In this document: one piece after another, positions 1 to 64,000 of the stretch
Position numbering within the stretch: position 1 is the stretch's first letter
Layout of the letters: every line of letters begins with the position of its first letter
Sequence record: OL631482.1
From: Escherichia phage ECML-359
Strand: one strand, 5' to 3'
Length of the DNA: 64,000 nucleotides
Position numbers and translations under genes: made by a program
Notes under the pieces: generated by a model
What the model saw: only the letters and a program-made list of their open reading frames with translations
Database searches by the model: none
Told to the model about the DNA's origin: nothing

Positions 1-744
1 TCGTAGTTAATAGTTTCGTTTGGATAAAAAATCTTCCGATGCCAGGTGGTTTCATTCGGAATAAATTTCATCTCTTCGGTTTCTGTATCAAATTCCCAGA
101 ATCCGCGCGGGTCATTCTCATCACCTGCTGTTAATGTCCATGGCGTTCCTATGTACTTAACGTTCGCAGCTTCTGAAATGGTATGGAAGTGCCCAGACCA
201 AACTTGCTTGTACTTCTTAAGGAAATCAGGCTCAAGCCCGTGGGATTTCAATCCTTTATAGAAATAAAACCCGGTTAATTCCCAGTGACCGATGCAATAT
301 TCGGCACCAGAAGTTTTGATGTGTTGATGAATGTCAGTCGCGTTCTCGTCACACATCCATGGAATCATATCAATCTGACAACCGTCAAAATCAACAGTCG
401 TTGGCTTGTCGTAGATTTTAACATGGTCATACTTATTCAGGAGTTCGGTGATAGCATTAGGATGAATCTTATTCTTCAGATTCATGTCATGGTTCCCGAC
501 TATCGTGTGCATAGTAATTCCTGCTTCACGAAGGAGTTCCATAATCTCGCGGCTGAATTCCATTGTCTTATGCGTTACGGCCTTACGGACGTCAAAAATA
601 TCACCATATTGAATCCAAACTTTAATTCCATTCGCTTTGGAATATGCAATCGCCTGTAAAATACCATCACGTTGAATGTTTTGAGCCCATGGGTCGTCAG
701 CTTTGACACCCAAGTGCCAATCACCTAAATTTAAAATTTTCATA
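1..744 (-). CDS. 47: recombination endonuclease subunit gp47 (Mre11-like phosphoesterase), 3-prime end cut by window edge
   Basis: Not in ORF track (no stop in window). Reverse translation from ATG at 744 gives MKILNLGDWHLGVKADD...GNHD...GHFH, matching T4 gp47 as recalled. Confidence 0.85.
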
Positions 745-940
745 AGCCAAGCGCCGTTATCGCAGTGCAAAATAAAATTATTGAAATGAACCCGTCAGGA
801 GTAGAAAAGAATCCTATCCAACAAGCTCGTGTGAATGTGTAGAATGCCATGAATAACACAACATATCCTAAAAATAATTCCATATAATCTCCTCAGTTGG
901 TTCATTTTATCATCCCGAATATAAAGCAAAAAAGGAAGCA

Positions 941-1114
941 CTAGGCTTCCTTTCCAATTAATACACCATACAGAGGTTCATGAGAAGACCTGAACTTGAT
1001 AGGCTTATAGGTAATAGTACCTTCATTTTCTGCTTTAATACGAGCGGCTTCAAATTGAAGTATCATCTCATTTTTATCAGATTTAATCTTATCAAAATCC
1101 GTCGAATTCGTCAT
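941..1114 (-). CDS. hypothetical small protein (57 aa)
   Basis: ATG at 1114 with AAGAGG 8 nt upstream; below ORF-track size cutoff; own translation. Confidence 0.3.
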   Translation of the reverse strand: MTNSTDFDKIKSDKNEMILQFEAARIKAENEGTITYKPIKFRSSHEPLYGVLIGKEA

Positions 1115-1269
1115 TCATATGACCTCTTAAAAATCAGGATGTTCGTCTTGAAATATATTACCCAATCGTTTTAATTCGTCGGAAGTAAGAATATCTACAT
1201 CATCAATAGTCATAATACACCTCTTAAACTTTTTCGTATTCGTCATTCATTAACCAGCAGTCCATGTTA

Positions 1270-1470
1270 TCATCGTTGCCACCACTTCTTAAGTTGATGT
1301 GAATCCACCCAAACCTTGGCTACAGGCTCAATCCGAAAAATTTCATCGGAATACTGCCCAACCATTTTATATTCGGTTTCAGTCTGCTTGATACAGATAT
1401 TACCATATGAGCGAAGTCTGAAAGCGGCTCCGACAAGAAGCCGCTTAAAAGGTTTATTTACTAATGCCAT
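1270..1470 (-). CDS. hypothetical protein (66 aa)
   Basis: ORF track; co-oriented with early genes. Confidence 0.4.
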   Translation of the reverse strand: MALVNKPFKRLLVGAAFRLRSYGNICIKQTETEYKMVGQYSDEIFRIEPVAKVWVDSHQLKKWWQR

Positions 1471-1765
1471 TTACGATTTCCCAAATTTGTTTGCGAGTAG
1501 TTTCCCACATCAACTTAATCAGGTCTTCCGTAACTGGTTGGCGGTAAATTCCACGCAGTTTAACTAAAGCATATTTGTATGCTTCAAAATTGTTTTCCAG
1601 CACTGCCCCTTGAGCATGCTTATTCAGTCGTGCAATTTCACGAGCATTCTTTTTCAGAATCTTTGCCGCTTGACTCTGTGCTTCGAGTGCGTTCGCTTCT
1701 TCGAGACGTTCCTGTGCTTCTTCAATCTGCTTATCGGTCAGTTGAGAAATATCTGGAGCTTGCAT
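1454..1765 (-). CDS. hypothetical protein (103 aa)
   Basis: ORF track; co-oriented, helical/charged composition. Confidence 0.5.
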   Translation of the reverse strand: MQAPDISQLTDKQIEEAQERLEEANALEAQSQAAKILKKNAREIARLNKHAQGAVLENNFEAYKYALVKLRGIYRQPVTEDLIKLMWETTRKQIWEIVNGISK

Positions 1766-1766
1766 A

Positions 1767-2018
1767 TTAATCCTTGGGAGTTAACTCAATTGTAAAATAT
1801 AGATTAGCATTATCCACATGATAACGGTAATCAACGTTATTATCCGGCGAAGTAAATTCCAGATTCCGGACGTTTAAAGGGTCGATATCAATTGGAAGAC
1901 CTTTTATGTCTCGCAGATAAAGTTTAATGAAATATGGGAGCGCAGTAAAGTCTTCCTCGATTTTATCTAAAAAATCGGTAATATCAAATTGATGTTCCAT
2001 ATAAAAAATCCAAATCAC
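1767..2018 (-). CDS. hypothetical protein (83 aa; start may be the internal Met at 2000)
   Basis: ORF track; overlaps gp55 3-prime end. Confidence 0.45.
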
Positions 2019-2541
2019 CTTCTTTATCTTTGGCGCTCTTATCAGACCCTGGCGCTTTAACTAAAGAGGATTCGTACTGTGTCATTTTGTCATAGATGTC
2101 CTGGATAAATGTTTCATCAGCCAGAGCCACCATATCGTCGTCACGTGAATCATACACGTTATGAACGAAGTAGCTATATTTCTTTGCCATTTCTTTACGT
2201 TCTTTTTTGATACGCTGAACGAAAGCATTGAAGCAAGCCATTGTTATGTAAGCATGTGGATTATCGTATTTTGTTTCGTCGAAGTTATGAAGACCTTTTA
2301 TTGCGGCCTCAATTCCGTCTGCAATCATTTCTTGCTTCCAGGATTGGGTATATCCGGAGAAGTTGAAACGTTTGCTAAGACCTTCGGCTATAAGCATAAT
2401 TGCCAGACCAATAACATCGTTCTGGCGAATAATTTTATTCGGGTCGGTGTTCGCATTCAGCTTCTGTTTCCACTCCGAAATAGCTTTCAGAAGCTCTTTA
2501 TTATTTACATAGTTATTCTTGGTTAATTTAATTTCGTTCAT
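1984..2541 (-). CDS. 55: late-transcription sigma factor gp55
   Basis: 185 aa; near-identical blocks to T4 gp55 as recalled ([41 protein letters not shown]). Confidence 0.9.
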
Positions 2542-2589
2542 ATCGCCTCGCTTAGTATATGAATATTATATCATCCTTAATACAAAGCA

Positions 2590-2856
2590 TTAGCGAAGTA
2601 AACAGTAAGCCTGAAAGACCTTCTCCATAATTGCCTTAAATTCATGAATGTCAATATAAGGAATAACCTCGGCATCACTAATGAATTCCATCAAACGGTC
2701 ATGCTCGTTGTGGTATTGTCCTTCATTCAGCATACTGATATGGGACTCCCAAGAGCCATACCCTTCTGCGTGCGGAAAGAATGTTATTTTCATGAATTCA
2801 TCCACCCAAAACGTTCCCAGGCCCTGGACGGATATCATTGTATGATTGATGTGCAT
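2590..2856 (-). CDS. hypothetical protein (88 aa)
   Basis: ORF track; tight packing with neighbours. Confidence 0.5.
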   Translation of the reverse strand: MHINHTMISVQGLGTFWVDEFMKITFFPHAEGYGSWESHISMLNEGQYHNEHDRLMEFISDAEVIPYIDIHEFKAIMEKVFQAYCLLR

Positions 2857-3122
2857 CAGTACACCATCTGAGCAGCTTCTAAAACATCGTCAAGCTTATC
2901 AAACTGGTCAACATAATCAATCCCACCTACTTCATCTTTGGCATACAACCAATACTGATGGAATTCATATTCAATAATAAAGTGGTCACCTTCAATCTGG
3001 AGGACACCAACATCATTAAATTGAACTGCATAACCCGCCAGACGTACATCATTCAGGAGTTCTTCTTTCATAGTAATCATTTCCAGGTTTTTCTCATAAT
3101 GAGAGAGTTTAATTTTAATCAT
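2856..3122 (-). CDS. hypothetical protein (88 aa)
   Basis: ORF track; start/stop junction with neighbours. Confidence 0.5.
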   Translation of the reverse strand: MIKIKLSHYEKNLEMITMKEELLNDVRLAGYAVQFNDVGVLQIEGDHFIIEYEFHQYWLYAKDEVGGIDYVDQFDKLDDVLEAAQMVY

Positions 3123-3363
3123 TTAAGTAGTCCAGGAATTCGTCTAATGTCATGCCTTCCGCCCAAGCTATTTTAGGGTCAAGCATTTTCATATAAGTGG
3201 TCTTAGAGCTTATAGGAAGTATCCTGAAATCATAATGACTTCCACGTAGCCTCTTAGCCTCTTTTATAATAGTTTCACTATTAACCATCATAGATGTACG
3301 TTGGAAACCAGATAAAGCTTTAAGGACGATTATGGCTGATACACCTTCTGGTAAATTATTCAT
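3115..3363 (-). CDS. hypothetical protein (82 aa)
   Basis: ORF track; start overlaps upstream stop. Confidence 0.5.
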   Translation of the reverse strand: MNNLPEGVSAIIVLKALSGFQRTSMMVNSETIIKEAKRLRGSHYDFRILPISSKTTYMKMLDPKIAWAEGMTLDEFLDYLND

Positions 3364-3686
3364 TTCGCACCCTTAACAATTTTCAGGTCAACAAAACCTT
3401 TCTTGCGCTGGGACTTCATACGCTTGATAGCTTTATCAGAAACTTCTTTGTTTTCGCGCAGAAGCGGCAGACCAAACGCTACTACATCAAATTCATTCAG
3501 GATATACTGGACAAGGCTTTCACGAATACGCGCTTTACCCATTGTCTGACCTTCTGCAATAATCAGTTTCTGTACATCGCCTTCCCACTGGTCCAGAATC
3601 TCAGGGGTAACAAAACCAGATTTCATCAGAGTGTTAACTTTAGCAAATGCGAAATTAGCGATGATGTTAGTGATAGATGCAGTCAT
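3360..3686 (-). CDS. hypothetical protein (108 aa)
   Basis: ORF track; promoter-like element upstream. Confidence 0.55.
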   Translation of the reverse strand: MTASITNIIANFAFAKVNTLMKSGFVTPEILDQWEGDVQKLIIAEGQTMGKARIRESLVQYILNEFDVVAFGLPLLRENKEVSDKAIKRMKSQRKKGFVDLKIVKGAK

Positions 3687-3734
3687 GATATATTCCTCAG
3701 TCTCATTAAATTAAAATTTTATTATCCTGGGGCC

Positions 3735-3763
3735 ATTATACCATGACCCCGTTGGTTTTTATT
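3735..3763 (-). promoter_or_regulatory. sigma70-type early promoter candidate with extended -10 (TGgTATAAT), weak -35
   Basis: Minus-strand reading catggTATAAT at 3735-3745, about 45 nt upstream of ATG 3686. Confidence 0.4.
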
Positions 3764-3956
3764 GCGCTTTAGCCGCTTTCCAGCCTTCATACATCATTGC
3801 GGCTGATATTAATATCGCTCCTGAGCAACTTGAATATTTGTGATTCCAAAACCAGTTCAGAAAAACTTCGTCATCAATGCCTTGAGCTATCATATTTTCA
3901 AAGAACTGGCGACGAGATTCAGCAATTCGTTGCGATAATTTAGATTCAGGATTCAT
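3759..3956 (-). CDS. hypothetical protein (65 aa)
   Basis: ORF track. Confidence 0.45.
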   Translation of the reverse strand: MNPESKLSQRIAESRRQFFENMIAQGIDDEVFLNWFWNHKYSSCSGAILISAAMMYEGWKAAKAQ

Positions 3957-4181
3957 TTAAATTTTCCAGTTACCGTTTTCATCAATAAATTCAATCCAGT
4001 CATTTACTGACCACTTAGTTGTATCGCCTTTTGGAGCAGAATTTAAAGCGTATAATCCTTGTTTAAAAAGCATTCGTTTGATATTCATGTTTTCCTCAGC
4101 TGTAACGATAGCACTCGTTTGATTTACGTTTTGCAACAAGATGAGAAGTATTATAATCCAAATCATCCTCAACGTATACAT
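3957..4181 (-). CDS. hypothetical small protein (start uncertain; overlaps 4096..4389)
   Basis: ORF track; hydrophobic N-terminus may be an out-of-frame artefact; internal Met near 4088 possible. Confidence 0.35.
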   Translation of the reverse strand: MYTLRMIWIIILLILLQNVNQTSAIVTAEENMNIKRMLFKQGLYALNSAPKGDTTKWSVNDWIEFIDENGNWKI

Positions 4182-4389
4182 CTTTTTTCAACTGACGAAC
4201 TTCTTTACGCAGTTGACGATTCATCTCATTCTTGACTTCTGAATCAACGCCACGCATACGCTTCCATTTGTCTGAACGAAAGATATTTTCTTCAACTTGT
4301 TCCTGACTTACACCATCAGGCGCCTGACGACGCCCTGAATAATAAAAATCTTTTACAGACAATTCTTTACGACGGATAGTTTTACCCAT
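4096..4389 (-). CDS. hypothetical basic protein (97 aa)
   Basis: ORF track; Lys/Arg-rich. Confidence 0.45.
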   Translation of the reverse strand: MGKTIRRKELSVKDFYYSGRRQAPDGVSQEQVEENIFRSDKWKRMRGVDSEVKNEMNRQLRKEVRQLKKDVYVEDDLDYNTSHLVAKRKSNECYRYS

Positions 4390-4391
4390 AG

Positions 4392-4646
4392 TTACCTCAA
4401 CAGTTTGTATCCAATAAGATTTTTAATGTACTGGATATCTTTGACATCCAAATCCAACTTAAGGTCTTTCAGACGGTCGCACAGGGTCAAAAAGGTTACA
4501 TGCTTCCAATTCTTCACTGGGCAGCAATAAGTCTTAGGACCATTTGCAATTTCAATATTCTTATCAGTGACGGTGAGAAAAATTAGGCGCTCATCATCCA
4601 GATTAAGGGTAATGATATTTTTCATTGAGTGTAATTTCAGACTCAT
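4392..4646 (-). CDS. hypothetical protein (84 aa)
   Basis: ORF track. Confidence 0.5.
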   Translation of the reverse strand: MSLKLHSMKNIITLNLDDERLIFLTVTDKNIEIANGPKTYCCPVKNWKHVTFLTLCDRLKDLKLDLDVKDIQYIKNLIGYKLLR

Positions 4647-4819
4647 AATTTAATTTCCTTAGCTATCGAACAAAACACTCCACGGTCACAAATCATTTTA
4701 ATACCAAGGTCAATTATGGTATACCACACATCCAGGCTAGATATTTCAGTTACTAAAACAGCTTTGCCGTTGATTGAATAATACTGGTTGACTTTAATTT
4801 CTTTATCTTCAATAACCAT
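4643..4819 (-). CDS. hypothetical small protein (58 aa)
   Basis: ATG at 4819 directly after promoter cassette with GAGGAAAAC SD; stop overlaps next ATG (ATGA); not in track. Confidence 0.35.
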   Translation of the reverse strand: MVIEDKEIKVNQYYSINGKAVLVTEISSLDVWYTIIDLGIKMICDRGVFCSIAKEIKL

Positions 4820-4887
4820 TTTGTTTTCCTCATCAGTAGTTGATGGGATAATGATACACCGTTCAAAGGGGCTTGTACACCCCTTTT

Positions 4888-5205
4888 TTAATCTTCAATT
4901 AAGTCCTGGTCGTACCCCAGGGATATCAGTTTTGTTTTAAAGGCAGGAATATTTGTCATTTTTTCATCATTGACAAAAATCACTGGGTAACGAATGTTAA
5001 GGGTAGGATATCCAGCACGCTTAGCCAAAGACACGATTAAAGGCCTGTCATAAGCGATTTCAGAGCCTTGTTTGTTAAGGACTGAATAGAATGTATAAGG
5101 AAGGTTTAAGGAGCCCAGAAGGCTCCTGACGTGCATACAACCAGGGCATCGACCGACTTCTTCGGGGATACCATAGATTTCAATCTTAGTCGAGTTTTGG
5201 CCCAC
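4888..5205 (-). CDS. glutaredoxin/NrdH-like redoxin
   Basis: CPGC dithiol motif near N-terminus; sits next to nrdG/nrdD as T4 nrdH does. Confidence 0.55.
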   Translation of the reverse strand: MGQNSTKIEIYGIPEEVGRCPGCMHVRSLLGSLNLPYTFYSVLNKQGSEIAYDRPLIVSLAKRAGYPTLNIRYPVIFVNDEKMTNIPAFKTKLISLGYDQDLIED

Positions 5206-5485
5206 AGGAAATCACTCCTTGGTAGTTCCAGGTTTTAATAACTTCTTCATCGCTGGCGGTTGCATACGGGACATAAATCTGAATAAGGAAACCTGTGTCA
5301 TCGAAAGAGAAATAAACCGTCGGTTTGATTCCATGAATCTCAGATAGAGCATAGATATCTTTAAGGTCTTCTTCTTTATCAGCAAAGAATTTCGGGTCCA
5401 GGTCACAGTCGTGGAAGTACCATTCATCACCGAACTTGTCCCACGCGGTCCAATTAGTAGCTACATATTCTTCAAAACGTTTCAT
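5186..5485 (-). CDS. hypothetical protein (99 aa)
   Basis: ORF track. Confidence 0.5.
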   Translation of the reverse strand: MKRFEEYVATNWTAWDKFGDEWYFHDCDLDPKFFADKEEDLKDIYALSEIHGIKPTVYFSFDDTGFLIQIYVPYATASDEEVIKTWNYQGVISCGPKLD

Positions 5486-5721
5486 TCTTTCACCTTCATC
5501 ATTTTAGCAATAACACTATGCACAGCCTGGATTCGTTTGTCGAACTCAGACCCTTCGAGGCCCTTTTCAGTACTCAGGGCACCAATCATCACAAACAGCA
5601 ATCCAAATGGGATAACCAGGATTAAAAGGCACACAATAAACAGGACAAATGTAATATTGGCCAGGATATCAGAAACAGCATTACGAAATTTATTCATATT
5701 TACCCTTAATTGATTAACCAA
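5482..5721 (-). CDS. hypothetical membrane protein (79 aa)
   Basis: Long hydrophobic segment ILANITFVLFIVCLLILVIPFGLLFVMIGAL. Confidence 0.5.
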   Translation of the reverse strand: MVNQLRVNMNKFRNAVSDILANITFVLFIVCLLILVIPFGLLFVMIGALSTEKGLEGSEFDKRIQAVHSVIAKMMKVKE

Positions 5722-5811
5722 GCATTGATAAGCACTAAACTATACTGCGAATAAAATTCTGGACCAAAATGAAAAATCATATCATTTATAGTATCCATAA
5801 TATAATTAAAT

Positions 5812-6282
5812 TTAATCATGTTTCCACACCCCATTGGTATTTGACCAAAGTCGCTGATTATCTGACCCTCGCCACAGTTTTTTGGTCGGAAGATTTTTCT
5901 CATACTTCCCATCAATAATAACATCAACATATTTAAGCATTTCTAGTTGTTTAATATCTTCAAACTTATATCCTGTCCACATCCAAATGCTTTTATTTGG
6001 ATAAAGATTTTTAACAGTTTGAACCACAGAGTGAATAACATCTCGGTTATCAGGATAGAGAGGGTCTCCTCCAGTTATAGTTAATCCTTCTATATAATCA
6101 TTATTCAAACATTCAATTAATTGTTCTAGTGTTTCACCAGTGAATGGAATACCATTTCTAGCGTTCCATGTTGATTTATTATAACACCCTTCACATTTAT
6201 GCAAACAACCTGTAACGAAAAGAACGACCCTGCAACCAGGGCCATTAATAAAATCACAAGGATAAATTCTATCATAATTCAT
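5812..6282 (-). CDS. nrdG: anaerobic ribonucleotide reductase activating protein (radical SAM)
   Basis: 156 aa; CLHKCEGC radical-SAM cysteine cluster; adjacent to nrdD. Confidence 0.9.
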   Translation of the reverse strand: MNYDRIYPCDFINGPGCRVVLFVTGCLHKCEGCYNKSTWNARNGIPFTGETLEQLIECLNNDYIEGLTITGGDPLYPDNRDVIHSVVQTVKNLYPNKSIWMWTGYKFEDIKQLEMLKYVDVIIDGKYEKNLPTKKLWRGSDNQRLWSNTNGVWKHD

Positions 6283-8096
6283 TGGTGTTTAACCCTATGC
6301 ATGATTTCTTTATTTTTGCCGAGATTAAATCCGCGTTCGTTCGGATTTCCCAAATAACCGCAAGTTCTTCTTATTGTGTTCATCTTTTTAGGGTCAGTTT
6401 CTCCACAAATAGAACAAACAAATCCGTTTTCAGTAGGAGTCATTTCATGGGTACTTCCACACGTAAAACATTTATCTACTGGCATGTTAACACCAAAATA
6501 ATCTAAATGTTGCGCGGCATAATCCCATACAGCCTCAAGACCTTTTAGGTTATTTTTCATATCAGGAAGTTCAACATAAGAAATGTGACCACCTGTCGCA
6601 ATGAAATGATATGGTGCTTCACGAGAAATCTTTTCAAACGGAGTGATATTTTCTTCTACTGAAACATGGAAACTGTTAGTGTACCATCCTTTATCGGTAA
6701 CATCTTTTACACTTCCATATTTTTCAGTATCAAGTTTACAGAAGCGATAACAAAGGTTTTCAGCAGGAGTAGAATACAAGCTAAAAGCAAAACCGGTTCT
6801 TTCAGTCCACTGCTTAAGACGAGCATTCATTTTAGTCAAAATTTCTTGTCCAATATCACGACCGACAAGAATATTCAATTCGTGAATACCAATGTATCCC
6901 AAAGACACTGAACTTCTACCGTTTTTAAATAACTCAATTATATCATCATCGGGTTTAAGACGAACCCCGAATGCACCTTCTTGGTAAAGAATAGGAGCAA
7001 CAGTCGCTTTAACTCCTTTTAAGGAATTAATTCTACACATCAAAGCTTCAAAACACAAATCCATTCGCTCATTGAACAATTCGATAAATTTCTGTTCATT
7101 GAACTGTGTTCCAATATAAGAATCTAACGCAATGCGAGGAAGATTCAGTGTTACAACGCCAAGATTATTACGTCCATCAAGAATTTCATTGCCAGTCGAA
7201 TCTTTCCATAAGCTCAAGAAACTACGGCAACCCATTGGAGAAACAGGAATAGATGAACCGGTGATAGCTTTGTTATTCTTAACTGAAATAATATCAGGAT
7301 ACATCCTTTTGCTTGCACACTCTAGAGCAAGCTGCTTAATATCATAGTTCGGGTCGTCTTTATAAAGATTAACACCTTCTTCAACGAACATAACAAGTTT
7401 AGGGAAAATAGGAGTTATCCCATCGCGACCAAGGCCTTTAATACGATTTTTCAGAATTGCTTTCTGAATCATTCGTTCAGTCCAGTCAGTTCCCGTGCCA
7501 AACGTAATTGTCACAAAAGGCGTTTGCCCATTTGAACTAAAGAGCGTATTTACTTCATATTCATAAGCTTGGAATGCATCGTATACGTCTTTTTCTGTTT
7601 TAGATTGGGCATAATTCAATGCATCAGTGATTTGCCATTTTTCTGCATCTTCAATATGTTTTGCGTATGTACGTTTAACATAAGGAGAAAATACTTTGTC
7701 TACATTAGCAAAAGTCGTTCCGCCATATTGGTGAGAAGCAACCTGTGCAGTAATTTGTGCCATAATTGCAGTAGCAACACCGATTGATTTAGGAGTTTCA
7801 ATCTGTGCATTACCAAGCTTAAATCCGTTCTCAAGCATTCCTTTTAAATCTACTAAACAGCAATTAGTAAATGGAAGAGCAGGGGAATAATCAATATCAT
7901 GGAAATGAATAATTCCACTTTCATGTGCTTTCATAATAAAAGACGCGACCATATTTTTGGCAATGTGTTTAGATACAATACCAGCCATAAGGTCCCGTTG
8001 AGTTGGAAAAACACGAGAATCTTTATTAGCATTCTCGTTTAAAAGGTCTTTATTAGTTTTATGAATCAATCCTTCAATTTCGTTTTCAATTGTCAT
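6279..8096 (-). CDS. nrdD: anaerobic ribonucleoside-triphosphate reductase (class III)
   Basis: 605 aa; C-terminal glycyl-radical motif RRTCGYLG and CxxC zinc ribbon; continuous ORF with no intron. Confidence 0.95.
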   Translation of the reverse strand: MTIENEIEGLIHKTNKDLLNENANKDSRVFPTQRDLMAGIVSKHIAKNMVASFIMKAHESGIIHFHDIDYSPALPFTNCCLVDLKGMLENGFKLGNAQIETPKSIGVATAIMAQITAQVASHQYGGTTFANVDKVFSPYVKRTYAKHIEDAEKWQITDALNYAQSKTEKDVYDAFQAYEYEVNTLFSSNGQTPFVTITFGTGTDWTERMIQKAILKNRIKGLGRDGITPIFPKLVMFVEEGVNLYKDDPNYDIKQLALECASKRMYPDIISVKNNKAITGSSIPVSPMGCRSFLSLWKDSTGNEILDGRNNLGVVTLNLPRIALDSYIGTQFNEQKFIELFNERMDLCFEALMCRINSLKGVKATVAPILYQEGAFGVRLKPDDDIIELFKNGRSSVSLGYIGIHELNILVGRDIGQEILTKMNARLKQWTERTGFAFSLYSTPAENLCYRFCKLDTEKYGSVKDVTDKGWYTNSFHVSVEENITPFEKISREAPYHFIATGGHISYVELPDMKNNLKGLEAVWDYAAQHLDYFGVNMPVDKCFTCGSTHEMTPTENGFVCSICGETDPKKMNTIRRTCGYLGNPNERGFNLGKNKEIMHRVKHQ

Positions 8097-8566
8097 TTTA
8101 AACTCTTTCTAAGCTGCTTCTTAAATGAAGCCATTAATTGTGTTTTGGTGTCAGATTCATTATAAGTCATACCATTCAAAAGCATTTCCCGAATCATTTC
8201 TTCTTTCCCCAGACGACCGAACTCTTTGGCTTTGTCTGTTACAAAATTGGGGTGAATATTGTTTTCGGTATAATCAGATTTCAGATAGACAAGCAAACTC
8301 TCTAACCATTCCAGGTAGTCAACATCGCGACTTTTTAGACCTGAACGGCTGAACTTATGCTTCATTTGTCCTTCTGTTCCATTGCACAGATTGCATAGTA
8401 ACCCGCGAACCTTACCAGCTTTTGGCCCGTTCAATTCGTGGTCATGGTCAAGATGGTTGGCCTGAACATCGGTGTCCAAATCACGGTGGCAAATTGGACA
8501 CTTACCAGCTTGTGCATCATAAAGTTTTTGTTTTTCTTCTTTGTATAATTTGCCAGTCAACAACAT
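8093..8566 (-). CDS. 49: endonuclease VII (Holliday junction resolvase)
   Basis: 157 aa; CPICHRDL...ANHLDHDHELNGPKAGKVRGLLCNLCN matches T4 gp49 as recalled. Confidence 0.9.
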   Translation of the reverse strand: MLLTGKLYKEEKQKLYDAQAGKCPICHRDLDTDVQANHLDHDHELNGPKAGKVRGLLCNLCNGTEGQMKHKFSRSGLKSRDVDYLEWLESLLVYLKSDYTENNIHPNFVTDKAKEFGRLGKEEMIREMLLNGMTYNESDTKTQLMASFKKQLRKSLK

Positions 8567-8777
8567 AATAAACCCTTACCATTATTAGATAAGGGTATTT
8601 ATTAAATCTTATAAAACGCGCGGTGTAACCGTTTAAATTGACGAATCATCTTTTTAGTAGGACGAGTATACAATCCCACACAGGTGGCCATAAACTGGTC
8701 AGTAGGGCTTCCTTTGATAAGAAGTTTCCAGACCTTGTCACCGTTTAACTTTTCGGTATAGACTAATGCAGTTTTCA

Positions 8778-9050
8778 TTAAACAATCCTAAAACAAGGAT
8801 AATGGCATTCAACGTTACCATTATCAATTATCATATACTCAGTGATACAGGTCCATGACCCTTCAATTTCTATGGTATCAAAAAGGTATTCATCTGTTTC
8901 AACAACGTCCCAAACATTACATTCAACGTCAGGGTCAAAACGTTGTCTTAACGCATGGATAACATCACCATTTTTAAATCCTGCGTCTTGAAGCTCTTTC
9001 ATAAAACCTGATTGAGCAGCCGCATGAATATTAACAATTTCTAAAAACAT
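8778..9050 (-). CDS. hypothetical protein (90 aa)
   Basis: ORF track. Confidence 0.5.
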   Translation of the reverse strand: MFLEIVNIHAAAQSGFMKELQDAGFKNGDVIHALRQRFDPDVECNVWDVVETDEYLFDTIEIEGSWTCITEYMIIDNGNVECHYPCFRIV

Positions 9051-9224
9051 TAAAAGGCCTCATCAGCAAAGCGAAGTTGAGCTTCAAGCCAATGGATATA
9101 ATCCGCCGCGGCAAAAATTAAAGCAGATTCTTCATCAGGTAACTTACGGGAATCCGACAGTTCATAAAGTGATTTTTCAATCAGGCGGCCTTTATGACGG
9201 CCAATTTCAATTTTGGTACTCATA
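9051..9224 (-). CDS. hypothetical small protein (57 aa)
   Basis: Own translation from ATG 9224; stop abuts next ATG; not in track. Confidence 0.3.
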
Positions 9225-9340
9225 TCCAAACTCCATATCGATTAAATCATTGTTTGAAGGTTCATTATAATCTATTTCGGAATCGTTGTAAACAGGTTCC
9301 TCTGGCTCGACAGTTTCCCATCGAGCGGTGTACCATGGTT

Positions 9341-9661
9341 TTATAGCGTAATCCATTCTCTGATAGTTTGGGTTACGACACGTTCTTGGAGCTTAACCAG
9401 TTCAACAGTCGGGACCATATGGTCCCAGTCGGTATGATAAGAACCGGTACGAGTTTCGTTTACAGCCACATGCACATTATGTTTTTTGCTGAAATAAATT
9501 GCCTGGCGATATTGGTATTTGCCGGTTTGTGTCCATTCGCCTAATTCAACCGGAACCAGGTAGTCCGAAAATTCAAACTCGTATGATTCAGTAAACGCAT
9601 CATGGTCTTCAATGATTTCGCTTAAAACAGCATCAACATCTAATTCATTTTCAATAGTCAT
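9341..9661 (-). CDS. hypothetical protein (106 aa)
   Basis: ORF track; start overlaps upstream stop. Confidence 0.5.
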   Translation of the reverse strand: MTIENELDVDAVLSEIIEDHDAFTESYEFEFSDYLVPVELGEWTQTGKYQYRQAIYFSKKHNVHVAVNETRTGSYHTDWDHMVPTVELVKLQERVVTQTIREWITL

Positions 9662-9966
9662 TGGTCACTCCAATAGCTTGATACTTCAAAATCAGGCTCG
9701 CCGTCGTCCCAGTACCAGGGACCCACCGGATGCCAATCGCCATGCTTATCTTCTTCATATTCTATAGATTCAAGCCCAACGTATTGCCATTGGACTTCAT
9801 AAGCAGTGCCACCAATTACAACAGTGTTCTCGCCATACGGGTTAGCCACAGCAAAGTCAATACCTTCTTCCTTTGCCAGGGCGACCATGTATTCGTATAG
9901 TTTATATTCCAGGTCGTCTTCGTTGCCATCGCCCAGATAAATTGTTTGTCCTTCTAATTCAATCAT
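9658..9966 (-). CDS. hypothetical acidic protein (102 aa)
   Basis: ORF track; Asp/Glu/Trp/Tyr-rich. Confidence 0.5.
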   Translation of the reverse strand: MIELEGQTIYLGDGNEDDLEYKLYEYMVALAKEEGIDFAVANPYGENTVVIGGTAYEVQWQYVGLESIEYEEDKHGDWHPVGPWYWDDGEPDFEVSSYWSDQ

Positions 9967-10151
9967 AATTCCACCATAAATTCAAATAACTGGTCGCGTA
10001 CACAAGTATCAGTCCAACCCCATTCGTTGGCTTCTTCTTTTAACCAATCCGGGAGATTTGCCAATACGGTTTCTTTACTAGGCGCAGGAGTATCAAACTC
10101 TCTTGCAAACTCTCTTGCGCAGGTTTTATAGGCCATATCAAATTCGGTCAT
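9963..10151 (-). CDS. hypothetical protein (62 aa)
   Basis: ORF track. Confidence 0.45.
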   Translation of the reverse strand: MTEFDMAYKTCAREFAREFDTPAPSKETVLANLPDWLKEEANEWGWTDTCVRDQLFEFMVEL

Positions 10152-10315
10152 TTAAAGTTCCAGAATGAAGCACCAACCAGAAATAAAGGCCAACAAATCA
10201 TAGACGTCAGCCACCAACAAAAGTCACCTGCACCGAAATCATCTAATTTAGCTAGGGTCTTAGCATAACCAATACCGATGATAAGATACAAAATACCCAA
10301 CAATAATTCAATCAT
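10148..10315 (-). CDS. hypothetical small membrane protein (55 aa)
   Basis: Own translation MIELLLGILYLIIGIGYAKTL...; ATG overlaps nrdC stop and stop overlaps next ATG; not in track. Confidence 0.35.
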   Translation of the reverse strand: MIELLLGILYLIIGIGYAKTLAKLDDFGAGDFCWWLTSMICWPLFLVGASFWNFK

Positions 10316-10575
10316 TTAAAATATTCTCGCAGTTCAGTGAATCCGCCAATATGACTTCCGTCAGGAGCAAATACTTGCGGCATGGTCAAACCAATTTGAG
10401 ATTCGCGACCAAGTGCAGCCAGGAGTTGGGCAATCTTCTCATCATCAAACACACCTTTTTCTGGCATAACGTTGATGAACTCGTAAGGTTGTTTTTTAAC
10501 ATCCAAAAAACGTTTTGCATTATCGCAGAATACACAGCGATGAATAGATGAATCATAACCATATACTTTAAACAT
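10312..10575 (-). CDS. nrdC: phage thioredoxin/glutaredoxin
   Basis: 87 aa; MFKVYGYDSSIHRCVFCDNAKR...TMPQVFAPDGSHIGGF matches T4 NrdC as recalled. Confidence 0.85.
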   Translation of the reverse strand: MFKVYGYDSSIHRCVFCDNAKRFLDVKKQPYEFINVMPEKGVFDDEKIAQLLAALGRESQIGLTMPQVFAPDGSHIGGFTELREYFK

Positions 10576-10576
10576 A

Positions 10577-10834
10577 TTATTCCTTAATTCCTAATACTTG
10601 TTTGAAGGTCTCAGTATAATCGGGGTATTGACCGGTTTGTTCTTTATGTTTGACCATAATACCATAAACTTCTGAACGCATATTATTATATGAACGAGTT
10701 AAAGCAGATTTCAATACTGAATAACTATCCGGAAGTTTACCGTGTTCTTTATAATAGGCCAGAGTTAATTCACGGACCGCCTTATCAGCAGCCTCAAGAT
10801 ATTCTTTACGCTTTGCCATTTTCGTCTCGCTCAA
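10577..10834 (-). CDS. hypothetical protein (85 aa)
   Basis: ORF track. Confidence 0.5.
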
Positions 10835-11150
10835 ATTTGTGTTTACAATGTCTGCATTTGTAACGAAGAGTACTAGTCTGCCAATGGACTAACTGGACCT
10901 GTTCAGTTCCGCATTCTGGACAGTTTGGAACACGTTTAGAAGCACGTTCACGCCGACGAACCATAGCCATTACCATATCCCAATCAGGAACCTGACTATA
11001 ATCACCACAGCCATGAATCTTTCCTAACTGCACAAGGTCAGCACCCTCAGCGTTTTCAATAAATTTTAAAAGACCTTTATTAACCCCCGCTGCGGGGGTC
11101 CATTCTGGAAATGCAGTTTCTGCAATATCTTCAGCTAAACGTTGTTTCAT
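10806..11150 (-). CDS. hypothetical protein with C-terminal zinc ribbon
   Basis: CPECG...(x20)...CRHCKH four-cysteine motif. Confidence 0.5.
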
Positions 11151-12136
11151 TTAAGCAGCTCCAGAGCTTGTTCCAGTTTATCCAGACGATTAGTTGATTC
11201 TTCCCAAAGTCGCTTGGCTTTGGTATAGTCTTCAGTTGCCTTTTTATTAACAGCAAGAGCTTTATTATACGCCATTTCCAGAGCAACAATTTCAGGCGCT
11301 TTTTGTTCCACTGGCTCATTATTCAGATTATCAATCAGGTCTTCAAGGGTGGTTTCTTGCGGAGCATTCATAATTTCCTCACTTTTCTTTTTATAAATTT
11401 CTGCAACAGTTGGTTGTTTTGCACATTTAACTTCACGCAATGTCGCCACAATTTTCCAACCTTTCCAACCATGAGTACTGGTGATAGGGTCTACTTTAAT
11501 TTTTTCAACAGTGCGCATATAGTTAAGGGCACACTGCAGCTGTGAAGTAAGCGTGCTCGCGGCATCAAGATACTTTTTGACATTTTCTGGAGTAGCTACC
11601 GGCGTAAAGAATTCATACTTAACTGTAATAATTACCTGGTTTTCACCAGACTCTTTAACCTTTATCATGTGCTCAGCCAAATGGGAGATAGTGCGATAAT
11701 CGCTACCCATCAATTTTGTCGCTGATTTGATGATAGACATTTTGTTATCTCTGAATTCACGAGCCCAGCAATTTGCGAATTCAGAAACAGTATAGCCTTG
11801 TTTATCAAGGTAGTATTTTTCAACATCACCAAACCAATGATATCCAATTGTACCTTTACCATGTCTGGATTCAACGCCAAACTTATTAAGAAGGTCTTTA
11901 TTAACTAGGTATGCCAGGACTCGGGAACCTTTAAAAGTTTTCTTGATATCATCTTTACCCGCACGACTCGCAATAGTCGCGATGTCTTTCTTGAAGCGAC
12001 CAGATGCAACAATCGTCGAGTCAATCTGATTTAACCAGTAATTGATAATTAAAAGGATAGCCGATTCACCTATTAATGGTTTTACTTTTGTATCAATAGT
12101 GGTGTTAAAGGCCTGGATATATTCGTTGCGCGTCAT
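11147..12136 (-). CDS. hypothetical protein (329 aa) with C-terminal coiled-coil tail
   Basis: ORF track; heptad-like C-terminus ending LEQALELLK. Confidence 0.6.
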   Translation of the reverse strand: MTRNEYIQAFNTTIDTKVKPLIGESAILLIINYWLNQIDSTIVASGRFKKDIATIASRAGKDDIKKTFKGSRVLAYLVNKDLLNKFGVESRHGKGTIGYHWFGDVEKYYLDKQGYTVSEFANCWAREFRDNKMSIIKSATKLMGSDYRTISHLAEHMIKVKESGENQVIITVKYEFFTPVATPENVKKYLDAASTLTSQLQCALNYMRTVEKIKVDPITSTHGWKGWKIVATLREVKCAKQPTVAEIYKKKSEEIMNAPQETTLEDLIDNLNNEPVEQKAPEIVALEMAYNKALAVNKKATEDYTKAKRLWEESTNRLDKLEQALELLK

Positions 12137-12194
12137 AGTGTTCTCCTCATAAAGTAGGAATTCATTATACTCCCTCCATCCTTGGAAGTAAACA

Positions 12195-13127
12195 TTATTT
12201 TAATGCTAAAATCGCCGCCTGCAATTTATTGCGTTGTGTTTCCATATTCTTGATGCGATTCATAACATCCTGAATACTCTTTTTCTCATCTTCAATCAGA
12301 CCGTTTAAGCGGTTGACTGATTCCTGGATAGCATCAGCATGATAGCTCTCAATAGGCTTCATTGGTGGGTTAAAGATTTCAAGAGAGCTGTTTGGCTGGA
12401 TTTTCCATTGATACATATTTTTAACTTCCAGTGGTGAAATTTTAGCCTGGTCGTAAGATTTAAACTGACCTGTAACTGCTGGGTTATATGTCGCAGTAGG
12501 GATATGTTCTGCCATTTCTGGTTCCTTTTTCTCTTGATAAGGTGCATAAGACAAAAGATATTCTTTAGTTAATTTAATATCAATGACTATAGTTTTAAGG
12601 AATTTTTCCGTTTGGTGGATATAATTTGTATCTTCTTCAAACGTGTATGCTTCAACAGCATGGCGCATATAAAACAGCGCGATACCCATAACCTCTTTAA
12701 AGGTATCACAAAGAGCAACGTCGCCCTTGGTGGTTGGTTTGAACTTAATCTGTATACCATCATTCTTGATATTGATAATCAAGTTACTGGAGTTAAAATT
12801 ATAGTTCTTGATGTTAACCGGAGCCTTGCGAATACGAAGCCCGCCAGCCAGGATTTCCTTAATGCTCTTACGAACTGTGGCACCAAACAAAAACGCAGGG
12901 CGGCGACAGTAATCATTCAGAGAGTTAATTCTTACAATACGTTGTCCATACCCCTGGGTGGCAGAACCTGATTTGATTTTACCAAAGTTAACCAGAGAAT
13001 TCATCGCGATAAGACGGGTTGCACGACCTTCACGCTGTTCAAATCGAGAATATTCTTTACGTGTTTTAATGTTCATATCATAATCCAAATAATTTTTTAT
13101 AGAGTTTAGCAAAAGGCCAGGCCACAC
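12195..13127 (-). CDS. hypothetical protein (about 300 aa) with C-terminal coiled-coil tail
   Basis: ORF track; likely true start at internal MNIKTRKEY; C-terminus ending LQAAILALK. Confidence 0.55.
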   Translation of the reverse strand: MWPGLLLNSIKNYLDYDMNIKTRKEYSRFEQREGRATRLIAMNSLVNFGKIKSGSATQGYGQRIVRINSLNDYCRRPAFLFGATVRKSIKEILAGGLRIRKAPVNIKNYNFNSSNLIINIKNDGIQIKFKPTTKGDVALCDTFKEVMGIALFYMRHAVEAYTFEEDTNYIHQTEKFLKTIVIDIKLTKEYLLSYAPYQEKKEPEMAEHIPTATYNPAVTGQFKSYDQAKISPLEVKNMYQWKIQPNSSLEIFNPPMKPIESYHADAIQESVNRLNGLIEDEKKSIQDVMNRIKNMETQRNKLQAAILALK

Positions 13128-13314
13128 ACATTATAACAGCGACTACCCAGAATATAGGCCAGCAAAATGTTGTGAACACCGCATCATACTCGTCCCCACT
13201 TTCGTAGGGACTATCAAACTTGTGGAGCAACAGGGTAGTAATAAAACCTATCACAAGATAACCAAAAATAATGCTGATAATCAAAATAGTCATATTAATC
13301 CTTAAGCAATTCAA
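13078..13314 (-). CDS. hypothetical membrane protein (78 aa)
   Basis: Two hydrophobic segments; overlaps neighbour, start uncertain. Confidence 0.4.
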   Translation of the reverse strand: MNCLRINMTILIISIIFGYLVIGFITTLLLHKFDSPYESGDEYDAVFTTFCWPIFWVVAVIMCVAWPFAKLYKKLFGL

Positions 13315-14140
13315 TAACGTTCATCAGTTTCTGACGTTCGGCTTTCGCCGCGTTATTCAGTCCCGACAGACGGAAAATTTCATCATCTTGCTGCTGGATG
13401 GTGATGTTAAGCTCTTCAATCTGTTTAGTGAAAAGCTCAATTTGCTCTGAATATTTTTCATTGCTTCGCACTGGAACAGGTTCCATTTTAGGAGCTTGTT
13501 CTGAAGGGCTGACTTCAAATTGGTCTTTAATTTGGCATAATTTAATACGCTGGACGCCTCCAGTTTTAACATCATAAAAGGTAAGAATACCGTGACATTC
13601 CAGTACAGACAATGCCAAACGAAGATGGAATTTCCAATTATCATATTGACATCCACTAAAAGAAGAAATACTGTATTCACCTTCTTTTTGACCTTTAATA
13701 ACATTAAATAGTTTATAATCTAAAGAATTATTGGTTTTAAAGGTCATTTGTTTATCTTGACCGCTTGCTAAACGAGCGCCTAATGCCAATAAACGGCGCT
13801 GGTTTTTCCAAAGGTCTTTAACCACTTCATCAAACGTCATGGTGTTAATCGCACGACCATAAAGGTCATAACCTTTATTATAATTTTTAAGTAAAATTTT
13901 GGCATTAGCACGAGACAACATACCTGAACGATGAAGAGATTTCATGACTCGGTCTTCTAATGTAAGAAGACCAGTGGTCTTTTCAAAGATTTTAGTGAAT
14001 TCAGCGGAATTAGTACAAACATTGAACTTATTCCACATCATATATAGAACATTTAAAACCACATCTTTGGTGCTTGGTATACGACCAAATTTAACAACTT
14101 TTTTAACTTCAGAACGAATTTCATTAATTGCTTGCGACAT
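13295..14140 (-). CDS. hypothetical protein (281 aa) with C-terminal coiled-coil tail
   Basis: ORF track; C-terminus ending RQKLMNVIELLKD. Confidence 0.6.
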   Translation of the reverse strand: MSQAINEIRSEVKKVVKFGRIPSTKDVVLNVLYMMWNKFNVCTNSAEFTKIFEKTTGLLTLEDRVMKSLHRSGMLSRANAKILLKNYNKGYDLYGRAINTMTFDEVVKDLWKNQRRLLALGARLASGQDKQMTFKTNNSLDYKLFNVIKGQKEGEYSISSFSGCQYDNWKFHLRLALSVLECHGILTFYDVKTGGVQRIKLCQIKDQFEVSPSEQAPKMEPVPVRSNEKYSEQIELFTKQIEELNITIQQQDDEIFRLSGLNNAAKAERQKLMNVIELLKD

Positions 14141-14203
14141 AATAATTTCCTCAATAGATTAATCAAAGGTCAGAACCATTATACCATCCTTGGTATAAAG
14201 CGT

Positions 14204-14728
14204 TTATGCGAGAACCGTCTTTAAACGCTCTTCAAACTTCCGAAGGAGTACCTGGCGCTCTGCTCTTTGTTTGGTATAGGTTTCAATACGCTCTGAAGTG
14301 AGATTGTATTGTTCATTAACTGATTCCCTCATGAATTCAGGAATCTCTTTACATGCTTTGATTTCATTGAACTTATCAAGCACCGCTTGTTGTTCAGCAA
14401 TCAGACCATCATAATATTGGATATCTGATTTGATGTTTTGTACATCAGATTCAGTAGGCATATTTTTCTTCGCTCTTGTCGCCTGATACTCTGCATTAGT
14501 CTCTCTTGACCAGAACAAAGAGCGGTTTTTGTTGGTGTTTTTATACACATCAACAATACCTACTGAATCAACAGTCACAATCCAGTTCCAGGCGTTTTTA
14601 TAAGTTTGACCACCTGATACTGTAATCTCACCCGCACAAGCAACATCATTAAAGAACTTGCTTTGTGCTTCTGATTTAAAATTACCATTATTGTAATTAA
14701 TCAGATTAAAGATTGATTTAGCTTCCAT
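14204..14728 (-). CDS. hypothetical protein (174 aa)
   Basis: ORF track; promoter cassette immediately upstream. Confidence 0.55.
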   Translation of the reverse strand: MEAKSIFNLINYNNGNFKSEAQSKFFNDVACAGEITVSGGQTYKNAWNWIVTVDSVGIVDVYKNTNKNRSLFWSRETNAEYQATRAKKNMPTESDVQNIKSDIQYYDGLIAEQQAVLDKFNEIKACKEIPEFMRESVNEQYNLTSERIETYTKQRAERQVLLRKFEERLKTVLA

Positions 14729-14764
14729 TTTATTCTCCAGTATTTGGTAACTCAGTATGGGAAC

Positions 14765-14793
14765 ATTATACGTCTATCCCCATACCATGTACA
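14765..14793 (-). promoter_or_regulatory. early promoter candidate (-35 TGTACA, 17 bp, -10 TATAAT)
   Basis: Minus-strand reading TGTACAtggtatggggatagacgTATAAT; conserved leader to ATG 14728. Confidence 0.45.
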
Positions 14794-14796
14794 CAT

Positions 14797-15099
14797 TTAA
14801 TTAAAAGTTCTTTCAGTCTTTTCACCACTGAACCAGACGCTCTTAACGGCTTGCTGGGCGCGATGAAGCTGCTCTGCCATATAAACACCAAGGGCCTCAG
14901 CTTTACGTGCCCTGTGAGCTTCTGCGGCGACTATTTGCAACTTATCCATCATGATAAGAGCTTTACATTTCTCCTTCAGAGCATATCGCTTCTTCTCTTC
15001 TGGGGTTTTGACCATTCCTCTTAACTTGTGCATTTTCAACTTAAAATGGTCAGCAGATTTCAGACATGCCTCAATCATGCCAAGTTCATACTTTTTCAT
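14797..15099 (-). CDS. hypothetical basic protein (100 aa)
   Basis: ORF track. Confidence 0.5.
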   Translation of the reverse strand: MKKYELGMIEACLKSADHFKLKMHKLRGMVKTPEEKKRYALKEKCKALIMMDKLQIVAAEAHRARKAEALGVYMAEQLHRAQQAVKSVWFSGEKTERTFN

Positions 15100-15105
15100 A
15101 ATTCC

Positions 15106-15312
15106 TCACTTGCGACGACGTTTTGGTAATGGTTTAGGGAAGAACATTGCTTTACCTGCAGGGGTCAAAGTCACGCGCAAAGCATTACCAATACCAAGGG
15201 ATGCTTTAACCAGACCTTTGGCTTTTAACTCACCAAATGCTTGACGTTGTTCAGGGTCACGAGTGTTAACCATCAGACCTTTTTCACCAGCAGCTTTGAT
15301 TAATTCTAACAT
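15106..15312 (-). CDS. hypothetical basic protein (68 aa)
   Basis: ORF track; C-terminal KPLPKRRRK; promoter cassette upstream. Confidence 0.45.
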   Translation of the reverse strand: MLELIKAAGEKGLMVNTRDPEQRQAFGELKAKGLVKASLGIGNALRVTLTPAGKAMFFPKPLPKRRRK

Positions 15313-15429
15313 TTTATTCTCCGTTTGTTTATTTGGTAACTCAGTATGGAATCATTATGCATCATGACCATCTGGTTGTACACATATACTAAATAAAAAT
15401 ACTTAATAAAACCATAAAGGAGAAAGTTT

Positions 15430-16176
15430 ATGATTTTATCCGGAAGAACTGTTGATGAACTCAATGAAAAAGTCCAGGCTGCCTTGGCTAATAATTGGTA
15501 TTTGTTTGGTTCTACTATGGTGTTGCCGAATACCCCTACAGATAGCAAAGAGCGTTTTTTCCAAACTATGTCCAGCTCGGAAACTCAGATACCGGGCCCG
15601 CCTGGGCCAAAAGGAGACCCGGGTGTACCAGGACCAAAAGGAGACCCAGGCGGGGATGGAAAGTCTTCTTATCAGATATGGCTTGACTTGGGAAATACAG
15701 GAACTGTTGATGATTTTTTAACTGATACAGCAGGAAAGAGGGAAAAATCCGAGGTGTTTTGGAGTGGTATAAACGTTCTATTAACTAATGGTGTGACGTC
15801 AAACATAATTAGTGTTTTAAAGGGGATTCCGCCGACTGCAGGGACTCTATCTCCGTTTTTTAGAACCACTGATGATAAGTTGTGGCCATATAACCAAGAC
15901 AGAAGCCTAATGTTTAAACTCAACCTTATTGGTAATTTTACAGGAGCCTCGCAAGCTCGAAGTATAACATTAAATTTCGTTGGAACCAACGGAAACACTT
16001 ATATACAGAATCGTCCGGAAAATGCTACAGATATTTTGTCTTTTACAACGTTCTTTAGCATTGATAAAGATGGGGCAATGGCTACCAATGGTACAGCTAT
16101 AACTGTTATGCCAAATGGCGGCAACTTTACAATAACATCTGCATTGTTAGTAGCCGAACAAACAGTGACTTCATAA
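15430..16176 (+). CDS. collagen-repeat protein (248 aa), opposite orientation to surrounding genes
   Basis: Eight Gly-X-Y triplets GPPGPKGDPGVPGPKGDPGGDGKS at residues about 56-79; AAAGGAG SD before ATG 15430; hairpin terminator follows stop. Confidence 0.65.
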   Translation: MILSGRTVDELNEKVQAALANNWYLFGSTMVLPNTPTDSKERFFQTMSSSETQIPGPPGPKGDPGVPGPKGDPGGDGKSSYQIWLDLGNTGTVDDFLTDTAGKREKSEVFWSGINVLLTNGVTSNIISVLKGIPPTAGTLSPFFRTTDDKLWPYNQDRSLMFKLNLIGNFTGASQARSITLNFVGTNGNTYIQNRPENATDILSFTTFFSIDKDGAMATNGTAITVMPNGGNFTITSALLVAEQTVTS

Positions 16177-16183
16177 ACAAAAA

Positions 16184-16199
16184 AGGGCCGTATGGCCCT
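16184..16199. terminator. bidirectional hairpin terminator between convergent genes
   Basis: GGGCCgtatGGCCC with A-run upstream on plus (T-run on minus). Confidence 0.5.
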
Positions 16200-16394
16200 T
16201 AGATTGCACTCCAAAAATTATGGAATCTTATAGTATTGATAGCCCAGTTAACAAACATGCGAGTTTGCTTGGGAGTTGGTTTGCATATGTACTTATTGTT
16301 GATTCGTCTGCCAGTTTCCCGACAGACTGCTTCGAGATACCAGCGCCGACCTTTATTAGGTCTTCCATACGATAAGAAGACCTTGATTTCCTGG

Positions 16395-17435
16395 TTATCG
16401 ATAATAGGAATTGTGGTTGTCAAGATATACCTCCTCAACAAACTTGTCCCAGAACTTCATGTCCACCTTCGCAGGCATACCATTCTTAGCAGCCTGGATG
16501 GCCAGGACTTCAACTTCATCAACAGTATTTTCCAACAGGCCTTGAACTACTTTGAAAGGCATATCACCAGCTTTTATTGCTTTAATAATAGAAGCATTTT
16601 TAAGTGGATAAACCAGGTCACCAGTTTGATAGATTTCCTTCAGCTGATATCCAGCTCGGTAAGCATGACTCAATGCTTTCCAGTCAATACCTTCATTGGC
16701 TTCAGCCTTACGAGCACGTTCACCATATTCGGCATCAAGTTTATTCAGAGATTGCTTGAGCTCGATTAAAGACAGGGTGGTTTGGTACTTACGTCCAAGA
16801 ACAGTATAGAACGTTTGAGGACCTGTTTTCTCATGGTTATGAAATACCCATTCACAGAACTCGTTTTCAGGGAGCCGGTGCTTAATATCTTCTACTTTAG
16901 TTCGACGTTGTTTAATAGAACCATCTTCTTGATAATCGACCCACTGTTCAGGAATCTGGTTAACAATTGTCAGTACACCACGCAGTGCAGCCAATCGAGA
17001 ACCTTTAACACCATATTTGGAAGCTTGCTTACGGACGTACCCCAAATAGGCTTTCATGTTAGTTGTATAGAACCGCGAACGGTTGTCTTGAATAAACTTC
17101 CATACATCTGGTAAATCGGATTTGACTACCAGGTCAGCCGGGGTGTGAATCATATCCAGGGCAACGGTTTCGCCTTCGGCAGCCAGTTTAAAGAAATATT
17201 TCAGACTGAATAATTCATGGTCGATATCGTCTTTTGTGTTTTTGGTAGCCGTGTTATTCGTGTTCAGGTTTGTATGATTCATCGCGGTTCCGAGCAGGAT
17301 ATCTCGCGGATGAGGAACAAAGATTTCTTTAAAATCAACATCAGATTCTGGGGTGCTTGTTCCATAAAGGTGGCTACCGAAGTAGCCTTTCATAATAGTT
17401 TTCATTCTTTGTCCTCGAAGTGGATTACTGGGCAC
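16395..17435 (-). CDS. Pol-beta superfamily nucleotidyltransferase-like protein (346 aa; alternative start near 17405)
   Basis: N-terminal GSHLYGTSTPESDVDF fits hG[GS]x9-13Dh[DE]h, with a further DDIDHE acidic cluster about 45 aa downstream. Confidence 0.6.
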   Translation of the reverse strand: MPSNPLRGQRMKTIMKGYFGSHLYGTSTPESDVDFKEIFVPHPRDILLGTAMNHTNLNTNNTATKNTKDDIDHELFSLKYFFKLAAEGETVALDMIHTPADLVVKSDLPDVWKFIQDNRSRFYTTNMKAYLGYVRKQASKYGVKGSRLAALRGVLTIVNQIPEQWVDYQEDGSIKQRRTKVEDIKHRLPENEFCEWVFHNHEKTGPQTFYTVLGRKYQTTLSLIELKQSLNKLDAEYGERARKAEANEGIDWKALSHAYRAGYQLKEIYQTGDLVYPLKNASIIKAIKAGDMPFKVVQGLLENTVDEVEVLAIQAAKNGMPAKVDMKFWDKFVEEVYLDNHNSYYR

Positions 17436-17854
17436 ATCTTAGATTTACGAGCTTTGATATATTGAATGAAAACATTTTCTTTAATTTCCTTTCCTTCACG
17501 TTTAGCTTTAATGCGTTCCCATTCTTTTTCTTCTTTACGTAAATCGTACCAGGCCCATAAATTCATTAGACCATACATTAGACCAAATGCTACCGTCAGA
17601 ATAAGAGCCAGTGTAGCTAGTCCTAAAATAAACCCTAAGCCTAAACCGACCGGGGTGCTTAATACAAAGAAATGCTCTAATACACCTGCACCCGCGACAG
17701 TTAATCCAAAAACCATACTACCGATAAAAACGGCACAAACAAAACAAGCCCAAACCATTTTCCAGAAATAAGCACACAAAGAGTGTGGACGAGAATGACG
17801 GTCATAAAAACGGTCGTGGAAACGAGCGTGCCATGAGTTTGTATTGATAATCAT
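17402..17854 (-). CDS. hypothetical polytopic membrane protein (150 aa)
   Basis: Three or more hydrophobic helices (VWACFVCAVFIGSMVFGLTVAGAGVL, GLGLGFILGLATLALILTVAFGLMYGLM). Confidence 0.5.
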   Translation of the reverse strand: MIINTNSWHARFHDRFYDRHSRPHSLCAYFWKMVWACFVCAVFIGSMVFGLTVAGAGVLEHFFVLSTPVGLGLGFILGLATLALILTVAFGLMYGLMNLWAWYDLRKEEKEWERIKAKREGKEIKENVFIQYIKARKSKMCPVIHFEDKE

Positions 17855-17865
17855 AATAATTTTCC

Positions 17866-18426
17866 TTAAGAGTTCATAGTTGGGATAACAGAGTTCAGAT
17901 AAGAGACTAAAACTTTTAGCTCGTCCTTAGTAAATACCACTTCACTTTCGCCGTCATGTCTTTGGACAATAGATAACAGGTCACGGCCGTTATGTTGATG
18001 CACAGTTAATTCAGTATTATAATCTAGTTCCTCTTCATCGCCTTCAAACGTTTCACTAGAGCGAATCAGTGCATCTTGTCCCGGAACTTTCCATTCAACT
18101 TCCGGTTTACATTCTTCCTGGAAGAGTTTGAAAATACAATCAAAGAATTTATCAGAATCGCTAATGCTCAGGCATTCTATACCATTTTCCAGATTAAACC
18201 CATTTTCATTTTTATAGATATAAGCGTATAGCTCATCGTTAATATCGACAGGAGCACTATTACGTCCATTGAGATAGTCAGCTCTATCCAAAACCATTAA
18301 ATTATAAAGTGGTTTAATATCTTGGATAGTCAGTACGATTTTATCGTCTTCTTGACAAAGCTCGATTGCGTTATTAACCACTTCAGCAGTCAGTTCGCCA
18401 AACAATTCAGTTGTTTCAATAATCAT
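17866..18426 (-). CDS. hypothetical acidic protein (186 aa)
   Basis: ORF track. Confidence 0.55.
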   Translation of the reverse strand: MIIETTELFGELTAEVVNNAIELCQEDDKIVLTIQDIKPLYNLMVLDRADYLNGRNSAPVDINDELYAYIYKNENGFNLENGIECLSISDSDKFFDCIFKLFQEECKPEVEWKVPGQDALIRSSETFEGDEEELDYNTELTVHQHNGRDLLSIVQRHDGESEVVFTKDELKVLVSYLNSVIPTMNS

Positions 18427-18436
18427 TTTCTGTTCC

Positions 18437-18721
18437 TCAACGGTTATGTTTTAAAATACTATAAAGCGCTTCTACTTGGCTTGCATCCAGGTAAATAACA
18501 TCATCATCTTGCTCAATGGAAATCCCACCAGTATTACCTGCAACAAAATTACATTCGCATACTTCAACTGGGCGGTATACGTCACCAACTGGATGCTCAG
18601 GCTCCAGAACAATCACACCATTTTCAGAATTGCCGCTTGGGTCATATAACATTACATTTTCCTCACTAACCACGAAAAGAATAAACCGATTAAAATAGGA
18701 CCTATAATCATTGTTGACCAA
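18437..18721 (-). CDS. hypothetical protein (94 aa)
   Basis: ORF track. Confidence 0.5.
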   Translation of the reverse strand: MVNNDYRSYFNRFILFVVSEENVMLYDPSGNSENGVIVLEPEHPVGDVYRPVEVCECNFVAGNTGGISIEQDDDVIYLDASQVEALYSILKHNR

Positions 18722-18743
18722 GCCCAGGGTTCTAAGTAATAAA

Positions 18744-19001
18744 TCATCTCATGCTCCTGTGCCAACAATTTCTTGGTTCACGTTTAAAAATTTCATCATG
18801 CATTGATTGACAACCAACACAATATATCACACCTTTAATCGCTTGTCTCCGCGCTTCAGGAATTTTTTCGTCGCAGTCAAAACAGAATTCAGCAGACTCC
18901 CTTTCAACTGCAACTTGTGCTCGTGCGTGAACGATAGCGGCTTGGACAACCGCTTCCATCTCTAACTGTTCAGCACCATCTTTTGCAAATCCAACAGCCA
19001 T
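18744..19001 (-). CDS. DksA/TraR-type C4 zinc-finger protein
   Basis: CFDCDEKIPEARRQAIKGVIYCVGCQ: CxxC-x17-CxxC spacing typical of the TraR/DksA family. Confidence 0.5.
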   Translation of the reverse strand: MAVGFAKDGAEQLEMEAVVQAAIVHARAQVAVERESAEFCFDCDEKIPEARRQAIKGVIYCVGCQSMHDEIFKREPRNCWHRSMR

Positions 19002-19183
19002 TATTCTTTCAACTCATTCAGATAAGCAATTAATTCTTCTTTAGAACTATTCAAATCACGCTTGCACTGTTCTATTCCAGAATATGAATAACCTTCACAA
19101 TATTCAACAGCCAGGTCATTGGATGCATTTTCAATGTGCCAGGCGAGTTTGATAATTTTTTCAATCTGTTCAGTAGTTAACAT
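19001..19183 (-). CDS. hypothetical protein (60 aa)
   Basis: ORF track. Confidence 0.4.
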   Translation of the reverse strand: MLTTEQIEKIIKLAWHIENASNDLAVEYCEGYSYSGIEQCKRDLNSSKEELIAYLNELKE

Positions 19184-19187
19184 AATA

Positions 19188-19424
19188 TCACCAGTATTTT
19201 TTGATGGTAGAAATTAATTCTTGGACTTGAGTGGTCTTCAGCTTACACCCACAACCTTTTAAGGTGTCTTTAAGGAGCCATGGCTCCTTGAGCTCATCCT
19301 TTTCCAGGCGGATTCTATATCCGCGGTAATCAGCAAATATGCTTCCGTCATCAAATATCTTAATTTCAAGAATATGATTATTGGTTTCATATTCCAATGA
19401 AACCATGGTATTTGTAAGTTTCAT
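19188..19424 (-). CDS. hypothetical protein (about 78 aa; start at internal MKLTN)
   Basis: ORF track trimmed to the Met abutting the upstream stop. Confidence 0.4.
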   Translation of the reverse strand: MKLTNTMVSLEYETNNHILEIKIFDDGSIFADYRGYRIRLEKDELKEPWLLKDTLKGCGCKLKTTQVQELISTIKKYW

Positions 19425-19627
19425 TATTCCACCACATATGATAATGAGAAAATTGCTGATGAAAGATGAGTAGCATCTTCTTCGCACAGTTCAAATGGAG
19501 CTTTCTGCAAGAGTTCAACCACTTCTTCATCAGTGGCACTGTCCATAAAGATTGCATAATCATTAAGATAGATAACAACCTCATCACCAGTATTAACTGC
19601 ATCAATCTTGATATTTTTAATTCTCAT
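19424..19627 (-). CDS. hypothetical acidic protein (67 aa)
   Basis: ATG 19627 sits directly after promoter cassette leader GGAGAATACA. Confidence 0.5.
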   Translation of the reverse strand: MRIKNIKIDAVNTGDEVVIYLNDYAIFMDSATDEEVVELLQKAPFELCEEDATHLSSAIFSLSYVVE

Positions 19628-19655
19628 TGTATTCTCCTCAGTAGTTGATGGGATA

Positions 19656-19685
19656 ATAGTACACCCTTTTTATGAGGATGTAAAC
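19656..19685 (-). promoter_or_regulatory. early promoter candidate (-35 GTTTAC, 18 bp, -10 TACTAT)
   Basis: Minus-strand reading GTTTACatcctcataaaaagggtgTACTAT, then conserved leader tatcccatcaactactgaggagaa. Confidence 0.5.
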
Positions 19686-19694
19686 CCCCTAAAT

Positions 19695-19722
19695 GAAAAA
19701 AGGTCCACCCGAAGGCAGACCT
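19695..19722 (-). terminator. rho-independent terminator (8-bp stem, UUCG loop, U-run)
   Basis: Minus-strand GGTCTGCCttcgGGTGGACC followed by TTTTTT. Confidence 0.6.
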
Positions 19723-19728
19723 TTTGAA

Positions 19729-20112
19729 TTACTCTAGTGTTAACAGATACTTAGTCTGAAAGAAAACTCCAACGATATCGTCCAGAGTCGATTGAATAGC
19801 CTTAGGTACAACTTTATAGACTCTTTCCGAGCTTTTAATCATTTCATCTAAAAACAAAATTGTATCTTTCGGCAAGTCCGAGGCGGACGGTAATGCAGCT
19901 TTGTATTGTTTCCCGCTGTAACCTAACCATTGCTCACTGAACTGGTCGAGTGGACCTTGGATTTCTGTGAAGTAGAAATCATAAGCTTTATGGCGGGCGT
20001 AACTTTTGGTTTCAAGATGGGCGGATTTAAAATAAGCCAAAGAGACTAACAACCACCCAATATATGAATCCACCTCAGACCCACGACCCGTTACGAAATC
20101 ATCAAATTTCAT
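19729..20112 (-). CDS. hypothetical protein (127 aa)
   Basis: ORF track. Confidence 0.55.
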   Translation of the reverse strand: MKFDDFVTGRGSEVDSYIGWLLVSLAYFKSAHLETKSYARHKAYDFYFTEIQGPLDQFSEQWLGYSGKQYKAALPSASDLPKDTILFLDEMIKSSERVYKVVPKAIQSTLDDIVGVFFQTKYLLTLE

Positions 20113-20443
20113 CTTCCAATTTTACCTTCATTAATTTAGCGTATTCGACTGCAGCCGCACGGCCATCAATTTGACATGTGATTTCATTTACACATTGACT
20201 CTTATTGTTCCATTCAGTTTTAATAAAAGCCCAAAATTGTTCGGACTGCTCGACGCTGGGTTCTTTGAATTGCGAATAGATTTGCATCGCACTATCTGCA
20301 TACTGGGTAAATTTACCATCTGTAGCAGAGGACATATTTGGGCCTAAACAGCCCATTAGTAATAGACTTAGAGAAAGTCCTCGAATAAGGTCCATAAAGG
20401 ACTCCTTATTGTTGGTCATGATTACGCTTTGCAGCCTTAACAT
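20102..20443 (-). CDS. hypothetical secreted protein or lipoprotein (113 aa)
   Basis: N-terminal hydrophobic stretch LSLSLLLMGC with Cys, signal-peptide/lipobox-like. Confidence 0.5.
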   Translation of the reverse strand: MLRLQSVIMTNNKESFMDLIRGLSLSLLLMGCLGPNMSSATDGKFTQYADSAMQIYSQFKEPSVEQSEQFWAFIKTEWNNKSQCVNEITCQIDGRAAAVEYAKLMKVKLEDEI

Positions 20444-20469
20444 AGCGGAATACTAGTTAGTAACTGTAT

Positions 20470-20745
20470 TTATAATCTTTTAAATTTGAAACAATACATT
20501 GCAAATAAATCAGAAAAATGTCTATCAACCCATATTCTTTGCACTGGACTAGTAACAGTCAGCATATAATGTGATTTTTGTAAATTTATTCCATTTTTAT
20601 TCGGGCATTCTTTATTAACAGAATGGTACGTGCTTGCTACTATTTCAATTTCCCTTTCATATCTCTCGCTATCTGTTTGTGTGGGAATAAATGCAATTCC
20701 AGCAATAACAAAAATAGAGATATACGTCCAAACCTTGTATACCAT
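20470..20745 (-). CDS. hypothetical membrane-anchored protein (91 aa)
   Basis: N-terminal TM segment VWTYISIFVIAGIAFIP. Confidence 0.45.
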   Translation of the reverse strand: MVYKVWTYISIFVIAGIAFIPTQTDSERYEREIEIVASTYHSVNKECPNKNGINLQKSHYMLTVTSPVQRIWVDRHFSDLFAMYCFKFKRL

Positions 20746-20752
20746 GCGAACC

Positions 20753-21325
20753 TCAGCTTGTTAATTCGAGCCAATGTTTTCTGCATAAAGATACGTACGA
20801 TTCATTCCCACCGACTAACACTTGCTCGCCGTCCTTTACAGCAGCACCGTCGATTACTCTCGCGGTCATGGTTGCTTTCCGGCCGCAATGACAGACGCCC
20901 TTTAATTCAACCAGTTTATCCGAAATAGCCAGAAGTCTGGCTGAACCGGGAAATAATTGACCCCGAAAATCTGTTCTTAACCCGTAACACATAACGGGGA
21001 TATTGTAATTATCAACCACTTGAGCTAACTGGTCAATTTGCTCTGGTAACAAAAATTGAGCTTCATCGACCAGGACACAATGGATATCCTTTTGAGACTC
21101 GGCCCATTTATAGAATTCAAACAGGTTCATGTCGGCCGTTACCAGGTTTGCTTCCTGGCTAATACCAATACGTGATTTGATTTCAGATTCCGAGTCCCTA
21201 TTATCAATAACAGGTTTTAGCAAAAGCACACTCATTCCACGCTCTTTATAGGAATAAGCTGCAGTCAGCAATGAAGCTGTTTTGCCTGCATTCATTGCTG
21301 CGTAATGATAAATTAAACTCGCCAT
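20753..21325 (-). CDS. tk: thymidine kinase
   Basis: 190 aa; Walker A MNAGKT, hhhVDEAQF, and CxxC...CxxH zinc site CHCGRKA...SLCRKH. Confidence 0.9.
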   Translation of the reverse strand: MASLIYHYAAMNAGKTASLLTAAYSYKERGMSVLLLKPVIDNRDSESEIKSRIGISQEANLVTADMNLFEFYKWAESQKDIHCVLVDEAQFLLPEQIDQLAQVVDNYNIPVMCYGLRTDFRGQLFPGSARLLAISDKLVELKGVCHCGRKATMTARVIDGAAVKDGEQVLVGGNESYVSLCRKHWLELTS

Positions 21326-21334
21326 ATCACCTTC

Positions 21335-21520
21335 TTAAAGCGTATTCACATAAGCTATTAATTCGTTTTCTTTCGCATCAAATCGATTAGCAAATTCTTC
21401 CTGATGGTCGGCATCTATCGGGCCATATTCATCGTAAAAAGCGTTTGCTTCTGTATGCTCATCCAAAAGCTCATGGATAAGCTCAAACAATCTACTTTTC
21501 TGACTAATACTTAAACTCAT
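21335..21520 (-). CDS. hypothetical acidic protein (61 aa)
   Basis: ORF track. Confidence 0.45.
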   Translation of the reverse strand: MSLSISQKSRLFELIHELLDEHTEANAFYDEYGPIDADHQEEFANRFDAKENELIAYVNTL

Positions 21521-21723
21521 TTCGGTTCACCATATCGCACAAATTTAGGATGTTCGCAATAACCAGAATGAAAACCTTCACCCTTATGATTAGAACATCC
21601 TTTATTAGAACAGTACCACCAGTAATCAAATTCACATTCCATTTCGTCGTTGCATAAAGCTGCGATTACTGGCCATTCGCATTTTTCACATTTGGCCGTT
21701 TTAAGAATTCGGGCTTGACTCAT
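21517..21723 (-). CDS. hypothetical Cys/His-rich protein (68 aa), probable metal binding
   Basis: About 10 Cys and several His/Trp in 68 aa (CEKCEW...CNDEMEC...CSNKGCSNH...CEH). Confidence 0.5.
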   Translation of the reverse strand: MSQARILKTAKCEKCEWPVIAALCNDEMECEFDYWWYCSNKGCSNHKGEGFHSGYCEHPKFVRYGEPK

Positions 21724-21897
21724 AATTCAATTCCATCCATAGCCAAAATTCTTTTTCGTTGGGTCTTGAGAGCTTCGTTAGCCCGGTCATAATCTTCTTG
21801 ACTACCGCTAGGCTGTAAAGCCGCTACCTTTTTGGCCAAGTGAATAAGCTTATCCAAGTTTTCAACAATACGTTCTTGTTCTTCATTCAGGCTCATA
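21720..21897 (-). CDS. hypothetical small protein (58 aa)
   Basis: Own translation MSLNEEQERIVENL...; stop overlaps next ATG; not in track. Confidence 0.3.
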
Positions 21898-22347
21898 ATC
21901 CACCACTATTAAATCAATATCAGGAGTAAACATGTCGATTAATTTAGAAACCTTTTCCCAATCTCCACCTGCAATACCACAACCAATGCGAGGAATGTAA
22001 ATTACCGGTTTAAACAAAAGGGTTTCTGCTTGTAGATTTAATTCTATCATACAGTTTACTAAAGCACCATAATCAAGATTAGGACCTGGTTCATATTGAG
22101 TATACAAATTATAACACATACCAAACCCAGTAGGTTTATGTTTAAAAACAATAGACATATCGCCTAATTTATCACGAGAACCATATTCAGTAGTGGTTTT
22201 ATCTATTTCTAAAACTTTTGGATAAGCCTTCGCCAACTGTCCAGCTACACCAGAACCCATTGTGTGGAAGCAGTTGCAACCATGAGCAATAATATTGCCT
22301 TGAAGAAAGAGGGCGACGATATCGCCCTTAATATACTGGGTAATCAT
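21883..22347 (-). CDS. macro-domain-like protein (ADP-ribose binding/processing fold)
   Basis: Two glycine-rich motifs typical of macro domains: NIIAHGCNCFHTMGSGVAGQL and IPRIGCGIAGGDW. Confidence 0.5.
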   Translation of the reverse strand: MITQYIKGDIVALFLQGNIIAHGCNCFHTMGSGVAGQLAKAYPKVLEIDKTTTEYGSRDKLGDMSIVFKHKPTGFGMCYNLYTQYEPGPNLDYGALVNCMIELNLQAETLLFKPVIYIPRIGCGIAGGDWEKVSKLIDMFTPDIDLIVVDYEPE

Positions 22348-22703
22348 TTAGAGTTCAATCCTCTATTATATGAATCCACTAACCTGTCAACCATACTGGT
22401 GCAGGCCGCCTTATATTTTGCACTTGAAAGAATGCAATCCATTTCAAATAATTTCTTTTCATATTTGTTGGATAATACATTCTTTTTCAAAAGTGTATGT
22501 TCAACATCATTTTGGCCATCTTTATATGCCGCGGTGAGCTTGGCACTGAACTGGATTATACAATCCACATTGCTTGCTGCGCAATAATCTTTAGCCGTCC
22601 TCGTTGCATATTCTATGATGCTGTTGTTGTCGTCGCTCTGTACTGAAGCTATTCCTCCCATGCTGAATACTAACCCTATGGCTAAAGTGATAACTCTTAC
22701 CAT
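22344..22703 (-). CDS. hypothetical secreted protein (119 aa)
   Basis: N-terminal signal-peptide-like LAIGLVFSMGGIASVQS. Confidence 0.5.
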   Translation of the reverse strand: MVRVITLAIGLVFSMGGIASVQSDDNNSIIEYATRTAKDYCAASNVDCIIQFSAKLTAAYKDGQNDVEHTLLKKNVLSNKYEKKLFEMDCILSSAKYKAACTSMVDRLVDSYNRGLNSK

Positions 22704-22705
22704 TT

Positions 22706-23248
22706 TTAATCCACCGTTTTTAATAGGCCTCGTGATTTTAAGTAGTTAGCTTTTTCTAGGACCTGTGAAGCATACGTATTACCAGCTTTCACATTCCATC
22801 CTGCGTTATATGATGATAGTGTTTTCCTTATATCCCCCTTATGAATATTCAACCAATATGAAAGCTCAATGTAAGCCCAGCGTGCACTGTTCTCTCTCTT
22901 GCTTATCATCTTGATTATTTCTTTATCTGTCATTGTCCACCCAACCTGTTTCACGCGTTCGCGCACGGTTGGAAGATAATTTTGGAATATACCATATGCG
23001 TGATGCTTATCTTTATTTAATCCAGTATTAATCCCAGCAGAACTCTCCTGCCAGGTTAAACCAGCCATGATATATCCCAAACCATTATGTTGGTGCGGAT
23101 TTTCTTTGTACTTACCATTTTTCTGGAACTGTTCTCCAAACGCATAAGCATATTGGAGGTTTTCCATTTGTTCATTACTGAAAGTAGGCTCTACGCTATG
23201 GGCAGACATACTAACTGTCAATAGTAAGGTGGCGATTACTTTTTTCAT
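22706..23248 (-). CDS. secreted lytic-transglycosylase-like (SLT-domain) protein
   Basis: Signal peptide MKKVIATLLLTVSMSAHS; ES (TWQESSAG), GIFQ and YNAG motifs in SLT-like order. Confidence 0.5.
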   Translation of the reverse strand: MKKVIATLLLTVSMSAHSVEPTFSNEQMENLQYAYAFGEQFQKNGKYKENPHQHNGLGYIMAGLTWQESSAGINTGLNKDKHHAYGIFQNYLPTVRERVKQVGWTMTDKEIIKMISKRENSARWAYIELSYWLNIHKGDIRKTLSSYNAGWNVKAGNTYASQVLEKANYLKSRGLLKTVD

Positions 23249-23258
23249 GAATTCCCCA

Positions 23259-23717
23259 TTAGATATAAATCACTTTTGTGCTAATTTTTCCTTCCAGACG
23301 ATTAGAGTTAACAAACGCCATACGACAACACATGGTCGGAGACTTCCCAGGAATAGCGGGGTTAACTGTCATTCCTAACCACAGGTTCTTGTCTGTAATT
23401 TCCAGACGAAGTGGACGGTAGTTCACATTCGGGTCAATTTGTGCTTCAACTTCCGGGAGTGGTTTCATCTCCAAGAATTCAACGATTTCTTTTACATGTG
23501 GTGTGATTTTTCCAAACAAGTCAAAAACATATTGTTCATCAATTTCACGTTGGATTGCACGGTCCAACAGGTGCGGACTGTACTTAATGAAGAATGCTTC
23601 AAGGCCTGCTTCTTTACAAGCCTTGTTGATAGCATTATTAATTTTGAGGAACTCCGTTTCAAAAATGCGACGAAGTTTATTGCGGCGAATGTAAACACTT
23701 GAATCGATAGTAGTCAT
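23259..23717 (-). CDS. regB: site-specific RNA endonuclease RegB
   Basis: From internal Met: MTTIDSSVYIRRNKLRR...HLLDRAIQREIDE...RPLRLEITDKNLWLG matches T4 RegB as recalled. Confidence 0.85.
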   Translation of the reverse strand: MTTIDSSVYIRRNKLRRIFETEFLKINNAINKACKEAGLEAFFIKYSPHLLDRAIQREIDEQYVFDLFGKITPHVKEIVEFLEMKPLPEVEAQIDPNVNYRPLRLEITDKNLWLGMTVNPAIPGKSPTMCCRMAFVNSNRLEGKISTKVIYI

Positions 23718-23773
23718 GATTATCTCCTTTTGTTTGATGGGATAATCATAACTCATTTCAATCTGCTTGTACA

Positions 23774-24353
<580 letters not shown>

Positions 24354-24357
<4 letters not shown>

Positions 24358-24587
24358 TTCACTTCCTCATCAGATGCATTATCATATTCTACCAAACGGA
24401 GGCCATCATATCCGCCACGAACAGAGATATATGTACTCGGATAAACAATTTCTTTACCATTCCATTGGCCACCGTCCCAACATTCCATAAAGCCTTGTTC
24501 GCCCTGTTCGTGGAACCAGTCAACAAACATCTTCAGAGCTTCTTCAGAACCTTCAATAGTCAATTTAGACATATTTTTTCCAGTCAC
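24354..24587 (-). CDS. hypothetical protein (77 aa)
   Basis: ORF track. Confidence 0.5.
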
Positions 24588-24864
24588 TAATTAATCGCAC
24601 ATCCTGGTCATAGGTCAGGAGGCTACGAGTTATAATACCCTTACACGGTCCAGAAATAAATTCCAGAGTAAAGTAAGGAACCAACTTCATCAAGCGAATA
24701 CTCGGAGCAGTGCAACGAAATCTGGACCCAATAAAAGGTCCAGACAAAAACACATACTCAAAGAAATTAGCTTTATTAAAGATTTCATAATTCTTTACAA
24801 AATCCTCAGACCGAACCTTTGGAATAAAATAGAGTTGGTCAAAAAGCTCTTCATGGGTCATCAT
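24565..24864 (-). CDS. hypothetical protein (99 aa)
   Basis: ORF track. Confidence 0.45.
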   Translation of the reverse strand: MMTHEELFDQLYFIPKVRSEDFVKNYEIFNKANFFEYVFLSGPFIGSRFRCTAPSIRLMKLVPYFTLEFISGPCKGIITRSLLTYDQDVRLISDWKKYV

Positions 24865-25388
24865 TGCATTCCTATCACAAAGAACAGGGGCAGGGGTTTA
24901 GAACCCTGGCACATAAATTTATTCATCATTGTCTGATAAGCTTCATAGAACTTATCCATCGCTGGAAGACGCATTGGCTCTTCAATAATAATCAATAATC
25001 GGGTAACAGACAGCCCACGATACTTGTGAAAATGATCTTCATCTAAAAATGAACGAACAGTATCATATACAACAAAACCAGGTCGTTCAACATTAAGATG
25101 TGGCTGTGCTTTAGAAACCCGCTTTATTATATCACAGATTTCTCGTGAGCGATGCGAAGAACTCGACATAACAATTACATCATTACCCTTAGAAACCCAA
25201 TCCGCAGCGAACTGTGCAATGGCACTTGTTTTACCTGTTTGCCTTCCGCCGTCAAGTCTAAGAGTACCAAACTCTTGCATTCTTGAAGCGGGTTCATACC
25301 AGGTGTATTGGTCTGAATCTAAGCGTTCAATGGCGCGTTCAGCGAAGGCGTGCATTAAGGTTAGATAAATGGGAGTTAAAAATTTCAT
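24861..25388 (-). CDS. small P-loop NTPase-like protein (175 aa)
   Basis: Walker A GGRQTGKTS and Walker-B-like LLIIIEEP. Confidence 0.5.
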   Translation of the reverse strand: MKFLTPIYLTLMHAFAERAIERLDSDQYTWYEPASRMQEFGTLRLDGGRQTGKTSAIAQFAADWVSKGNDVIVMSSSSHRSREICDIIKRVSKAQPHLNVERPGFVVYDTVRSFLDEDHFHKYRGLSVTRLLIIIEEPMRLPAMDKFYEAYQTMMNKFMCQGSKPLPLFFVIGMQ

Positions 25389-25552
25389 AATTGTCTCTTT
25401 TTAAGTTGTGGGGCCGTTCCTTGGCACATAATTCATCCGTGTATCCGTATGTAAACCCCTTACCGCACTTGGGCTCGACCTTATTACAGGTAGGGAAAGG
25501 TCCATCACTCAGAGGACGCGACGTTCATGAGGAGAGGGCCGGCTTGCCTTTA

Positions 25553-25852
25553 TTAGAAAGAACCAGAACCTTTAATTGTGTTCTGGCGACCTTTATTTTC
25601 TAATTCAGAATGGTCGATTTCGTATGCTTGTGCTACACCAAAGGCCTTTTTAACTTTAGCTAAAGAACCTTTAGATGTAACAATATTAAAAGTATTGCCT
25701 TTAGTAAAATCAACCAAATCCACTTGTACACCCTGTTTACCGAGGCTTGCTACAATAGCATCAACATATTGTTGGTCTAAAGTACCTTGGACTCCAATTT
25801 GGAATGCTTTAGGGGCTTTGGCTTCTGTGATAAATTCTTGATAAGTTTTCAT
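25553..25852 (-). CDS. internal-protein-like virion protein with capsid-targeting N-terminus
   Basis: Starts MKTYQEFITEA, the T4 IP capsid-targeting sequence; early promoter cassette upstream. Confidence 0.65.
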   Translation of the reverse strand: MKTYQEFITEAKAPKAFQIGVQGTLDQQYVDAIVASLGKQGVQVDLVDFTKGNTFNIVTSKGSLAKVKKAFGVAQAYEIDHSELENKGRQNTIKGSGSF

Positions 25853-25877
25853 TTATTCTCTCCAAGTTGATGGGATA

Positions 25878-25906
25878 ATTATACACTATCCCATCATAAA
25901 GTAAAC
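25878..25906 (-). promoter_or_regulatory. early promoter (-35 GTTTAC, 17 bp, -10 TATAAT) inside palindrome
   Basis: Minus-strand reading GTTTACtttatgatgggatagtgTATAAT; -10 lies in loop of GATGGGATA/TATCCCATC inverted repeat. Confidence 0.55.
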
Positions 25907-25908
25907 AG

Positions 25909-26172
25909 TTATGCTTTACCGCCAGAAACAATACCAAAGGTCTCAAAGTCCCATTCAATATCATCAACATCAACTTTCTTACCAGCAACAACAAATGCGA
26001 TTTCACGGCGTTTTGCATAGGTGACAATTTCTTTACCATCACCGCCAAAGAAAGAATACCCATTACGCTTCATGGTGCCAAAGTCTTCAGCATCGCCAGC
26101 AAAGGCGCGAACTTTAAAAGCACCAGTAGGAGCTTTGGCAGATTCAGTAATAAATTCTTGATAAGTTTTCAT
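25909..26172 (-). CDS. internal-protein-like virion protein with capsid-targeting N-terminus
   Basis: From internal Met: MKTYQEFITES...; mature part shares GDAEDF..(K/R)NGY motif with 39408..39707. Confidence 0.65.
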   Translation of the reverse strand: MKTYQEFITESAKAPTGAFKVRAFAGDAEDFGTMKRNGYSFFGGDGKEIVTYAKRREIAFVVAGKKVDVDDIEWDFETFGIVSGGKA

Positions 26173-26220
26173 TTTATATTCCATTGTTTGGTTGATAAAA
26201 TCATTATACAACCTTTTTAG

Positions 26221-26637
26221 TTAAGCGTACACAGCTTTCCCATAGTATTTGTACCAGGTAGGCTTTTGAGAAATTTTCTCATTCAGTCTGGCTTGACTGA
26301 TTTCAATTGACCAGATTGATGGTTGATAATCATTCTTCCATTCATCAGGAATATCATTTAAATCTTGTGTAGAAATATCTTTTATGTTAAACCCTCGCTT
26401 TAAACATTCCGCAATAAGTTCTTGATGCCGGTTTTTAAGGAACAAAAGCTTATCATAAAAGAAGGTGACATGACCAGTCCCTAAAAGAAAAGATGATGGG
26501 ATTTTAAAGTCAGACACCTTTTTACCATTTTGCACATGCTTACGAACAGCGCCAAAAACGCGAGGAAGTTCACGATATTCAGCCATAAGATGTTGGTCAG
26601 CGAGTTCAGATACCAGGGTTAAATTAATGCGAGTCAT
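26221..26637 (-). CDS. denV: endonuclease V (pyrimidine-dimer DNA glycosylase)
   Basis: 138 aa; [35 protein letters not shown]...[10 protein letters not shown] matches T4 DenV as recalled. Confidence 0.9.
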
Positions 26638-26663
26638 GTTTGTTCTCCGTAGTTGATAGGGTC

Positions 26664-26692
26664 ATTATAACCCTATCATTTGGAGATGTACA
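26664..26692 (-). promoter_or_regulatory. early promoter (-35 TGTACA, 17 bp, -10 TATAAT) inside palindrome
   Basis: Minus-strand reading TGTACAtctccaaatgatagggtTATAAT upstream of denV. Confidence 0.5.
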
Positions 26693-27181
26693 CTAATATG
26701 CGTCAAAAGTTCCGGTACGGAACGTTTCTATAACTCGTTTGGCTCGGTTCGGAGTCTGGACTTTATACCATCTTGAGTCCGCCAGTTCCTTGGCAGCCGC
26801 TTCCCATGATTTAGCCTTCAGTAATCGCATACCCTTAGGAAAACCAGCAACACCAGCAACACCCATCTGGAATACCATATTAATGAGTGCACAACGACGA
26901 ACTTCATCCAGTACATCATAAACAGGTTTTAAGACAGGATGCCTCAAGATTCCGGCTTTAGCCTTTTCGACCGAACGGTTAAACAGTGTTTCGGCTTCGT
27001 GCTGGGTTATACGACCATTACAAACGCGACCCATGAGCTTATCGAGCTCGGCGCGAGCAACATCTTTAGATGGGTTCTTAGTTATCAGTTGCCCGATGCC
27101 AATGGTCCAATAGCCTTCAGTATCTTTATACAAATCCAACTTACAACCTTCATCTATACGTAACATTTCGAATATATTCAT
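26693..27181 (-). CDS. e: lysozyme (endolysin)
   Basis: 162 aa; [12 protein letters not shown]...[13 protein letters not shown]...[14 protein letters not shown] matches T4 lysozyme as recalled. Confidence 0.95.
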
Positions 27182-27182
27182 A

Positions 27183-27204
27183 ATACCCCCTTATATAGGG
27201 GTAT
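27183..27204 (-). promoter_or_regulatory. leader hairpin occluding the lysozyme SD, with overlapping late-promoter-like AATAAATA
   Basis: 7-bp stem ATACCCC/GGGGTAT ending 1 nt before the e start codon; AAGGGGG SD lies in the loop/3-prime arm. Confidence 0.5.
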
Positions 27205-27207
27205 TTA

Positions 27208-27666
27208 TTATCCGAAAATTTGAGTCATTACCTTGTACATCGATTTGCCCATCACATACTGCCATTGACTCGGTTTAATCAGAGCAAATGCATCGAACTC
27301 TGGAACCGAACTACCATCCGGGAAGGTATGATAGGCAGAGCATTTACTATGTCTGAACTGCTCATGCTCGACCGGAACCGTGTACAGAAACAGGTGAAGA
27401 TTTTTGTTATCTGAATAACGGAATTCACCCAGGTCCTTTAAGAATGCTGGGTCATATTGGGTAAACCCGGTTTCTTCTTCGGTTTCACGGATAGCAGCTT
27501 CAATCGGGGATTCACCAGCTTCAACATGACCCTTAGGGATGTCCCATTTGTGTGCAGGCATACCTGGTTTACGAGAACCAGTCACACGACCCATGAATAA
27601 CTCTTTATCTTCAGTCATGAAAATAATGCCGGCGGATAATTCTTTCACCTTGTTTTTCTTACTCAT
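27208..27666 (-). CDS. nudE: Nudix hydrolase
   Basis: Nudix box GHVEAGESPIEAAIRETEEETGF; start at MSKKNKV after trimming track ORF. Confidence 0.8.
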   Translation of the reverse strand: MSKKNKVKELSAGIIFMTEDKELFMGRVTGSRKPGMPAHKWDIPKGHVEAGESPIEAAIRETEEETGFTQYDPAFLKDLGEFRYSDNKNLHLFLYTVPVEHEQFRHSKCSAYHTFPDGSSVPEFDAFALIKPSQWQYVMGKSMYKVMTQIFG

Positions 27667-27895
27667 CGTCACGTTTCCATGATTGGTTAAAAATATCACT
27701 CATTAAAAATTCAAGTCTATTTTCCAATGAAGGAGATTCACTATCAGAAGTTTGAATTCTGTATTCAGAAATCGGGCGGAACATATCTAAGTCAGTTTCT
27801 AAATCATCTTTGATTTTCTCTTCTGATGTACCAGTATCATAGGAATACAGATAAGAATCACATGACTCGGATTTAATATAAATTGCAATACTCAT
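27659..27895 (-). CDS. hypothetical acidic protein (78 aa)
   Basis: ORF track; ATG overlaps upstream stop. Confidence 0.45.
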   Translation of the reverse strand: MSIAIYIKSESCDSYLYSYDTGTSEEKIKDDLETDLDMFRPISEYRIQTSDSESPSLENRLEFLMSDIFNQSWKRDDE

Positions 27896-28479
27896 TTACG
27901 GCATTCCTCAATAAAGGAGTTCAATGTATTTTTCTTAGTGATATCGTCATATACCTTTTTAACTTTAGAAATACGAAAAGGTACTTCAATAACCATAGTC
28001 CATAAAAATGATGCAATAAGCCCAGCGAGAGCAGTAGAAAAGCACGCACCCATTACAGCTACGGGTGCTTCATTTTTGCCTGTCAAGAAAAACCACAGAA
28101 ACGGTAAAAATAAGATTCCAGCCCAGGCATAAAACCTGGAACAAATTAACTTATCAAATTCATCACTCCAGGTACGAAATCCATATTTCTTGCTATAAGA
28201 AATTAATGGGTCTGGTGTCTGTTCTTTGAGCGGTTCTGGTTGATGCCCATTAATAATGTATCCCATTTTATATTCCTTAATTAAAAGCTCTTTCACATGA
28301 CGATTGCATCGCGACCAATCAACATTTTCCACCTTGATTCCTTCATCACCATCATCAAGGTTCGCCCAATATTTTTTGGTAATCATAAATTCATCTCTTG
28401 ATACAATTATACCTGCATTTTCTGCCCGGCGGATGAAGTTTACATCAACACCCATGCACCCGGGCTCATAAAGGGCCAT
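27892..28479 (-). CDS. hypothetical membrane protein (195 aa) with C-terminal FIEECRK
   Basis: Two C-terminal TM helices (FYAWAGILFLPFLWFFL, VAVMGACFSTALAGLIASFLWTMVI). Confidence 0.5.
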   Translation of the reverse strand: MALYEPGCMGVDVNFIRRAENAGIIVSRDEFMITKKYWANLDDGDEGIKVENVDWSRCNRHVKELLIKEYKMGYIINGHQPEPLKEQTPDPLISYSKKYGFRTWSDEFDKLICSRFYAWAGILFLPFLWFFLTGKNEAPVAVMGACFSTALAGLIASFLWTMVIEVPFRISKVKKVYDDITKKNTLNSFIEECRK

Positions 28480-29171
28480 TACCAGCCCTCCATAGGGAAT
28501 TCCAGATATACTTGAGCATTAACGCGGATTTCATTTGTAATCTTTTTAACACGGTCAGTATTACGAGACACACGACCAAACCAGCGCCACCCGTTACTTA
28601 CTGCGCGAGAACCTGTATGCCATGTCTGCCAATCAAACTGGAGCAATGTGCGGTCAGGAGCATCCCACTTGGTTAATTCATTGGACTCAATTTTTTCCAG
28701 AACTTCTTTATGCCACTGACGATAGATAAGTTCGCCTTCAGGAATCTGACTAAATTGTGCAGTTCCGGTTGCAAAATAAGTAGGACACACATCAGCGTTA
28801 ACAAGACCAAGAATATGTTCAGAATGGTAACGAGGATTATCATAATCAGGTTGCCCTGCGGTAATAAAGTGTTGACCCACCGGAATATCCGGACGTGGTA
28901 CATCGTCATGGTGATAACCTGGGATAGCAGGATACCAACCAGGCATCAGCATATGAACCCGAGAATCAAACACCAAATTATCGGGGCCATCAGTCCATTC
29001 TTTTGGTAGGTTATCAAGAAAACTGCGCGTGATTGGACCACCATGCTCATACGCAAATTCTGGATAGCAGTTAAAGAACATTGGTTCATTTTTGATTTGG
29101 TCATTTTGTACGTTATGTGCAAAACCACCAACTGCACGAGCTTGACTATTAAAAGTTTTCGGACCGTTCAT
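28479..29171 (-). CDS. hypothetical protein with 2OG-Fe(II)-oxygenase-like motif arrangement
   Basis: YHHDD (HxD), downstream His (WHTGS) and RxS (GRVS) in the order seen in 2OG oxygenases; motif-level only. Confidence 0.5.
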   Translation of the reverse strand: MNGPKTFNSQARAVGGFAHNVQNDQIKNEPMFFNCYPEFAYEHGGPITRSFLDNLPKEWTDGPDNLVFDSRVHMLMPGWYPAIPGYHHDDVPRPDIPVGQHFITAGQPDYDNPRYHSEHILGLVNADVCPTYFATGTAQFSQIPEGELIYRQWHKEVLEKIESNELTKWDAPDRTLLQFDWQTWHTGSRAVSNGWRWFGRVSRNTDRVKKITNEIRVNAQVYLEFPMEGW

Positions 29172-29230
29172 AATATTTTCCTCATTGATTGTGGGACCAT
29201 TGTGTCATAGTCCCACTTGGATGTACACAA

Positions 29231-30190
29231 TTATTTTTCGAAAGGACGAATTAAATGCTGGTTAGCTTTGAAACGTTTAACATAGTCTTCATGACCCAGG
29301 GTGTTGTACATATTAACCACTTCCTGGTAATGTTCCCAGGCATACTCGCGGAACCATCCAGAAGTAATGGAGGTGCAGACTTTTTCCAGCGCAATATTGA
29401 AGCTCACGGATGGAGAGATATTGAACTCATTGGGAACCTGCGAACGCTCCAGAGCGAGTACACATGCTTCTTCATAAACCCCTGCCAGTTTAATAATCTC
29501 AGGGAGTGCTTCAAATTTTTCACGCGAGGTCATAACTTCTGAATCATCCTTCATATAGAACTTATATGCAGGCTTATCAGCAAGCGCCACGGCCTCGTGG
29601 ATGGAGTCATGGTCAAGGGTATAGATTGTATCATTAAAGAAAGTTTTCTTGCCCACGTCTAGTTTAGGGTGACTATATGACAATGTTTCTGCCTGGCGCT
29701 GCAGCATGATTTTATGCAGTTCGTCATTAAGAACAACACCCTTATTGCGAAGGTAATTAATATGACTCATTGTCTTCAGGAAGAATGGATTGTTCTTCAG
29801 GTAACGATGAGACAGTTTAATTGCCAGACAAATATCAGGAGTCGCCCAATAGAAACCTGTAAGACGGTCTTTCTTAATATGATTTTCAGCGTATTTCAAG
29901 AGACGATAACTTGAGGTGAAATCTTCATCTTGAAGCTCACCAGTAATTTCTCGTACGTTAGTCAGGGCACGGACAATATAAGCTTCAAAATAGGTTTCTT
30001 TTCCATTGTACATACATTTAAAAGCTTGGACATCAGGGTTATCCACAGGAACATGAGCACCGAACATACGTGCTTTAAAGTGGTTCCAGGAGCCCTGGTC
30101 AGCGATAAAGTCCCAATCAGAGTTTTCAATTTTCTGACTTTCAATCAGACCAGCGTTATGTAATGCACGAGAACCAATAACTAACATCAT
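29231..30190 (-). CDS. hypothetical protein (319 aa)
   Basis: ORF track; no motif recognised. Confidence 0.55.
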   Translation of the reverse strand: MMLVIGSRALHNAGLIESQKIENSDWDFIADQGSWNHFKARMFGAHVPVDNPDVQAFKCMYNGKETYFEAYIVRALTNVREITGELQDEDFTSSYRLLKYAENHIKKDRLTGFYWATPDICLAIKLSHRYLKNNPFFLKTMSHINYLRNKGVVLNDELHKIMLQRQAETLSYSHPKLDVGKKTFFNDTIYTLDHDSIHEAVALADKPAYKFYMKDDSEVMTSREKFEALPEIIKLAGVYEEACVLALERSQVPNEFNISPSVSFNIALEKVCTSITSGWFREYAWEHYQEVVNMYNTLGHEDYVKRFKANQHLIRPFEK

Positions 30191-30206
30191 AATATTTTCC
30201 TCATTA

Positions 30207-30374
30207 GTAAAGACGAGTTACTTCATATTTTCCAAGTGCCGATTTTTTCGCTTCAATTCGTGAGGCAGCAAGATTGGCGGCCTCTAGTGAAGAAAATTGA
30301 ACCACTTGAGAAGTATTCTGTCTTACTCCACCTTGCGGGTGAGTGACAAAAACAATAAGAACATTATACATAAT
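30207..30374 (-). CDS. hypothetical small protein (55 aa)
   Basis: Own translation MYNVLIVFVTHPQGG...; not in track. Confidence 0.3.
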
Positions 30375-30381
30375 ATTTTCC

Positions 30382-30582
30382 TCAAATAATACCGTATGCG
30401 TAAATATCTCTTTTAATGCAGGAAACTACTTCTTCCAAAGAATCACAAACACGTTCTGTGGCGCCTGCGTAATCACCACTGATGGTTACTTTAATACCAT
30501 CAGAAACTTCCTGGAGATTAACCTCCAGTTGGTTGACTTTGGCTTCGTTCAGAACTTTGATTAATTCGTTTGCGATAGACAT
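30382..30582 (-). CDS. hypothetical protein (66 aa)
   Basis: ORF track. Confidence 0.45.
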   Translation of the reverse strand: MSIANELIKVLNEAKVNQLEVNLQEVSDGIKVTISGDYAGATERVCDSLEEVVSCIKRDIYAYGII

Positions 30583-30646
30583 TTTTATTCTCCTGTTCTG
30601 ATAACGCGATTGTCATCAGTTGATAGGAGTATAGTAACACAGTTTT

Positions 30647-30991
30647 TTAGACTTGTATACTGCTTCTACAATATTCTAAAAATAATTTATCGTTGTCTAC
30701 CTTATCCCAACGACGCCAAGATGGATTCCAGACCAGAGCGTTGTCACCGCAATCATTGAGCTTAAAGTGGTCGTAGTACATAGCTATATGTCTGGTTTCG
30801 TCACCAGAGAACCCCAGTATATGCTCACCGTGGGTATGATACATATGATGATGCATTGAGAGGTCGCATTTGTAAAACATCTCACGTTTACCACGAACGA
30901 ACAAGAAGGCTTGCCCATTCATATAGAATTCTTTATCTGTTTTCAAAAGATATTTGAATACCGAATCTTTATGCATAATTCCTCCTACCAC
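30647..30991 (-). CDS. hypothetical His-rich protein
   Basis: HHHMYHTHGEH cluster; start probably at MHKDSVF. Confidence 0.5.
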   Translation of the reverse strand: MVGGIMHKDSVFKYLLKTDKEFYMNGQAFLFVRGKREMFYKCDLSMHHHMYHTHGEHILGFSGDETRHIAMYYDHFKLNDCGDNALVWNPSWRRWDKVDNDKLFLEYCRSSIQV

Positions 30992-31006
30992 ATCCTTGTG
31001 ATTAAA

Positions 31007-31234
31007 TTATTTTCCTAACGAAATACGAGTAGGTTTTTTACCGAAATATTCTTCATAGGAACCATCTAAACGACCCGCTTTAGACCGACAATACGAATCA
31101 TACTTTTTGTAATAAGTCAACTCGTTATTATAACGTGGATGTCTATCAGCCATAATAATACTTAATGGCCAACCTTTGGCATAATCACGAAGACCATTTA
31201 TTTTACGAATATATCTTTTCTTTAATTTTAGCAT
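31007..31234 (-). CDS. hypothetical basic protein (75 aa)
   Basis: ORF track. Confidence 0.45.
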   Translation of the reverse strand: MLKLKKRYIRKINGLRDYAKGWPLSIIMADRHPRYNNELTYYKKYDSYCRSKAGRLDGSYEEYFGKKPTRISLGK

Positions 31235-31452
31235 GAGCTCGGGTGCCAGATTTTACCGTCAGGTTGAGCAACGAAGGTACGACCAGCTTCTTCACCATAA
31301 CAAGAGCTGTTCAGCCAGTCTTCAAGACGAACCTCACCATCATATTCGTCAAGCTCAATACCGAAATCTTGAGCGTTAGCCATATCTTTTACTTTCTTAT
31401 ACAATGCAGCCAGTTCAAGTGCTGCTTTTTCTAATTCATTAATATCAGACAT
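31228..31452 (-). CDS. small protein, member of C-terminal-Cys paralog family (ends WHPSSC)
   Basis: Fourth of four tandem small ORFs ending in SS..C-stop. Confidence 0.5.
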   Translation of the reverse strand: MSDINELEKAALELAALYKKVKDMANAQDFGIELDEYDGEVRLEDWLNSSCYGEEAGRTFVAQPDGKIWHPSSC

Positions 31453-31461
31453 TTTTATTCC

Positions 31462-31659
31462 TTAGCATTCGTAAGAGGATGATACCCAAGAGGTACCACT
31501 AATAGTAATACAACCGTTATAAAGCGTGATATGTCGTTCTAAGTCACGAACACCATCAATGTAGATATCAGCTTCTTCGCGTTCTTCTTTACAAATCTGG
31601 ATAACGTTTTCAATAGCTGCCGCGGCAGTACGGATTGCACAATCTAATTCACGAGACAT
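31462..31659 (-). CDS. small protein, C-terminal-Cys paralog family (ends WVSSSYEC)
   Basis: Start moved to MSRELD with TAAGGA SD from upstream stop junction. Confidence 0.5.
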   Translation of the reverse strand: MSRELDCAIRTAAAAIENVIQICKEEREEADIYIDGVRDLERHITLYNGCITISGTSWVSSSYEC

Positions 31660-31667
31660 ATAATTCC

Positions 31668-31949
31668 TTAACATTCAGAAGAGGAGGACACCCAACCGCC
31701 ATTTTCCAGGTCAGTTGTATAGTCATGAGTGTTAACAATAGCCCATTCAGGATGACCATGTTCTTCCCAATGAGCAAGGTCAGCTTTCAAGGCGCCAGGA
31801 GAATAATAGTCACCGCCCATACCGCGAGCAGGGTATATATTAAAATGAGTCTCATATTTGTTTGCGATTTCCTCGGCACGACGAATAGCTTTATGGATAT
31901 CATTTACTGCGTTAGCCAGTTCTTTATTTTTACGGTAATCATTCATCAT
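31668..31949 (-). CDS. small protein, C-terminal-Cys paralog family (ends GGWVSSSSEC)
   Basis: Shares helix AIxx(A/S)EEIA..Y and G(G/A)WVSSS with neighbours. Confidence 0.5.
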   Translation of the reverse strand: MMNDYRKNKELANAVNDIHKAIRRAEEIANKYETHFNIYPARGMGGDYYSPGALKADLAHWEEHGHPEWAIVNTHDYTTDLENGGWVSSSSEC

Positions 31950-31958
31950 AGCGTTTCC

Positions 31959-32249
31959 TTAGCACATTGCCGAAGAGGAGACCCAAGCACCAACTGTAAC
32001 GACACCGTTTTCAACTTCGCCGCCGTTGTTTTCAATTTCATCTTTAAACCACTGGGAGCACTCATAACCGACAGGATAATATGTACGGCCTGAACCATAA
32101 TCACCGGTACCGAATTGGATACCATATTCATCTGCGATTTCTTCACAGTGTTTTTCAATTTCAGAGGTCTTATTTAGAAGAGAATAGATAGCTTTTTCTG
32201 CAGATTTCTCATCATAATACTTGGGGATAGCAATTTCAATTTTATTCAT
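31959..32249 (-). CDS. small protein, C-terminal-Cys paralog family (ends GAWVSSSAMC)
   Basis: First of the tandem array; ATG overlaps upstream stop. Confidence 0.5.
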   Translation of the reverse strand: MNKIEIAIPKYYDEKSAEKAIYSLLNKTSEIEKHCEEIADEYGIQFGTGDYGSGRTYYPVGYECSQWFKDEIENNGGEVENGVVTVGAWVSSSAMC

Positions 32250-32599
32250 GATTTACATTCCTTAATAAAGGTTTCAAGGTCATTACGTTTTGTTTTGTCT
32301 AGGAACTTATTATACTCAGCCATTGCTGAAGCGTATCTCTTCCGACTAGGAGCATTCAAGGCATTTGTGTGACAGATATCATACACAACAGGGATAAAAT
32401 AAGCCACAACAGCCGGAGCGATTATCATAAAGAAGCCCATCTCAATAGGCATGACTCCCTCGATTGCAGCCATAACCGTGGTCATTACCAGACCAACCAA
32501 ACCACCAAGCATACCGGTAGCAATCCCTAATAATAAATTGGCACCAATATCATATTCAGCCAATTGATAAACATGTGATGCAAGACTAGGCCGTTCCAT
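32246..32599 (-). CDS. hypothetical membrane protein with C-terminal FIKECKS
   Basis: Start trimmed to MERPSLAS; two TM helices. Confidence 0.45.
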   Translation of the reverse strand: MERPSLASHVYQLAEYDIGANLLLGIATGMLGGLVGLVMTTVMAAIEGVMPIEMGFFMIIAPAVVAYFIPVVYDICHTNALNAPSRKRYASAMAEYNKFLDKTKRNDLETFIKECKS

Positions 32600-32981
32600 T
32601 ACGAACCTCCTTAATAAATTCTTCGGCACATTTAATTTTGTGCTCTTCTTGTAGGGAAACACATTTTTGTTCCCACTCTTTAACTCGTCCACGATATCCT
32701 TTATTCATATGATTTTGATGCCACACATTTATCAAAATCATACTCAGGACTGTAATAAAAGGAGCTGCAATTATTAGTGCCCAGGCGACTCCAACACTAA
32801 TGATACCCATATCTCCACAAACAACCATCATTATAACCCCAACGATGCACATGGACAGCGCCCCAAATGGAGGCATAAGGTCTTTATCAATCTTGTCTGC
32901 ATATACAAATTTTTCTGGTTTACTTGGCAGATATAGCGTTCGCATTTTGAACCCCTTTAGCATATTCACGACATTCAGCAA
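32586..32981 (-). CDS. hypothetical membrane protein with C-terminal FIKEV
   Basis: ORF track; TM helices; start may be internal MRTLYL. Confidence 0.45.
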   Translation of the reverse strand: MLNVVNMLKGFKMRTLYLPSKPEKFVYADKIDKDLMPPFGALSMCIVGVIMMVVCGDMGIISVGVAWALIIAAPFITVLSMILINVWHQNHMNKGYRGRVKEWEQKCVSLQEEHKIKCAEEFIKEVRNGTA

Positions 32982-33492
32982 TAAAACGATTAAGTTTACG
33001 TTTCCGTTTACGACTTTCTAATGTGTACTCAGCCGCCAAATCAAGAAGCTCATCTTTATCATAATTTTTAATATCCGTATAAGCGGGACGACGGTCAACC
33101 ATTCCAAAGTGGTCACCATTTTCTAACATCAAATAACACACCAAATGGTCATCATCGTCCGCATTAGTAAGCTGTTTATAATCACTTGGTTCGTTTAAAG
33201 CATATACTGAATAACGTAGTCCAGCGAATTCCACTCGTTGAATACCCAGATTTACATCAATAATTTCCAAGGCATCTGCGAAAGAAAGGTCTTCAGCTAA
33301 AGCAAAAATAAAAGGCAATTTGGTAGTATCGCCGCGACTTGTTGTTCTTCTTAAGAAATCATTGGAATAGCCCAAGTCGCGGCGGATTCTATAAAGAACT
33401 GTGTTAGTTTCAGTGGCAAGACCACTACCGCCAAACCATTCCACATTTGATAAAAGATTATCATATAAAGTCATAATTTTCTCCTCTCCCAA
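32920..33492 (-). CDS. hypothetical protein (190 aa) with C-terminal FIAECRE
   Basis: ORF track; promoter/terminator hairpin upstream. Confidence 0.5.
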   Translation of the reverse strand: MGEEKIMTLYDNLLSNVEWFGGSGLATETNTVLYRIRRDLGYSNDFLRRTTSRGDTTKLPFIFALAEDLSFADALEIIDVNLGIQRVEFAGLRYSVYALNEPSDYKQLTNADDDDHLVCYLMLENGDHFGMVDRRPAYTDIKNYDKDELLDLAAEYTLESRKRKRKLNRFIAECREYAKGVQNANAISAK

Positions 33493-33496
33493 TTAA

Positions 33497-33511
33497 GGGG
33501 GCTTTGCCCCC
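33497..33511. terminator. GC-rich hairpin GGGGGctttGCCCCC, possible bidirectional terminator
   Basis: Perfect 5-bp GC stem with T-rich flank on plus. Confidence 0.45.
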
Positions 33512-33517
33512 TTTATC

Positions 33518-34111
33518 TTACTTAAGTGAATTGATGTATTCTTCAATGTCAGCGGACGTGGTATCCACACCAACCTGTGGACCTTTGAAGGTTTCAACAC
33601 GCATCAAGGTGTCTTCAATATCAATCTTAGTCAATGCAGCGATTTCAACAACATCATCTGCAGTCGCAATACCCAGGGCAGATACCTTACGGGTTTCGCG
33701 GATGTATTCCAGTTTAACAGCTAGTTCCTGACGAGAATCATCCAGCTCTTTAACTTTCAATTTAATTTCATTACGCATTTCAACATAATCGTCTGCCTTC
33801 TTACGAAGTTGTTTAGCAGTGCGACGATACAGGAGACCCAGTTTAGCATGGACCTGGACATCCGCGCCATCAGCAATCAGTTTGCGGATTTCACGCTCTT
33901 TTGAAGCGGCGAGTTGGTCTTTTTCATTCGCTAACTCGCGGATGCGTTTTTCTTCATTAACAGACTTAACGTGGGCGGTCTGGAGCTCAGTAATCTTGTC
34001 AATCAGGGTAGACGCCGCTTGAGTATATTGGTCTTCAATAGACAGGTTTTTTGCCATTGCAGTACCCAGTTTGGAGCGGATGAATTCAACAAGTTTCTTT
34101 AAAGTATTCAT
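33518..34111 (-). CDS. hypothetical coiled-coil protein (197 aa)
   Basis: Long charged heptad-like stretches ([26 protein letters not shown]). Confidence 0.55.
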
Positions 34112-34183
34112 GGTATTTCCTTCAGTTGGTTAATGTTTTATTATCCAGGGAACATACTATCATGTTCCCATTAAAGCACTAAT

Positions 34184-34489
34184 TTAGATTTTGTTTTCCT
34201 GCACACCATAGTAAAGTTCATCAGACACAATATCCAGGATGCGGCGAACATATTCATCATGGTATTGGCAGTCAAAATCAAATGCAACAGTAGTTTCCGC
34301 TTCACGAGTGAATTTAACTTGCACATTCAGGTGATTAACAACGTTAGTTAATTTATCAGTAAAGAACTCTTTTGCTACCGCCTGTTGGACTTGCACTTTA
34401 AACTTGGTGTTACGAATCATATTTTCAGCAGATGCGAAATTACCAGTTTTATCAAAGTCAACAAGCGCCAGGTTGATGATGAATTTCAT
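34184..34489 (-). CDS. hypothetical protein (101 aa)
   Basis: ORF track; promoter cassette upstream. Confidence 0.5.
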   Translation of the reverse strand: MKFIINLALVDFDKTGNFASAENMIRNTKFKVQVQQAVAKEFFTDKLTNVVNHLNVQVKFTREAETTVAFDFDCQYHDEYVRRILDIVSDELYYGVQENKI

Positions 34490-34572
34490 TTTATTCTCCA
34501 GTGTTTTATTTGGTAACTCAGTATGGAATCATTATGCCTTAAAGCAGGGGGCTTGTATACCCCCTTTTTGAA

Positions 34573-35004
34573 TTAAATTTCAAATTCTTTGCGGAAGTTG
34601 GAAGCATAAGACTGAACTGATGCTTTGTTGAATCCAAACTCACGCACAATCATATCAATAACAGCTCTGCGAGCAGCACCATTAGACATATTAACAGTTT
34701 TGAACATATCATAGCATAAATCTTTGTTGCTCATACCGGAGCGTTTAGGTGCCTTACGTTCAGCTTTAGGAGTAGGTTTAACTTCTGGTTTAACCTGTCC
34801 ATCATTCAGACCTTTAAAAATTTTACCTGCCAGAGTTGCCAGTTTAGCAGCTTCGCCACGAGTGATACCAAATACTGCCGGGTTAAATGAAATACCTTCA
34901 GCTGCCAGACGTTTGAAGAACATACGTGCTGCGGATTGTGCTTCAGCTTCAGAAGAGTTGTTTAATGCCAGCTTAACGTACTTAACCAGTTTTGAAGTTT
35001 TCAT
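34573..35004 (-). CDS. hypothetical protein, paralog of 35087..35512
   Basis: Shared C-terminal module NGAARRAVIDMIV...VQSYASNFRK. Confidence 0.55.
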   Translation of the reverse strand: MKTSKLVKYVKLALNNSSEAEAQSAARMFFKRLAAEGISFNPAVFGITRGEAAKLATLAGKIFKGLNDGQVKPEVKPTPKAERKAPKRSGMSNKDLCYDMFKTVNMSNGAARRAVIDMIVREFGFNKASVQSYASNFRKEFEI

Positions 35005-35045
35005 TTTATTCTCCAGTGTTTTATTTGGTAACTCAGTATGGGATA

Positions 35046-35074
35046 ATTATACACTATCCCACTTGGAAGTAAAA
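35046..35074 (-). promoter_or_regulatory. early promoter (-35 TTTTAC, 17 bp, -10 TATAAT) inside palindrome
   Basis: Minus-strand reading TTTTACttccaagtgggatagtgTATAAT, then conserved leader ...actgagttaccaaataaaacactggagaataaa. Confidence 0.5.
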
Positions 35075-35086
35075 CACTTTTCTCAA

Positions 35087-35512
35087 TTATTTTTGAGCTT
35101 TGCGGAAGTTGGAAGCATATGACTGAACAACAGTCTTTTTGATATCATGGGTGTTAACCAGAACATCAATCAGGGCGCGGCGAGCTGCACCATCTGCCAT
35201 ATCAATTTCTGCAAATGCCTGGAAGCAAATGTCACGAGCATTACCAGATTTGGACTGGATTTTTTCTTCTTTAACTTCTTCAATTGGGAATTCAATCATT
35301 TCAGCTTGGATTAATTCAATGATAGATTCTTTTGACTGTTTGGTGTTTACCTTCAGTTCAGAATTAAGGGACTTAGCGATGGCAACAATCTGGGTTGAAG
35401 TCAGATGAATAAGTGCATCTTCACGAATGCAGATTTCACATACTTCGTCGGCAACCATTTTGTTAGTGATGCGGGTAACAGAGAATGCAGAAGTCAGGGT
35501 CAGGAAGTTCAT
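35087..35512 (-). CDS. hypothetical protein, paralog of 34573..35004
   Basis: Start at MNFLTLT after cassette leader; C-terminal DGAARRALIDVLV...VQSYASNFRK. Confidence 0.55.
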   Translation of the reverse strand: MNFLTLTSAFSVTRITNKMVADEVCEICIREDALIHLTSTQIVAIAKSLNSELKVNTKQSKESIIELIQAEMIEFPIEEVKEEKIQSKSGNARDICFQAFAEIDMADGAARRALIDVLVNTHDIKKTVVQSYASNFRKAQK

Positions 35513-35618
35513 TTTATTTCTCCAAAGTTTTGTTTGATTCAGTGTGTAACTCAGTATGGAATCATTATGCATCCAGTCAATTCGGATGTACACTACTTTT
35601 TGAAGAAATATTAAAAAT

Positions 35619-35638
35619 AAACCCGCCGAAGCGGGTTT
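35619..35638 (-). terminator. rho-independent terminator
   Basis: Minus-strand AAACCCGCttcgGCGGGTTT followed by ATTTTTAATATTT. Confidence 0.55.
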
Positions 35639-35640
35639 GA

Positions 35641-36195
35641 TTAGTTCTTATAAAAGCGGAACGGATTTATATGAAAGGCGAGCATAGCCTTAGGGATTGG
35701 TCGGGACAGAAGACTCTTGAGCTTCCAGCCACAATAAACGCGCAGATAAAAGGTGATTCCACCGACCTTGAGATAAGGAACAGAAGCAAAAACACCCCAG
35801 GCATTATCCGTCCACATCCAGAGCCATCCGTGATGAGCTTTATCCGGGGAGCCGGATTCAACATCAGGATTACCTTTATAATGGAATTCTGAATTGCAAT
35901 CACGACCGAGCTTGTGGTAAGCAAAATTGTATGCTTTGTTTCGCCAGAGCCAGGCTACTCGTTGGAAGTAAACACCTAATGGCCATTTTCGGATTTTTGA
36001 CCAACGCTCGACATGACCCCGGTCACCATCAATCGGATTATCATAAGTCATCATCCAATCAAACCCGAACGGAAGTTTACCAGTCTTTTTATTATGGAAT
36101 GGAACTACAAATGGAGCCAGGATAACGGCCAGAATCATGGAGATAAAATCCAGTGGAACTAACAGAATCCAACTCAAATATTTTAACAGTTTCAT
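35641..36195 (-). CDS. hypothetical membrane-anchored protein (about 185 aa)
   Basis: Start at MKLLKYLSWILLVPLDFISMILAVILAPFVV (TM); Trp-rich. Confidence 0.5.
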   Translation of the reverse strand: MKLLKYLSWILLVPLDFISMILAVILAPFVVPFHNKKTGKLPFGFDWMMTYDNPIDGDRGHVERWSKIRKWPLGVYFQRVAWLWRNKAYNFAYHKLGRDCNSEFHYKGNPDVESGSPDKAHHGWLWMWTDNAWGVFASVPYLKVGGITFYLRVYCGWKLKSLLSRPIPKAMLAFHINPFRFYKN

Positions 36196-36284
36196 ACGTT
36201 TCTCTTTAGTTGATTTATAAAAAAGCCCCAACCTTTCGGAAGGGGCTATACCTTGTCGGGGTTCCACCTGCAAGGCAAGTGTTC

Positions 36285-36668
36285 TTATCCGCGAGCGAAT
36301 GCCATTGCGGCGCGTTCGTTGGCACGGTCGGTGATGTTCAAGAATTTATCACGAGCGATTTCGATTGGAGCGCCAACCCAGTCAGCAGCACCATTACCTG
36401 GAGACTGTTTAGGGCGAACCATATAAGTTGAAACTTTAGAACCGGCCAGTTTGGCACCTGGTGCCGCGGCATTTTTAACGTCTTTAGCTTTGATGCCAAA
36501 CCCAGTTACGATACCCCAAGAAACACCATTAACTGGTTTCTTGAACATAACACGGTCACCAATTGAAACACCGGCTTTTTCTGGAGCCACTAAAGAAAAT
36601 TTACCAGCTTCAGTCAGTACGGATTCGGTGATGGTATTGCGATTTAAAAATTCTGCATATGTAAGCAT
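36285..36668 (-). CDS. putative virion internal protein with capsid-targeting-like N-terminus
   Basis: Starts MLTYAEFLNRNTITE, resembling MKTYQEFIxE; consensus late promoter 32 nt upstream. Confidence 0.55.
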   Translation of the reverse strand: MLTYAEFLNRNTITESVLTEAGKFSLVAPEKAGVSIGDRVMFKKPVNGVSWGIVTGFGIKAKDVKNAAAPGAKLAGSKVSTYMVRPKQSPGNGAADWVGAPIEIARDKFLNITDRANERAAMAFARG

Positions 36669-36699
36669 TTTGTTTTTCCATTATTAGGGTTGTTGTTAA

Positions 36700-36707
36700 T
36701 ATTTATA
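36700..36707 (-). promoter_or_regulatory. T4-type late promoter TATAAATA
   Basis: Exact TATAAATA on minus strand 32 nt upstream of ATG 36668. Confidence 0.5.
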
Positions 36708-36901
36708 TTCCATAGTACCGGATGCACCATCCGCTCGGATTTCTCATACTACCGGACGCACCGTCCGCTCTGGAAAAACTCCGTTAAAAGGGTGCGCCGT
36801 TTCAGCTGTGGTAGTAAAGAACCAGAACACAGTAAAACTGTGGGAGGAACTATACTTCAGGGAACGTCAGTCCGACGACTTACCGGTAGCGACCCGGTTT
36901 C

Positions 36902-37141
36902 TCATTCAATTGTAATAGCTAATTTGACTTTAACAACCTTATAATTGGAATCAAGGTCATTGAATTCCATAAAATTTGTTGCTAATCTGCGAGTCGGGAA
37001 ACTTAGATATTTATTATGCTCAGGTGGAGCAGTTAATGCAAACCATGGGACTTGTTTATCATTTTCATCAAACTCATCAAAGCTATAAACCAGCTCGTTG
37101 TTGGTTATATCCATAACTGCATATGATTCACTAATAACCAT
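36902..37141 (-). CDS. hypothetical acidic protein (about 80 aa)
   Basis: Start at internal Met (37141) with GAGGAT SD so it does not overlap tRNA-Arg. Confidence 0.45.
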   Translation of the reverse strand: MVISESYAVMDITNNELVYSFDEFDENDKQVPWFALTAPPEHNKYLSFPTRRLATNFMEFNDLDSNYKVVKVKLAITIE

Positions 37142-37156
37142 AATATCCTCGGTAAT

Positions 37157-37233
37157 TGGTCGGGGTGGTGGGATTCTAACCCACAACCTACGGTTTAGAA
37201 GACCGTTGCTCTATACAATTGAGCTACACCCCG
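37157..37233 (-). tRNA. tRNA-Arg (anticodon UCU), CCA encoded
   Basis: Hand-folded cloverleaf: acceptor CGGGGTG/CACCCCG, D stem GCTC/GAGC, anticodon stem ACGGT/ACCGT, loop CTTCTAA, T stem GTGGG/CCCAC. Confidence 0.8.
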
Positions 37234-37235
37234 GG

Positions 37236-37309
37236 TGGCCCCATCCGGACTTGAACCGGAAACCTGCCAGTTATGAGCCGGATGCTCTAACCAATTGAGC
37301 TACAGGGCC
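37236..37309 (-). tRNA. tRNA with CAU anticodon (Met or Ile2)
   Basis: Hand-folded cloverleaf: D stem GCTC/GAGC, T stem TCCGG/CCGGA with TTCAAGT loop, anticodon loop CTCATAA; one anticodon-stem mismatch. Confidence 0.65.
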
Positions 37310-37314
37310 TAAAA

Positions 37315-37584
37315 TTAAATTACAAATCCAGCGGGAGCATTATCATCTTTAACCATATGCTGAATTGTATGATAAGTCATTTCTTCTGGTGCAACCAGAT
37401 AAGCCGCCGTATTAACCAACGGGATTAATTTGACTTTATTGAATGTTGAACAACCAATTGACATAAAGGTTTCACCTGTTGGATGCTGAATTTCACCAAA
37501 TTGGCACTCATACGAAATAGAGCAACGTTTGGTAGTGGTTGTCTTTGTTTTAGGGTCGTAAAAAGCTAATTTTAATACTAACAT
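37315..37584 (-). CDS. hypothetical protein (89 aa)
   Basis: ORF track. Confidence 0.45.
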   Translation of the reverse strand: MLVLKLAFYDPKTKTTTTKRCSISYECQFGEIQHPTGETFMSIGCSTFNKVKLIPLVNTAAYLVAPEEMTYHTIQHMVKDDNAPAGFVI

Positions 37585-37704
37585 AACACCTCAAGTAAAA
37601 TTAAGTAAAGTAAGTTTGATTAATAGCACATGCTATTATGAAAGGTTCTTTGAGGGAAGAACCTTTGGTAATAGAGGGTACTTATTAATAATAACGCGTT
37701 TTTG

Positions 37705-38187
37705 TTAAAGCATATCAAGCGCTTTAACAGATGGGATTTGGATTTCTTCTTCGATTATATATAGCTTAACATAAGAAATTACACGCATGAAATCGCCAGC
37801 ATATTCGCAAGCCATACCAAGGAGCTCAGTAAGGGCTTCATTCAGGTAGTATTCTTCATCATCGCCATTTAGCAATGCATCTAAATCTTCTACACCCAAA
37901 ACCTTACTTAAAAATTCATGGGTTAACTGACCAGATTTTACGCCAGATTCAATGTGGGCGATAACCAAGTGTTTAACCACATCCCATTTTGAATTACCAC
38001 ATTTGTTGTGGTTGTTGCAATGCGAACCATGGAAAAGTTCCAGGATATATTTGTACTGTTGGATTTCTTGTTCTTCTACGCCAAATACCGTTTGGGTTTT
38101 ATAATTATCACCATCATTTTCCCAGGTTTCAATTTCAATCACATAACCTTTAGGGATGGTCTGACCAAATTTGATATTCATAATCAA
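37705..38187 (-). CDS. hypothetical protein (160 aa)
   Basis: ORF track; HGSHCNNHNKCGNSKWD His/Cys cluster. Confidence 0.55.
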   Translation of the reverse strand: MIMNIKFGQTIPKGYVIEIETWENDGDNYKTQTVFGVEEQEIQQYKYILELFHGSHCNNHNKCGNSKWDVVKHLVIAHIESGVKSGQLTHEFLSKVLGVEDLDALLNGDDEEYYLNEALTELLGMACEYAGDFMRVISYVKLYIIEEEIQIPSVKALDML

Positions 38188-38612
38188 CCTTCATCAACAA
38201 TAGTATGTGTATTAGCATTAACAATCTGCCACCAGTCAAAACGGTTGGAACCATAACAAGGCTTCTTCTCGTTTTCTTTAATGATATCACGCAGTTCATC
38301 TTCAGTCGCAGCTTTTGCAATTAAGTCAGCATAACCGCCACGAGGATAATAGCTATCACCTGCAAAGAGCAAAAAGTTTGTTTTGATATTCTTGAATTCT
38401 TCAAGTGTAATAACTGTTCCATTGGGTTGAACAATATCCACATAACTATACCCTAATTCCTGGGCTTTATCTACCGCCTCAAGCAGGGTGTCGTGTGCCC
38501 ACCCAATTTGACAATCTGGTTTTTCAGATGGGTTTGCCTGATAATCCGCATACACTTTATACATTTTACTCACCTTTGGAGATTTTATCCATAACGAAAG
38601 AGATTGAACCAA
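38184..38612 (-). CDS. hypothetical protein (142 aa)
   Basis: ORF track. Confidence 0.5.
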   Translation of the reverse strand: MVQSLSLWIKSPKVSKMYKVYADYQANPSEKPDCQIGWAHDTLLEAVDKAQELGYSYVDIVQPNGTVITLEEFKNIKTNFLLFAGDSYYPRGGYADLIAKAATEDELRDIIKENEKKPCYGSNRFDWWQIVNANTHTIVDEG

Positions 38613-38751
38613 TTAAAAATGCAACTACTAAAGAGATTATATTCTCAGAAGTTGAAAGCATATTCAACATAAAGCCAGCAAACATGCTAAAACCAAAAGC
38701 GGTAACAGCAACAAGGGCAGTAACATTTCTAATTAATTCGCAACGTTTCAT
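38566..38751 (-). CDS. hypothetical small membrane protein (61 aa)
   Basis: Two hydrophobic segments; directly downstream of promoter cassette. Confidence 0.4.
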   Translation of the reverse strand: MKRCELIRNVTALVAVTAFGFSMFAGFMLNMLSTSENIISLVVAFLIGSISFVMDKISKGE

Positions 38752-38779
38752 TTTATTCTCCTCAGTAGTTGATGGGATA

Positions 38780-38808
38780 ATTATACGCTATCCCATTCAA
38801 AAGTACAC
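38780..38808 (-). promoter_or_regulatory. early promoter candidate (-35 GTGTAC, 17 bp, -10 TATAAT) inside palindrome
   Basis: Minus-strand reading GTGTACttttgaatgggatagcgTATAAT, then leader tatcccatcaactactgaggagaataaa. Confidence 0.45.
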
Positions 38809-39063
38809 TTATTTTTTAGGGATACGATAGTAACGCATCTCAACATCTTTCTGCTTGTGCCACTTTTTGATAAGGTCTTCAGAACCTTTAATGGTAACGA
38901 TGTCATAGCGACCATCATGCGATACTTCAGCACTTAACTGCATGAAGTTGTCTAGTGAACGGCGCAATTCCTCATTAGAAAAACTACCACGCGGGGAACC
39001 AACATAAGCAAACTCAACTTTTGCATCTGCGGCTTCGTTAATAAATTCTTGATAAGTTTTCAT
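38809..39063 (-). CDS. internal-protein-like virion protein with capsid-targeting N-terminus
   Basis: Starts MKTYQEFINEAA. Confidence 0.65.
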   Translation of the reverse strand: MKTYQEFINEAADAKVEFAYVGSPRGSFSNEELRRSLDNFMQLSAEVSHDGRYDIVTIKGSEDLIKKWHKQKDVEMRYYRIPKK

Positions 39064-39088
39064 GTTGTCTCCAGTAGTTGATGAGATA

Positions 39089-39118
39089 ATTATACTGCAG
39101 TTATCCCATCGCGTATAC
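39089..39118 (-). promoter_or_regulatory. early promoter candidate (-35 GTATAC, 18 bp, -10 TATAAT)
   Basis: Minus-strand reading GTATACgcgatgggataactgcagTATAAT, then leader tatctcatcaactactggagacaac. Confidence 0.45.
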
Positions 39119-39119
39119 T

Positions 39120-39362
39120 TTATTTTAAGTCTTCCAGACGTTTTTTCATCTTGGTGCCGTTCTTAGCAATCTCGCCTGCATCAGAACAAAGAGCAAGGAG
39201 AGCTTTAACTTTACCCTGGTCGCCTTTAAAAGATGATGCATCTACTGAATCAGCAAGTTCTTTGATACGTGCAAACAGGCGCTCTGCTTCAGCAAGGGCT
39301 TGACCAAGTTTAACTTCCATACCATGGGAAGATTCTGTTATAAATGTTTGATAAGTTTTCAT
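39120..39362 (-). CDS. internal-protein-like virion protein with capsid-targeting N-terminus
   Basis: Starts MKTYQTFITESS. Confidence 0.65.
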   Translation of the reverse strand: MKTYQTFITESSHGMEVKLGQALAEAERLFARIKELADSVDASSFKGDQGKVKALLALCSDAGEIAKNGTKMKKRLEDLK

Positions 39363-39384
39363 GTTGTCTCCAAGCCATAAAAAG

Positions 39385-39400
39385 GGGATAATTATCCCCT
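39385..39400. terminator. perfect 16-bp palindrome GGGGATAATTATCCCC flanked by A4/T4, terminator-like
   Basis: Looks like a collapsed copy of the promoter-cassette palindrome lacking a separate -10. Confidence 0.45.
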
Positions 39401-39407
39401 TTTGTTA

Positions 39408-39707
39408 TTACATCTTACTACCACGAATTACGCCATAAGCAGCGAAGTCGTCAGTGATATTTTTAGGAGTGTTTTTACCCGTTTCAATGAAAGCGATGCT
39501 TGATTTCTGACTAAAAGAGGTAATTTTGTTATAGTTAGAGTCAAGGAAGGTATAACCATTTTTACGCAGCTGGTCAAAGTCTTCAGCGTCGCCTTTACCT
39601 TTGAAGTCAACCCATTTGTAGGTGTTTTTCTTCTGAAGGCCCAGAGGCCAGGTTTTTGCTTCTGCCAGGTAATTGTTTTCTACCAAAAATTCATGAAAAG
39701 TTTGCAT
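39408..39707 (-). CDS. internal-protein-like virion protein with capsid-targeting N-terminus
   Basis: Starts MQTFHEFLVEN; mature part paralogous to 25909..26172. Confidence 0.65.
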   Translation of the reverse strand: MQTFHEFLVENNYLAEAKTWPLGLQKKNTYKWVDFKGKGDAEDFDQLRKNGYTFLDSNYNKITSFSQKSSIAFIETGKNTPKNITDDFAAYGVIRGSKM

Positions 39708-39715
39708 TTGAAATC

Positions 39716-39988
39716 CTATTTAAGATAAATTGCGTATTTTTTATAACCAGCCGTCTCATGGCGAAGACCCTTGTCATTGGCAAAACGCTCAATGTTATTA
39801 ATTTGGTTCTGGTCAAGTTCTGAAATGCCAAACGCGAAAAAGTTGCGTTTGTTGCCAATTGTTATATGGTCAGTTAAGTCAATGCTATACAGGTGATTGA
39901 TATTGTCAATCATAGCTTTGACTGCTTTACTAATTTTTACTTCTTCATTTAGTTGTGACTCGTTGAAAAATTCATTGAAAGTTTTCAT
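39716..39988 (-). CDS. internal-protein-like virion protein with capsid-targeting N-terminus
   Basis: Starts MKTFNEFFNES. Confidence 0.6.
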   Translation of the reverse strand: MKTFNEFFNESQLNEEVKISKAVKAMIDNINHLYSIDLTDHITIGNKRNFFAFGISELDQNQINNIERFANDKGLRHETAGYKKYAIYLK

Positions 39989-39996
39989 AAGAAACC

Positions 39997-40329
39997 TTAT
40001 TTATAAAGTTTTGCTAGTTCTTTACGTCCGCGAGCAGACATAATAAATTGTTCATCGCCAATTTTAAAATAAGCCATACCGCCGTCAACAGCGATACCAA
40101 TTTCTTTAGTACCTTCTTTGCCTTTCCACTTGCCACCAGATTTCAGGACAGCTTCAACTGCAGCTTTGGAATATTTGGACGTTTGAAAACGTTCATTACC
40201 AATCTGAAAGAAAACACCATCTGCATTTTTGGTTAAACCAAATTTCAGGGAGCCTTCACTATCATCAATTGATTTGGTCTCATTGATGGCGGATTCGGCT
40301 AAAAACTCGTTGTAAGTTTTGATGTTCAT
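39997..40329 (-). CDS. internal-protein-like virion protein with capsid-targeting-like N-terminus
   Basis: Starts MNIKTYNEFLAES; Gly/Lys-rich mature part. Confidence 0.55.
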   Translation of the reverse strand: MNIKTYNEFLAESAINETKSIDDSEGSLKFGLTKNADGVFFQIGNERFQTSKYSKAAVEAVLKSGGKWKGKEGTKEIGIAVDGGMAYFKIGDEQFIMSARGRKELAKLYK

Positions 40330-40364
40330 ATTAACTCCGTTTGTTCATTCGTTGGTGTAGGAAC

Positions 40365-40393
40365 ATAATACTGCACCTACACTTATTTGTACA
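40365..40393 (-). promoter_or_regulatory. early promoter (-35 TGTACA, 17 bp, -10 TATTAT) inside palindrome
   Basis: Minus-strand reading TGTACAaataagtgtaggtgcagTATTAT; arms GTGTAGG/CCTACAC flank the -10. Confidence 0.5.
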
Positions 40394-41084
<691 letters not shown>

Positions 41085-41085
<1 letters not shown>

Positions 41086-41762
41086 TATATTACCTTATTA
41101 ATTTTATCAAAAAGTTCTTCGAGTGTGCCATCGTTTTTAATAACAATGTCACTAGCTAGTGGTGGAAGTCCAGCTTCCGTAATGTGTGTATCGGTAGAAT
41201 GATTTGCTTCATCGCGTTCTACAAAGATTATTGTAGCACCCATCGCCCGAAGCGAATCAAGTTCGTTCTTTTGACGAACATCTGGGACAACGTAATATTT
41301 ATATCCAGAATAGAGGTTGTCAAGATAATCGCACGCAAAAGTTTTAATCCAAAACATGCTGTCGAACTCTGTACAAACGATGTCAGTTCCAAGGGTCTGC
41401 ATGAAACGTCTAACTGTCCAGGGCTCAACATTATTTAGTGTGTGAAATTCAATGATTTTACGAACCATATCTGGATTCGGAAGGTCAAGATTGTATTGTT
41501 GTTTCAACCATTCAAGAGCATCAACCAGAAGAATATAAGCTTCGGTGTTGTTCATTATCAAGGTTTTTTCACGGTCATAACCTTGTCCATCAAAATTTTC
41601 CAGGGTCAAATTGTGTGGCAGGTCTTGACGAATCCACGCTTTATAAAGCGCTTCTTTAATCGGACCTGCAAGCTGCCACTTTGTTCCGTTTTGACTAATA
41701 ACATAATCAGCAGTCGTATCTTTACCACTGCGTTTTTTACCCACAATCGCAATTAATTTCAT
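41085..41762 (-). CDS. 1: deoxynucleoside monophosphate kinase gp1
   Basis: MKLIAIVGKKRSGKDTTADYV...YQLAGPIKEAL matches T4 gp1 as recalled; P-loop. Confidence 0.9.
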
Positions 41763-42358
41763 ACGTTTCTCATAGATGGATGCATTGACTTAGACCTGAT
41801 TTCCTGTTGCATTGCTGCATTACTATCAATCTGTGGTCTACCTTCTATTATTATACCATCAATTTCTACAGCAAAAGACTTAAAGTTAAAAGTTGCTGTT
41901 GCATTGATAGCCGGGTCAGAATCTTCTTTATATGAGTACTGAATCTCTGACAGGTCGGACGGCCATGCTCCATAGTAATGGATTGACATGACAATTTTGT
42001 CCTTGTTGTTATCTAAGATATGAAGCGTGACCGCTTCGGGGCGACCCTTCGGATGCCATGCCTTCGATTCGTGTGTGATGTAGTTGTTGAGCGAGAGCAT
42101 CCATTTATAAATGTCAAGCCATGCTCTTAGGTCTTTGTCACACAGAAAGTTAACAATCAGTGGGTCGAATTCTATTGTACTACCAGGAAGACTGGAGCGA
42201 TTTATACCTTGTGTTCCCCCAGGAACATCTGTCACAGGGATGTGAACACCAGGGAGGGTAACGTCTTGAACGTTGAGTTTAAAGGTCTGTGTGAGGTTTG
42301 AATCGCTTACCTCTAATATAAAGTTAGTCGTGTTAGTTTGATTATATAAACCTGACAT
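41759..42358 (-). CDS. 3: tail tube terminator / sheath stabiliser gp3
   Basis: Start at MSGLYNQTNTTNF (track ORF extends upstream without SD); between gp1 and gp2 as in T4. Confidence 0.8.
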   Translation of the reverse strand: MSGLYNQTNTTNFILEVSDSNLTQTFKLNVQDVTLPGVHIPVTDVPGGTQGINRSSLPGSTIEFDPLIVNFLCDKDLRAWLDIYKWMLSLNNYITHESKAWHPKGRPEAVTLHILDNNKDKIVMSIHYYGAWPSDLSEIQYSYKEDSDPAINATATFNFKSFAVEIDGIIIEGRPQIDSNAAMQQEIRSKSMHPSMRNV

Positions 42359-42443
42359 AATGCACCTTGTTTGCTTTAAAACAATCAGTGTTATAATGGT
42401 TCTAGACCTTTTGTCCTTACCAATAACACTGACCGATAATAGA

Positions 42444-43277
42444 TTATGAATTTCTCCATACTTTCTGGGAAGAGAATCTTTTGCCTTTCGACATAAATTG
42501 TTGCAACGGAAGCATAACAACGTTTGCCCAGTCGCTGGGCTTGATTTCAGTGATAGTACCTTTTATATTGCCAGGTATATATGCTTTAATCATCTGGTCA
42601 GCCCCTTTAAATCCCTTCACCTTTGACCAATCAATCTTCAGATGAGTCTTGTTCGTAATCGTAGGAGTATTAGCATATTGCTTAAGAAGTTCCTCAAGGA
42701 ACTCTTGACGTGCCTTCGGTGGAATATAGTGCAAGTTCAAACCGTACATCAAATTATGCTTACCTAGACCAAGATAAATGATTAACGGATATTTGTCCCA
42801 GTACGGAAGAGTATCCTTATGCTTTGCATCATAGATATAAGCATAAAGTTTGCCTGGTTGAGGTTTAGCCGTTACGTGACCGCGAACTGATTTCTTAATT
42901 GTCTCTGCGAACCATCTGGCGGATTTGGTGTTGCTTGCAGCGCCTTCGTTAGCAATCTTATCTCTTATGCTCTTCCTAAAGCTATTCACCATTATCAGCT
43001 GGCGTTCAGCCTTCGTAAGTTTACCAGCAGGTTTCTTTTTGAGCTTGGATACTTTATAAGCAGTCTGAATTCTTGAATGATACCTCGACATGCTTTTGGT
43101 AAAGGTCGAATAATTGATTCCTTTCTCTTCAGCAAACTTCTTCGAGGTCATTCCCTTTTCTTTTGCTGTATAAAATTCAACCCCTATCTCAACCCATTGT
43201 TGTTCGGATTTACTGGGTTTCGGACCTGGTTTATCTGCAGATTCATTGATAAATGTAAAAATACTCATCCTTTCCAT
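42444..43277 (-). CDS. 2: DNA end-protector protein gp2
   Basis: Basic protein in T4 gp2 position; alternative start ATG 43268 (MSIFTF). Confidence 0.85.
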
Positions 43278-43714
43278 CCTAATTTTTTCAGTGAGTTTTC
43301 AGTGATTATCCTGAACGTTATACCCATTTTATCTGCGGTAGCTTGCGCAGCTTTCCATTTGTCAGAGTTAACACTCCAGGTGTACATCTCGTTAATAAAT
43401 CTCTTTTTACTCGCGGCTGTATTATTAACCGGTTTGGTTGGAGGTCTTGTTTCTTTTAATGGCTTAACTTCAAAAAAGAACTGTTGTCCTGTATCAAACT
43501 TAACCCAGAAATCCATATAATATCTGCGCTTTTTCCCTTCAGCATTGCAGAAGTATGGAATAATCACAGTCTCAGAACCCCATTGAACAACGTTCGGATG
43601 GTTGTCGAGCCATCTCATCAACCACGCCTCCCAGCTTGACCGGTATTGTATTTTCTTCCAGTCGCCCTTATATTTTTCTATATTAGTGGGCTTAAATTTC
43701 CCGGAGTATGCCAT
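43265..43714 (-). CDS. 4: head completion protein gp4
   Basis: 149 aa; [31 protein letters not shown]...[10 protein letters not shown] matches T4 gp4 as recalled. Confidence 0.9.
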
Positions 43715-43762
43715 ATAGCCTCCTAATAAATATTGATATACTTATTTATAAATGGAGGCTTT

Positions 43763-44365
43763 ATGCTTTTTTCATTTTTTAACCCAATTGATTATGATGC
43801 TAAAACAATCAGAAAAAACTCGGCATCATTAACGAAAGAAGATGTCTTAAGCATCCCAATGACTGACATCTTCAGAAACTATCGTGCATATTTTGATAAG
43901 GTCGCGGTTAATTATACACCGAAAACATATTACATCGCCGGAGCTCCGAGACCTGAAGAACTTGCATATCAGCTCTATGGTAATACTCAACTCTATTGGG
44001 TTCTCCTTATGCTTAATAATATCTATGACCCGTATTATGGTTGGATATGTTCACAAGAATCATCATATCAGGCATCAATTCAACGCTATTCGAATATAGG
44101 TGGTAATCAGGTCCTTTATCATGTAAATGAAGACGGTGAAAAATTCTGGAATCTTGTTTCTTATCCTGATAATCCATACACATGGTATGATAAAGGTGAT
44201 AAGAACAAATTATACCCACAGTATGAAGGCCCATTAGCTGCAGTGGATATCTACGAAGATGCTATTCGCAAAAATGAATATAAACGAGAAATAAAGATAA
44301 TCGACCCTAATGATATCGAATCATTTATTTCGGCATTAATCCGCGAGATGGAGAAGGCGCTATGA
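43763..44365 (+). CDS. 53: baseplate wedge protein gp53
   Basis: Start at MLFSFFNPIDYDAKT with GGAGG SD (track start is an upstream TTG); PMTDIFRNY...YWVLLM...DPYYGW matches T4 gp53 as recalled. Confidence 0.85.
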   Translation: MLFSFFNPIDYDAKTIRKNSASLTKEDVLSIPMTDIFRNYRAYFDKVAVNYTPKTYYIAGAPRPEELAYQLYGNTQLYWVLLMLNNIYDPYYGWICSQESSYQASIQRYSNIGGNQVLYHVNEDGEKFWNLVSYPDNPYTWYDKGDKNKLYPQYEGPLAAVDIYEDAIRKNEYKREIKIIDPNDIESFISALIREMEKAL

Positions 44366-46104
44366 TTAATATGTCAGATAGTGTAAGTTGGTTCGTCGGT
44401 GTTGTCGAAGACCGAATGGACCCACTTCAACAAGGTCGTGTTCGGGTTCGGGTATGGGGTATGCATCCATATGAGAAATCACAAGGGCCTGTAAAAGGTA
44501 TCAGAACTGAAGACCTACCATGGATGTCCGTACTGATGCCAACATCATCTGCATCGGTTTCCGGTATTCAAACTGCCATGACTGGTATGGTACCAGGGAC
44601 TCAGGTATATGGTCACTTTTTGGACAAGTGGAAGCTCAATGGATTAGTCCTTGGTACATATGGCTCAGCATCAAGACAGAAGGCAAACACAACAGAAGGT
44701 TTTAGTGACCCCACAGGGCAATATCCACTTTATGTGGGCAATGATGCTGCTGCGCTTAACCGAGGCGGTGAGGTCGGTTATGATGACACTTCAAACGTAA
44801 TACAAGATGCAAACACTGATGTAGGTATTAATCCAGACGGGTTAGATTTAAGCCAAGTTAAGCCTGATGATAATCCTAATTTCACAATAGAAAACATGCT
44901 TCACCGCGATGAAGGTCTTCGTCTGAAAGTATATTGGGACACTGAAGGTTATCCTACTATAGGTATAGGACACTTAATTACACCACAACCTATTAGAGAT
45001 ATGAATCAGATAAACAAAATATTATCTAATCAAATAGGCCGTGAAGTTAAAGGTAACCCTGGTGCAATATCAATGGACGAGGCTTCTAAGTTATTCCAAG
45101 AAGACCTTAAAAAAGTCCAAAATGATATAGGTAGACATAGTGTTGTAGGTCCGGTTTACAATAAAGAAAACCGTTCAAGACAAATGGCTCTTGAAAACAT
45201 GGCTTTCCAAATGGGATTAGGTGGACTTGCTAAATTCCGTGGAATGCTTAGTGCAATGTTAATAGGCGATTATAAAAAGGCATTTGAAGAAGCTCGCAAT
45301 TCAGTATGGTTTAACCAAACTAAAGGACGTGCATCAAGGGTATCAATGATTATCCTCACCGGTAATATGGAATCATACGGTATTATGGCCCCAAAAGAAA
45401 TGGAATTTAATGGGCGTTCTTATAGGATGATTCAAACCTTTGCAGCCCCTACAAATTCCGACCCGGCCGACCCGTGGACTCCAGAAGATACGAGGATTCT
45501 GTTTAAAGAGCCAGAATCAAGTTACAAGGGCGAATATCCTTATGTGCAGACAATGCAAACTGAAGGCGGTCATATTCAGGAATTCGATAATACTCCAGGA
45601 CAAGAACGTTATCGATTGATTCATCCGACTGGTTCCTATGAGGAAGTTGCACCAGATGGTCGTAAGACTTCGAAGACGGTAGCCGATGGCTATTATATGA
45701 CCCAGGGCGATTCAAGCACTTATGTTGGCGGGAATAATAAAGTCAACGTTGGCGGTGATGAAACCTATTACAATATGGCTAACGTTCGTCGTCAGACCGA
45801 TGGAAACGAAACCATCCATATTCGTGGTAACGAAGAGAAAACTGTAGAAGGTAATGGAACACTCAGAGTTAAAGGCAACGTTACTGTTATTGTTGAAGGA
45901 AATGCTGATGTTACTGTTAAGGGTGATGCGACTACCTTAGTAGAAGGTAATGAAACTCGCACGACTAATGGTAATTTAAACTGGACTGTAAATGGTACCG
46001 TATCTTGGACTTGTGCAGGTGCTTGGTCCGAGACTATGGCTTCAATGAGTTCTATTGCATCTGGTCAATATACTATTGATGGTTCGAGGATTGACATTGG
46101 CTAA
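44362..46104 (+). CDS. 5: baseplate hub/cell-puncturing protein gp5 with lysozyme domain
   Basis: 580 aa; WFVGVVED..DP.QQGRVRVR N-terminus, lysozyme core YWDTEGYPTIGIGHLIT, C-terminal beta-helix repeats. Confidence 0.9.
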   Translation: MINMSDSVSWFVGVVEDRMDPLQQGRVRVRVWGMHPYEKSQGPVKGIRTEDLPWMSVLMPTSSASVSGIQTAMTGMVPGTQVYGHFLDKWKLNGLVLGTYGSASRQKANTTEGFSDPTGQYPLYVGNDAAALNRGGEVGYDDTSNVIQDANTDVGINPDGLDLSQVKPDDNPNFTIENMLHRDEGLRLKVYWDTEGYPTIGIGHLITPQPIRDMNQINKILSNQIGREVKGNPGAISMDEASKLFQEDLKKVQNDIGRHSVVGPVYNKENRSRQMALENMAFQMGLGGLAKFRGMLSAMLIGDYKKAFEEARNSVWFNQTKGRASRVSMIILTGNMESYGIMAPKEMEFNGRSYRMIQTFAAPTNSDPADPWTPEDTRILFKEPESSYKGEYPYVQTMQTEGGHIQEFDNTPGQERYRLIHPTGSYEEVAPDGRKTSKTVADGYYMTQGDSSTYVGGNNKVNVGGDETYYNMANVRRQTDGNETIHIRGNEEKTVEGNGTLRVKGNVTVIVEGNADVTVKGDATTLVEGNETRTTNGNLNWTVNGTVSWTCAGAWSETMASMSSIASGQYTIDGSRIDIG

Positions 46105-46138
46105 TATACTTCCAATGAGCACTGACCTAGGAGACTCC

Positions 46139-46636
46139 ATGGAAGGAGCCTCAATCGATGTTACGTTTACAGCTCAATTAGAAACAAACGAAACATTAGT
46201 CGAAATAAATATAACTGAATATGAGGCCACCCCTGGCGTTAATGTTGAGGGTAATCATCTTTATGGTGTTTATGAATCCGTGTTCGGATTTGCGGATGAT
46301 GCACTTAAATATCGGCTTAATGACGAATTTAAAACTGCTGGTTCATGGGAAGACCTTCCTACCGATAAGAGTACTCAATTGTATCTCTGGAGGGCCCCAT
46401 CGAGCCTCCAGAAGGTCTTTTCATACACGGTAACCCTAACCTATGACTTTCAAGAAGAGAGCTCTGGCGGAGACACAGGGAACTCTGGTGGCAGTAATAG
46501 CCGTGCAGTTAATGAGACCGACCCACCTCCTGTGCCAGTAAGAAAGACAATGACAAAAGTTTACACAAAAACTATCGTTGGCAACTGGTCAAGATGGGCA
46601 GATAAATTGCGTTCATACGTATACGCGAGGGATTAA
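46139..46636 (+). CDS. hypothetical protein in gene 5.1 position
   Basis: Start chosen at ATG with GGAG SD just after gp5 stop; track ORF begins inside gp5. Confidence 0.45.
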
Positions 46637-46929
46637 TGGCTGGATTAAGTTTTAATCAATGTGTTACAGCAGGCCACGAAGCATGGCCGCCGACTGTAAT
46701 TAATGCAACTCAAGGTAAAGTATTCACCGGGGGAATTCCAGTATTAGTTGCCGGAGACCCTATTACCGAGCATACCGAAATTAAAAAACCATATGAAACC
46801 CACGGCGGAGTAACACAACCGCGTACATCAAAGGTATTTGTTACTGGTAAGAAAGCTGTTCAAATGGCAGACCCGATTTCATGTGGTGATACTGTGGCTC
46901 AAGCCTCATCAAAAGTCTTTATAAAATAG
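46636..46929 (+). CDS. 5.4: PAAR-like spike-tip protein gp5.4
   Basis: 97 aa as in T4 gp5.4; directly after gene 5 region. Confidence 0.8.
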
Positions 46930-46937
46930 GAAATAAA

Positions 46938-48884
46938 ATGGCTACTCCTACGAATTACCAATTAACAAGAACCGTTAACGCTATCCCAAAAGTATTTGTG
47001 GGAGCTACGTTTGAAGAAATTAAAAAGAATATCATCGACTGGTTATCAAGCCAGGATGAATTTAAGGATTATGATTTCGTAGGTTCGCGAATGAATATCC
47101 TGATTGACATGCTTGCATATAATACATTGTATATGCAGCAGTTTGCTAATACAGCGGTTTATGAATCATTTATCGGAACTGCAAACTTAAGGTCTTCAGT
47201 TGTTCAGGCTGCGCAGGATAATGGATATCTTCCATCTTCTCGCTCGGCTGCAAAGACTTCGGTTATGTTGACATGTTCTCATGCTCTGCAACCATCGAAT
47301 ATTGAAATCCCACGAGGAACTAAATTCCTGGCTTATGCTCGTGATACATCAGCTGACCCTTATGTTTTTGTTACCACGGAAAACGTTATCGCGGTTAAAG
47401 ATATTAACAACCAATACCTTCCGATTGTATCTCTGGCACAGGGTCGTATTATTCGTACGGAACTTTTATATGACCCGAAACAACCTATTCTTATCCGCGA
47501 CCCGGATATTGACCGCAAAGAAGTTAAGTTATATGTGAATGGTGTTGAGTGGGATGACTGGACGAACAAATCAATGGTTCACGCTGGTTCGACTTCCACC
47601 ATATTTTATATGCGTGAAACAATCGATGGCTATACCGAATTTTTCTTCGGTGAAGGCGAATCCACCAAATCTGTGGCCGGTGGCGTTATGGAAGCCAACT
47701 ATATTGGCGGTCTTAAACCTGTGCAAGATTCAACAATTGTTATTGAGTATCTTCGTACTTCCGGGGCAGATGCAAACGGCGCTGTTGATTTCAGTTATGC
47801 TGATACGTTGTCTTATATCACAGTGGATAAGATTACTGAAAACTACAATAATGACCCCGATTATGTCGGTGCTGATGGTGGTGGTGACCCAGAAGATATC
47901 GAACGTATCCGTGAACTGGCTGTTGTTAAACGTGAAGCGCAGATGCGTGCTGTCACCGGAACAGATTATGATACCTTCGTATCCGAAAGATTTGGGTCAA
48001 TTGTACAAGCCGTGCAGACGTTTACAGACGCTAATAAACCTGGATATGCGTTTATATCAGTTAAGCCTAAATCGGGCTTGTATCTCACTGCAGTGCAGCG
48101 CGAGGACATCCAGAACTACCTTAGCGAGTTCAACGTATCAACAATTACACCATCGGTAATTTCTCCGGATTATTTGTTCCTTAAACATAATATCAAAGTG
48201 TCTTATGCGCTGAACAAATTGCAAGAATCTGAACAATGGTTGCAAGCACAAATCATTAATCAGATTGACCGTTATTATATTGATGAAGTTGAAATCTTTA
48301 ACAGAAGTTTTGCTAAGTCAAAAATGCTTACATACGTGGATAATACCGACCATAGTATTCTTGGTTCGTCTGCAACCATTTCGATGGTGCGTGAGGTCCT
48401 GAACTTCTTTAAGACTCCAGAATCCGGCATTAAATACTATAACCAGTATGGCAACCGTTCAGTCGAATCAAGCGAATTTGAATTTGTTCCGACTACAGGT
48501 GAAGCCTATAACGTTCGCATTGTTGCAACTGATAAAGATTCTCGTGGTGATGGCAAAATGGTAATTGGTCCATTCCGTCCGGGTGATGTTATCGAAAACG
48601 TAAACATCCAGCCTTACCTACAAGATGACTTTAATAAAATGGAAGCTCCGACTGACCAAACAGTTTATTACGCAATTGGCGAAATTGACTATTACTCTGA
48701 CTATATTTTTTGGGATATCGCCGCGATTGGATTGACATCCGAGCGCTTTGAAGTTCAATCAATCGAACTTTATGCAAGTCCCAACCAAGATAATATATAC
48801 ACGCAAGATGGTTCACTGATTGTATTTGAGAATGACCTTCGTCCGCAATATACAAAGATTGACCTTGAACCGATTACACTATAA
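46938..48884 (+). CDS. 6: baseplate wedge protein gp6
   Basis: 648 aa; position and size as T4 gp6. Confidence 0.9.
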   Translation: MATPTNYQLTRTVNAIPKVFVGATFEEIKKNIIDWLSSQDEFKDYDFVGSRMNILIDMLAYNTLYMQQFANTAVYESFIGTANLRSSVVQAAQDNGYLPSSRSAAKTSVMLTCSHALQPSNIEIPRGTKFLAYARDTSADPYVFVTTENVIAVKDINNQYLPIVSLAQGRIIRTELLYDPKQPILIRDPDIDRKEVKLYVNGVEWDDWTNKSMVHAGSTSTIFYMRETIDGYTEFFFGEGESTKSVAGGVMEANYIGGLKPVQDSTIVIEYLRTSGADANGAVDFSYADTLSYITVDKITENYNNDPDYVGADGGGDPEDIERIRELAVVKREAQMRAVTGTDYDTFVSERFGSIVQAVQTFTDANKPGYAFISVKPKSGLYLTAVQREDIQNYLSEFNVSTITPSVISPDYLFLKHNIKVSYALNKLQESEQWLQAQIINQIDRYYIDEVEIFNRSFAKSKMLTYVDNTDHSILGSSATISMVREVLNFFKTPESGIKYYNQYGNRSVESSEFEFVPTTGEAYNVRIVATDKDSRGDGKMVIGPFRPGDVIENVNIQPYLQDDFNKMEAPTDQTVYYAIGEIDYYSDYIFWDIAAIGLTSERFEVQSIELYASPNQDNIYTQDGSLIVFENDLRPQYTKIDLEPITL

Positions 48885-48903
48885 GCCTCTTCGGAGGCTT
48901 TTT
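48884..48903 (+). terminator. hairpin terminator/attenuator between genes 6 and 7
   Basis: AGCCTCttcgGAGGCT followed by TTTTT, starting at the gp6 stop. Confidence 0.55.
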
Positions 48904-48912
48904 AAGGAAACC

Positions 48913-51900
48913 ATGATGAGTGTTAAAGCCCCTTATGTAACCAGCTTACGGATTGATAAACTATCTGCTAACCAGGTTAGCATAAAATGGGATAATGTTG
49001 GCGCCAACTTTTATTATTTTGTTGAGATTGCTACGACAAAAGAAAATGGTGTTGCTATTCCAGAAGAAAATCTGTTATGGAGGAATTTAGGTTATACTCC
49101 AGACAATGAATGGTTCGAACAAGATTTTATTCGTCCAGTATCATTTTACAAAATGCGTGTTGCTGTTGCAGCAATGGGTTTTGAACAATCTGATTGGGTT
49201 TATACCGAAGAATTTGAAACCTTTGCAACTAACGCATACACATTTGAGCACATGCGTGAATTTACATTAACAAATAAATTCATCGAAGAAAAATTTACAA
49301 ACAATAACCAAGCTTATATCAACTTTAATAATGATGCAATTATGGCATCGCTGATGTCTGAAGATTTTAGCTTTACTCCTGCGTATTCTCATTTGTCTTC
49401 AATTTCAAACTATGTATTAAAAGAAGACCAATACCACGAAATCCAGGGTAGCATTCAGCCGGTATGTAACGATGTTAATCGTACGATGATTGCTGAACTC
49501 GGTGGCGTACTGTATTTGTTTGAACGATTCCAGACAACTGTCAAAGTCTCCAATGATAAAGGGCAGAACTGGTATTATGTAAAATTGTTTAATGACCGTA
49601 TCGGTAACCCAGTATCGCGCACAATTTATTATCAATCAGATACAACAACTTATGTACTCGGGTATGACCGAATTTTTTACGGTCGCAAATCAAGTGACAT
49701 AAGATGGTCTGCTGATGATGTTCGATTCAGTTCTCAGGACATAACATTTGCAAAAATTGGTTCGGATATCAATCTTGGATTTGATATTGAAATATTTGGC
49801 ACATACGCAAGACTTCCTGCTTATATCTCGACAATTGCCGAAGCAATCACTACGACCGATTCCATGATTTACGTTGCTGGGCGCGACCGCGTGTACAAAG
49901 CTAAATCTTCTGATGCTCCAATTGATAACGACCCCAACTCCCCAACATTCGGTGAAAAATTATTTGAAGCTGGATATAGCACAATAAGTGGTAACCCAAA
50001 AGCTGTTTGTTATAAGATGGATGCAATTGATGGTGAAGTATTTGCATTAATCACGGGGGAAGTAAAAGAAGAGCGACAAGACCCGACTAAACCTGAAAAC
50101 GTTGTCGATTCGTTATCTAAGGGCGTTTATAAATTAAATGCTGACACCGATACATGGACACGAGTTTTTGGTAACACAGAGGATGAACGTCGACGTATTG
50201 AACATGGTTACACAAGCATGTCAACCGACGGAATTGAACTTTTTATCAGTTCAAGTAATTTCCGTTATTCCGTTGAACCAGATACCGAACTCCCTGCTAA
50301 GTATCCTGAAGAAGTTAACGAAGCAGTCAAATATGTGTATGATGAACAATGGATACACGACAAGCATTATTTGATGATGAGTTTTAGGTCGAATAAAGAT
50401 TCAGGTTGGGAAGAGTTTAAACCTGGTCGTATGTCATATTACGCTGAACCGTTCTTTAACTGGTCTCGTCGTGATGATACTCGTTGTTGGATTACCACAT
50501 CAGACAGAGCTCTGGTTGTATATAATGACATGCTATATCAAAAGATTATCGATACCTTTGGTGGTTCATCGCCTGAACGTATTGTACACGAATACTGGAA
50601 TAAAGGCCAAGTAAAAGTTACTTCTCCTAACATCGAATTCAATGGCTTTAAAAAATACGCCTCGGGTATTATGTTACACAAAAATACTGGAGAGCTTATT
50701 GGCTATTTTGAATTTGACTATCGTAGACGTGATGAAGTTAGATTAATCTGGAAACCGAAAGAAGTTATGTTCACTGCAGAATTACAGAACCAGGAACATG
50801 ATATTCCATGGACACCAGATAATGACGAACAAGAGAAAGACCCAGACTTGCGTCCTCTTTTAACAAAGATGGTTCCAGATAGTTATTTGCTCCAGGATAG
50901 CAACTTTGAAAAATTCTGTGAATATTATTTGCAGTTTATCAGTGATGGCTCTGGTACATATTATAACAACCTTTTGAACTTAATTCGCAACCAGTACCCG
51001 CGCGAGGAAGATGCATGGGAATACCTTTGGAGCGAAATGTACAAAAGAAATATATATTTGTCAAAGACCAAGCGTGACGAAGTAGTTCGTTTCTTTGAAG
51101 CAAGACAGTCTGATTTTTGGGCAACTAAGGGGACTGAAGCATCCTATAAATTTTTGTTCAAATTGTTATATAATGAAGACGTTGAAATTGATATTGAATC
51201 CAAGAACGGAACCGAGTATGACATAATCATCGAATCTGATAACATCAGCGAAGATATTGTTGGACAAACAATTTACACACCAACTGGTCGCAGTAACGTT
51301 ACTTATATGGAACGTGACTACAAACAGGGTAAATTGAGATGGCGTATCACGATTCATAACTTACTTGGTCGCTTTATTGTTGGGCAAGAAATTAAATCCG
51401 AAAGGACTTCCTTTGAAGGTATGATTGTTCAGGGTGTTCGTGGGAAAGAATTACTTAGCAACAACATCGATTATATCAACCGAAATCGTTCTTACTATGT
51501 AATGACCATTAAATCAAGTCTCCCAACATCTCGTTATCGTAATGACGTATTGCGATTTGTTCATCCGGTTGGATTTGGATTCGTTGGAATTACATTATTG
51601 ACAATGTTTGTTAATGCTGGTCTGTCATTAAAACATACAGAAACTATTATCAATAAACTGAACAACTATCGTTGGTCGTCTGGTATTCCGTCAGAATGGT
51701 GCGACCGTATCGCAGTTATTGGGGCCGATGGAAACATTGAGCATAGTCCTGTTACAGGTGAAGCAGTATATAATATTGCTCCTAATGCAGGTTTACCATT
51801 CCCATTACCAGCAGATTATGATGCCGAAAACGATTTTTCGGATTTTCATGGAACTCTCCCGTCTGAACGTCGTAAAAAATACAGTCCATTGTTTGACCAG

Positions 51901-52011
51901 TCTGCCGTGACTTTTGCTAACTGGCGCAATTTGGTTAATCAACGTCTTAAGGATGATATTGGTAATCCACGCGACCCGAAAGAACCCACACAGGTAAAGG
52001 TAAATGAATAA
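48913..52011 (+). CDS. 7: baseplate wedge protein gp7
   Basis: 1032 aa from ATG 48913 (same length as T4 gp7); track start lies inside the terminator. Confidence 0.9.
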   Translation: MMSVKAPYVTSLRIDKLSANQVSIKWDNVGANFYYFVEIATTKENGVAIPEENLLWRNLGYTPDNEWFEQDFIRPVSFYKMRVAVAAMGFEQSDWVYTEEFETFATNAYTFEHMREFTLTNKFIEEKFTNNNQAYINFNNDAIMASLMSEDFSFTPAYSHLSSISNYVLKEDQYHEIQGSIQPVCNDVNRTMIAELGGVLYLFERFQTTVKVSNDKGQNWYYVKLFNDRIGNPVSRTIYYQSDTTTYVLGYDRIFYGRKSSDIRWSADDVRFSSQDITFAKIGSDINLGFDIEIFGTYARLPAYISTIAEAITTTDSMIYVAGRDRVYKAKSSDAPIDNDPNSPTFGEKLFEAGYSTISGNPKAVCYKMDAIDGEVFALITGEVKEERQDPTKPENVVDSLSKGVYKLNADTDTWTRVFGNTEDERRRIEHGYTSMSTDGIELFISSSNFRYSVEPDTELPAKYPEEVNEAVKYVYDEQWIHDKHYLMMSFRSNKDSGWEEFKPGRMSYYAEPFFNWSRRDDTRCWITTSDRALVVYNDMLYQKIIDTFGGSSPERIVHEYWNKGQVKVTSPNIEFNGFKKYASGIMLHKNTGELIGYFEFDYRRRDEVRLIWKPKEVMFTAELQNQEHDIPWTPDNDEQEKDPDLRPLLTKMVPDSYLLQDSNFEKFCEYYLQFISDGSGTYYNNLLNLIRNQYPREEDAWEYLWSEMYKRNIYLSKTKRDEVVRFFEARQSDFWATKGTEASYKFLFKLLYNEDVEIDIESKNGTEYDIIIESDNISEDIVGQTIYTPTGRSNVTYMERDYKQGKLRWRITIHNLLGRFIVGQEIKSERTSFEGMIVQGVRGKELLSNNIDYINRNRSYYVMTIKSSLPTSRYRNDVLRFVHPVGFGFVGITLLTMFVNAGLSLKHTETIINKLNNYRWSSGIPSEWCDRIAVIGADGNIEHSPVTGEAVYNIAPNAGLPFPLPADYDAENDFSDFHGTLPSERRKKYSPLFDQSAVTFANWRNLVNQRLKDDIGNPRDPKEPTQVKVNE

Positions 52012-53008
52012 TTCATCTGTAGTTTATCGTTCGATAATTACCTCGAAATTTCGAACTGAAAAAATGTATAACTTTTATAAAATGATTGGTAACGAGCCCG
52101 ACCAGAATACGATGTATGTAACATTCGGTCGTGCTGAACCCTGGGCTTCGAATGAGAATGACCCGGGGTTCGCCCCTCCTTATCCGGTTGATACAGCACA
52201 AGGTGTTGAAGATACTTGGACCAATATGATGGGGGCAGTCAAAGTTTATAAATCAATGCTTGATTGTGTTGTCCCACGTAAAGACTGGGGCGATATCAGA
52301 TATCCTAATCCGCTTAACTTCCAGGTAGGGGAAATTGTTGTAGCTAACAGTGCTCCATATAACCGAACTGATGTTGGTAAAGGTTGGATGGTTTATCGTT
52401 GTGTAGATGTTCCTGATGTTGGGACTTGCTCCATTTATTCCATTATCAATAAAGAAGAGTGCTTAAAACTCGGTGGTAAATGGACGGCGGAATATAACTC
52501 GACGAGAGCTCCAGCAGGGACTGGCGACACTGAAGGACGAGTTGATATGGGCGATGGTTATCTCTGGGAATATTTGTATGAGATTCCGCCTGATGTATCC
52601 ATCAACCGTTGTACTAACGAATATATTGTTGTTCCATGGCCTGAAGAAATCGAAGAAGACCCGTCACGCTGGGGTTACAAAGACAATATCAGCTGGCAAC
52701 AAGATGATTTTGGTTTAATATATAGAATCAAAGGATATACAATAAGATTTAAAGCATTTATGGATTCCATTTACTTCCCAGAATTCAGTCTCCCGGGAAA
52801 CAAAGGCTTCCGACAGCTGTCAATTATATCCAACCCGCTTGAAGTTAAAGTACATCCTAATGACCCAAATATCAAAGCAATCAAAGAATACTATGATGCA
52901 ATTGATTTGGACCGTCATTCTGGGGAAATGATTTATATGGAAAACCGCCCGCCAATTATTCGTGCAATGGACCAGACAGAAGAAGTTAACATTATTTTTG
53001 AATTCTAA
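52004..53008 (+). CDS. 8: baseplate wedge protein gp8
   Basis: 334 aa as T4 gp8; overlaps gp7 stop. Confidence 0.9.
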   Translation: MNNSSVVYRSIITSKFRTEKMYNFYKMIGNEPDQNTMYVTFGRAEPWASNENDPGFAPPYPVDTAQGVEDTWTNMMGAVKVYKSMLDCVVPRKDWGDIRYPNPLNFQVGEIVVANSAPYNRTDVGKGWMVYRCVDVPDVGTCSIYSIINKEECLKLGGKWTAEYNSTRAPAGTGDTEGRVDMGDGYLWEYLYEIPPDVSINRCTNEYIVVPWPEEIEEDPSRWGYKDNISWQQDDFGLIYRIKGYTIRFKAFMDSIYFPEFSLPGNKGFRQLSIISNPLEVKVHPNDPNIKAIKEYYDAIDLDRHSGEMIYMENRPPIIRAMDQTEEVNIIFEF

Positions 53009-53011
53009 CTA

Positions 53012-53033
53012 GGGGCCTTCGGGTCCCTTTTTT
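53012..53033 (+). terminator. rho-independent terminator after gene 8
   Basis: GGGGCCttcgGGTCCC followed by TTTTTT. Confidence 0.55.
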
Positions 53034-53037
53034 ATTC

Positions 53038-53045
53038 TATAAATA
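53038..53045 (+). promoter_or_regulatory. T4-type late promoter TATAAATA for gene 9
   Basis: Exact TATAAATA 27 nt upstream of gp9 ATG. Confidence 0.6.
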
Positions 53046-53072
53046 TAGCTATATCAATAACGAGGCTTACCT

Positions 53073-53942
53073 ATGATTAATCAAACCCCAAAATTATTAG
53101 TAGACATCGGCGAGATTGGTAACGCCAGCACCGGTGATATTCTATATGAAGGCGGTCGTAAACTGAACGTAGATTTAGACAGTTTGTATAATACATTTGG
53201 CGACCAGCGTCTATACTCCGTGAACAATGGAGAAAACACCCAGGTTCTTCACGCGACTGGGTACTATCAAAAAGCTACAAATATCATCGAATGGAACTCA
53301 ACTGTTGCTCTCGGTTCTATGCGTGATGTCAATACTGCCGAAGGTGTTATCACTGCAAGAATTGCAAAAGGTAAAGCAGGCGAAGGTGTTATCTTTATTA
53401 ACTCCAATGGTTCATTATCCACCTCGATGCCTCTGGAAGTTGAACTACAAGGCACGGATTCATTCCTGACCGCTGCAACGAACAAAATGAAATTTACTCA
53501 GCCTTATACAAAAATTACATTGTGGTGTATTGACGATGCTAACGGCGTAGGGACCTGGGACTACAAAATTGAAAGTATGTTTGGTAACCAATCTGTATTG
53601 CTCGACAAAACATACAATATGAGCTCGGTTGTTCGTGATATTCCAATCGCTTACCGCGCAGATTATAAAACTATCAAATTGATGCTTACGGCTATTTCAA
53701 CAGACGAAACTAAATACAAAGCATCAGAAATGTTACTTTACATCGACCTTAAGGACCGCAAGGTATATAGCACAGAATACGCTGTAATCAGACGTGGACA
53801 AGCTAACGACGATGATGAGATATATGCTATCGATTTTAGAATTGATAACCAGGACATCATACAGGCGGCTATAAGCTCACCCACTGCCATGAAGCTCGCT
53901 ATTAAAGTAATTTCCGCCCAAACAATCGGAGTACCGGTATAA
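53073..53942 (+). CDS. 9: baseplate protein gp9 (long-tail-fibre socket)
   Basis: 289 aa; position and size as T4 gp9. Confidence 0.85.
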   Translation: MINQTPKLLVDIGEIGNASTGDILYEGGRKLNVDLDSLYNTFGDQRLYSVNNGENTQVLHATGYYQKATNIIEWNSTVALGSMRDVNTAEGVITARIAKGKAGEGVIFINSNGSLSTSMPLEVELQGTDSFLTAATNKMKFTQPYTKITLWCIDDANGVGTWDYKIESMFGNQSVLLDKTYNMSSVVRDIPIAYRADYKTIKLMLTAISTDETKYKASEMLLYIDLKDRKVYSTEYAVIRRGQANDDDEIYAIDFRIDNQDIIQAAISSPTAMKLAIKVISAQTIGVPV

Positions 53943-55753
53943 TGAAACAGAATTTAAAAATTGGCAATATGGTTGATGATGGTACTGGTGATTACCTTCG
54001 TCTCGGCGGTCAAAAAATAAATAATAACTTTGATGACCTTTATTATCAGCTAGGGGACGGTGAAAATCCCCATGCAGCTGGTGCATGGAAAACTTGGACT
54101 ACGCAAGAAGGCACCGAGTTGTCCGCTGTTATGGGTCGAAGCTATACCATCGATACATCAGCCGGTGCAGTTCGAGTTATCCTTCCAAAAGGAACAACTC
54201 AAGAATACAATTATGTAATTCGCTTGCGTGATGTGTTTGCTACCTGGCAAATCAACCCGGTGACAATTGTTCCTGCAGTTGGGGATACGATTAAAGGCTC
54301 ACCGAATCCAGTAGAAATTAAACGCAACTTAGCTGACCTTGAACTTGTATATTGTTCACCAGGTCGTTGGGAATATATCGATAATAAACAAGTCGATAAA
54401 ATTTCAAATAACGACGTTGCTACAGTTGCATCCCAACAGTTTATTGCCACCGAAGGACAAACTGACTTTATCAATGTGTTTGGTGCTATTCCATATAGCA
54501 TATCGAACTTAGAAGTCAAACATCGTGGTAACGACCTGTTTTATGGTAAAGATGATATTTTCGACCCGGTGAATGCTGAATTTGGTTCCCCTGGTGCAAA
54601 CCCTGGTGAAATCGTTGCGCTTGATGGTAAAAGCATCCGTCTGAAAATGCCATGTGCTGAAGGTGATACTGTTATCATCCGAACATTTAATGATGGTATT
54701 GCTCAATGGCGTAGTTCGTATAATCGTCGTGATATACTTGTTCGTAGTCAAGACAGGACCAAAGAAACAACAATTAATGGTTCTTTGATTGTTACAGATT
54801 TGACAACCAAACACACCTTTACAATTGAAGAACTTGGTATTTCTCCGGGTAGCCCAATTAACCCAAACGCATGTCAGGTATTCATTAACAGTATTTTGCA
54901 ACATCAAGCTGGTACTGCGGGAACTCCAGTATTTTATTGTGAAGGTGCACAAGGTTCTACTGCTGCAGAATGTAGTGCAAATGGTGGTAGCTGGTCTGAA
55001 TCAAACCAGGATTATTTGCTGCAATTTGATGATGATAACCGTATCGAAGGCATTAGCATTTACCGTGAATTTGAAGACGGTGATATTCTGTCGGTCATTT
55101 GGTACAATAACGATATCGGCACAACTATGACCATGGATGAAATCCGTGATGAGACTGATACTCTTTATGTTTCTCAGGGAAATACGTTGAGCCTAACCGG
55201 TCGTGTGCGTATTACAGATTTTGATAATCCGTTTGCACCAAACGTTGAACCAGTCGGTCTTCAGGAAGTTGTTCCATCTTCTGTTGGCGCTATCTTTGAA
55301 TTATTCTATCCGGTCGGTACAATTTACGAAAATACGGTTAACCCAAATAACCCGGTTACTTATATGGGATTTGGTTCATGGAAACGTTTGAAAGAACGTG
55401 TAATTGTTGCCTGGTCAGACGACCCTGCCTCAAACTTCCATACAAACAATAATGACCTGGATTCTGGTGGTAACCCACAAGCGACAGCAGGTGGTACAGG
55501 TGGTAGCGTTGAAGTTCATATTAAAGATATAAACGTACCTAAACTTGAAACTGATGAGAAGGTTTTAGTTGTTGATGATAATGGCCCGATTGTTGTCGGT
55601 GGTTGTCAGGTAGACCCGGATGCACAAGGTCCAGCCTATACCAAATACAGAGAAGACAAAGCCACCATTAACCAGGCGCAAGACCCTCAAGCTCAACCGG
55701 TTTATACAATGCCTCCATATTTGATTGCTCATCGCTGGGTAAGGATTGCTTAA
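53942..55753 (+). CDS. 10: baseplate protein gp10
   Basis: 603 aa; position and size as T4 gp10. Confidence 0.9.
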   Translation: MKQNLKIGNMVDDGTGDYLRLGGQKINNNFDDLYYQLGDGENPHAAGAWKTWTTQEGTELSAVMGRSYTIDTSAGAVRVILPKGTTQEYNYVIRLRDVFATWQINPVTIVPAVGDTIKGSPNPVEIKRNLADLELVYCSPGRWEYIDNKQVDKISNNDVATVASQQFIATEGQTDFINVFGAIPYSISNLEVKHRGNDLFYGKDDIFDPVNAEFGSPGANPGEIVALDGKSIRLKMPCAEGDTVIIRTFNDGIAQWRSSYNRRDILVRSQDRTKETTINGSLIVTDLTTKHTFTIEELGISPGSPINPNACQVFINSILQHQAGTAGTPVFYCEGAQGSTAAECSANGGSWSESNQDYLLQFDDDNRIEGISIYREFEDGDILSVIWYNNDIGTTMTMDEIRDETDTLYVSQGNTLSLTGRVRITDFDNPFAPNVEPVGLQEVVPSSVGAIFELFYPVGTIYENTVNPNNPVTYMGFGSWKRLKERVIVAWSDDPASNFHTNNNDLDSGGNPQATAGGTGGSVEVHIKDINVPKLETDEKVLVVDDNGPIVVGGCQVDPDAQGPAYTKYREDKATINQAQDPQAQPVYTMPPYLIAHRWVRIA

Positions 55754-56418
55754 TGAAAACATTAACGAATAAAAAGGCTGGAGTAATTTCCCGCCTTGCT
55801 AGTTGCTTAGAATTTCAAAATACATCAAAAAATATTACGGCTGTCATGGGTCAACGAGCAATCGGCGGCCCATCTGCAACACAAACAACCGAGGGTATTT
55901 TTTATCCAACAGTTCAGAGCGCAATAGATGATATTGCGTTTCGATATGAGCTTCCGGTTGGCAGTGTAATTACTAATACGAATAACCTTTCTCCTGCGGC
56001 AATCAGTCAGTCGGATAAAATTAAATTTACCGGGTCTATTTCTGGTGCTGGAGTTGGTGATACTGTTTTATTTTTCATTTTTGGTATTCCAGTTGAGGTT
56101 ATTGTCGGGGATTCGGCTGTATTAGTTGCTTCCAAGGTTAACGATGCTTTGTTAGCGGCTGTTGCTGATAGTTTAATTGTGTCAAGCTCTGCAATTGATA
56201 GTGTAGACCAGTCTATATTAAATATTACATATAACGATTATCAAAACCATAATTTTGCACCTTTTGCTCAATATGGTTGTACGCTTAGCCAGACTATTAT
56301 ACAACAACCGCGCGGTGGTTATGGTTCCTGGGAATATCTTGGAACTTCAACCCAGACATTATCAGGTGGCACAGCAGATGGCGCAATTTCACTTTACCAT
56401 TATAAGCGAGTATCGTAA
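55753..56418 (+). CDS. 11: baseplate protein gp11 (short-tail-fibre attachment)
   Basis: 221 aa; position and size as T4 gp11. Confidence 0.85.
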   Translation: MKTLTNKKAGVISRLASCLEFQNTSKNITAVMGQRAIGGPSATQTTEGIFYPTVQSAIDDIAFRYELPVGSVITNTNNLSPAAISQSDKIKFTGSISGAGVGDTVLFFIFGIPVEVIVGDSAVLVASKVNDALLAAVADSLIVSSSAIDSVDQSILNITYNDYQNHNFAPFAQYGCTLSQTIIQQPRGGYGSWEYLGTSTQTLSGGTADGAISLYHYKRVS

Positions 56419-57968
56419 TGACAACGACTAACACGCTAAAACACATTAGCGATAAATCCGAATATAAAACATTCGACCCGACGGGAACAGCTTTCCCGTC
56501 GACTGTTACCAACGTGCAAGAGGCTTTAGGGTCTCTTAATAAAATTGCGTTAGATGGATATATCCCAGCCTCATCCGAAACGACCGCAGGACTCATCAGG
56601 CTAGCCACCACACAAGAAGTTATTGATGGTATTAGTCCAGACTCTGCTGTCACCCCAGCGACCTTAAAAGCTCGTTTAGACATTCCTACGCAAGCTACAG
56701 AAACTTATGTAGGTATTACCCGTTATGCAACCAATGCCGAAGCAATTGCCGGGACAGTAACCGATGCAGCTATTGTTCCATCTTCATTAAAAGCAACAAT
56801 TGATAATGTTTTTACTGTTCGTGTTGGTACTGAAAATAACCTGGGTGTTCTTCGTATTAGTACCGAGGATGCAGCTTTAGCTGGCACAGATGACACAACC
56901 GCTATGTCTCCGTTGAAAGTTGCTCTGGCAATTGGCAAAGCAACAGCGGCGCTTCCAACTTATTCAACTGCCACACAAACTGTTTCTGGTTTAGTACGAA
57001 TTGCTACAAATGCTGAAGTGCAAGCAGGAACCCTGGGTGACGGTGTAGCAATTTCTCCAGCAGGTTTAAATGCTCGTACAGCAACACAAGACCGCGCTGG
57101 GATTATTCGTCTTGGTAATCAGTCAGAGATTAATAACAGTGCTGATGGTGTTGCGGTAACTGGCGCAACTCTTAATGGTCGTGGAGCCACAACCGATAAT
57201 CGCGGCGTCGTTAGATTAACTACTCAGGCTGGGGTTGCTCCTGGTGGTGATGGTGCCGGTGCACTGGCTTGGAATGCTGATGTAATCAACACTCGCGGTG
57301 GTCAACGAATTAATGGAAGTCTTTCTTTAGATTATATTTCCACCGGCAATTTTGATTCCAATACAGCTCATATGGGCGGTCAATTACTTTCTACACAGCG
57401 TTATGCTTCTGAACGGGTTCCAGTTGGAACGGTGATGATGTTCGCAGGTGATAGTGCTCCTCCTGGCTGGATTATGTGTCACGGCGGCACCGTTAATGGT
57501 GACCAATTCCCTGACTATCGAAATACTGTTGGAACTCGTTTCGGTGGCGATTGGACCAACGTCGGTATTCCTGATATGCGTGGTTTGTTTGTTCGTGGTG
57601 CTGGTACCGGTGGACATATTCTGAATAACCGCGGTCAAGATGGTTATGGCAAAGACCGTTTGGGTGTTGGTTGTGATGGTTCATGGGTCGGTGGTGTACA
57701 AGCTCAGCAAATGTCATATCATAAACACGCGGGTGGTTGGGGTGAATACCAACGTAACGAAGCTCCATTTGGTGCATCAGTTTATCAAGGTTATCTGGGT
57801 ACAAGAAAATATGCAGACTGGGATAACGCTTCATATTTTACTAACGATGGATTTGAACTCGGTGGCGGCAGAGATGCTTTAGGTACGTTAAACCGTGAAG
57901 GTCTTATTGGTTATGAAACTCGCCCATGGAATATGTCTTTAAACTATATTATCAAAATTCATTACTAA
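56418..57968 (+). CDS. 12: short tail fibre gp12
   Basis: 516 aa; repetitive Thr/Ala/Gly-rich shaft (IRLATTQEVIDG, TRYATNAEAIAG, VRIATNAEVQAG repeats). Confidence 0.85.
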   Translation: MTTTNTLKHISDKSEYKTFDPTGTAFPSTVTNVQEALGSLNKIALDGYIPASSETTAGLIRLATTQEVIDGISPDSAVTPATLKARLDIPTQATETYVGITRYATNAEAIAGTVTDAAIVPSSLKATIDNVFTVRVGTENNLGVLRISTEDAALAGTDDTTAMSPLKVALAIGKATAALPTYSTATQTVSGLVRIATNAEVQAGTLGDGVAISPAGLNARTATQDRAGIIRLGNQSEINNSADGVAVTGATLNGRGATTDNRGVVRLTTQAGVAPGGDGAGALAWNADVINTRGGQRINGSLSLDYISTGNFDSNTAHMGGQLLSTQRYASERVPVGTVMMFAGDSAPPGWIMCHGGTVNGDQFPDYRNTVGTRFGGDWTNVGIPDMRGLFVRGAGTGGHILNNRGQDGYGKDRLGVGCDGSWVGGVQAQQMSYHKHAGGWGEYQRNEAPFGASVYQGYLGTRKYADWDNASYFTNDGFELGGGRDALGTLNREGLIGYETRPWNMSLNYIIKIHY

Positions 57969-57976
57969 GGACCAAA

Positions 57977-59602
57977 ATGATTAATAAACTCAGTCTCAAA
58001 GAACTGCCGTATAGCATCGGTATTCCAGACGAAGGTCAACAGAGAATTCGTTGGATACAAAACGGCGATTGTATGACTGCGGCCAGTACCAAATATGGTC
58101 ATGATGGTAATTTGAACGCCGCTGCAGTTGGCGTTCAAACAAACGTAGATACACTCGACGACAACTCAAATGCATCTAAAGAAAAAATAAACGAAATTAT
58201 TGATAACGTCAATAATATTCAGGAAGCTTTGAATATAACAACTAACACGGAAGTTGTTAAACAAATTGAAAAAAACCGTACAGATATTCTTGACCTTGAT
58301 GAACGTCAATTTAATACCGAATTGTTATCAAGCGAAACATCTGAAGACCTTAAAAAGTTAAAAGAAGATGTTGGTGTTTATGACCCGTTAACCGATTCAT
58401 ATTATCGCACAGTTCGTAATGACCTCGTATGGATTAAAAATGAATTAGGCCAGTATGTTGACCAAGATATAAATGGTCTCCAGGTTATCGGCAATCCGTC
58501 AAAAGGCATGAAACGCCGCATCATCGATAACAGTTCGGCTATTGTTGCTCATGGAGTTCGTATTAAGACTCTTGAAGATAACTATCATGATTCTGATGTT
58601 GGTTCTCTTAACGTAAAAGTAATTAAAATTCGTGAAGAATTAGGTGAGTCTACTTTAGCAACAGGTAAACCGGCTGTATTTGTTCGACTGAATATTCTTG
58701 ACGACAAAGTAGTCGAAATTGACGAAGATATTGTCAACATTCAAGAAGCTATTGGTTTTGGTAACGGACTTGCAATTACAACTCGCGTTGAAAATCTTGG
58801 TGGACGTGTTTCGGTCAATGAAACAGATATTGCGGATATCAAACCAAGACTTGTTAAGGTTGAAGCTGATATCGGCACCGCTCTGGAACCATTAACAATT
58901 AATGGTCGAATCAGTGCTTTGCGCTCGGATGTTAATGGCTTACAGGTTGTTGTTGGCCAGGATTCAAGCTCTGGTTTACGTGGTACCACTGCATGGCTTT
59001 CTCAGAGAATCGGTACAGAGCAATCTCCGGAGCCAAACACTATCACGTATAAGTTGAATGCGACCACTACACTGGCTAACGAAACTGCATCAGGCCTTCA
59101 GGATGTACAGGCCGAAATCGGTACAAATAGCACTGGTATGAAAGGCTCTATTTTGACTTTAACTAGCCAGATGAATGGTACAAACCCTAACGGTGCTACC
59201 GTGGCTGAACGTGGTGTTCTTCCGGTTGTAATTAACTTGGATATGCTGATGGCGTCCAAGCTGAACGACGCACCATTGGACAATAAGTTATATGGTCGCA
59301 AGCAAGGAAACTGGACTGAAATTATCGATACCAGAACCGAGATTGATGCAATTAAACTCGATACTGCAAAAATTGCACCATTAACCACTCGCGTGACAAC
59401 CCTTGAAGGTACAGTAACTCCGCTCCCTGGTCGCCTGGATGCGGCCGAGGCGAAGATAACTACTTTAGAAGGTAAAGTATCAGCCTTAGAAACAGAGCTC
59501 GCCAAAAGGCCTCCTGTCGCTCCTGCAGCTGATGGTCTCCCTTATGTGCTCGTTGATAATGCATGGGTTCTTTTGTCTACATTCGTGACTGTTGGACCAT
59601 AA
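57977..59602 (+). CDS. wac: fibritin (whisker antigen control, neck whiskers)
   Basis: Start at MINKLSLKELPY with TAAGGA SD; long coiled-coil repeats; C-terminal foldon-like GLPYVLVDNAWVLLSTFV. Confidence 0.85.
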   Translation: MINKLSLKELPYSIGIPDEGQQRIRWIQNGDCMTAASTKYGHDGNLNAAAVGVQTNVDTLDDNSNASKEKINEIIDNVNNIQEALNITTNTEVVKQIEKNRTDILDLDERQFNTELLSSETSEDLKKLKEDVGVYDPLTDSYYRTVRNDLVWIKNELGQYVDQDINGLQVIGNPSKGMKRRIIDNSSAIVAHGVRIKTLEDNYHDSDVGSLNVKVIKIREELGESTLATGKPAVFVRLNILDDKVVEIDEDIVNIQEAIGFGNGLAITTRVENLGGRVSVNETDIADIKPRLVKVEADIGTALEPLTINGRISALRSDVNGLQVVVGQDSSSGLRGTTAWLSQRIGTEQSPEPNTITYKLNATTTLANETASGLQDVQAEIGTNSTGMKGSILTLTSQMNGTNPNGATVAERGVLPVVINLDMLMASKLNDAPLDNKLYGRKQGNWTEIIDTRTEIDAIKLDTAKIAPLTTRVTTLEGTVTPLPGRLDAAEAKITTLEGKVSALETELAKRPPVAPAADGLPYVLVDNAWVLLSTFVTVGP

Positions 59603-59605
59603 CAA

Positions 59606-59625
59606 AAGGGCTTCGGCCCTTTTTT
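59606..59625 (+). terminator. rho-independent terminator after wac
   Basis: AAGGGCttcgGCCCTT followed by TTTTT. Confidence 0.6.
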
Positions 59626-59627
59626 CG

Positions 59628-59635
59628 TATAAATA
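59628..59635 (+). promoter_or_regulatory. T4-type late promoter TATAAATA for gene 13
   Basis: Exact TATAAATA 18 nt upstream of gp13 ATG with AAGAGGAAAA SD between. Confidence 0.65.
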
Positions 59636-59653
59636 CAGTAAAGAGGAAAACAT

Positions 59654-60592
59654 ATGGCAACTGAATCATACAACCCGAAACAATTAAAAGATGCAATCCT
59701 TCGACGTCTTGGTGCTCCAATTACGAATATCGAAGTTACGACCGAACAGGTCTATGATTGCATCCAGCGTGCATTAGAATTATATGGCGAATATCATTAT
59801 AATGGTTATAACAAAGGTTATCAGGCTTTTTATATCGGTCATGATGACGTTTCACAACAGAAATTTCGCGATGGTGTTTTCGATTTAAAAGGCCGTAATA
59901 TTTTTGCAGTAACGCAGATTATTCGTACTAACGTCGGTTCATTAACTTCGATGGATGGTCAAGCTACATATCCATGGTTCACAGATTTTGTTCTGGGACT
60001 GGCCGGGATTAACGGTGGAATGGGTAGCTCATGTAACAGCTTTGGTCCAAATGCTTTTGGCGCGGACCTTGGTTATTTTACACAGCTTATGCAATACCGT
60101 TCAATGATGCAAGACCTGATGGTTCCGCTGCCAGATTACTGGTATAATGACGATACCGAACAACTTAAAATTATGGGTAACTTCCGCCAGGGAGATGTGA
60201 TTGTAATTGAAGTTTATACAAAATCGTATAACGGCGTGGATTCAATGGTAGGTAATACAGCTGGATATGGTTTTGCTTCGGCCGATTGTGATAATCCGTG
60301 GAATGCTGGCGCACAGTGGGATAACCCGGCGCGCAGAATAAGCGGCATGAGAGCAGGTGAGGACCTTGGACTTCAAGATGGCGCATACAACAACCGTTGG
60401 GTGAAAGACTATGCCACGGCGCTCGTTAAGGAAGTTAACGGCAACGTATTGGCTAAACACCAGGGGATGATGATGCCAGGTGGTACCACGGTTGATGGTG
60501 TTCGTTTAATTGAAGAAGCTCGTATGGAAAAAGAACGTCTCCGCGAAGAACTTGACCTGCTGGATGCACCGACTCCTATATTGGTGGGCTAA
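59654..60592 (+). CDS. 13: neck protein gp13
   Basis: 312 aa; position and size as T4 gp13. Confidence 0.85.
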
Positions 60593-61377
60593 TGGCTACT
60601 TATGACGCAAGATTATTCGCCCGGCTCGAAGACGGGACCGGGTATGACAATATCAATGCTACAGAGATATTGAACCCTTATGTAAACTTTATGCATCATG
60701 AAAATACCCAGACTTTAGCCGATGCTATTGTTGCTGAAAGTATTCAGATGCGCGGAATGTCTCTTTATTATATCCCAAGGCAATTCGTTAAACCGGATTT
60801 GTTATTTGGTGAAGACCTCCAGAGTAAATTTGATAAAGCATGGAAATTTGCTGGATATCTGGATACGTTCGATGCATATCAGGGTGACGGTTCTATCTTT
60901 AGTAAATTCGGTATGACTGTGAACGATGAAATTACAATATCGATTAACCCTAACCTGTTTAAACACCAATGTAACGGAACCGAACCTATTGCCGGGGATT
61001 TGATTTATTTCCCTCTCGATAACAGTCTGTTCGAAATTACGTGGGTGCAGCCTTATGACCCATTCTATCAGGTAGGTCAAAACGCCATTCGTAAAATCAC
61101 CGCGAGCAAATACATTTACTCCGGAGAAGAGCTTAAACCTGAATTGCAACGAAATGAAGGTATTAATATTCCAGAATTCAGTGAGCTCGATTTACAACCA
61201 ATCCACAATATCGATGGTCTTACAGATATCAGCGATATCCCTTATGCTGAATCCAATGAGATTAACGCAGAAGCAGCTGAATATGTTAAACCATATTTTG
61301 TGCAGAATGGTCGTGGACTTGAGGCTCCACCTAAGGCAAAACAGGATAGCTTTGACGATAGTTTCTTTGATGAATAA
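60592..61377 (+). CDS. 14: neck protein gp14
   Basis: 261 aa; position and size as T4 gp14. Confidence 0.85.
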
Positions 61378-61420
61378 ATACATTTATTAATGCGCCCGAA
61401 CTGGGCGCCTGGAGGTTACT

Positions 61421-62292
61421 TTGTTTGGGCATTTTTATAATTCGTCTCTGCGTCGCTATATCGTTTTAATGGGCGATTTATTTTCCCATGTACAAGTGGC
61501 CAGAACCAGAGAAGACACTGGACTTAAATATATTAAGGTCCCTATTTCTTATGCTTCAAAAGAAAAATTCATGATGCAGCTTGGAAAATGGACCGCTATT
61601 CAGAATACACCGACTCCTGACATGTCACCACAAGAACGTGCTGCTCAGAAGGCTAAAATCGAGACCGTATTGCCCCGTATGAACCTACATATGGTTGACT
61701 TGATGTATAACGGGCAATATAAAACGGCTCTCCAGAATCACACACAGGCGCGATTTGCTAATAACGACCCTCGCAAGCAGATATCTCAATATTCTCCTGT
61801 GCCGGTCAAAATGATTTTCGAGCTTGGAATATATACAAGGCATCAAGATGATATGTTCCAGATTATCGAACAAATCATGCCTTACTTCCAACCACATTTT
61901 AATACAACTATCACCGAACTTTACACGAATGAAATTACATTCGAACGTGATATAAGAATCGTATTGCAGTCCATAGCAATGGATGAGCAAATTGAAGGTG
62001 ATGCAATGACTCGTCGTAGACTCGAATGGTCCATTATGTTCGAAGTTAACGGTTGGTTATATCCACCGGTCAAGGAAGTAGCCGGGGAAATCCGTACTAT
62101 CTATCTTGACTTCTTTGCAAATTCCAGAGAGCTTGCACCGGAGGGCAATTTCGAATCTGTTGACTCGGAAGCTGTTCCACGAGACGTCGACCAAGAAGAC
62201 TGGCAAGGTGAATCTGTTCAAACATATTCGCAGGATATTCCTGTACCGGTTGACCCAGCGCCGCCAGCCCCAAGAAAAAATAGGGTACCACT

Positions 62293-62296
<4 letters not shown>
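61421..62296 (+). CDS. 15: tail sheath stabiliser/tail completion protein gp15 (apparent TTG start)
   Basis: (M)[12 protein letters not shown] matches T4 gp15 N-terminus MFGYFYNSSFRRY as recalled; GGAGG SD 6 nt upstream; no in-frame ATG upstream. Confidence 0.8.

Positions 62297-64000
<1,704 letters not shown>

Follow-up and report, generated by a model that had tools for sequence, protein, structure and literature searches.

The gene at positions 28479..29171 (minus strand) of Escherichia phage ECML-359 very probably encodes an enzyme with the 2-oxoglutarate (2OG) oxygenase fold and an intact active site, and it belongs to a large phage family that is recognised by no curated 2OG profile. 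The gene was studied in the context of a window of 64,000 nucleotides (sequence record OL631482.1). The combined reading that we put forward here is that of a PhyH-like 2OG oxygenase acting on an NAD+/ADP-ribose-type metabolite, a proposal that we regard as plausible, at somewhat less than even chances.

The gene and its family

According to the listing of open reading frames, the gene is real: it is an ATG-initiated ORF on the minus strand (28479..29171), with a product of 230 aa, and its stop codon runs into the start of the following gene, the two forming TAATG at 28479. It is placed between nudE (27208-27699) on one side and two tRNA genes (37157-37309) on the other, in agreement with the sequence-only reading, which had located it in a block extending from nudE to the tRNA genes. 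The gene itself, the signals upstream of it and the neighbours to which we refer below are as follows.

28479..29171, minus strand: CDS of the target, predicted Fe(II)/2-oxoglutarate oxygenase of the PHROG 1843 family, 230 aa
29178..29183, minus strand: Shine-Dalgarno-like GAGGAA, 6 nt 5' of the ATG, read from the sequence
29191..29216, minus strand: perfect 10-bp hairpin in the 59-nt gap upstream of the target gene (RNA fold)
27892..28479, minus strand: e.2-like membrane protein, its start overlapping the target stop (PHROG 2203, membrane protein)
27208..27699, minus strand: NudE Nudix hydrolase, two genes downstream of the target (Pfam NUDIX, 3.1e-16)
21883..22347, minus strand: Macro-domain protein, ~6 kb downstream of the target (Pfam Macro, E 5.6e-8, 33.2 bits, cutoff 22)

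The 81-nt stretch that contains the upstream hairpin folds with -17.8 kcal/mol at a z-score of only -1.56, and the hairpin is retained in the centroid structure (-17.3 kcal/mol). It is not terminator-like, because it lacks a T-run, and it was not among the reports of the terminator scan. Concerning the immediate surroundings, the e.2-like membrane protein follows the target only within the T-even lineage, as judged from lineage co-occurrence. The adjacent DUF7277/DUF7275 protein was considered as a conserved partner and rejected, since its co-occurrence with the target is confined to the T-even lineage; it shows no similarity to the Pol-beta-like gene that adjoins the target in locus L076. A link to the tRNA genes was judged not specific, as those in the window lie 8 kb away and RtcB/tRNA neighbours were seen only in the two actinophage loci examined.

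The family is large and restricted to phages: it comprises 1400 close homologs, which form 738 clusters at 50% identity, and it is present in about 0.9% of sequenced phages. The target matches the HMM of PHROG 1843 over its full length (E 1.7e-91, residues 1-230 on profile positions 1-222 of 222), and this PHROG is annotated as 'unknown function'. The carriers include T7-like prophages with a single-subunit RNAP, Vequintavirinae, and siphophages of Mycobacterium and Gordonia. Some orthologs carry labels that agree with our assignment: the one from EAWsc9 was named 'phytanoyl-CoA dioxygenase' by independent annotators, the one from Citrobacter phage Ursula is annotated as '2OG-Fe(II) oxygenase', and UniRef labels the AS-yj cluster as a PhyH family protein.

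Sequence searches for a known family were negative. Neither Pfam (PhyH included, E<=1) nor NCBIfam matched the target protein, and Pfam returned only noise for 112 family members, with PhyH appearing in 1/112 at E 0.068, the gathering threshold of PF05721 never reached, and no signal of the 2OG-FeII_Oxy, TauD, AlkB-type, P4H or JmjC/cupin_4 kind. The family HMM found no PDB chain at E<=10, hhalign of the family against E. coli TauD gave no match (probability 0.2%), and PADLOC reported nothing for the target protein. A phmmer match in the PDB to isopentenyl-diphosphate isomerase (E 0.09) was dropped as noise.

Fold and active site

The predicted structure contains a double-stranded beta-helix (jelly-roll) core, and in structure comparison the PhyH-like small-molecule hydroxylases outscore every AlkB homolog. 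The elements on which the sequence-only reading had based its call of a 2OG-Fe(II)-dioxygenase-like protein are all present, as Y86-H87-H88-D89-D90, H185 in QTWHTGS, and R200-V-S202 in GRVS. Their loose order (H.[DE]...H...R.S) is weak evidence when taken alone, as it arises in 6.6% of shuffles of the target protein; it is conservation that lifts it above chance. A stricter pattern, H.D-x(60-140)-H-x10-R-x3-R.[ST], which was defined after the data had been seen, occurs in 0.02% of shuffles.

Of 121 diverse sequences, sampled from clusters at no more than 50% identity, 99% keep H87, 98% each keep D89, H185, R196 and R200, and 94% have Ser or Thr at position 202. Conservation does not extend to the flanking H88 (50%) and D90 (75%). 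The alignment A2 (112 sequences) shows H87 and R196 without exception, and in the 30 most distant members the same is true of the H88-equivalent HxD, H188, R199 and R203. On account of the 98-99% conservation among the 121 members we assign the triad to H87, D89 and H185, so that the HxD suspected in YHHDD is borne out as H87-x-D89 and not as a motif involving H88 or D90. The positions of the motifs also match the fold: according to DSSP run on the model, HxD follows the first core strand, H185 lies in the strand 184-187, and R196 opens the strand 194-203. With a predicted jelly-roll and a motif that is near-invariant across a diverse family, the call of a 2OG-Fe(II)-dioxygenase-like protein stands. 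The corresponding segments of the gene are listed below.

28905..28913, minus strand: codons H87-H88-D89, proposed proximal His and Asp of the facial triad (H87-x-D89), from conservation
28820..28901, minus strand: residues 91-117, insert peculiar to the family, located after the HxD loop and before the next core strand
28617..28619, minus strand: codon H185, proposed distal triad His in the predicted strand 184-187 (98% conserved, DSSP on the model)
28566..28586, minus strand: codons R196 to S202 (RWFGRVS), predicted strand 194-203, from conservation and A2

A conserved Arg near the C-terminus, proposed earlier as the anchor of 2OG, was indeed found, although R196 is a likelier candidate for this role than the R200 of GRVS, because its distance from H185 (+11) equals the spacing in PhyH and TauD. 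R196, R200 and S202 are on one face of the predicted strand 194-203, and the spacing suggests that R200 and S202 may touch the substrate or 2OG. The arrangement H-x10-R-x3-R resembles H255/R266/R270 of TauD, the taurine dioxygenase of E. coli, where the first Arg (R266) binds 2OG and the second (R270) binds the anionic substrate.

The protein would be a non-haem oxygenase dependent on Fe(II) and 2-oxoglutarate, soluble and stand-alone, and folded as a double-stranded beta-helix of the PhyH-like kind. Fe(II) would be held by H87, D89 and H185 in a putative facial triad and chelated by 2OG, the distal carboxylate of which would be anchored by R196; the reaction with O2 would decarboxylate 2OG to succinate and CO2, leaving an Fe(IV)=O species to oxidise the substrate. 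Further invariant charged residues (E29, D69, R71, H73, R93, Q107, H119, R200, R216 and Y222) presumably line the pocket. The insert formed by residues 91-117 contains conserved positions (R93 97%, Q107 93% and P108 97% in the 121 members) as well as the lowest internal confidence of the model (pLDDT 69-71, residues 91-110), and it is a possible substrate lid.

Among the closest known systems is the PhyH group (Pfam PF05721), with human PHYH, EctD, EasH, proline hydroxylase H11, AsqJ, KanJ and EvdO/HygX. In comparison with these enzymes, the target lacks HMM-level similarity, is shorter (230 aa), carries a 27-residue insert directly after HxD, has the pocket residues listed above as an invariant set of its own, and ends in a conserved C-terminal NEIRxQxQVY...GW tail. 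It is also reminiscent of the 2OG-Fe(II) oxygenase and PhyH-domain proteins of T4-like cyanomyoviruses, which likewise are accessory proteins of the 2OG-oxygenase fold in T4-like phages and which, although long noted, are still uncharacterised (PMC3037559). Cyanophage proteins are found among the weak structural matches of the target in BFVD. However, the cyanomyovirus proteins belong to another sequence family and are recognised by Pfam, unlike the target, and the roles proposed for them (2OG/nitrogen signalling, DNA repair) are based on another context.

A cupin-fold protein that is catalytically inert or non-oxidative, e.g. a ligand-binding 'sponge' or an inhibitor, was also considered, given that phage counter-defence proteins often sequester small molecules and that one contig with family members (L108) was binned to an archaeon that is a strict anaerobe and in which one would hardly expect chemistry that needs O2. 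The latter point is weak, since MAG binning of this 21-kb, viral-looking contig is unreliable, and selection for catalysis would be expected to produce just such a near-total conservation of the metal triad and the presumed 2OG-anchoring Arg, which extends to members with about 28% identity to the window protein. Loss of catalysis therefore seems to us very improbable.

Genomic context and the candidate substrate

The main lead to the substrate comes from genes of NAD+ metabolism. A NAMPT/Namat-like gene is located within 7 kb of the target in 11 of the 47 family lineages; the gap has a median of 291 bp, the two genes share a strand in all 16/16 cases, and members that are only 28-30% identical to the protein of the window still keep this juxtaposition. 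Among phage records, 4% have a NAMPT-like gene, and at this rate the binomial P(>=11/47) is 2e-6, for lineages that are not fully independent. The NAMPT neighbours are split between NARP1-like clades, accompanied by a PRPP-synthetase-like gene, and NARP2-like clades, accompanied by NMNAT-Nudix, and how far they have diverged shows no correlation with the divergence of the target (Spearman 0.09). Nudix-domain genes, both stand-alone and fused to NMNAT, are near the target in 9/47 lineages; because of this recurrence, NudE may be regarded as a possible functional neighbour. NadA, ADP-ribosylglycohydrolase, NADAR and NAD kinase are further neighbours confirmed by Pfam. Macro domains bind or process ADP-ribose, and a Macro-like neighbour elsewhere in the family was seen only below Pfam's cutoff. 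The 64-kb window contains no homologs of NAMPT, NMNAT or PRPS, and its only neighbours of the NAD type are the Nudix gene nudE and the Macro gene. An early cluster of 'metallophosphoesterase' (MPE) neighbours was withdrawn, as it had been chained through HNH endonucleases by single linkage, and 56 unspecific candidates from a regex search of the family loci for other 2OG oxygenases were discarded.

In the reverse direction the link is one-sided: a family member lies no more than 7 kb away in only one of the 80 viral loci centred on NAMPT, in a scan for which a narrower NAMPT alignment was used, the broad one being too diverse. ABPH49 and Av-05 are isolates that possess both genes, which can stand far apart, and a search for a cultured phage with the two adjacent found none. 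About three quarters of the lineages have no NAD-related neighbour and show replication genes instead. Accessory and counter-defence genes are found in clusters in phage genomes whether or not they share a pathway, which counts against reading the association with NAD+ genes as a functional link, and we know of no 2OG oxygenase that acts on NAD+ or ADP-ribose metabolites. To place the substrate within NAD+/ADP-ribose metabolism is a tentative and rather doubtful step.

The replication and repair genes, which are the commonest neighbours (DnaB in 13 lineages, PolA in 10 and ATP-dependent ligase in 9, as well as 5'-3' exonuclease and endonuclease I), could instead indicate an AlkB-like oxygenase involved in the oxidative repair or modification of bases or sugars in DNA or RNA, during phage replication or RNA repair. 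Such an activity would agree with the RNA-repair genes found near some members, namely RtcB (SirSheldon, Engineer), Ro60/TROVE (L164, L179) and RNA ligase (L058), and with the many conserved Arg residues, which could bind the phosphodiester backbone. The AlkB family belongs to the same superfamily and shares the HxD...H...R logic, and ALKBH2, ALKBH3 and ALKBH5 are moderate structural matches of the target. However, all AlkB homologs score below the PhyH-like small-molecule hydroxylases, the spacing H-x10-R-x3-R differs from the AlkB pattern (H187...R204-x5-R210), and the 112 members yielded no AlkB or 2OG-FeII_Oxy match in Pfam. The replication context is moreover not specific, because early and middle accessory genes are found in such surroundings by default. 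We consider an AlkB-like function unlikely; its most speculative form would be the oxidative removal of ADP-ribosyl adducts from DNA.

Oxygenases of this fold could also act on proteins, and a prolyl, lysyl, arginyl or asparaginyl hydroxylase might modify a host or phage protein, e.g. a translation factor or a ribosomal protein, in the course of host takeover. Among the structural matches, protein hydroxylases do appear, but the small-molecule enzymes of the PhyH-like group rank above them. The family loci revealed no gene that could be a conserved partner or target, the P4H and JmjC/cupin_4 signals are absent from the 112 members, and the juxtaposition with NAMPT, NMNAT, Nudix and PRPS genes would be left unexplained. 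We consider this function improbable. Finally, the sequence-only reading had suggested a connection with the hypermodification of cytosine. The target does reside in a T-even phage, T-even phages carry modified cytosine, and phages are known to have TET-like 2OG oxygenases with activity on 5mC, so that TET/JBP-like modification of cytosine or other nucleobases in T-even DNA might seem natural. The suggestion was not supported: a TET/JBP-type variant of the fold together with an association with DNA-modification genes was not found, the T7-like prophages, Vequintavirinae, and Mycobacterium and Gordonia siphophages that carry the family have very different DNA chemistry, and in the lineage neighbourhoods no methyltransferase, hydroxymethylase or glycosyltransferase recurs beside the target. 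We regard this role as extremely unlikely.

A possible accessory to NAD+ handling

Returning to the PhyH-like oxygenase of small metabolites, we speculate that its substrate would be a small, anionic, phosphate-bearing compound of the NAD+/ADP-ribose/nucleotide pool rather than DNA cytosine, and that the enzyme may serve as an optional accessory to phage NAD+/ADP-ribose handling, expressed together with early and middle genes. NARP1 operons carry extra accessory enzymes (Osterman et al. 2026). One of them, Adpp, is the Macro-domain ADPR-1''-phosphate phosphatase of the extended NARP1 operons (NARP1-AP) and sets a precedent for a third, optional enzyme in phage operons of NAD+ reconstitution. 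It is present in 15% of NARP1 phages and acts on a non-standard product of NAD+ breakdown, from which it makes a substrate that can be used (bioRxiv 10.64898/2026.01.28.702374). Like Adpp, the target is an occasional add-on beside Namat/Nampt genes, and by analogy its role might be to remove a non-standard product derived from NAD+ or to turn it into another compound. However, its fold and chemistry are unrelated to those of Adpp, it is far rarer beside NAMPT (the 1/80 loci given above), and most of its family members are outside NARP operons. We found no mention of its juxtaposition with NAD+-reconstitution operons in the NARP papers or in the survey of NAD+-ADPr viruses.

It is tempting, if unlikely, to regard the whole family as a hitherto unrecognised oxidative accessory enzyme in the conflict between phages and bacteria over NAD+/ADP-ribose. 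With 2OG and O2, the enzyme could turn a non-canonical NAD+ breakdown product made by a defence system into a form that can be recycled by Nudix or NARP enzymes. Alternatively, it could serve to eliminate an ADP-ribosyl adduct, a signal derived from NAD+ or an ADP-ribose that bears a substituent. If this were true, it would be an oxygenase counterpart of Adpp, the first 2OG oxygenase in NAD+/ADP-ribose metabolism, and a new chemistry of counter-defence. The field of NARP has recently shown that operons gain extra enzymes to answer new bacterial defences, and the repeated, independently assembled juxtaposition of the family with both types of NAD+-reconstitution operon provides a concrete lead.

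The carriers of the family include many phages of E. coli, Klebsiella, Aeromonas and Mycobacterium from therapy collections, in which its members are still labelled "hypothetical". The assignment to an enzyme class, with named catalytic residues, makes the family directly testable. Even if the NAD+ lead should fail, one more family of the phage dark matter would have been given a fold and an active site, together with a short list of candidate substrates.

The gene and its place in the window

The gene in question belongs to a same-strand row that reads denV, lysozyme e, nudE, a small ORF, an e.2-like membrane protein, the target and a 319-aa DUF7277+DUF7275 protein. The phage is a Gaprivervirus-like T-even, with Escherichia phage EAWsc9 as its nearest relative (96% identity over 4 kb).

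Target gene and selected neighbours
21883-22347, minus strand: Macro-domain protein, 154 aa (Pfam Macro E 5.6e-8, exceeding the gathering score)
27208-27699, minus strand: nudE, two genes from the target (Pfam NUDIX 3e-16)
28479..29171, minus strand: target ORF, 230 aa, ATG start (ORF calling)
29231-30190, minus strand: DUF7277+DUF7275 protein, 319 aa, upstream neighbour (Pfam E 4e-26 and 5e-76)

The sequence GAGGAA stands 6 nt before the target ATG, and the target stop and the next start codon overlap in TAATG. Two tRNA genes lie 8 kb beyond this neighbourhood; the setting between nudE and tRNA genes, proposed by the sequence-only reading, is thus borne out by the ORF, Pfam and tRNA calls.

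The region has other features of its own. The Macro gene and nudE make two ADP-ribose-handling genes less than 7 kb from the target. At its N-terminus the DUF7277+DUF7275 protein reads IGSRAL...SDWDFI, similar to the Pol-beta-type nucleotidyltransferase signature G-S...D-x-D; its EAWsc9 ortholog is labelled nucleotidyltransferase. A perfect 10-bp inverted repeat, GTGGGACCAT...ATAGTCCCAC, occupies 29191-29216 in the 59-nt intergenic gap, immediately ahead of the target ribosome-binding site. It lacks a T-tract, and the surrounding 81-nt stretch folds no better than shuffles (z -1.56). At 31228-32249 on the minus strand, four small ORFs in a row (74, 70, 93 and 96 aa), none with a Pfam match, have much the same motif at the C-terminus, W-x-[SP]-S-S-x(0-2)-C (…IWHPSSC, …SWVSSSYEC, …GWVSSSSEC, …AWVSSSAMC), and look like tandem paralogues of one small-protein family.

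Proposed active site and family assignment

The sequence-only reading had called a 2OG-Fe(II)-dioxygenase-like protein from an HxD candidate, a later His and a C-terminal R-x-S, all of which are present (Y86-H87-H88-D89-D90, H185 in QTWHTGS, R200-V-S202 in GRVS). Taken alone this argument is weak, since the loose order H.[DE]...H...R.S is found in 6.6% of shuffles of the target protein. What lifts it above chance is conservation. There are 1400 homologs at E<=1e-3 in a 90%-clustered collection (738 clusters at 50% identity), mostly stand-alone proteins of 205-235 aa, and across 121 diverse sequences the proposed triad and the distal Arg residues are kept at 98-99% (H87 99%, D89 98%, H185 98%, R196 98%, R200 98%), followed by S/T202 at 94%, with the flanking H88 (50%) and D90 (75%) not conserved. 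The equivalents of H87, D89, H185, R196 and R200 are invariant even in the 30 most distant members, and E29, D69, R71, H73, R93, Q107, P108, H119, R216 and Y222 are also nearly invariant.

In the predicted model the HxD comes after the first long core strand (66-75), H185 falls within strand 184-187, and R196, R200 and S202 occupy alternating positions of strand 194-203 and hence the same face; a 27-residue insert of lower confidence (91-117) bears the conserved R93, Q107 and P108. Order, spacing and secondary structure suggest that the triad residues would converge. The spacing of 11 between the distal His and Arg is that of PhyH- and TauD-type enzymes, and because of it R196 is the likelier 2OG anchor, with R200 more likely a second ligand contact. 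The earlier assignment stands as to a conserved candidate anchoring Arg after the distal His, and probably not as to which Arg it is; the oxygenase call is supported at the fold level by the predicted fold and the conserved motif.

Curated families do not recognize the protein. It has no match in Pfam or NCBIfam, its full-length match, PHROG 1843, is labelled "unknown function", a Pfam scan of 112 family members returned only noise, and the family HMM found no PDB chain at E<=10. Independent annotators have arrived at this same enzyme class, with the labels "phytanoyl-CoA dioxygenase" (EAWsc9), "2OG-Fe(II) oxygenase" (Citrobacter phage Ursula) and PhyH (UniRef, AS-yj cluster). The first counts for little, because the EAWsc9 record bears many implausible names, and none of its product names is fit to serve as evidence; in this record (PQ341120.1) proteins of ~75-100 aa are called 'ovule protein', 'malate synthase' and 'transposase', and 'VirB3' also occurs. 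Since the target shows the structural features, on a predicted model, and the motifs of the 2OG-oxygenase superfamily but fails the HMM thresholds for PhyH and for all other curated families, the appropriate description is that of a new family inside the superfamily, not of a PhyH member. We regard it as very probably an active Fe(II)/2OG oxygenase whose family is new, PhyH-like and a sequence orphan; a non-catalytic role, fourth in our ranking of functional readings, is improbable. T4-like cyanophage genomes have long been known to encode uncharacterised 2OG-Fe(II) and PhyH-domain proteins (PMC3037559), so that finding a 2OG oxygenase among T4-like accessory genes is unsurprising in kind.

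Distribution and gene neighbourhood

By tblastn the family is present in 471 of 50,697 phage records: T-even relatives infecting Escherichia, Shigella, Klebsiella, Enterobacter, Serratia, Citrobacter and Aeromonas, Vequintavirinae such as CR3, Acinetobacter phages, and 33 Mycobacterium and 22 Gordonia phages. A further 24 matches in bacterial and archaeal contigs (one genome per species) lie amid DnaB, family-A polymerase, single-subunit RNA polymerase and rows of small co-oriented ORFs, and are prophage or phage DNA. This spread far beyond T-even phages speaks against the earlier idea of a role in T-even cytosine hypermodification, which we rank last and consider very unlikely.

In two Escherichia phages, Av-05 and phiE142, the target is found at 86-88% identity in T-even order (target, e.2, small ORF, nudE, lysozyme, denV), in records whose size of ~121 kb is odd for a T-even genome; Av-05 also has a NAMPT-like gene, ~90 kb from the target.

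ORFs were called and clustered in 186 fetched loci around family members (L numbers), grouped into 47 lineages with between-lineage target identity <60%. The DUF7277/DUF7275 and e.2-like genes co-occur with the target in the T-even lineage and in no other. The commonest neighbours over the 47 lineages are replication genes (DnaB 13, HNH 11, PolA 10, ATP-dependent ligase 9, RNAP 5), and the most specific is a NAMPT/Namat-like phosphoribosyltransferase (Pfam NAPRTase+NAMPT_N). In 11 lineages it is found <=7 kb from the target; the gap is 291 bp at the median, and the two genes share a strand in 16 of 16 cases. NAMPT directly adjoins the target in L042, L044, L076, L083, L124 and L164, is separated from it by one gene in L058, L173, L176, L179, L183 and L108, and remains paired with it in members that share as little as 28-30% identity with the window protein. 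Of phage records, 4% carry a NAMPT-like gene. At that rate, and with proximity not required, the binomial P of >=11/47 is 2e-6; the 47 lineages are not fully independent.

Pfam-confirmed genes near the pairs include NMNAT-Nudix fusions, PRPP-synthetase-like (PRPS) proteins, NADAR, NAD kinase, a nucleoside-2-deoxyribosyltransferase-like protein and, between target and NAMPT in L108, an ADP-ribosylglycohydrolase; a Macro-like neighbour scores 18.6 bits, under the curated cutoff of 22. The NAMPT neighbours form two clades, NARP1-like with a PRPS-like partner and NARP2-like with NMNAT-Nudix. Pairwise divergences of NAMPT and target are uncorrelated (Spearman 0.09, 120 pairs), from which it follows that their juxtaposition was assembled or reshuffled repeatedly and not inherited once. 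The gene directly after the target in the T7-like loci L163 and L171 is a stand-alone Nudix gene.

Two further observations concern these loci. In viral contig L129 a de novo NAD+ synthesis enzyme, quinolinate synthase NadA (5964-6866, Pfam E 1e-79), sits inside a phage salvage cluster, with an NMNAT-Nudix gene on one side and the target on the other; NAMPT comes three genes beyond. A recurrent protein of ~660-720 aa, unmatched in Pfam (one example is Cronobacter phage CR3 gp055, L002 349-2358), is encoded no more than a few kb from family members in L002, L042, L043, L058, L060 and L184, and shares a block with NAMPT in L042 and L058.

Substrate and significance

The association of NAMPT with the target is one-sided: a family member lies <=7 kb away in only 1 of 80 independent NAMPT-centred viral loci. 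In isolates with both genes these can be tens of kilobases apart, and homologs of NAMPT, NMNAT and PRPS were not found in the 64-kb window. Phage accessory and counter-defence genes cluster whatever their pathway. RNA-repair genes (RtcB, Ro60/TROVE, RNA ligase) likewise recur near family members. Nucleic-acid repair or modification is our second-ranked reading, possible though doubtful. RtcB ligases occur near the target in actinophages SirSheldon and Engineer, and two distant viral contigs encode Ro60-like proteins (TROVE + vWA_Ro60; L164 2203-3780, L179 4834-6228) within two genes of the NAMPT-target pair, a possible sign that RNA-repair and NAD+ modules are connected.

Our first, tentative guess, based on the gene neighbourhoods and on an invariant pocket that is strongly basic, is that the substrate may be a phosphate-bearing metabolite of the NAD+/ADP-ribose/nucleotide pool; protein hydroxylation, ranked third, seems unlikely. 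Add-on enzymes of NAD+-reconstitution operons do exist, as NARP1 operons carry extra genes, one of which, a Macro phosphatase, fits the pathway to a defence making ADPR-1''-phosphate (Osterman et al. 2026, bioRxiv 10.64898/2026.01.28.702374). NARP3 is an unrelated PnuC+NadR pair. No oxygenase is mentioned in the NARP1/2 preprint, in the systematic viral-proteome survey of NAD+-ADPr, or in the paper on NAD+ in jumbo phages. The finding is of moderate interest: the family is widespread yet unstudied, and its possible link to NARP operons is testable and previously unreported.

What the first reader, a model, noticed from the sequence alone, without database searches (positions are those of the whole stretch)
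34573..35512. Adjacent paralog pair, each with its own promoter cassette and a conserved C-terminal module
34573..35004 and 35087..35512 share a roughly 40-residue C-terminal module (NGAARRAVIDMIVREFGFNKASVQSYASNFRK versus DGAARRALIDVLVNTHDIKKTVVQSYASNFRK) but have different N-terminal halves. Both are preceded by type-2 cassettes with nearly identical leaders. This looks like duplication followed by N-terminal domain swapping.
Basis: seen in the sequence. Interest (0 to 1): 0.45.

Follow-up and report, generated by a model that had tools for sequence, protein, structure and literature searches.

The report
Paired phage early genes sharing one domain
Two neighbouring early genes of a T4-like coliphage encode proteins with unrelated front halves and the same small three-helix tail domain. 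The pair is old, is conserved in several phage groups, and sits between known mobile promoter cassettes, but its function is still unknown.

Summary
34573..35004(-) (gene A, 143 aa) and 35087..35512(-) (gene B, 141 aa) are intact adjacent genes in the e.6-tRNA hyperplastic region of a JS98/SP18-like T4-type phage (Gaprivervirus). Their last ~55 residues are homologous (28/58 identical, E=7e-18). Their N-terminal halves are unrelated, even profile against profile.

AlphaFold gives different N-domains, a disordered linker and a shared three-helix bundle whose third helix, VQSYASN[FY]RK, is nearly invariant.

This is not a recent local duplication. Both architectures occur together in a Morganella T4-like phage and in ~45-kb Erwinia-type phages; in a metagenomic contig B sits beside a paralog with a third N-terminal type. 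B occurs alone in Acinetobacter T4-likes and in Rosemountvirus. A stand-alone 71-aa copy sits between an early promoter and motA in the same genus.

The "cassettes" are T4-type sigma-70 early promoters with an unstructured conserved leader. These match PeSL-type mobile regulatory cassettes, which are already described. A close relative carries an extra gene inserted exactly between two cassettes.

The parts
35619..35638 (-). Intrinsic terminator hairpin (AAACCCGCTTCGGCGGGTTT followed by a T-run) upstream of gene B's promoter. This is the stem-loop part of the PeSL-type cassette.
   Evidence: (terminator scan)
35513..35605 (-). Early-promoter cassette of gene B: AT-rich upstream region, -35 TGTACA (35592..35587), 17-nt spacer, -10 CATAAT (35569..35564), then the conserved leader CCATACTGAGTTAC with a 9-nt insert, and GGAG. 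It is about 90% identical, by eye on alignment A9, to the cassette in front of the S-motA operon of the related phage VR26.
35087..35512 (-). Gene B, 141 aa (phrog_9997, unknown function), pI 5.7. N-domain residues 1-78 are three beta strands plus a helix-extended-helix. Linker is residues 79-90. C-module residues ~88-141 correspond to 35090..35251.
35005..35086 (-). Early-promoter cassette of gene A: -35 TTTACT (35073..35068), 16-nt spacer, -10 TATAAT (35051..35046), conserved leader, GGAG. No stem-loop is evident. In VR25 this same cassette precedes an extra 98-aa gene.
34573..35004 (-). Gene A, 143 aa (phrog_18416, unknown function), pI 10.1, net charge +13. N-domain residues 1-69 are helical. 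The Lys/Pro/Ala/Glu linker is residues 70-88 (34741..34797) with a (PKAE)n length polymorphism. C-module residues 89-143 correspond to 34576..34740.
34490..34572 (-). Third cassette, driving the next gene: a G5-loop-C5 stem-loop (34546..34565) overlapping the -35 TATACA (34559..34554), -10 CATAAT (34536..34531), and a leader identical to A's.
34184..34489 (-). Downstream 101-aa gene (phrog_7474, unknown function). It shares the cassette type but not the module.

Best explanation
A and B are two members of a small, phage-restricted family. A third member lies elsewhere in genomes of this genus. All share a ~55-residue C-terminal three-helix domain joined by a flexible linker to different N-terminal domains:
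- A: a basic helical domain plus a Lys/Pro-rich linker.
- B: a small beta sheet plus a helix-extended-helix, acidic overall.
- S: no N-domain.

Shown here:
- The genes are real and under purifying selection.
- The paralogy is ancient.
- A B-type gene sits next to a second module-bearing paralog in at least four phage lineages. That paralog is demonstrably A-type in three of them: Gaprivervirus, Morganella phage MP1 and the ~45-kb phages.
- Each gene is its own early transcription unit. It is driven by a T4-type sigma-70 early promoter with an unstructured, Shine-Dalgarno-bearing leader, which fits the PeSL-type mobile regulatory cassettes known to mediate gene gain and loss in T4-like hyperplastic regions.

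Inferred:
- The shared module is a common targeting domain. The solvent-facing side of its third helix (Q, S, S, N, R, K of VQSYASN[FY]RK) is nearly invariant across paralogs and lineages, and I take it to bind one conserved ligand.
- That ligand is most likely nucleic acid or a component of the host transcription machinery.
- The N-domains would add different second contacts or activities.
- After infection, host RNA polymerase would transcribe both genes from their own strong early promoters. The proteins would then act in host takeover or in the early-to-middle transcription programme.
For: Real paralogs:
- BLASTP E=7e-18. These are the only two module copies in the window.
- pN/pS is 0.04-0.22.

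Structure:
- The AF2 model of B has pLDDT 83.6 and that of A 77.3. Both show two domains, a linker with pLDDT below 50, and C-terminal helices at ~92-100, 108-122 and 126-140.

Ancient, conserved pair:
- MP1 has gp119 (A-type) and gp117 (B-type), each with a promoter annotated by the record's authors.
- Erwinia phage RF1 and IMG/VR 45-kb contigs carry B then A on the strand opposite to their neighbours. In the IMG/VR contig L012, where I read the intergenic sequence, each gene has its own promoter-like and terminator-like sequences.
- Contig L020 carries B and then a paralog with a third N-terminal type.
- The family is tiny: 15 representative clusters, two of them probable TAL-repeat artefacts, among 1.84 billion proteins.

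Cassettes fit PeSL:
- Promoter hexamers and terminators are present.
- Five exact core copies occur against 0.33 expected.
- The leaders are unstructured, z=+0.65 to +1.4.
- VR25 has an extra 98-aa gene bounded exactly by two cassettes.
- The layout matches the published PeSL definition (PMC2839356; PMC4122927).

Functional hints:
- The only non-repeat PDB sequence hit of the module profile below E=0.1 is a homeodomain (2da3, E=0.017).
- The best hhalign register puts the module's Y/N/R on homeodomain W48/N51/R53.
- The module is consistently basic (pI ~9), and A-type proteins have pI ~10.
- The stand-alone paralog S lies between the early promoter and motA, with stop and start 2-10 nt apart, in two diverged relatives.
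- An A-type homolog lies between mrh and a Mod ADP-ribosyltransferase gene in another T4-like contig.
Against: - No function has been shown for any family member. All are annotated hypothetical, or in PHROGs of unknown function.
- Sequence-level kinship to homeodomains is not supported: no Pfam hit and hhalign probability 2.8%.
- The module's net charge is only 0 to +7, far less basic than typical homeodomains.
- The 'invariant' Asn is Tyr in the divergent Rosemountvirus branch.
- Gene neighbourhood in T4-like early regions is weak evidence, because those regions are dense with unrelated small genes.
- A's cassette lacks an evident stem-loop.
Confidence: 0.55

Rival explanations
1. One reading: a recent tandem duplication within this phage, after which one copy exchanged its N-terminal half by recombination at the cassettes.
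For: - The genes are adjacent, in the same orientation and of the same length, and share a cassette type.
- The last 10 shared codons are identical at 9 of 10 codons (33/34 nt).
- Cassette-mediated gene gain or loss does happen at this locus.
Against: - The module is only 48% identical in amino acids and 65% in nucleotides between A and B.
- Distinct A-type and B-type orthologs already exist in MP1 and RF1-like phages; a metagenomic contig pairs B with a paralog of a third N-terminal type.
- In the 45-kb phages A and B differ at 5 of the same 10 synonymous positions.
- The homology boundary lies in the protein linker, about 260 nt downstream of the cassette.
Confidence: 0.05
2. The shared module is a protein-protein interaction domain rather than a nucleic-acid binder. 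It either docks all three paralogs onto one conserved host protein (for example an RNA polymerase subunit or sigma-70), or lets A (very basic), B (acidic) and S form mixed oligomers.
For: - The module has modest net charge.
- Co-inheritance of A and B as a pair, with complementary overall charge.
- S is co-transcribed with MotA, itself a sigma-70-binding protein.
- There is an insignificant sequence hint from A's N-domain to T7 Gp2, an RNA polymerase inhibitor (E=0.35).
Against: - No partner was identified.
- The best structural matches for the better model (B) are DNA-bound BEN domains and homeodomains.
- B carries a helix-extended-helix of the Rho-N/SAP kind, and A has a histone-tail-like Lys/Pro linker. 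Both are typical of nucleic-acid binders.
- B-type and module-only forms occur without A in several lineages, so obligate heteromerisation is unlikely.
Confidence: 0.3
3. The near-perfect nucleotide identity of the last ~34 nt of the two coding regions reflects local gene conversion between the paralogs, or a DNA-level element such as a recombination hotspot contiguous with the downstream cassette. On this view protein constraint alone does not explain it.
For: - 33/34 nt are identical, and 9 of 10 codons are identical in the window, against 5/10 in the 45-kb phages and 6/8 in MP1.
- Both paralogs here share Phe where most relatives have Tyr.
- Similarity continues past the stop codon into the cassettes.
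Against: - The stretch is short, the amino acids are invariant family-wide, and codon bias in an AT-rich phage limits the choices.
- The S paralog of the same genus uses different codons.
- There is no excess identity in the rest of the module.
Confidence: 0.15
4. The ORFs are expendable ORFan cargo of mobile cassettes with no selected function.
For: - The locus is hyperplastic: A is truncated to 68 aa in VR7, B is reduced to 74 aa in Providencia and Morganella phages, and T4 carries the unrelated e.7 and e.8 genes in this slot.
- The genes are present in only ~35 of 617 related records.
Against: - pN/pS is 0.04-0.22.
- Protein conservation across lineages has synonymous sites that differ.
- The pair and its regulatory independence are conserved in unrelated genome backgrounds.
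Confidence: 0.05

Closest known systems
PeSL (promoter-early stem-loop) mobile regulatory cassettes of T4-type phages (Arbiol et al. 2010, PMC2839356; Comeau et al. 2014, PMC4122927)
   Same: - An intergenic unit made of the upstream gene's stop codon in an AT-rich tract, a sigma-70-type -35/-10 pair, a stem-loop (here a terminator upstream of B's promoter and a G5-loop-C5 over the -35 of the 34513 cassette), a Shine-Dalgarno and a start codon.
- Repeated in a hyperplastic region.
- Gene-sized indels between close relatives are bounded by cassettes.
   Different: - The sequence is specific to the JS98/SP18 group: GTGTACA, 17 nt, cATAAT, and an unusually long conserved leader CCATACTGAGTTACCAAATAAAACACTGGAG.
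- A's own cassette has no evident stem-loop.
- Promoter and terminator activity and mini-circle formation were not tested here.
Homeodomain and BEN-domain three-helix DNA-binding folds (for example engrailed 1du0, Bsg25A 4x0g)
   Same: - Three helices with a long third helix.
- A short basic stretch precedes helix 1.
- The conserved exposed face of helix 3 falls in the register of homeodomain positions 46/47/50/51/53/54.
   Different: - No significant sequence or profile similarity (Pfam none; hhalign probability 2.8%).
- Much lower positive charge.
- Asn is not universal in the family.
- DNA binding is untested.
- The A model matches non-DNA-binding helical proteins equally well.
Rho N-terminal / SAP-type helix-extended-helix motifs (compared with B's N-domain)
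   Same: - Helix 39-49, an extended loop and helix 61-74, with the pattern L..IAK.L......V..K.SKE.I...I.
- A public annotation of the ortholog calls it 'rho-N domain-containing'.
   Different: - No Pfam, NCBIfam or PDB sequence hit.
- It is preceded by a three-stranded sheet that is absent from Rho_N and SAP.
DUF2786 (PF10979) helical N-terminal motif (compared with A's N-domain)
   Same: The motif KL.KYI.LALNNSSEGEA...A resembles the DUF2786 core. Two homologs hit it at matching positions 3-28.
   Different: E-values of 0.04-0.16 are below the curated cut-off. The window protein itself gives no hit. DUF2786 has no known function.
T4 e.7 / e.8 and motA.1 (genes occupying the equivalent slots in T4)
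   Same: - The same genomic slots: between e.6 and the tRNA cluster, and between gene 52 and motA.
- Small early genes of unknown function.
   Different: No sequence relationship. T4 has no detectable copy of the module.

Membership tests
PeSL cassette | Sigma-70-type early promoter (-35 and -10 hexamers, 16-18 nt spacing) with an AT-rich upstream tract | tested here: met
   TTTACT-16-TATAAT (A), TGTACA-17-CATAAT (B), TATACA-17-CATAAT (next gene). The AT-rich tracts contain the upstream stop codons.
PeSL cassette | Associated stem-loop acting as terminator or attenuator | tested here: inconclusive
   Present upstream of B's promoter (35619..35638) and over the -35 of the 34513 cassette (34546..34565, G5-loop-C5). 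None is evident in A's cassette.
PeSL cassette | Ends with the Shine-Dalgarno and start codon of the downstream gene; repeated in hyperplastic regions | tested here: met
   GGAG and ATG are present in all copies. Five exact core copies occur against 0.33 expected. The locus lies between e.6 and the tRNA genes.
PeSL cassette | Gene insertions, deletions or replacements between close relatives are bounded by cassettes | tested here: met
   VR25 (L008) has a 98-aa gene flanked by two cassettes between B and A. In the window A follows the first of these cassettes directly.
PeSL cassette | Demonstrated promoter or terminator activity and mini-circle formation | not testable with these tools
   Needs reporter fusions and PCR across circle junctions.
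Homeodomain (Pfam Homeodomain / homeodomain-like superfamily) | Three-helix fold with helix-turn-helix geometry | tested here: met
Homeodomain (Pfam Homeodomain / homeodomain-like superfamily) | Significant sequence or profile similarity to the family | tested here: not met
   No Pfam hit. hhalign against 8 homeodomains gives probability 2.8%. There is a single weak PDB hit, 2da3, E=0.017.
Homeodomain (Pfam Homeodomain / homeodomain-like superfamily) | Invariant helix-3 residues W48, N51 and R53 | tested here: inconclusive
   Y, N and R fall in the same register, but N is Y in the Rosemountvirus branch.
Homeodomain (Pfam Homeodomain / homeodomain-like superfamily) | Sequence-specific DNA binding | not testable with these tools
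   Needs EMSA, SELEX or ChIP.
BEN domain | Helical DNA-binding domain with BEN sequence signature | tested here: not met
Rho_N / SAP helix-extended-helix (B N-domain) | Profile match to Rho_N or SAP | tested here: not met
   No Pfam or NCBIfam hit at E<=1 in 20 homologs. The PDB profile search found nothing relevant.
Rho_N / SAP helix-extended-helix (B N-domain) | Two helices joined by an extended loop | tested here: inconclusive
DUF2786 (A N-domain) | Pfam PF10979 score above the gathering threshold | tested here: not met
   Best score 14.2 bits against a cut-off of 23.9, in 2 of 10 homologs. None for the window protein.
PHROG families 18416 (A), 9997 (B), 17275 (S) | Full-length profile match | tested here: met
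   E=1e-87, 1.7e-70 and 7.8e-53 respectively, with cross-hits limited to the C-module. All three are annotated 'unknown function'.

The most novel reading that the evidence does not exclude
The ~55-residue module is a previously undescribed phage domain that targets the host transcription apparatus or promoter DNA. On this reading its three paralogs (basic A, acidic B, and S encoded in one operon with MotA) form a new accessory layer of the early-to-middle transcription switch in a subset of T4-like phages, and the A+B pair is a portable two-gene takeover module that also moves into unrelated ~45-52-kb phages.
Probability: 0.15. Interest if true: 0.6.

Novelty: new member of a known kind. Interest (0 to 1): 0.35.

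Why it matters
The finding matters in three modest ways.
- If the module proves to be a shared targeting domain for DNA or RNA polymerase, it would add a small, easily testable family to the set of phage host-takeover factors. The S-motA operon gives a direct experimental handle.
- The locus is a clean worked example of two separate layers of modular evolution in T4-like hyperplastic regions. Whole genes are gained and lost at PeSL cassettes, while domains are exchanged inside a disordered linker.
- It corrects an easy misreading: adjacent paralogs here are an old, co-inherited pair and not a fresh duplication.

As it stands, this is an uncharacterised accessory gene pair of moderate interest.

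Tried and rejected
- The word-indexed homolog search with the two-sequence module alignment found nothing. The full-length queries and the exhaustive profile search did work.
- Pfam, NCBIfam and PADLOC gave no significant hits for A, B or S. A recurrent sub-threshold PBP_like hit (E 0.005-0.05) was judged noise.
- The PDB profile search of the module is dominated by TAL-effector repeats (E down to 1e-17). Every individual repeat scores only -2 to +4.6 bits, so the total is a sum of insignificant matches (LLPVLCQAHGLTPEQVVAIASN against vidlLveeygldkrvVQSYaSN). I rejected it. The 710-aa and 1339-aa multi-stretch hits probably have the same cause but were not inspected.
- A's N-domain against T7 Gp2 (E=0.35) and B's N-domain against ChlA (E=0.84) are not significant.
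- BFVD Foldseek returned only uncharacterised family members. The afdb50 library was unavailable.
- T4 e.7, e.8 and their neighbours are unrelated to A and B.
- The conserved leaders have no RNA structure and no Rfam family.
- I considered that the module proteins might bind their own conserved cassette. I did not pursue it, because from the few intergenic sequences I read, the cassette sequence looks lineage-specific while the module helix is conserved across lineages.

Full report
**Context**

The window is from a T4-like myovirus of the JS98/SP18 group (genus Gaprivervirus). The 4-kb stretch around the finding is 98.3% identical to Escherichia phage EAWsc9 and 96-97% identical to many relatives. 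In annotated relatives the locus lies between e.6 and the tRNA cluster, with all genes on the minus strand. The window itself has tRNA-Arg and tRNA-Met at 37157..37309. In T4 the same slot holds the unrelated genes e.7 and e.8.

**Checking the observation**

- Gene A (34573..35004, 143 aa) and gene B (35087..35512, 141 aa; ATG at 35512 behind GGAG, not the upstream GTG) are intact.
- BLASTP aligns A82-139 with B82-138: 28/58 identical, E=7e-18.
- A search of all six-frame ORFs of the window with either module finds only the partner gene.
- Segment by segment at nucleotide level, the N-terminal halves are at chance (0.54 against a shuffle mean of 0.51), the module is at 0.65 and the flanking cassettes at 0.68-0.71.
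- Profiles of the two N-domains are unrelated (hhalign probability 0.1%).
- The last 34 nt of the shared coding part are 33/34 identical.
- Both genes are under purifying selection (pN/pS 0.04-0.22 against SP18, VR26, VR25 and VR7).

**The cassettes**

Each gene, and the next one downstream (34184..34489), is preceded by four elements: the stop codon of the upstream gene in an AT-rich tract, a -35-like hexamer ((G)TGTACA, TTTACT or TATACA), a 16-17-nt spacer, and then (C/T)ATAAT. A conserved leader follows, CCATACTGAGTTAC(+/-ACACTGAAT)CAAATAAAACACTGGAGAATAAA-ATG.

- The core occurs five times exactly in the window against 0.33 expected.
- A terminator hairpin precedes B's promoter. A G5-loop-C5 stem-loop overlaps the -35 of the third cassette.
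- The leaders are less structured than shuffled controls, and no Rfam family matches them.
- This matches the published description of PeSLs, the promoter-early stem-loop cassettes that drive modular shuffling in T4-type hyperplastic regions (PMC2839356; PMC4122927).
- The predicted consequence is visible. In VR25 a 98-aa gene sits between B and A, flanked by two cassettes. In the window that unit is missing, and A is joined directly to the first cassette.
- T4's own motA early promoter has the same layout.

**The proteins**

AlphaFold models (B: pLDDT 83.6, from 20 sequences; A: 77.3, from 6 sequences) show the following.
- B: strands 3-6, 12-16 and 27-30, then helices 31-36, 39-49 and 61-74.
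- A: helices 3-15, 19-36 and 49-58.
- Both then have a linker with pLDDT below 50.
- Both end in three helices (~92-100, 108-122, 126-140).

In alignments the third helix, VQSYASN[FY]RK, is almost invariant across all family members. So are a Cys and a Phe in helix 1 and an Arg in helix 2. By helical periodicity, V, Y, A and F face the core and Q, S, S, N, R and K face the solvent; this is inference, not a measured result.

- A-type proteins are very basic (pI ~10, net +11 to +13 for most).
- B-type proteins are neutral to acidic.
- The module itself is mildly basic (pI ~9).
- A's linker carries a (PKAE)n repeat: n=1 here, 2 in SP18 and VR26, 4 in EAWsc9.

**Family size and distribution**

An exhaustive profile search of 1.84 billion representative proteins found only 15 clusters, two of which are probable TAL-repeat artefacts. 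The architectures are:
- A-type.
- B-type.
- A third N-terminal type (P0026, P0032). Only the module of P0026 aligns to the A-type profile.
- An A-type with a ~50-residue insertion (P0031).
- Module-only proteins of 69-75 aa.

A B-type gene sits beside a second module-bearing paralog in four backgrounds:
- Gaprivervirus: B then A.
- Morganella phage MP1: A, then one gene, then B, each with a promoter annotated by the authors.
- ~45-kb phages (Erwinia phage RF1 and IMG/VR contigs): B then A on the opposite strand to the flanking thymidylate-kinase-like, spanin, RusA and HNH genes. In L012 each gene has its own promoter-like and terminator-like sequences.
- A metagenomic contig: B then P0026.

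B occurs alone in Acinetobacter T4-likes. It also occurs alone in Rosemountvirus (Salmonella phage birk gp11) with a divergent module, VIQSYMSYYRN (hhalign probability 95%). VR7 has B plus a truncated 68-aa A. Providencia and Morganella phages have a 74-aa internal-deletion form of B. In the 45-kb phages A and B differ at five of the ten synonymous positions that are nearly identical here. The split is therefore old, and the 3' identity here is at most a local conversion tract.

**The third paralog**

In Gaprivervirus genomes a 71-aa module-only gene (phrog_17275) lies ~72-99 kb away, outside this window. The order there is: gene 52, a small membrane ORF, a terminator, a cassette of the B subtype, the S gene, and then motA, with stop and start as TAATTATG. 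The motA assignment rests on MotA_activ (2e-12), MotCF (2.4e-9) and phrog_1345 (3e-72). A diverged S (P0035) is again directly upstream of motA. T4 has 52, motA.1 and motA, with no S. An A-type homolog (P0031) sits between mrh and a Mod ADP-ribosyltransferase gene in another T4-like contig.

**What the module resembles**

- The A model gives the same DNA-binding hits, mixed with TOG/HEAT fragments and designed three-helix binders at equal Z.
- By sequence there is no Pfam, NCBIfam or PADLOC match.
- The module profile's only non-repeat PDB hit below E=0.1 is a homeodomain (2da3, E=0.017).
- hhalign against eight homeodomains aligns Y/N/R with W48/N51/R53, but with probability only 2.8%.
- BFVD returns only uncharacterised relatives.

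I therefore treat 'homeodomain-like' as a description of the fold and of how the module may work. It is not a claim of family membership.

**Interpretation**

Shown:
- The paralogy is real and restricted to a C-terminal domain.
- The split is ancient.
- A B-type gene is co-inherited with a second module-bearing paralog, demonstrably A-type in three lineages.
- Each gene has an independent early promoter, and this holds in unrelated genome backgrounds.
- The cassettes are of PeSL type, with a cassette-bounded indel at this very locus.

Inferred:
- The invariant exposed face of helix 3 binds one conserved ligand.
- I favour nucleic acid or the transcription machinery as that ligand, at roughly 0.4-0.45. 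The reasons are the fold matches, the basic character, the helix-extended-helix in B, the histone-tail-like linker in A, the S-motA operon and the mrh/mod neighbourhood.
- A protein-protein docking or hetero-oligomerisation role is the main rival, at ~0.3.

**Verdict**

The cassette component is already known biology. The protein family is uncharacterised but small, and it is ordinary in kind: accessory early genes of a T4-like hyperplastic region. The one lead worth an experiment is the module-only paralog fused into the motA operon.

Noticed in passing
L015 2947..3162 (Escherichia phage VR26; outside the window), also L025 334..543: A stand-alone 69-71-aa copy of the module (phrog_17275) sits between an early promoter cassette and motA, forming an apparent S-motA bicistron (stop and start 2-10 nt apart). 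T4 has no such gene between motA.1 and motA.
   Followed up: partly
L008 2273..2724 (VR25), compared with window 35005..35086: An extra 98-aa gene (phrog_27242, also present in VR7) lies between B and A, flanked by two cassettes. In the window it is absent, and A is joined directly to the first cassette. This is a cassette-bounded indel.
   Followed up: yes
window 34741..34797 (-): The linker of gene A carries a 12-nt (PKAE)n repeat with length polymorphism: n=1 here, 2 in SP18, VR25 and VR26, and 4 in EAWsc9. This K/P/A-rich stretch may be why one public record calls the ortholog 'H15 domain-containing'.
   Followed up: partly
window 34588..34621 and 35099..35132 (-): The last 34 nt of the shared coding region are 33/34 identical between A and B (9 of 10 codons identical). 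The same codons differ at 5 of 10 positions in the 45-kb phages. This is a possible short gene-conversion tract.
   Followed up: partly
window 14747..14760 and 15336..15349 (-): Two more exact copies of the cassette core CCATACTGAGTTAC lie ~20 kb away. They precede a 174-aa ORF (14204..14728) and a 68-aa basic ORF (15106..15312).
   Followed up: no
L005 3103..3309 (VR7ORF145c): In phage VR7, gene A is truncated to 68 aa (N-domain only, no module), while B is intact.
   Followed up: partly
L026-L029 3001..3225 (Providencia phage PSTRCR_127, Morganella phage Rgz1 and two metagenomic contigs): A 74-aa protein (P0030) consists of the first ~15 residues of a B-type protein joined directly to the module. 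It is an internal deletion that removes the helix-extended-helix domain, and it is found in several genomes and contigs.
   Followed up: partly
L030 2492..3055 (Salmonella phage birk gp11, Rosemountvirus): A 187-aa B-type protein has a divergent module (VIQSYMSYYRN; the Asn is replaced by Tyr) and an added acidic C-terminal tail. About 65 records from ~52-kb Salmonella, Klebsiella and related phages carry this form, which the module-only searches missed.
   Followed up: partly
L021 1764..2360 (metagenomic T4-like contig): An A-type homolog with a ~50-residue insertion (P0031, 198 aa) lies between an mrh homolog (PF24070) and a Mod ADP-ribosyltransferase gene (PF26816).
   Followed up: no
window 35641..36195 (-) and 36285..36668 (-): Upstream neighbours of the pair: a DUF7338 protein (E=1e-62), which one public record labels an amidase-6 domain protein, and a 127-aa ORF with no PHROG or Pfam match.
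   Followed up: no
L003 2127..2630 (Erwinia phage RF1): An HNH-endonuclease-like ORF is inserted between the B-type and A-type genes of RF1. The related IMG/VR contig L012 instead has a ~47-codon ORF and two terminator-like hairpins in that position.
   Followed up: no

Follow-up and report, generated by a model that had tools for sequence, protein, structure and literature searches.

A predicted internal head protein gene in the position of T4 rnaC in a Gaprivervirus-type T4-like phage

In the 64-kb stretch of T4-like phage DNA analysed here (the window), the open reading frame (ORF) located at positions 36285-36668 of the minus strand probably specifies an internal head protein (Ip class) that had gone unrecognised until now; the phage is T4-like and of the Gaprivervirus type. 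The protein is predicted to be made late in infection and to be processed by the prohead protease gp21. In the proposed pathway, the gp55-RNA polymerase would start transcription near position 36694 late in infection, and the resulting AT-rich 26-nt leader would allow efficient translation of the ORF. The N-terminal sequence MLTYAEFL, which contains the aromatic residues Tyr4 and Phe7, would then dock the precursor on the gp22 scaffolding core during prohead assembly, and gp21 would cut after ITE15 and/or LTE20 to give a basic product of ~11 kDa and 107-112 residues. This cleaved product would stay in the head together with the DNA and be injected with it at the next infection. By analogy with the internal proteins of T4, it would most likely serve to disable a particular nuclease or defence protein of the newly entered host. 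The elements of the gene and of its expression region are the following:

36285-36668, minus strand: coding sequence of 127 aa plus stop, read from the sequence and backed by the third-position substitution pattern in 10 alleles.
36645-36668, minus strand: codons 1-8, MLTYAEFL, core of a capsid-targeting-like leader, identified by motif scan and by conservation in the distant homologues P0003, P0004 and P0005 and in the fragment P0002.
36609-36632, minus strand: codons 13-20, ITESVLTE, with two candidate gp21 sites, ITE/S (Glu15) and LTE/A (Glu20; a slash marks the candidate cut here and below), the sole [LI]xE sites of the protein, aligned with T4 IPI and the homologues.
36288-36578, minus strand: codons 31-127, the conserved and basic body, for which an SH3/KOW-like beta-barrel with a C-terminal helix behind it is the tentative model.
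36700-36707, minus strand: T4-type late promoter motif TATAAATA, an exact match that is invariant in 10 carriers.
36677-36679, minus strand: weak Shine-Dalgarno sequence GGA at a distance of 8 nt from the ATG, as seen in the sequence itself.

A 127-aa ORF had been proposed at this location in a first-pass annotation, and the frame is indeed open on the minus strand from an ATG at 36668, with the protein N-terminus reading MLTYAEFLNRNTITE (also written MLTYAEFLNRNTITESVLTEAGK). Comparison of 10 distinct alleles, i.e., that of the window and nine fetched from carrier phages, reveals 43 variable sites, 42 of which are synonymous third-position sites and only one of which is non-synonymous. This pattern excludes a spurious ORF and reflects strong selection at the protein level, and ORF 36285-36668 is thus a genuine protein-coding gene under strong purifying selection. 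The protein is 99-100% identical among the 15 carriers (14 encode the identical protein and one has a single-residue difference), and at the DNA level the best matches of the whole 801-nt region drop to 89% identity. The ORF is moreover rich in codons that are optimal in E. coli (according to a standard list), with an optimal-codon fraction of 0.70 vs. a median of 0.49, which ranks it fourth of 105 ORFs and places it among the ip genes. In the carrier records that were opened, or for which the searches listed feature labels, the ORF is labelled only as "hypothetical protein" and never as an Ip, and the searchable literature contains no virion proteomics, transcript mapping or genetics for the gene or for any of its carriers (VR20, vB_YenM_P8 and others).

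Assignment to the Ip class is suggested by the N-terminus of the protein. Every ATG of the window with 40 or more open codons behind it, 748 starts in total, was scanned with the motif M.{0,3}[TS][YF].[ET]F[ILMF], which is present at eight starts, seven of them belonging to ip-type genes and the eighth to ORF 36285-36668. Of the seven other leader-bearing ORFs, five belong to the ipI locus and the remaining two map near 26 kb, and the three of the seven that were scanned on PHROGs (38809-39063, 39120-39362 and 39408-39707) match internal head/virion protein families. This distribution of the motif indicates that the leader of ORF 36285-36668 is not a product of chance, and the seven further leader ORFs show that the window carries other genes with a capsid-targeting sequence (CTS), as expected for a phage with a CTS system. 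Mutagenesis of T4 IPIII has identified the aromatic leader residues 4 and 7 as targeting determinants and residues 8 and 10 as processing determinants (PMC9026906). Both targeting aromatics are present in the leader of the ORF, as Tyr4 and Phe7, while Lys2 is replaced by Leu. Position 10 is occupied by Arg, not Glu, and the usual cut after residue 10 is therefore absent. Since gp21 cleaves after L/I-X-E (PMC9026906), the position of such motifs is of relevance: the only [LI]-x-E sequences in the whole protein are ITE(13-15) and LTE(18-20), both situated within the first 20 residues. The (I/L)xE site that had been pointed out behind the leader is therefore there, as ITE13-15/S, and is accompanied by LTE18-20/A and by no others in the protein. 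A leader of this kind is known from T4 IPI, the 95-aa precursor of which begins with MKTFKEFTSTTTPVSTITE/A (/ATL) and contains no Glu10. The mature form of IPI consists of 76 residues (PMC3012670), which implies that its precursor is cut after ITE19. By likeness to IPI, the gp21 cut in the ORF product could follow either Glu15 or Glu20. The original suggestion of a late, capsid-targeted and packaged protein therefore agrees with the features that can be read from the sequence, i.e., Tyr4 and Phe7, the early L/I-x-E sites, the high optimal-codon fraction, the basic predicted product and the leaders of the homologues.

An Ip has to be made in time for assembly of the prohead core, from a late or an early-plus-late promoter, and late expression of the ORF is predicted from the region directly upstream of the gene. 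The exact late motif reported in the first-pass annotation, TATAAATA, was found at 36707-36700 on the coding strand, 31 nt from the ATG. This motif occurs seven times in the 64 kb vs. 6.4 times expected from shuffles, a number that by itself is not above chance, and it is informative by position: five of the seven sites precede an ORF of at least 113 aa, at a distance of 18-31 nt from its start. Apart from ORF 36285-36668, these five ORFs comprise head-closure, baseplate-wedge, head-tail adaptor and lysis-inhibition genes, and the spacing at ORF 36285-36668 matches that of the late structural genes in the window. The motif plus 47 nt down to the ATG is almost invariant, with two variable sites among 10 carriers, and the 121-nt segment that links the flank to the ATG contains seven variable sites vs. 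42 in the 127 third codon positions of the ORF. In T4 late promoters TATAAATA is placed at -13 to -6, and the -13 position is usually A or T in T4-like phages (PMC1524935). This placement sets the predicted transcription start near 36694 and leaves the AT-rich leader of 26 nt.

The description of the body of the protein as Gly/Ala/Lys-rich was correct, as these three residues make up 34% of the protein, and the predicted mature product of 107-112 residues has a mass of 11.1-11.7 kDa and a pI of 10.1-10.3. Searches of Pfam, PHROGs and NCBIfam with the ORF and its homologues retrieved no family, and no PHROG internal-protein family matches the ORF; an NCBIfam match of P0003 was sub-threshold (19 bits vs. 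a cutoff of 701) and was disregarded. A sequence-profile search of the PDB gave noise only (E of at least 0.6). AlphaFold modelling from the single sequence was unusable (pLDDT 36), and modelling from a 4-sequence alignment reached a pLDDT of 60 (69-78 in the best blocks), which makes the model usable for the fold class only. This second model places a beta-hairpin at residues 39-59 and a helix at the C-terminal residues 115-126, along with additional strands, and Foldseek searches with it against BFVD and the PDB returned nothing significant except the VR20 copy of the protein itself. The body is tentatively modelled as an SH3/KOW-like barrel, a fold that would represent a generic binding scaffold and would not point to any specific function. 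Alignment to T4 IPI with hhalign is limited to the first 44 columns, i.e., the leader and the linker (34% identity, 51% probability), and because the match is confined to this segment the bodies of the two proteins are considered unrelated.

Two functions can be envisaged for a packaged protein of this type, one exerted in the newly infected cell and the other inside the head. T4 Ip1, Ip2 and Ip3 have recently been recognised as highly specific anti-restriction factors: each is injected and blocks its own GmrSD type IV restriction enzyme, and the three have the leader alone in common (PMC12373910). Because these proteins share only the leader and each of them inhibits a different GmrSD enzyme, anti-defence would be the likeliest role of the ORF product too, and the dissimilarity of its body to theirs is no argument against a similar function. 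Alternatively, the protein may be packaged and work inside the head, in the neutralisation of DNA charge, in core assembly or in packaging, and have no anti-defence role. A similar proposal exists for T4 IPIII. The targeting and cleavage steps are common to both explanations, which differ only in function. A role inside the head would suit the basic nature of the mature product (pI about 10), its tentative SH3/KOW/Tudor-like barrel, the fold class of which includes many nucleic-acid binders, and its codon bias, which points to abundant expression. Besides, IPIII mutants show head-assembly aberrations (PMC9026906). However, no more than 15 of the 590 related phage records include the gene, and close relatives, P479 among them, lack it, a patchy accessory distribution that is typical of arms-race genes and not of assembly factors, and all three T4 Ips have anti-restriction targets (PMC12373910). 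We therefore regard a role confined to the head as unlikely, and if the protein is a packaged Ip, anti-defence is the more likely of the two functions.

Relatives of the protein are few. When 5.8 billion clusters were searched by word index, a 98%-identical variant was the sole match, and an exhaustive HMMER run against 1.84 billion representatives produced three matches, to which a profile search added one. The only distant relatives among those proteins are P0003, P0004 and P0005, the bodies of which are 38-41% identical to that of the window protein. P0003 (202 aa) begins with MYTFKEFLVESELDLITE/AKK (MYTFKEFLVE…ITE/A) and contains ~80 extra linker residues, P0004 (125 aa) begins with MKSFKEFMLSE/K, and P0005 (134 aa) begins with MLTYNEFLEEKSGNNLTE/A (MLTYNEFLEE…LTE/A). 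The leader and an early L/I-x-E are thus kept in all three proteins, and the linker that joins leader and body cannot be aligned. The fragment P0002 is 88% identical to the window protein and its leader is identical to that of the window ORF. No member of the family departs from Tyr/Phe4 and Phe7 at the targeting positions. Expression signals are found at equivalent positions: the sequence [A/G]ATAAATA (GATAAATA or AATAAATA) lies 28-34 nt before the ATG in all three distant homologues, the late motif of contig L006 having a less typical G at -13, and a Shine-Dalgarno sequence, AGGA or AGGG, is located 7-11 nt before their ATG. The three contigs that encode these homologues (L006, L007 and L008) resemble T4 in gene content and are in part syntenic with the window, the homologues being at comparable positions. 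In L006 and L008 tRNA genes are present upstream of the homologue; downstream of it, L006 carries a homologue of the T4 e.6-like 197-aa gene of the window, and in L007 the 143-aa gene of the window has a homologue there. L008 also has the upstream CCAGAGCGG(G/A)CGGTGC sequence and the downstream terminator in common with the window. An origin of the gene in host DNA was rejected because its sole homologues in the protein libraries sit in such T4-like phage contexts. Searches for further family members in IMG/VR and in JGI metagenome contigs, made with body-only patterns that avoid saturation by ip leaders, retrieved only identical copies. The family of the ORF is very rare: more than 15 billion proteins yielded only about five different sequences.

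Conservation of the leader in these relatives bears on the possibility that the product is a late but unpackaged cytoplasmic protein, e.g., a nucleic-acid-binding protein, and that its ip-like 5' end is a leftover of recombination. The 5' modules of T-even ip genes are thought to be recombination substrates, according to Repoila et al. (1994) as this work is cited in PMC3012670 and PMC12373910, the Glu10 needed for canonical processing is missing from the ORF, and the gene is located outside the usual ip loci. A relic leader should nevertheless decay, and this one has been kept in four lineages in which the bodies have diverged to 38-41% identity and the linkers can no longer be aligned, which indicates that it is not a recombination relic. 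Likewise, the leader of the 88%-identical fragment P0002 shows no change at all, Tyr/Phe4 and Phe7 do not vary in the family, and the L/I-x-E sites fall exactly behind the leader. As to the missing Glu10, T4 IPI lacks this residue too and is packaged all the same (PMC3012670). An unpackaged protein with a relic leader is consequently judged decidedly unlikely. The points that speak against assignment to the Ip class, as far as these can be read from the sequence, are Arg10, the location of the gene outside the usual ip loci, the weak GGA and a body that is unlike those of the known Ips.

The 801 nt around the ORF match 590 records of T4-like phages, the closest of which are Gaprivervirus genomes, e.g., EAWsc9, VR20 and P479, and 15 of these 590 records contain the ORF. 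The minus strand of the window runs from the ip-type cluster at 40329-38809 through trna.4-/trna.3-like genes, tRNA-Met(CAT) and tRNA-Arg(TCT) to a 79-aa ORF, a non-coding stretch, ORF 36285-36668, a terminator and a gene for a 184-aa membrane protein. The order in T4 is tRNA-Arg, rnaD, rnaC, a spacer with terminator, and e.8. Alignment of the corresponding regions, together with searches with the T4 sequences, delimits the following features:

36285-36790, minus strand: whole cassette of 506 nt, consisting of two hairpins, the late promoter motif, the ribosome-binding site and the ORF, delimited by alignment of VR20 (carrier), P479 (non-carrier) and the window.
36791-36905, minus strand: rnaD-like small stable RNA (homologue of the T4 species 2 RNA), left flank outside the cassette, identified by blastn to T4 rnaD.
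36750-36770, minus strand: hairpin 1, GAGCGGACGGTGCGTCCGGTA, with stem CGGACG/CGTCCG and loop GUG, one of two copies in the window, folding at -9.3 kcal/mol.
36716-36736, minus strand: hairpin 2, GAGCGGATGGTGCATCCGGTA, which repeats hairpin 1 in tandem except for a compensated pair, identified by copy search, carrier comparison and folding.
36219-36283, minus strand: conserved spacer and intrinsic terminator (AGCCCC…GGGGCU, with the U run at 36247-36219), right flank, 93-97% identical to T4 by blastn.

In the left flank, blastn against T4 rnaD aligns the first 54 nt at 94% and the last 27 nt at 89%. In the right flank, the terminator folds at -27.6 kcal/mol; it follows rnaC in T4 and is present in the non-carrier P479 too. 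A blastn search with T4 rnaC finds no match anywhere in the 64-kb window, and the same query in P479 finds a sequence that is 98.6% identical to the T4 gene and sited exactly in the slot of the cassette. The cassette therefore exactly replaces T4 rnaC. The claim that T4 carries no recognised equivalent at this place holds for proteins but not for the locus, since T4 has the stable RNA gene rnaC there. The ORF is located outside both the ipI and the ipII-ipIII loci, the nearest ip gene (38809-39063) being ~2.1 kb away. An Rfam scan of the 34-40 kb region detected just two tRNAs above the gathering score and gave no match in the region of the ORF.

The two hairpins that precede the promoter form part of the same cassette. 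The sequence GAGCGGAYGGTGCRTCCGGTA occurs in two tandem copies in the window (36770-36750 and 36736-36716) vs. none expected. In VR20, TH40, MN01 and DK-13, an A-U pair of hairpin 1 is replaced by G-C, with both sides changed, and in TH40 hairpin 2 contains a G-U wobble, which is tolerated in RNA read from the minus strand. Compensatory changes and a G-U wobble point to pairing at the RNA level on the coding strand. The 111-nt hairpin region as a unit folds no better than shuffles (z = -1.2), and it is solely the stems taken singly, with their covariation, that deserve attention. A scan of IMG/VR with the hairpin-flank motif CCAGAGCGGRCGGTGC returned 25 matches, of which only VR20 is recognisably relevant, the rest being judged chance from the length of the pattern. 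The hairpins were rejected as an intrinsic terminator because no U run follows them, and also as a σ70 promoter. Being upstream of the predicted late start, they would be contained only in read-through transcripts from the tRNA/rnaD region, and a possible function is that of a 3'-end stabiliser or processing site for these upstream RNAs. The exact replacement of rnaC and the compensated, wobble-tolerant hairpins might suggest that the whole insert is an RNA element (hairpins and rest) substituting for rnaC and that the ORF is spurious, an idea that is scarcely credible because it is effectively refuted by the 42 synonymous third positions among the 43 variable ORF sites and opposed as well by protein-level homologues at 38-41% identity, by the lack of any Rfam match in the region and by the failure of the 111-nt region to fold better than its shuffles.

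A bolder version of the internal head protein reading, which we hold to be improbable, is that this site is a third ip locus, unnoticed so far, in which rnaC has been swapped for a self-contained late module consisting of two covarying hairpins, promoter and CTS gene, and that the injected product, a basic SH3/KOW-like protein with no relationship to any known Ip, disarms a defence other than the GmrSD enzymes that Ip1-3 target or offsets the loss of rnaC. In this version, the hairpin-plus-promoter unit could be the late-gene counterpart of the mobile early promoter/stem-loop cassettes of T4-type genomes.

That T-even phages have polymorphic ip genes that can be recognised by their leader is already known. 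What is new, judging from the sequence, is a body family outside the described ones, found in a third locus and at the expense of a stable RNA gene. The polymorphic Ip repertoire, most of which has no known target, would thereby gain a new body family as a predicted member. Furthermore, the ORF would show that ip genes can sit outside the two classical loci, where a scan for the leader motif finds them and locus-based annotation has not. Since closely related Gapriverviruses carry either rnaC or the cassette at the same site, nature has provided an experiment that offers a direct route to the host factor that would be countered and to the cost of losing rnaC. Finally, the leader variant of the ORF, with Leu2, Arg10 and a predicted cut at 15 or 20, probes how much of the capsid-targeting sequence is needed, a requirement that matters for T4-based protein delivery.

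Among the known systems, T4 IPI is the closest in layout. IPI (Ip1) inhibits, upon injection, the GmrSD type IV restriction enzyme of E. coli CT596. Its precursor reads MKTFKEF…ITE/A and that of the ORF MLTYAEF…ITE/S, the spacer lacks Glu10 in both proteins, both are small and basic, and the ribosome-binding region of ipI, GGAAAATAAAAATG, resembles that of the ORF, GGAAAAACAAAATG. In contrast, the body of IPI has no detectable similarity to that of the ORF product, and its propeptide has 19 residues vs. 15 or 20. The ipI locus is situated ~2 kb from the ORF, which occupies the position of rnaC, and ipI is preceded in T4 by a stem-loop and a σ70-like promoter, whereas the ORF is preceded by an exact late-promoter motif. 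The N-terminal motif, the L/I-x-E rule and the high usage of optimal codons connect the ORF with IPII, with IPIII and with the polymorphic ip genes found in T-even phages, the seven ip-type genes of the window included. In this class, the L/I-x-E site closes a propeptide of ~10-19 residues. Many such genes are known by their leader, at least 10 in two loci (PMC12373910, in its citation of Repoila 1994). The mature parts of T-even Ips are mutually unrelated and their distribution is patchy and accessory, and the same applies to the ORF. Canonical Ips, however, read MKT[YF]xEF[ILF]xE and contain Glu10, while the ORF has Leu2 and Arg10, and the usual, although not defining, location of their genes is the ipI or the ipII-ipIII locus, while the ORF lies in a third one. 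T4 rnaC, which encodes the species 1 stable RNA, occupies the same slot between rnaD and the terminator but has no sequence similarity to the cassette, which encodes a protein. As for the body, its modelled fold, of moderate confidence, may resemble the SH3-like small beta-barrels (KOW, Tudor, chromo and PWWP domains), to which no sequence match exists in Pfam or the PDB.

The cassette that carries the ORF, together with its two hairpins and its late promoter motif, exactly takes the place of the stable RNA gene rnaC (T4 species 1 RNA), no copy of which was found within the entire 64-kb window.

36285-36790, (-) strand: ORF cassette in place of rnaC, compared with L004 3124-3262

The non-carrier Gaprivervirus P479 retains an rnaC that is 98.6% identical to that of T4. 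Because rnaC is missing and the cassette lies in its place, this RNA appears to be dispensable for 15 sequenced phages.

On the tRNA side of the locus, a 79-aa ORF of unknown function (phrog_33509; 36902-37141, (-) strand) forms an insertion that separates tRNA-Arg from the rnaD-like RNA, unlike in T4, in which tRNA-Arg and rnaD directly adjoin. The initial nucleotides of the rnaD homologue overlap the stop codon of this ORF. At 37234-37309 ((-) strand) lies a tRNA whose anticodon is CAT; it is called tRNA-Met by ARAGORN and tRNA-Ile2 in the EAWsc9 record.

Within the cassette, two tandem 21-nt hairpin units are located directly upstream of the late promoter motif.

36716-36736, (-) strand: hairpin unit
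36750-36770, (-) strand: hairpin unit

Comparison among carriers reveals compensatory replacement of A-U by G-C in these hairpins, as well as a G-U wobble. The hairpins are not followed by a U run. A partial copy of the hairpin flank (CCAGAGCGGGCGGTGC) is present upstream of the homologous gene in the T4-like contig L008.

Other exact or near matches to the late promoter motif occur on the (-) strand. At 36214-36221, directly after the terminator U run, TATAAATC matches the motif at 7/8 positions; 18 nt downstream is the ATG (36195) of a 184-aa membrane protein (phrog_2143) labelled 'holin' or 'amidase-6', depending on the record. An exact copy, TATAAATA (39998-40005), overlaps the stop codon of an ip-type gene, and cannot act as promoter of the following one because it lies only 9 nt upstream of its ATG (39988).

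Two neighbouring paralogous genes share a C-terminal …VQSYASNFRK domain.

34573-35004, (-) strand: phrog_18416
35087-35572, (-) strand: phrog_9997

Their optimal-codon fractions are the highest and sixth-highest in the window, and a homologue (1121-1564 in the T4-like contig L007) adjoins the ORF-family member P0004.

Finally, short stem-loops precede several ip-type and neighbouring genes.

38760-38810, (-) strand: region with stem-loop
39064-39119, (-) strand: region with stem-loop
25853-25905, (-) strand: region with stem-loop
26185-26230, (-) strand: region with stem-loop

TATAAT lies inside or beside the loop (e.g., GGGATAGCGTATAATTATCCC). Promoter/stem-loop cassettes have been described for T4-type hyperplastic regions, and by analogy the stem-loops with TATAAT seem to resemble them.

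Follow-up and report, generated by a model that had tools for sequence, protein, structure and literature searches.

A T4 rnaD orthologue followed by a late-gene cassette with two conserved RNA hairpins in a Gaprivervirus tRNA region

We analyzed a stretch of 64,000 nucleotides from Escherichia phage ECML-359 (record OL631482.1; hereafter the window), in which a preliminary description had singled out the interval 36711-36900, beside the tRNA genes, as structured and non-coding. This interval consists of two separate minus-strand elements, namely a copy of rnaD, one of the small stable RNA genes of phage T4, and, downstream of it, the leader of a late gene, which contains two hairpins. The locus is mostly ordinary, half of the interval being the known rnaD gene, and what it adds on regulation and evolution is new but modest. 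The hairpins are real and conserved, have a narrow distribution and are an RNA feature of a cassette that carries an orphan late gene and has taken the place of the second T4 small RNA gene, rnaC. Taken jointly, the two elements can be read as rnaD adjoined by a leader whose fold, specific to read-through transcripts, would silence the late gene in the early and middle periods, a reading that we consider evenly balanced between right and wrong.

The window derives from a T4-like myovirus of the genus Gaprivervirus, the nearest records being pEC-M719-6WT.2 (99.5%), EAWsc9 and VR20. The minus strand carries every gene around the flagged interval, tRNAs included. In the order of transcription, tRNA-Met(CAU) (37309..37234) and tRNA-Arg(UCU) (37233..37157), both detected by ARAGORN and Rfam and forming the upstream part of the same transcription unit as rnaD, are followed by a 79-aa ORF (phrog_33509; 36902..37141), a gap of 233 bp and a 127-aa ORF starting at 36668. 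No minus-strand ORF was found between the stop of the 79-aa ORF (36902) and the next ATG (36668); the stretch of about 190 bp that had been described as lacking a convincing co-oriented ORF is real and sits inside this gap. The 79-aa ORF is inserted between tRNA-Arg and rnaD, and shares its TGA stop with the first bases of the latter. It is absent from T4 and from TH40, and T2 and RB69 have a different ORF at this spot.

The segment 36905..36791 (minus strand) is almost certainly the orthologue of T4 rnaD (species 2 small stable RNA), a gene that is already known. It starts with AUGAGAAACCGGGUCGCUACCGGUAAGUCGUCGGACUGA and finishes with CACAGCUGAAACGGCGCACC, which are the ends of T4 rnaD (NC_000866, where the gene stands directly after tRNA-Arg). 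Its 5' 48 nt and its 3' 20 nt are nearly identical to annotated T4 rnaD, its identity to the phage T2 allele amounts to 95.5% (positions 4-115), and the matching stretch is labelled rnaD or species 2 RNA in RB68, RB7 and X03016. The position matches that of T4 as well, since the gene lies in the tRNA cluster, on the same strand and downstream of tRNA-Arg, with the 79-aa ORF in between as other ORFs are in T2 and RB69. The likeness to T4 rnaD therefore covers both sequence ends, position, strand and a predicted architecture with covarying pairs. The differences are that rnaD follows tRNA-Arg by 1 nt in T4, whereas the 79-aa ORF intervenes here, that the apical domain belongs to the T2 and not to the T4 type, and that the hairpin cassette comes next here, instead of rnaC. 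The "further GC stems" noticed in the preliminary description are real and correspond to the rnaD gene. Its suggestion that the interval might hold a small-RNA gene, made by analogy with the two small RNAs of T4, was borne out for rnaD but not for the tandem hairpins, which lie outside the gene, downstream of its 3' end; the first of them begins 24 nt past this end. Rfam searches, at the gathering threshold and at E values up to 10, returned the two tRNAs only and nothing over 36669..36905, a result that carries no weight either way, as no family was returned for the rnaD stretch.

The structure of rnaD was assessed on 25 distinct alleles from T4, T2, RB69, IME08, SP18, other Gapriverviruses and IMG/VR contigs. 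RNAalifold predicted 22 consensus pairs, 5 of them with compensatory changes on both sides; pair 39-109 is U-A in 10 of the 25 alleles and A-U in 10. At one of the covarying pairs (36866/36804), the window shows a C-U mismatch. Single-sequence folds indicated a common architecture in all alleles, comprising a 5' hairpin, a long closing helix (GUCGUCG/CGGCG(C)AC), an inner helix and an apical hairpin. The latter is variable: at least three versions of unrelated sequence were distinguished (T4-type, T2-type and SP18-type), and they reassort irrespective of genus, the T2 type being seen in the window but the T4 type in its relative VR20. A stable RNA of about 115-120 nt has been shown in infected cells for T4 rnaD only (PMC9697503), and rnaD and rnaC have been known for some fifty years with no function assigned (PMC3014915, PMC9697503). 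A convergent SNP in rnaD was reported from an evolution experiment (PMC12685909). By analogy with T4, the rnaD copy described here would presumably be cut out of the transcript of the tRNA cluster.

A plus-strand ORF at 36690..36944 (84 aa; WMU95760.1 in pEC-M719-6WT.2) was considered and rejected: it is antisense to rnaD and is open only with the T2-type rnaD allele. Of note, a spurious antisense protein across rnaD is annotated in several GenBank records, and rnaD itself is annotated in none of the cassette-bearing records examined.

The slot that follows rnaD ...GGCGCACC was found in three states, with identical flanks. It contains GAAUUA and rnaC in T4, T2, RB69, SP18 and P479, rnaC starting 6 nt after rnaD in the phages that bear it. 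It is empty, with GAACACUUGCC... coming directly next, in IME08 and several IMG/VR contigs (L020, L025-L027 and L029 among the empty-slot cases). It holds the cassette in the window, in 15 GenBank records (14 phages) and in several metagenome contigs. On its left, the cassette adjoins the end of rnaD, ...GGCGCACC, without a gap, and on its 3' side it is bordered by the GAACACUUGCC flank and the terminator-like hairpin that also come after rnaC in T4. This hairpin, which ends in U6, occupies 36218..36247 on the minus strand, has a fold z-score of -3.5 and also follows rnaC in T2 and SP18. All cassette carriers belong to Gaprivervirus where they are classified, but the cassette is accessory even within this genus, since SP18 and P479 carry rnaC instead. 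No rnaC sequence was found downstream of rnaD in the window or in the 15 cassette-bearing GenBank records, and the tandem hairpins are absent from T4, T2, RB69 and SP18, which have rnaC at this spot. With T4 rnaC (species 1 RNA), the cassette shares nothing but its place in the genome, immediately past rnaD and ahead of the common terminator; the cassette leader has neither sequence nor structural similarity to rnaC. These findings mean that rnaC is dispensable in nature, being either absent or replaced by a protein-coding cassette, and that rnaD, which is kept everywhere examined, is a fixed anchor with insertion slots on both sides.

The cassette is about 500 bp long and is made of a 122-nt leader (36790..36669), a late promoter motif, a Shine-Dalgarno region and the orphan 127-aa ORF (36285..36668, minus strand, with its AUG at 36668..36666). 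The 127-aa protein is 100% identical in 14 of the 15 GenBank records and 99.2% identical in pEC-M719-6WT.2, while the DNA of its gene differs from the window by up to 23 nucleotides, every one of them at a third codon position. As the protein is unchanged while the DNA differs, divergence has occurred and the gene is a genuine one. The protein belongs to no Pfam or PHROG family and no relative outside this phage group was found among 5.8 billion proteins; its single-sequence AlphaFold model was unusable (pLDDT 36). The motif TATAAATA at 36700..36707 (minus strand), 31 nt upstream of the ATG, is an exact match to the T4-type late promoter consensus, from which its putative function is deduced. 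It is invariant in all relatives; in the window as a whole, the motif is not enriched (7 found versus 6.4 expected). A scan of 36669..36790 for sigma-70 or Mot-type promoters was negative, and no TGCTT box was seen when reading the sequence. The Shine-Dalgarno region UGGAAAAAC (36672..36680, minus strand) forms the 3' arm of a predicted long-range helix described below. The leader itself starts with CUUUUAACGGAGUUUUUCCA (36771..36790, minus strand), which holds a GGAG motif (36782..36779) and a 9-nt arm, GUUUUUCCA (36779..36771). A 14-aa minus-strand mini-ORF starting at an AUG in GUAGUAUGAG was rejected, its start codon being lost in TH44.

The two hairpins lie in tandem repeat units of 34 nt (consensus GAGCGGAYGGUGCRUCCGGUASUAUG plus a spacer), which form a direct repeat at 36711..36770 on the minus strand and were used to build a covariance model. 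In the preliminary description, these units had been given as about 33 bp long, each with a 5-bp stem and a CAC loop. The units are indeed present, at 36711-36736 and 36745-36770, and are 88% identical, but their start-to-start spacing is 34 rather than 33. Each contains a perfect hairpin, though with a stem of 6 bp, and the loop is GUG in the RNA rather than CAC, because all genes in this region run on the minus strand. Hairpin 1, CGGACG GUG CGUCCG (DNA CGGACG cac CGTCCG), is located at 36753..36767 and hairpin 2, CGGAUG GUG CAUCCG (DNA CGGATG cac CATCCG), at 36719..36733, both on the minus strand. The coordinates given earlier for the former, which was listed there as the second hairpin (36753-36765), were off by one, GGACG..CGTCC being found at 36754-36766. 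The two copies differ by a compensatory pair, U-A versus C-G, in agreement with the T-A versus C-G change already noticed, and this single pair accounts for 2 of the 3 differences between the units.

Several observations confirmed that the pair of hairpins exceeds what is expected by chance. The degenerate 15-mer of the hairpins occurs at these two places only in the 64 kb, compared with 0.12 expected occurrences. Perfect GC-rich hairpins with a 6-bp stem and a 3-nt loop number 6 in the window, and two of them are found here, 34 bp apart. The covariance model of the unit, a type of search that had been proposed at the outset, detected only the two copies in the window, with scores (58.5 and 47.8 bits) far above the next one (12.9). 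This model gave 0 matches in 19 loci from other T4-like phages, and the unit was not found elsewhere in the whole VR20 genome or, apart from this locus, in IMG/VR. A dispersed repeat family was rejected on these grounds, there being two tandem copies only in the 64 kb and none in the other T4-like loci. A scan of metagenomes with a loosened hairpin pattern yielded at least 120 single matches; none of the matches listed was in a T4-like context, and all were consistent with chance. Our literature search retrieved nothing on Gaprivervirus transcripts or on the hairpin element.

The conservation of the hairpins in related phages, which had been put forward as a check, was also observed: they are kept in the cassette-bearing phages, and all substitutions in their stems preserve pairing. 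Position 4 of the stem of hairpin 1 is an A-U pair in nine genomes and a G-C pair in six (VR20, TH40, TH41, DK-13, UPEC01 and MN01), and among more than 20 sequences, extra metagenome copies included, none has only one side of the pair changed. The variable pair of hairpin 2 is A-U, but G-U in TH40 and TH44 (CGGGTG...CATCCG). Because the latter variant pairs only in the minus-strand (coding) RNA, an RNA element is favored over a DNA palindrome. When the three proposed helices (the two hairpins and the long-range helix) were examined in 11 distinct leaders, 229 of 229 pair cells were standard, compared with 32-55% in slid controls, and all four variable helix columns kept pairing (A-U/G-C, A-U/G-U, G-C/G-U). 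The 122-nt leader shows about 5 differences, versus up to 23 at the 128 third codon positions of the adjacent ORF in the same comparisons, and therefore evolves several-fold more slowly than neighboring synonymous sites. Over the 66 nt that separate hairpin 2 from the ATG, the 11 distinct leaders display one substitution (C to U, in P8) and a change in the length of an A-run; one extra CAA repeat is present between hairpin 2 and the ATG in two metagenome contigs. The sample being small and its members closely related, this evidence for selection on the hairpins is supportive rather than conclusive. As the late promoter lies downstream of both, the hairpins would be present only in read-through transcripts, and the substitution patterns make it somewhat probable that they are a selected RNA structure acting in such transcripts.

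The tRNA/rnaD unit of T4 is transcribed from early and middle promoters. We propose that transcripts of the corresponding unit would enter the leader by read-through, and that the arm GUUUUUCCA, located 3 nt upstream of hairpin 1, would then pair with the Shine-Dalgarno sequence UGGAAAAAC about 90 nt downstream. The loop of about 90 nt so enclosed would be compacted by the two local hairpins, which would let the distant arms meet. Read-through RNA made in the early and middle periods would in this way keep the late gene silent. Late transcripts, by beginning inside the loop, would be devoid of the 5' arm and hence be translated.

In support of this proposal, GUUUUUCCA (36779..36771) is a perfect 9-nt complement of UGGAAAAAC (36680..36672). 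When dinucleotide shuffles were examined, 24 of 5000 reached a perfect complement of this length, as did 15 of 1279 natural windows (1.2%); the complementarity was noticed post hoc. The minimum free energy fold of the RNA from the 3' end of rnaD to +39 contains the 9-bp helix between the arm and the Shine-Dalgarno sequence, which encloses both hairpins and places TATAAATA in the loop. The G residues of the Shine-Dalgarno sequence were predicted to be 3-4% unpaired in this read-through RNA, a value equaled by 1.5% of shuffles of the upstream sequence. In the model of the late transcript, these residues were just 17% unpaired, so that the predicted contrast is small. The predicted probability of the long-range helix ranged overall from 0.01 to 0.95 according to the ends chosen for the transcript: it was 0.73, 0.23 or 0.95 depending on the length of ORF included, and below 0.05 with rnaD attached upstream. 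Eight of the nine pairs of this helix are invariant and one changes from G-C to G-U (C to U in phage P8); being nearly invariant, the helix is devoid of true covariation. Homopolymers in the arm or in the Shine-Dalgarno region are off by one in length in four phages (GGAAAAC in TH55, UPEC07 and MN01; UUUUUU in TH54). Furthermore, a competing helix can form on the same arm, CGGAG-UUUUUC with GAGAAAUCCG, enclosing hairpin 1. Because the helix depends on context and has a competitor, because the Shine-Dalgarno sequence is poorly open in the late RNA, and because of the homopolymer variation and the post hoc nature of the complementarity, we regard specific occlusion of the ribosome-binding site by the hairpin leader as a tentative idea, somewhat more likely to be wrong than right. 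Strictly speaking, the hairpins are dispensable for the occlusion model.

This proposal has documented precedents in T4: at e, soc, 49 and I-TevI, the ribosome-binding site is paired with sequence lying ahead of the late promoter, so that translation is confined to late transcripts (PMC3014915). As in these inhibitory leaders and in that of mobE of Aeh1, the Shine-Dalgarno sequence here finds its complement in a segment located 5' of the late promoter, and because of this location only read-through transcripts would be able to hide it. The predicted stem has 9 bp, as in the e leader. Yet the arms are about 90 nt apart, with two nested hairpins, whereas about 12 nt are enclosed in e; in addition, the predicted stem is AU-rich and its prediction depends on context. 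If the model were true, the classic lysozyme-type translational lock of T4 would be extended to a long-range, multi-hairpin form, and an orphan late gene would have a way to enter an early transcription unit without being mis-expressed. In a more ambitious version, the hairpin pair and the long-range helix would be a new, long-distance form of the lock that T4 places on late genes in early regions, in which two clamp hairpins make a 9-bp helix with arms 90 nt apart fold reliably and which travels as a self-insulating cassette able to displace rnaC at an RNA-processing boundary. We find this version distinctly improbable.

We considered the possibility that the hairpins act on transcription rather than on translation, as attenuators or terminators that would isolate the cassette from read-through of the tRNA/rnaD unit. 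Such a role would recall the PeSL/PmSL cassettes, in which stem-loop and promoter modules flank orphan genes at indels in hyperplastic regions (Arbiol 2010, Comeau 2014; PMC2839356, PMC4122927) and whose stem-loops attenuated transcription in reporter tests (PMC2839356, PMC4122927). The present cassette also forms a self-contained module of stem-loops, promoter, Shine-Dalgarno sequence and orphan gene at an indel between close relatives, and the succession of stem-loops, promoter, Shine-Dalgarno sequence and orphan ORF fits PeSL logic (PMC2839356, PMC4122927). Moreover, the T4 terminator follows rnaC, and the first strong terminator is met here only past the 127-aa gene, so that a barrier upstream would make sense. 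However, neither hairpin is followed by a U run (GUAGUAUG and GUACUAUG follow them), a terminator scan reported nothing there, and the stems are only 6 bp long, with about -9 kcal/mol each. The stem-loops do not have the G-run/C-run form of the PeSLs, the promoter is of the late type (TATAAATA) rather than of the sigma-70 or Mot type, no sigma-70 or MotA-type promoter accompanies the units, and the module is present in single copy and is not a dispersed recombination repeat. An attenuator function therefore appears unlikely. Slightly less likely still, in our opinion, is a role in the maturation or stability of the upstream stable RNAs, akin to the processing signal suggested in the preliminary description, in which the hairpins would set endonuclease cuts after rnaD (for example at GGAG or at the AU-rich CUUUUAAC) or would block 3' exonucleases, so that an extended RNA comprising rnaD and the hairpins would accumulate, rnaC and its RNase P site being gone. 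The hairpins do begin shortly after rnaD and in read-through RNA only, much as rnaC, the next structured element elsewhere, starts 6 nt after it, and GGAG, which is presumably the motif cut by T4 RegB, is invariant amid flanks that vary between relatives. Yet the empty-slot phages (IME08, L020, L025-L027, L029) retain rnaD without hairpins, which shows that the gene can do without them; trimming back to ...CACC would be impeded, not promoted, by a 3' hairpin, and no link was found between the hairpins and any nuclease. Cleavage of the hairpins by RNase III was rejected, 6-bp stems being far too short.

The same conservation data bear on the idea that the tandem units are a functionless leftover of a local duplication, for instance of an ancestral module made of a hairpin and a late promoter. 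This would be in line with the accessory nature of the cassette, which is lacking in SP18 and P479 of the same genus, and with the fact that the unit is found nowhere else; the copies are also closely related, and their conservation could partly reflect recent descent or transfer. A remnant is however not expected to keep pairing at four of four variable helix positions, including a double change from A-U to G-C, nor to have 2 of the 3 differences between paralogous units fall in one compensatory pair, nor to evolve several-fold more slowly than adjacent synonymous sites, and we consider this origin quite improbable. The 15-bp palindromes might instead be DNA operators for a dimeric protein controlling the adjacent late promoter. 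They are perfect dyads (CGGAYG-N3-CRTCCG) spaced by 34 bp, i.e. about three helical turns, the proximal one is centered about 22 bp upstream of TATAAATA, and symmetric double changes preserve a palindrome as well as a stem. Yet the variant of TH40 and TH44 breaks the DNA dyad while keeping a G-U pair in the RNA, and the window contains no further copy of the site. Upstream operators are not known for T4-type late promoters, and we hold this explanation to be very unlikely. We give equally little credit to the idea, bolder still, that the leader (about 36790..36710) constitutes a novel small stable RNA, installed where rnaC used to be and perhaps acting in its stead. Its structure, its conservation and its position exactly in the rnaC slot, right after rnaD, speak for this, but the leader does not resemble rnaC, lacks a tRNA-like arm and an Rfam match, and has neither a promoter nor a terminator of its own. 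Furthermore, it folds only modestly better than shuffled sequences (z = -1.6), and its 3' part overlaps the promoter and the 5' UTR.

The design that we propose for the late-gene leader, with a late promoter enclosed in a structure that would hide the translation start, is also encountered elsewhere in the window. At about 43766..43712, a late promoter lies within a hairpin that buries both the Shine-Dalgarno sequence and the AUG, upstream of a 149-aa ORF at 43714.

The position directly upstream of rnaD, the species 2 small stable RNA of T4, was a second variable slot (36902..37141 (-) in the window; 1151..1501, 360..704 and around 2090..2140 in the loci L004, L030 and L007 from other phage records). 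In T4 and TH40 a tRNA immediately preceded rnaD. A 79-aa ORF (phrog_33509) occupied the slot in the window and SP18. T2 and RB69 had a different ORF there, about 115 aa long and unrelated to it; the stop codon of each such ORF overlapped the first bases of rnaD. Because this upstream slot is also variable, rnaD appears as a fixed anchor with an insertion point on either side.

Where an ORF lies between the tRNAs and rnaD, the RNA could be made from a dedicated promoter. The 79-aa ORF carries, within its 3' end, a sigma-70-like site, TTGTTA-16-TACAAT (36909..36936 (-)), and the start predicted from this site, at about 36902, coincides with the conserved 5' end of rnaD. Judged from its sequence, this site could serve as such a promoter. 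It could also be a chance occurrence, the scanned region containing 6 sigma-70-like sites versus 3.3 expected.

At least three versions of the rnaD apical domain (36810..36860 (-); columns 49-100 of A3, the rnaD alignment), unrelated in sequence, were distinguished: the T4-type, the T2-type and the SP18-type, every one of which was a predicted hairpin. These versions reassorted across genera, the T2 type being found in the Gaprivervirus to which the window belongs and the T4 type in VR20. This suggests that the apical domain is a swappable specificity element, or that it is under diversifying selection. Elsewhere in the molecule, the best-covarying pair was U-A in 10 alleles and A-U in 10. At this pair the window, and only the window, had a C-U mismatch (36866/36804, minus-strand C and U); its nearest relative had A-U. 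The rnaD of TH41 and UPEC01 (loci L013 and L016) was divergent, GGACUGA...CAGCUGAAAC being exchanged for GGGGCCUG...CAUCAGGCAC. The exchange yielded a perfect 5-bp inner helix, GCCUG/CAGGC, and is an apparent block of compensatory change. A convergent T-to-C SNP within rnaD was reported in the course of host adaptation in a 2025 evolution experiment (PMC12685909).

None of the records examined that bear the cassette (hairpin leader, late promoter and orphan 127-aa ORF) carried an rnaD annotation. GenBank OQ845958 has an 84-aa hypothetical protein on the strand opposite rnaD, WMU95760.1 (4391..4645 in L002, the locus from that record; 36690..36944 (+) in the window), and shorter versions are annotated in other records. 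Only the T2-type allele of rnaD leaves this frame uninterrupted, and the annotation is therefore very likely spurious.

The amino acid sequence of the orphan 127-aa late protein (36285..36668 (-)) was identical in 14 of 15 GenBank records, with at most 23 synonymous differences from the window. Its N-terminus, MLTYAEFLNRNTITESVLTEAGK, is similar to the leaders that target T4 internal proteins to the prohead and are cleaved by protease, the one used for comparison being that of IPI (MKTFKEF...STITE|ATLTS). The 127-aa protein may be a novel internal protein of the injected type. Another ORF of the window, 39063..38809, begins with MKTYQEFINE, set beside MKTFKEF of T4 IPI.

A late-promoter-in-hairpin lock was predicted at about 43712..43766 (-), upstream of ORF 43714..43265 (149 aa). 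In the modelled helix CAUAAAGCCUCC pairs with GGAGGCUAUAUG, burying the Shine-Dalgarno sequence and the AUG, and the loop holds TATAAATA (43750..43743). As modelled, the element is a textbook example of such a lock.

The neighbouring ORFs 34573..35004 (-) and 35087..35593 (-) look like tandem paralogues, since their C-terminal segments are very similar (GAARRA[VL]ID[MV][IL]V...VQSYASNFRK). In the EAWsc9 record, the last CDS annotated in L005, the locus from that record, occupies the corresponding position and is labelled as having a rho-N domain. The tRNA with a CAU anticodon at 37234..37309 (-) is a tRNA-Met according to ARAGORN and most records; the EAWsc9 record labels it tRNA-Ile2 (lysidine type).
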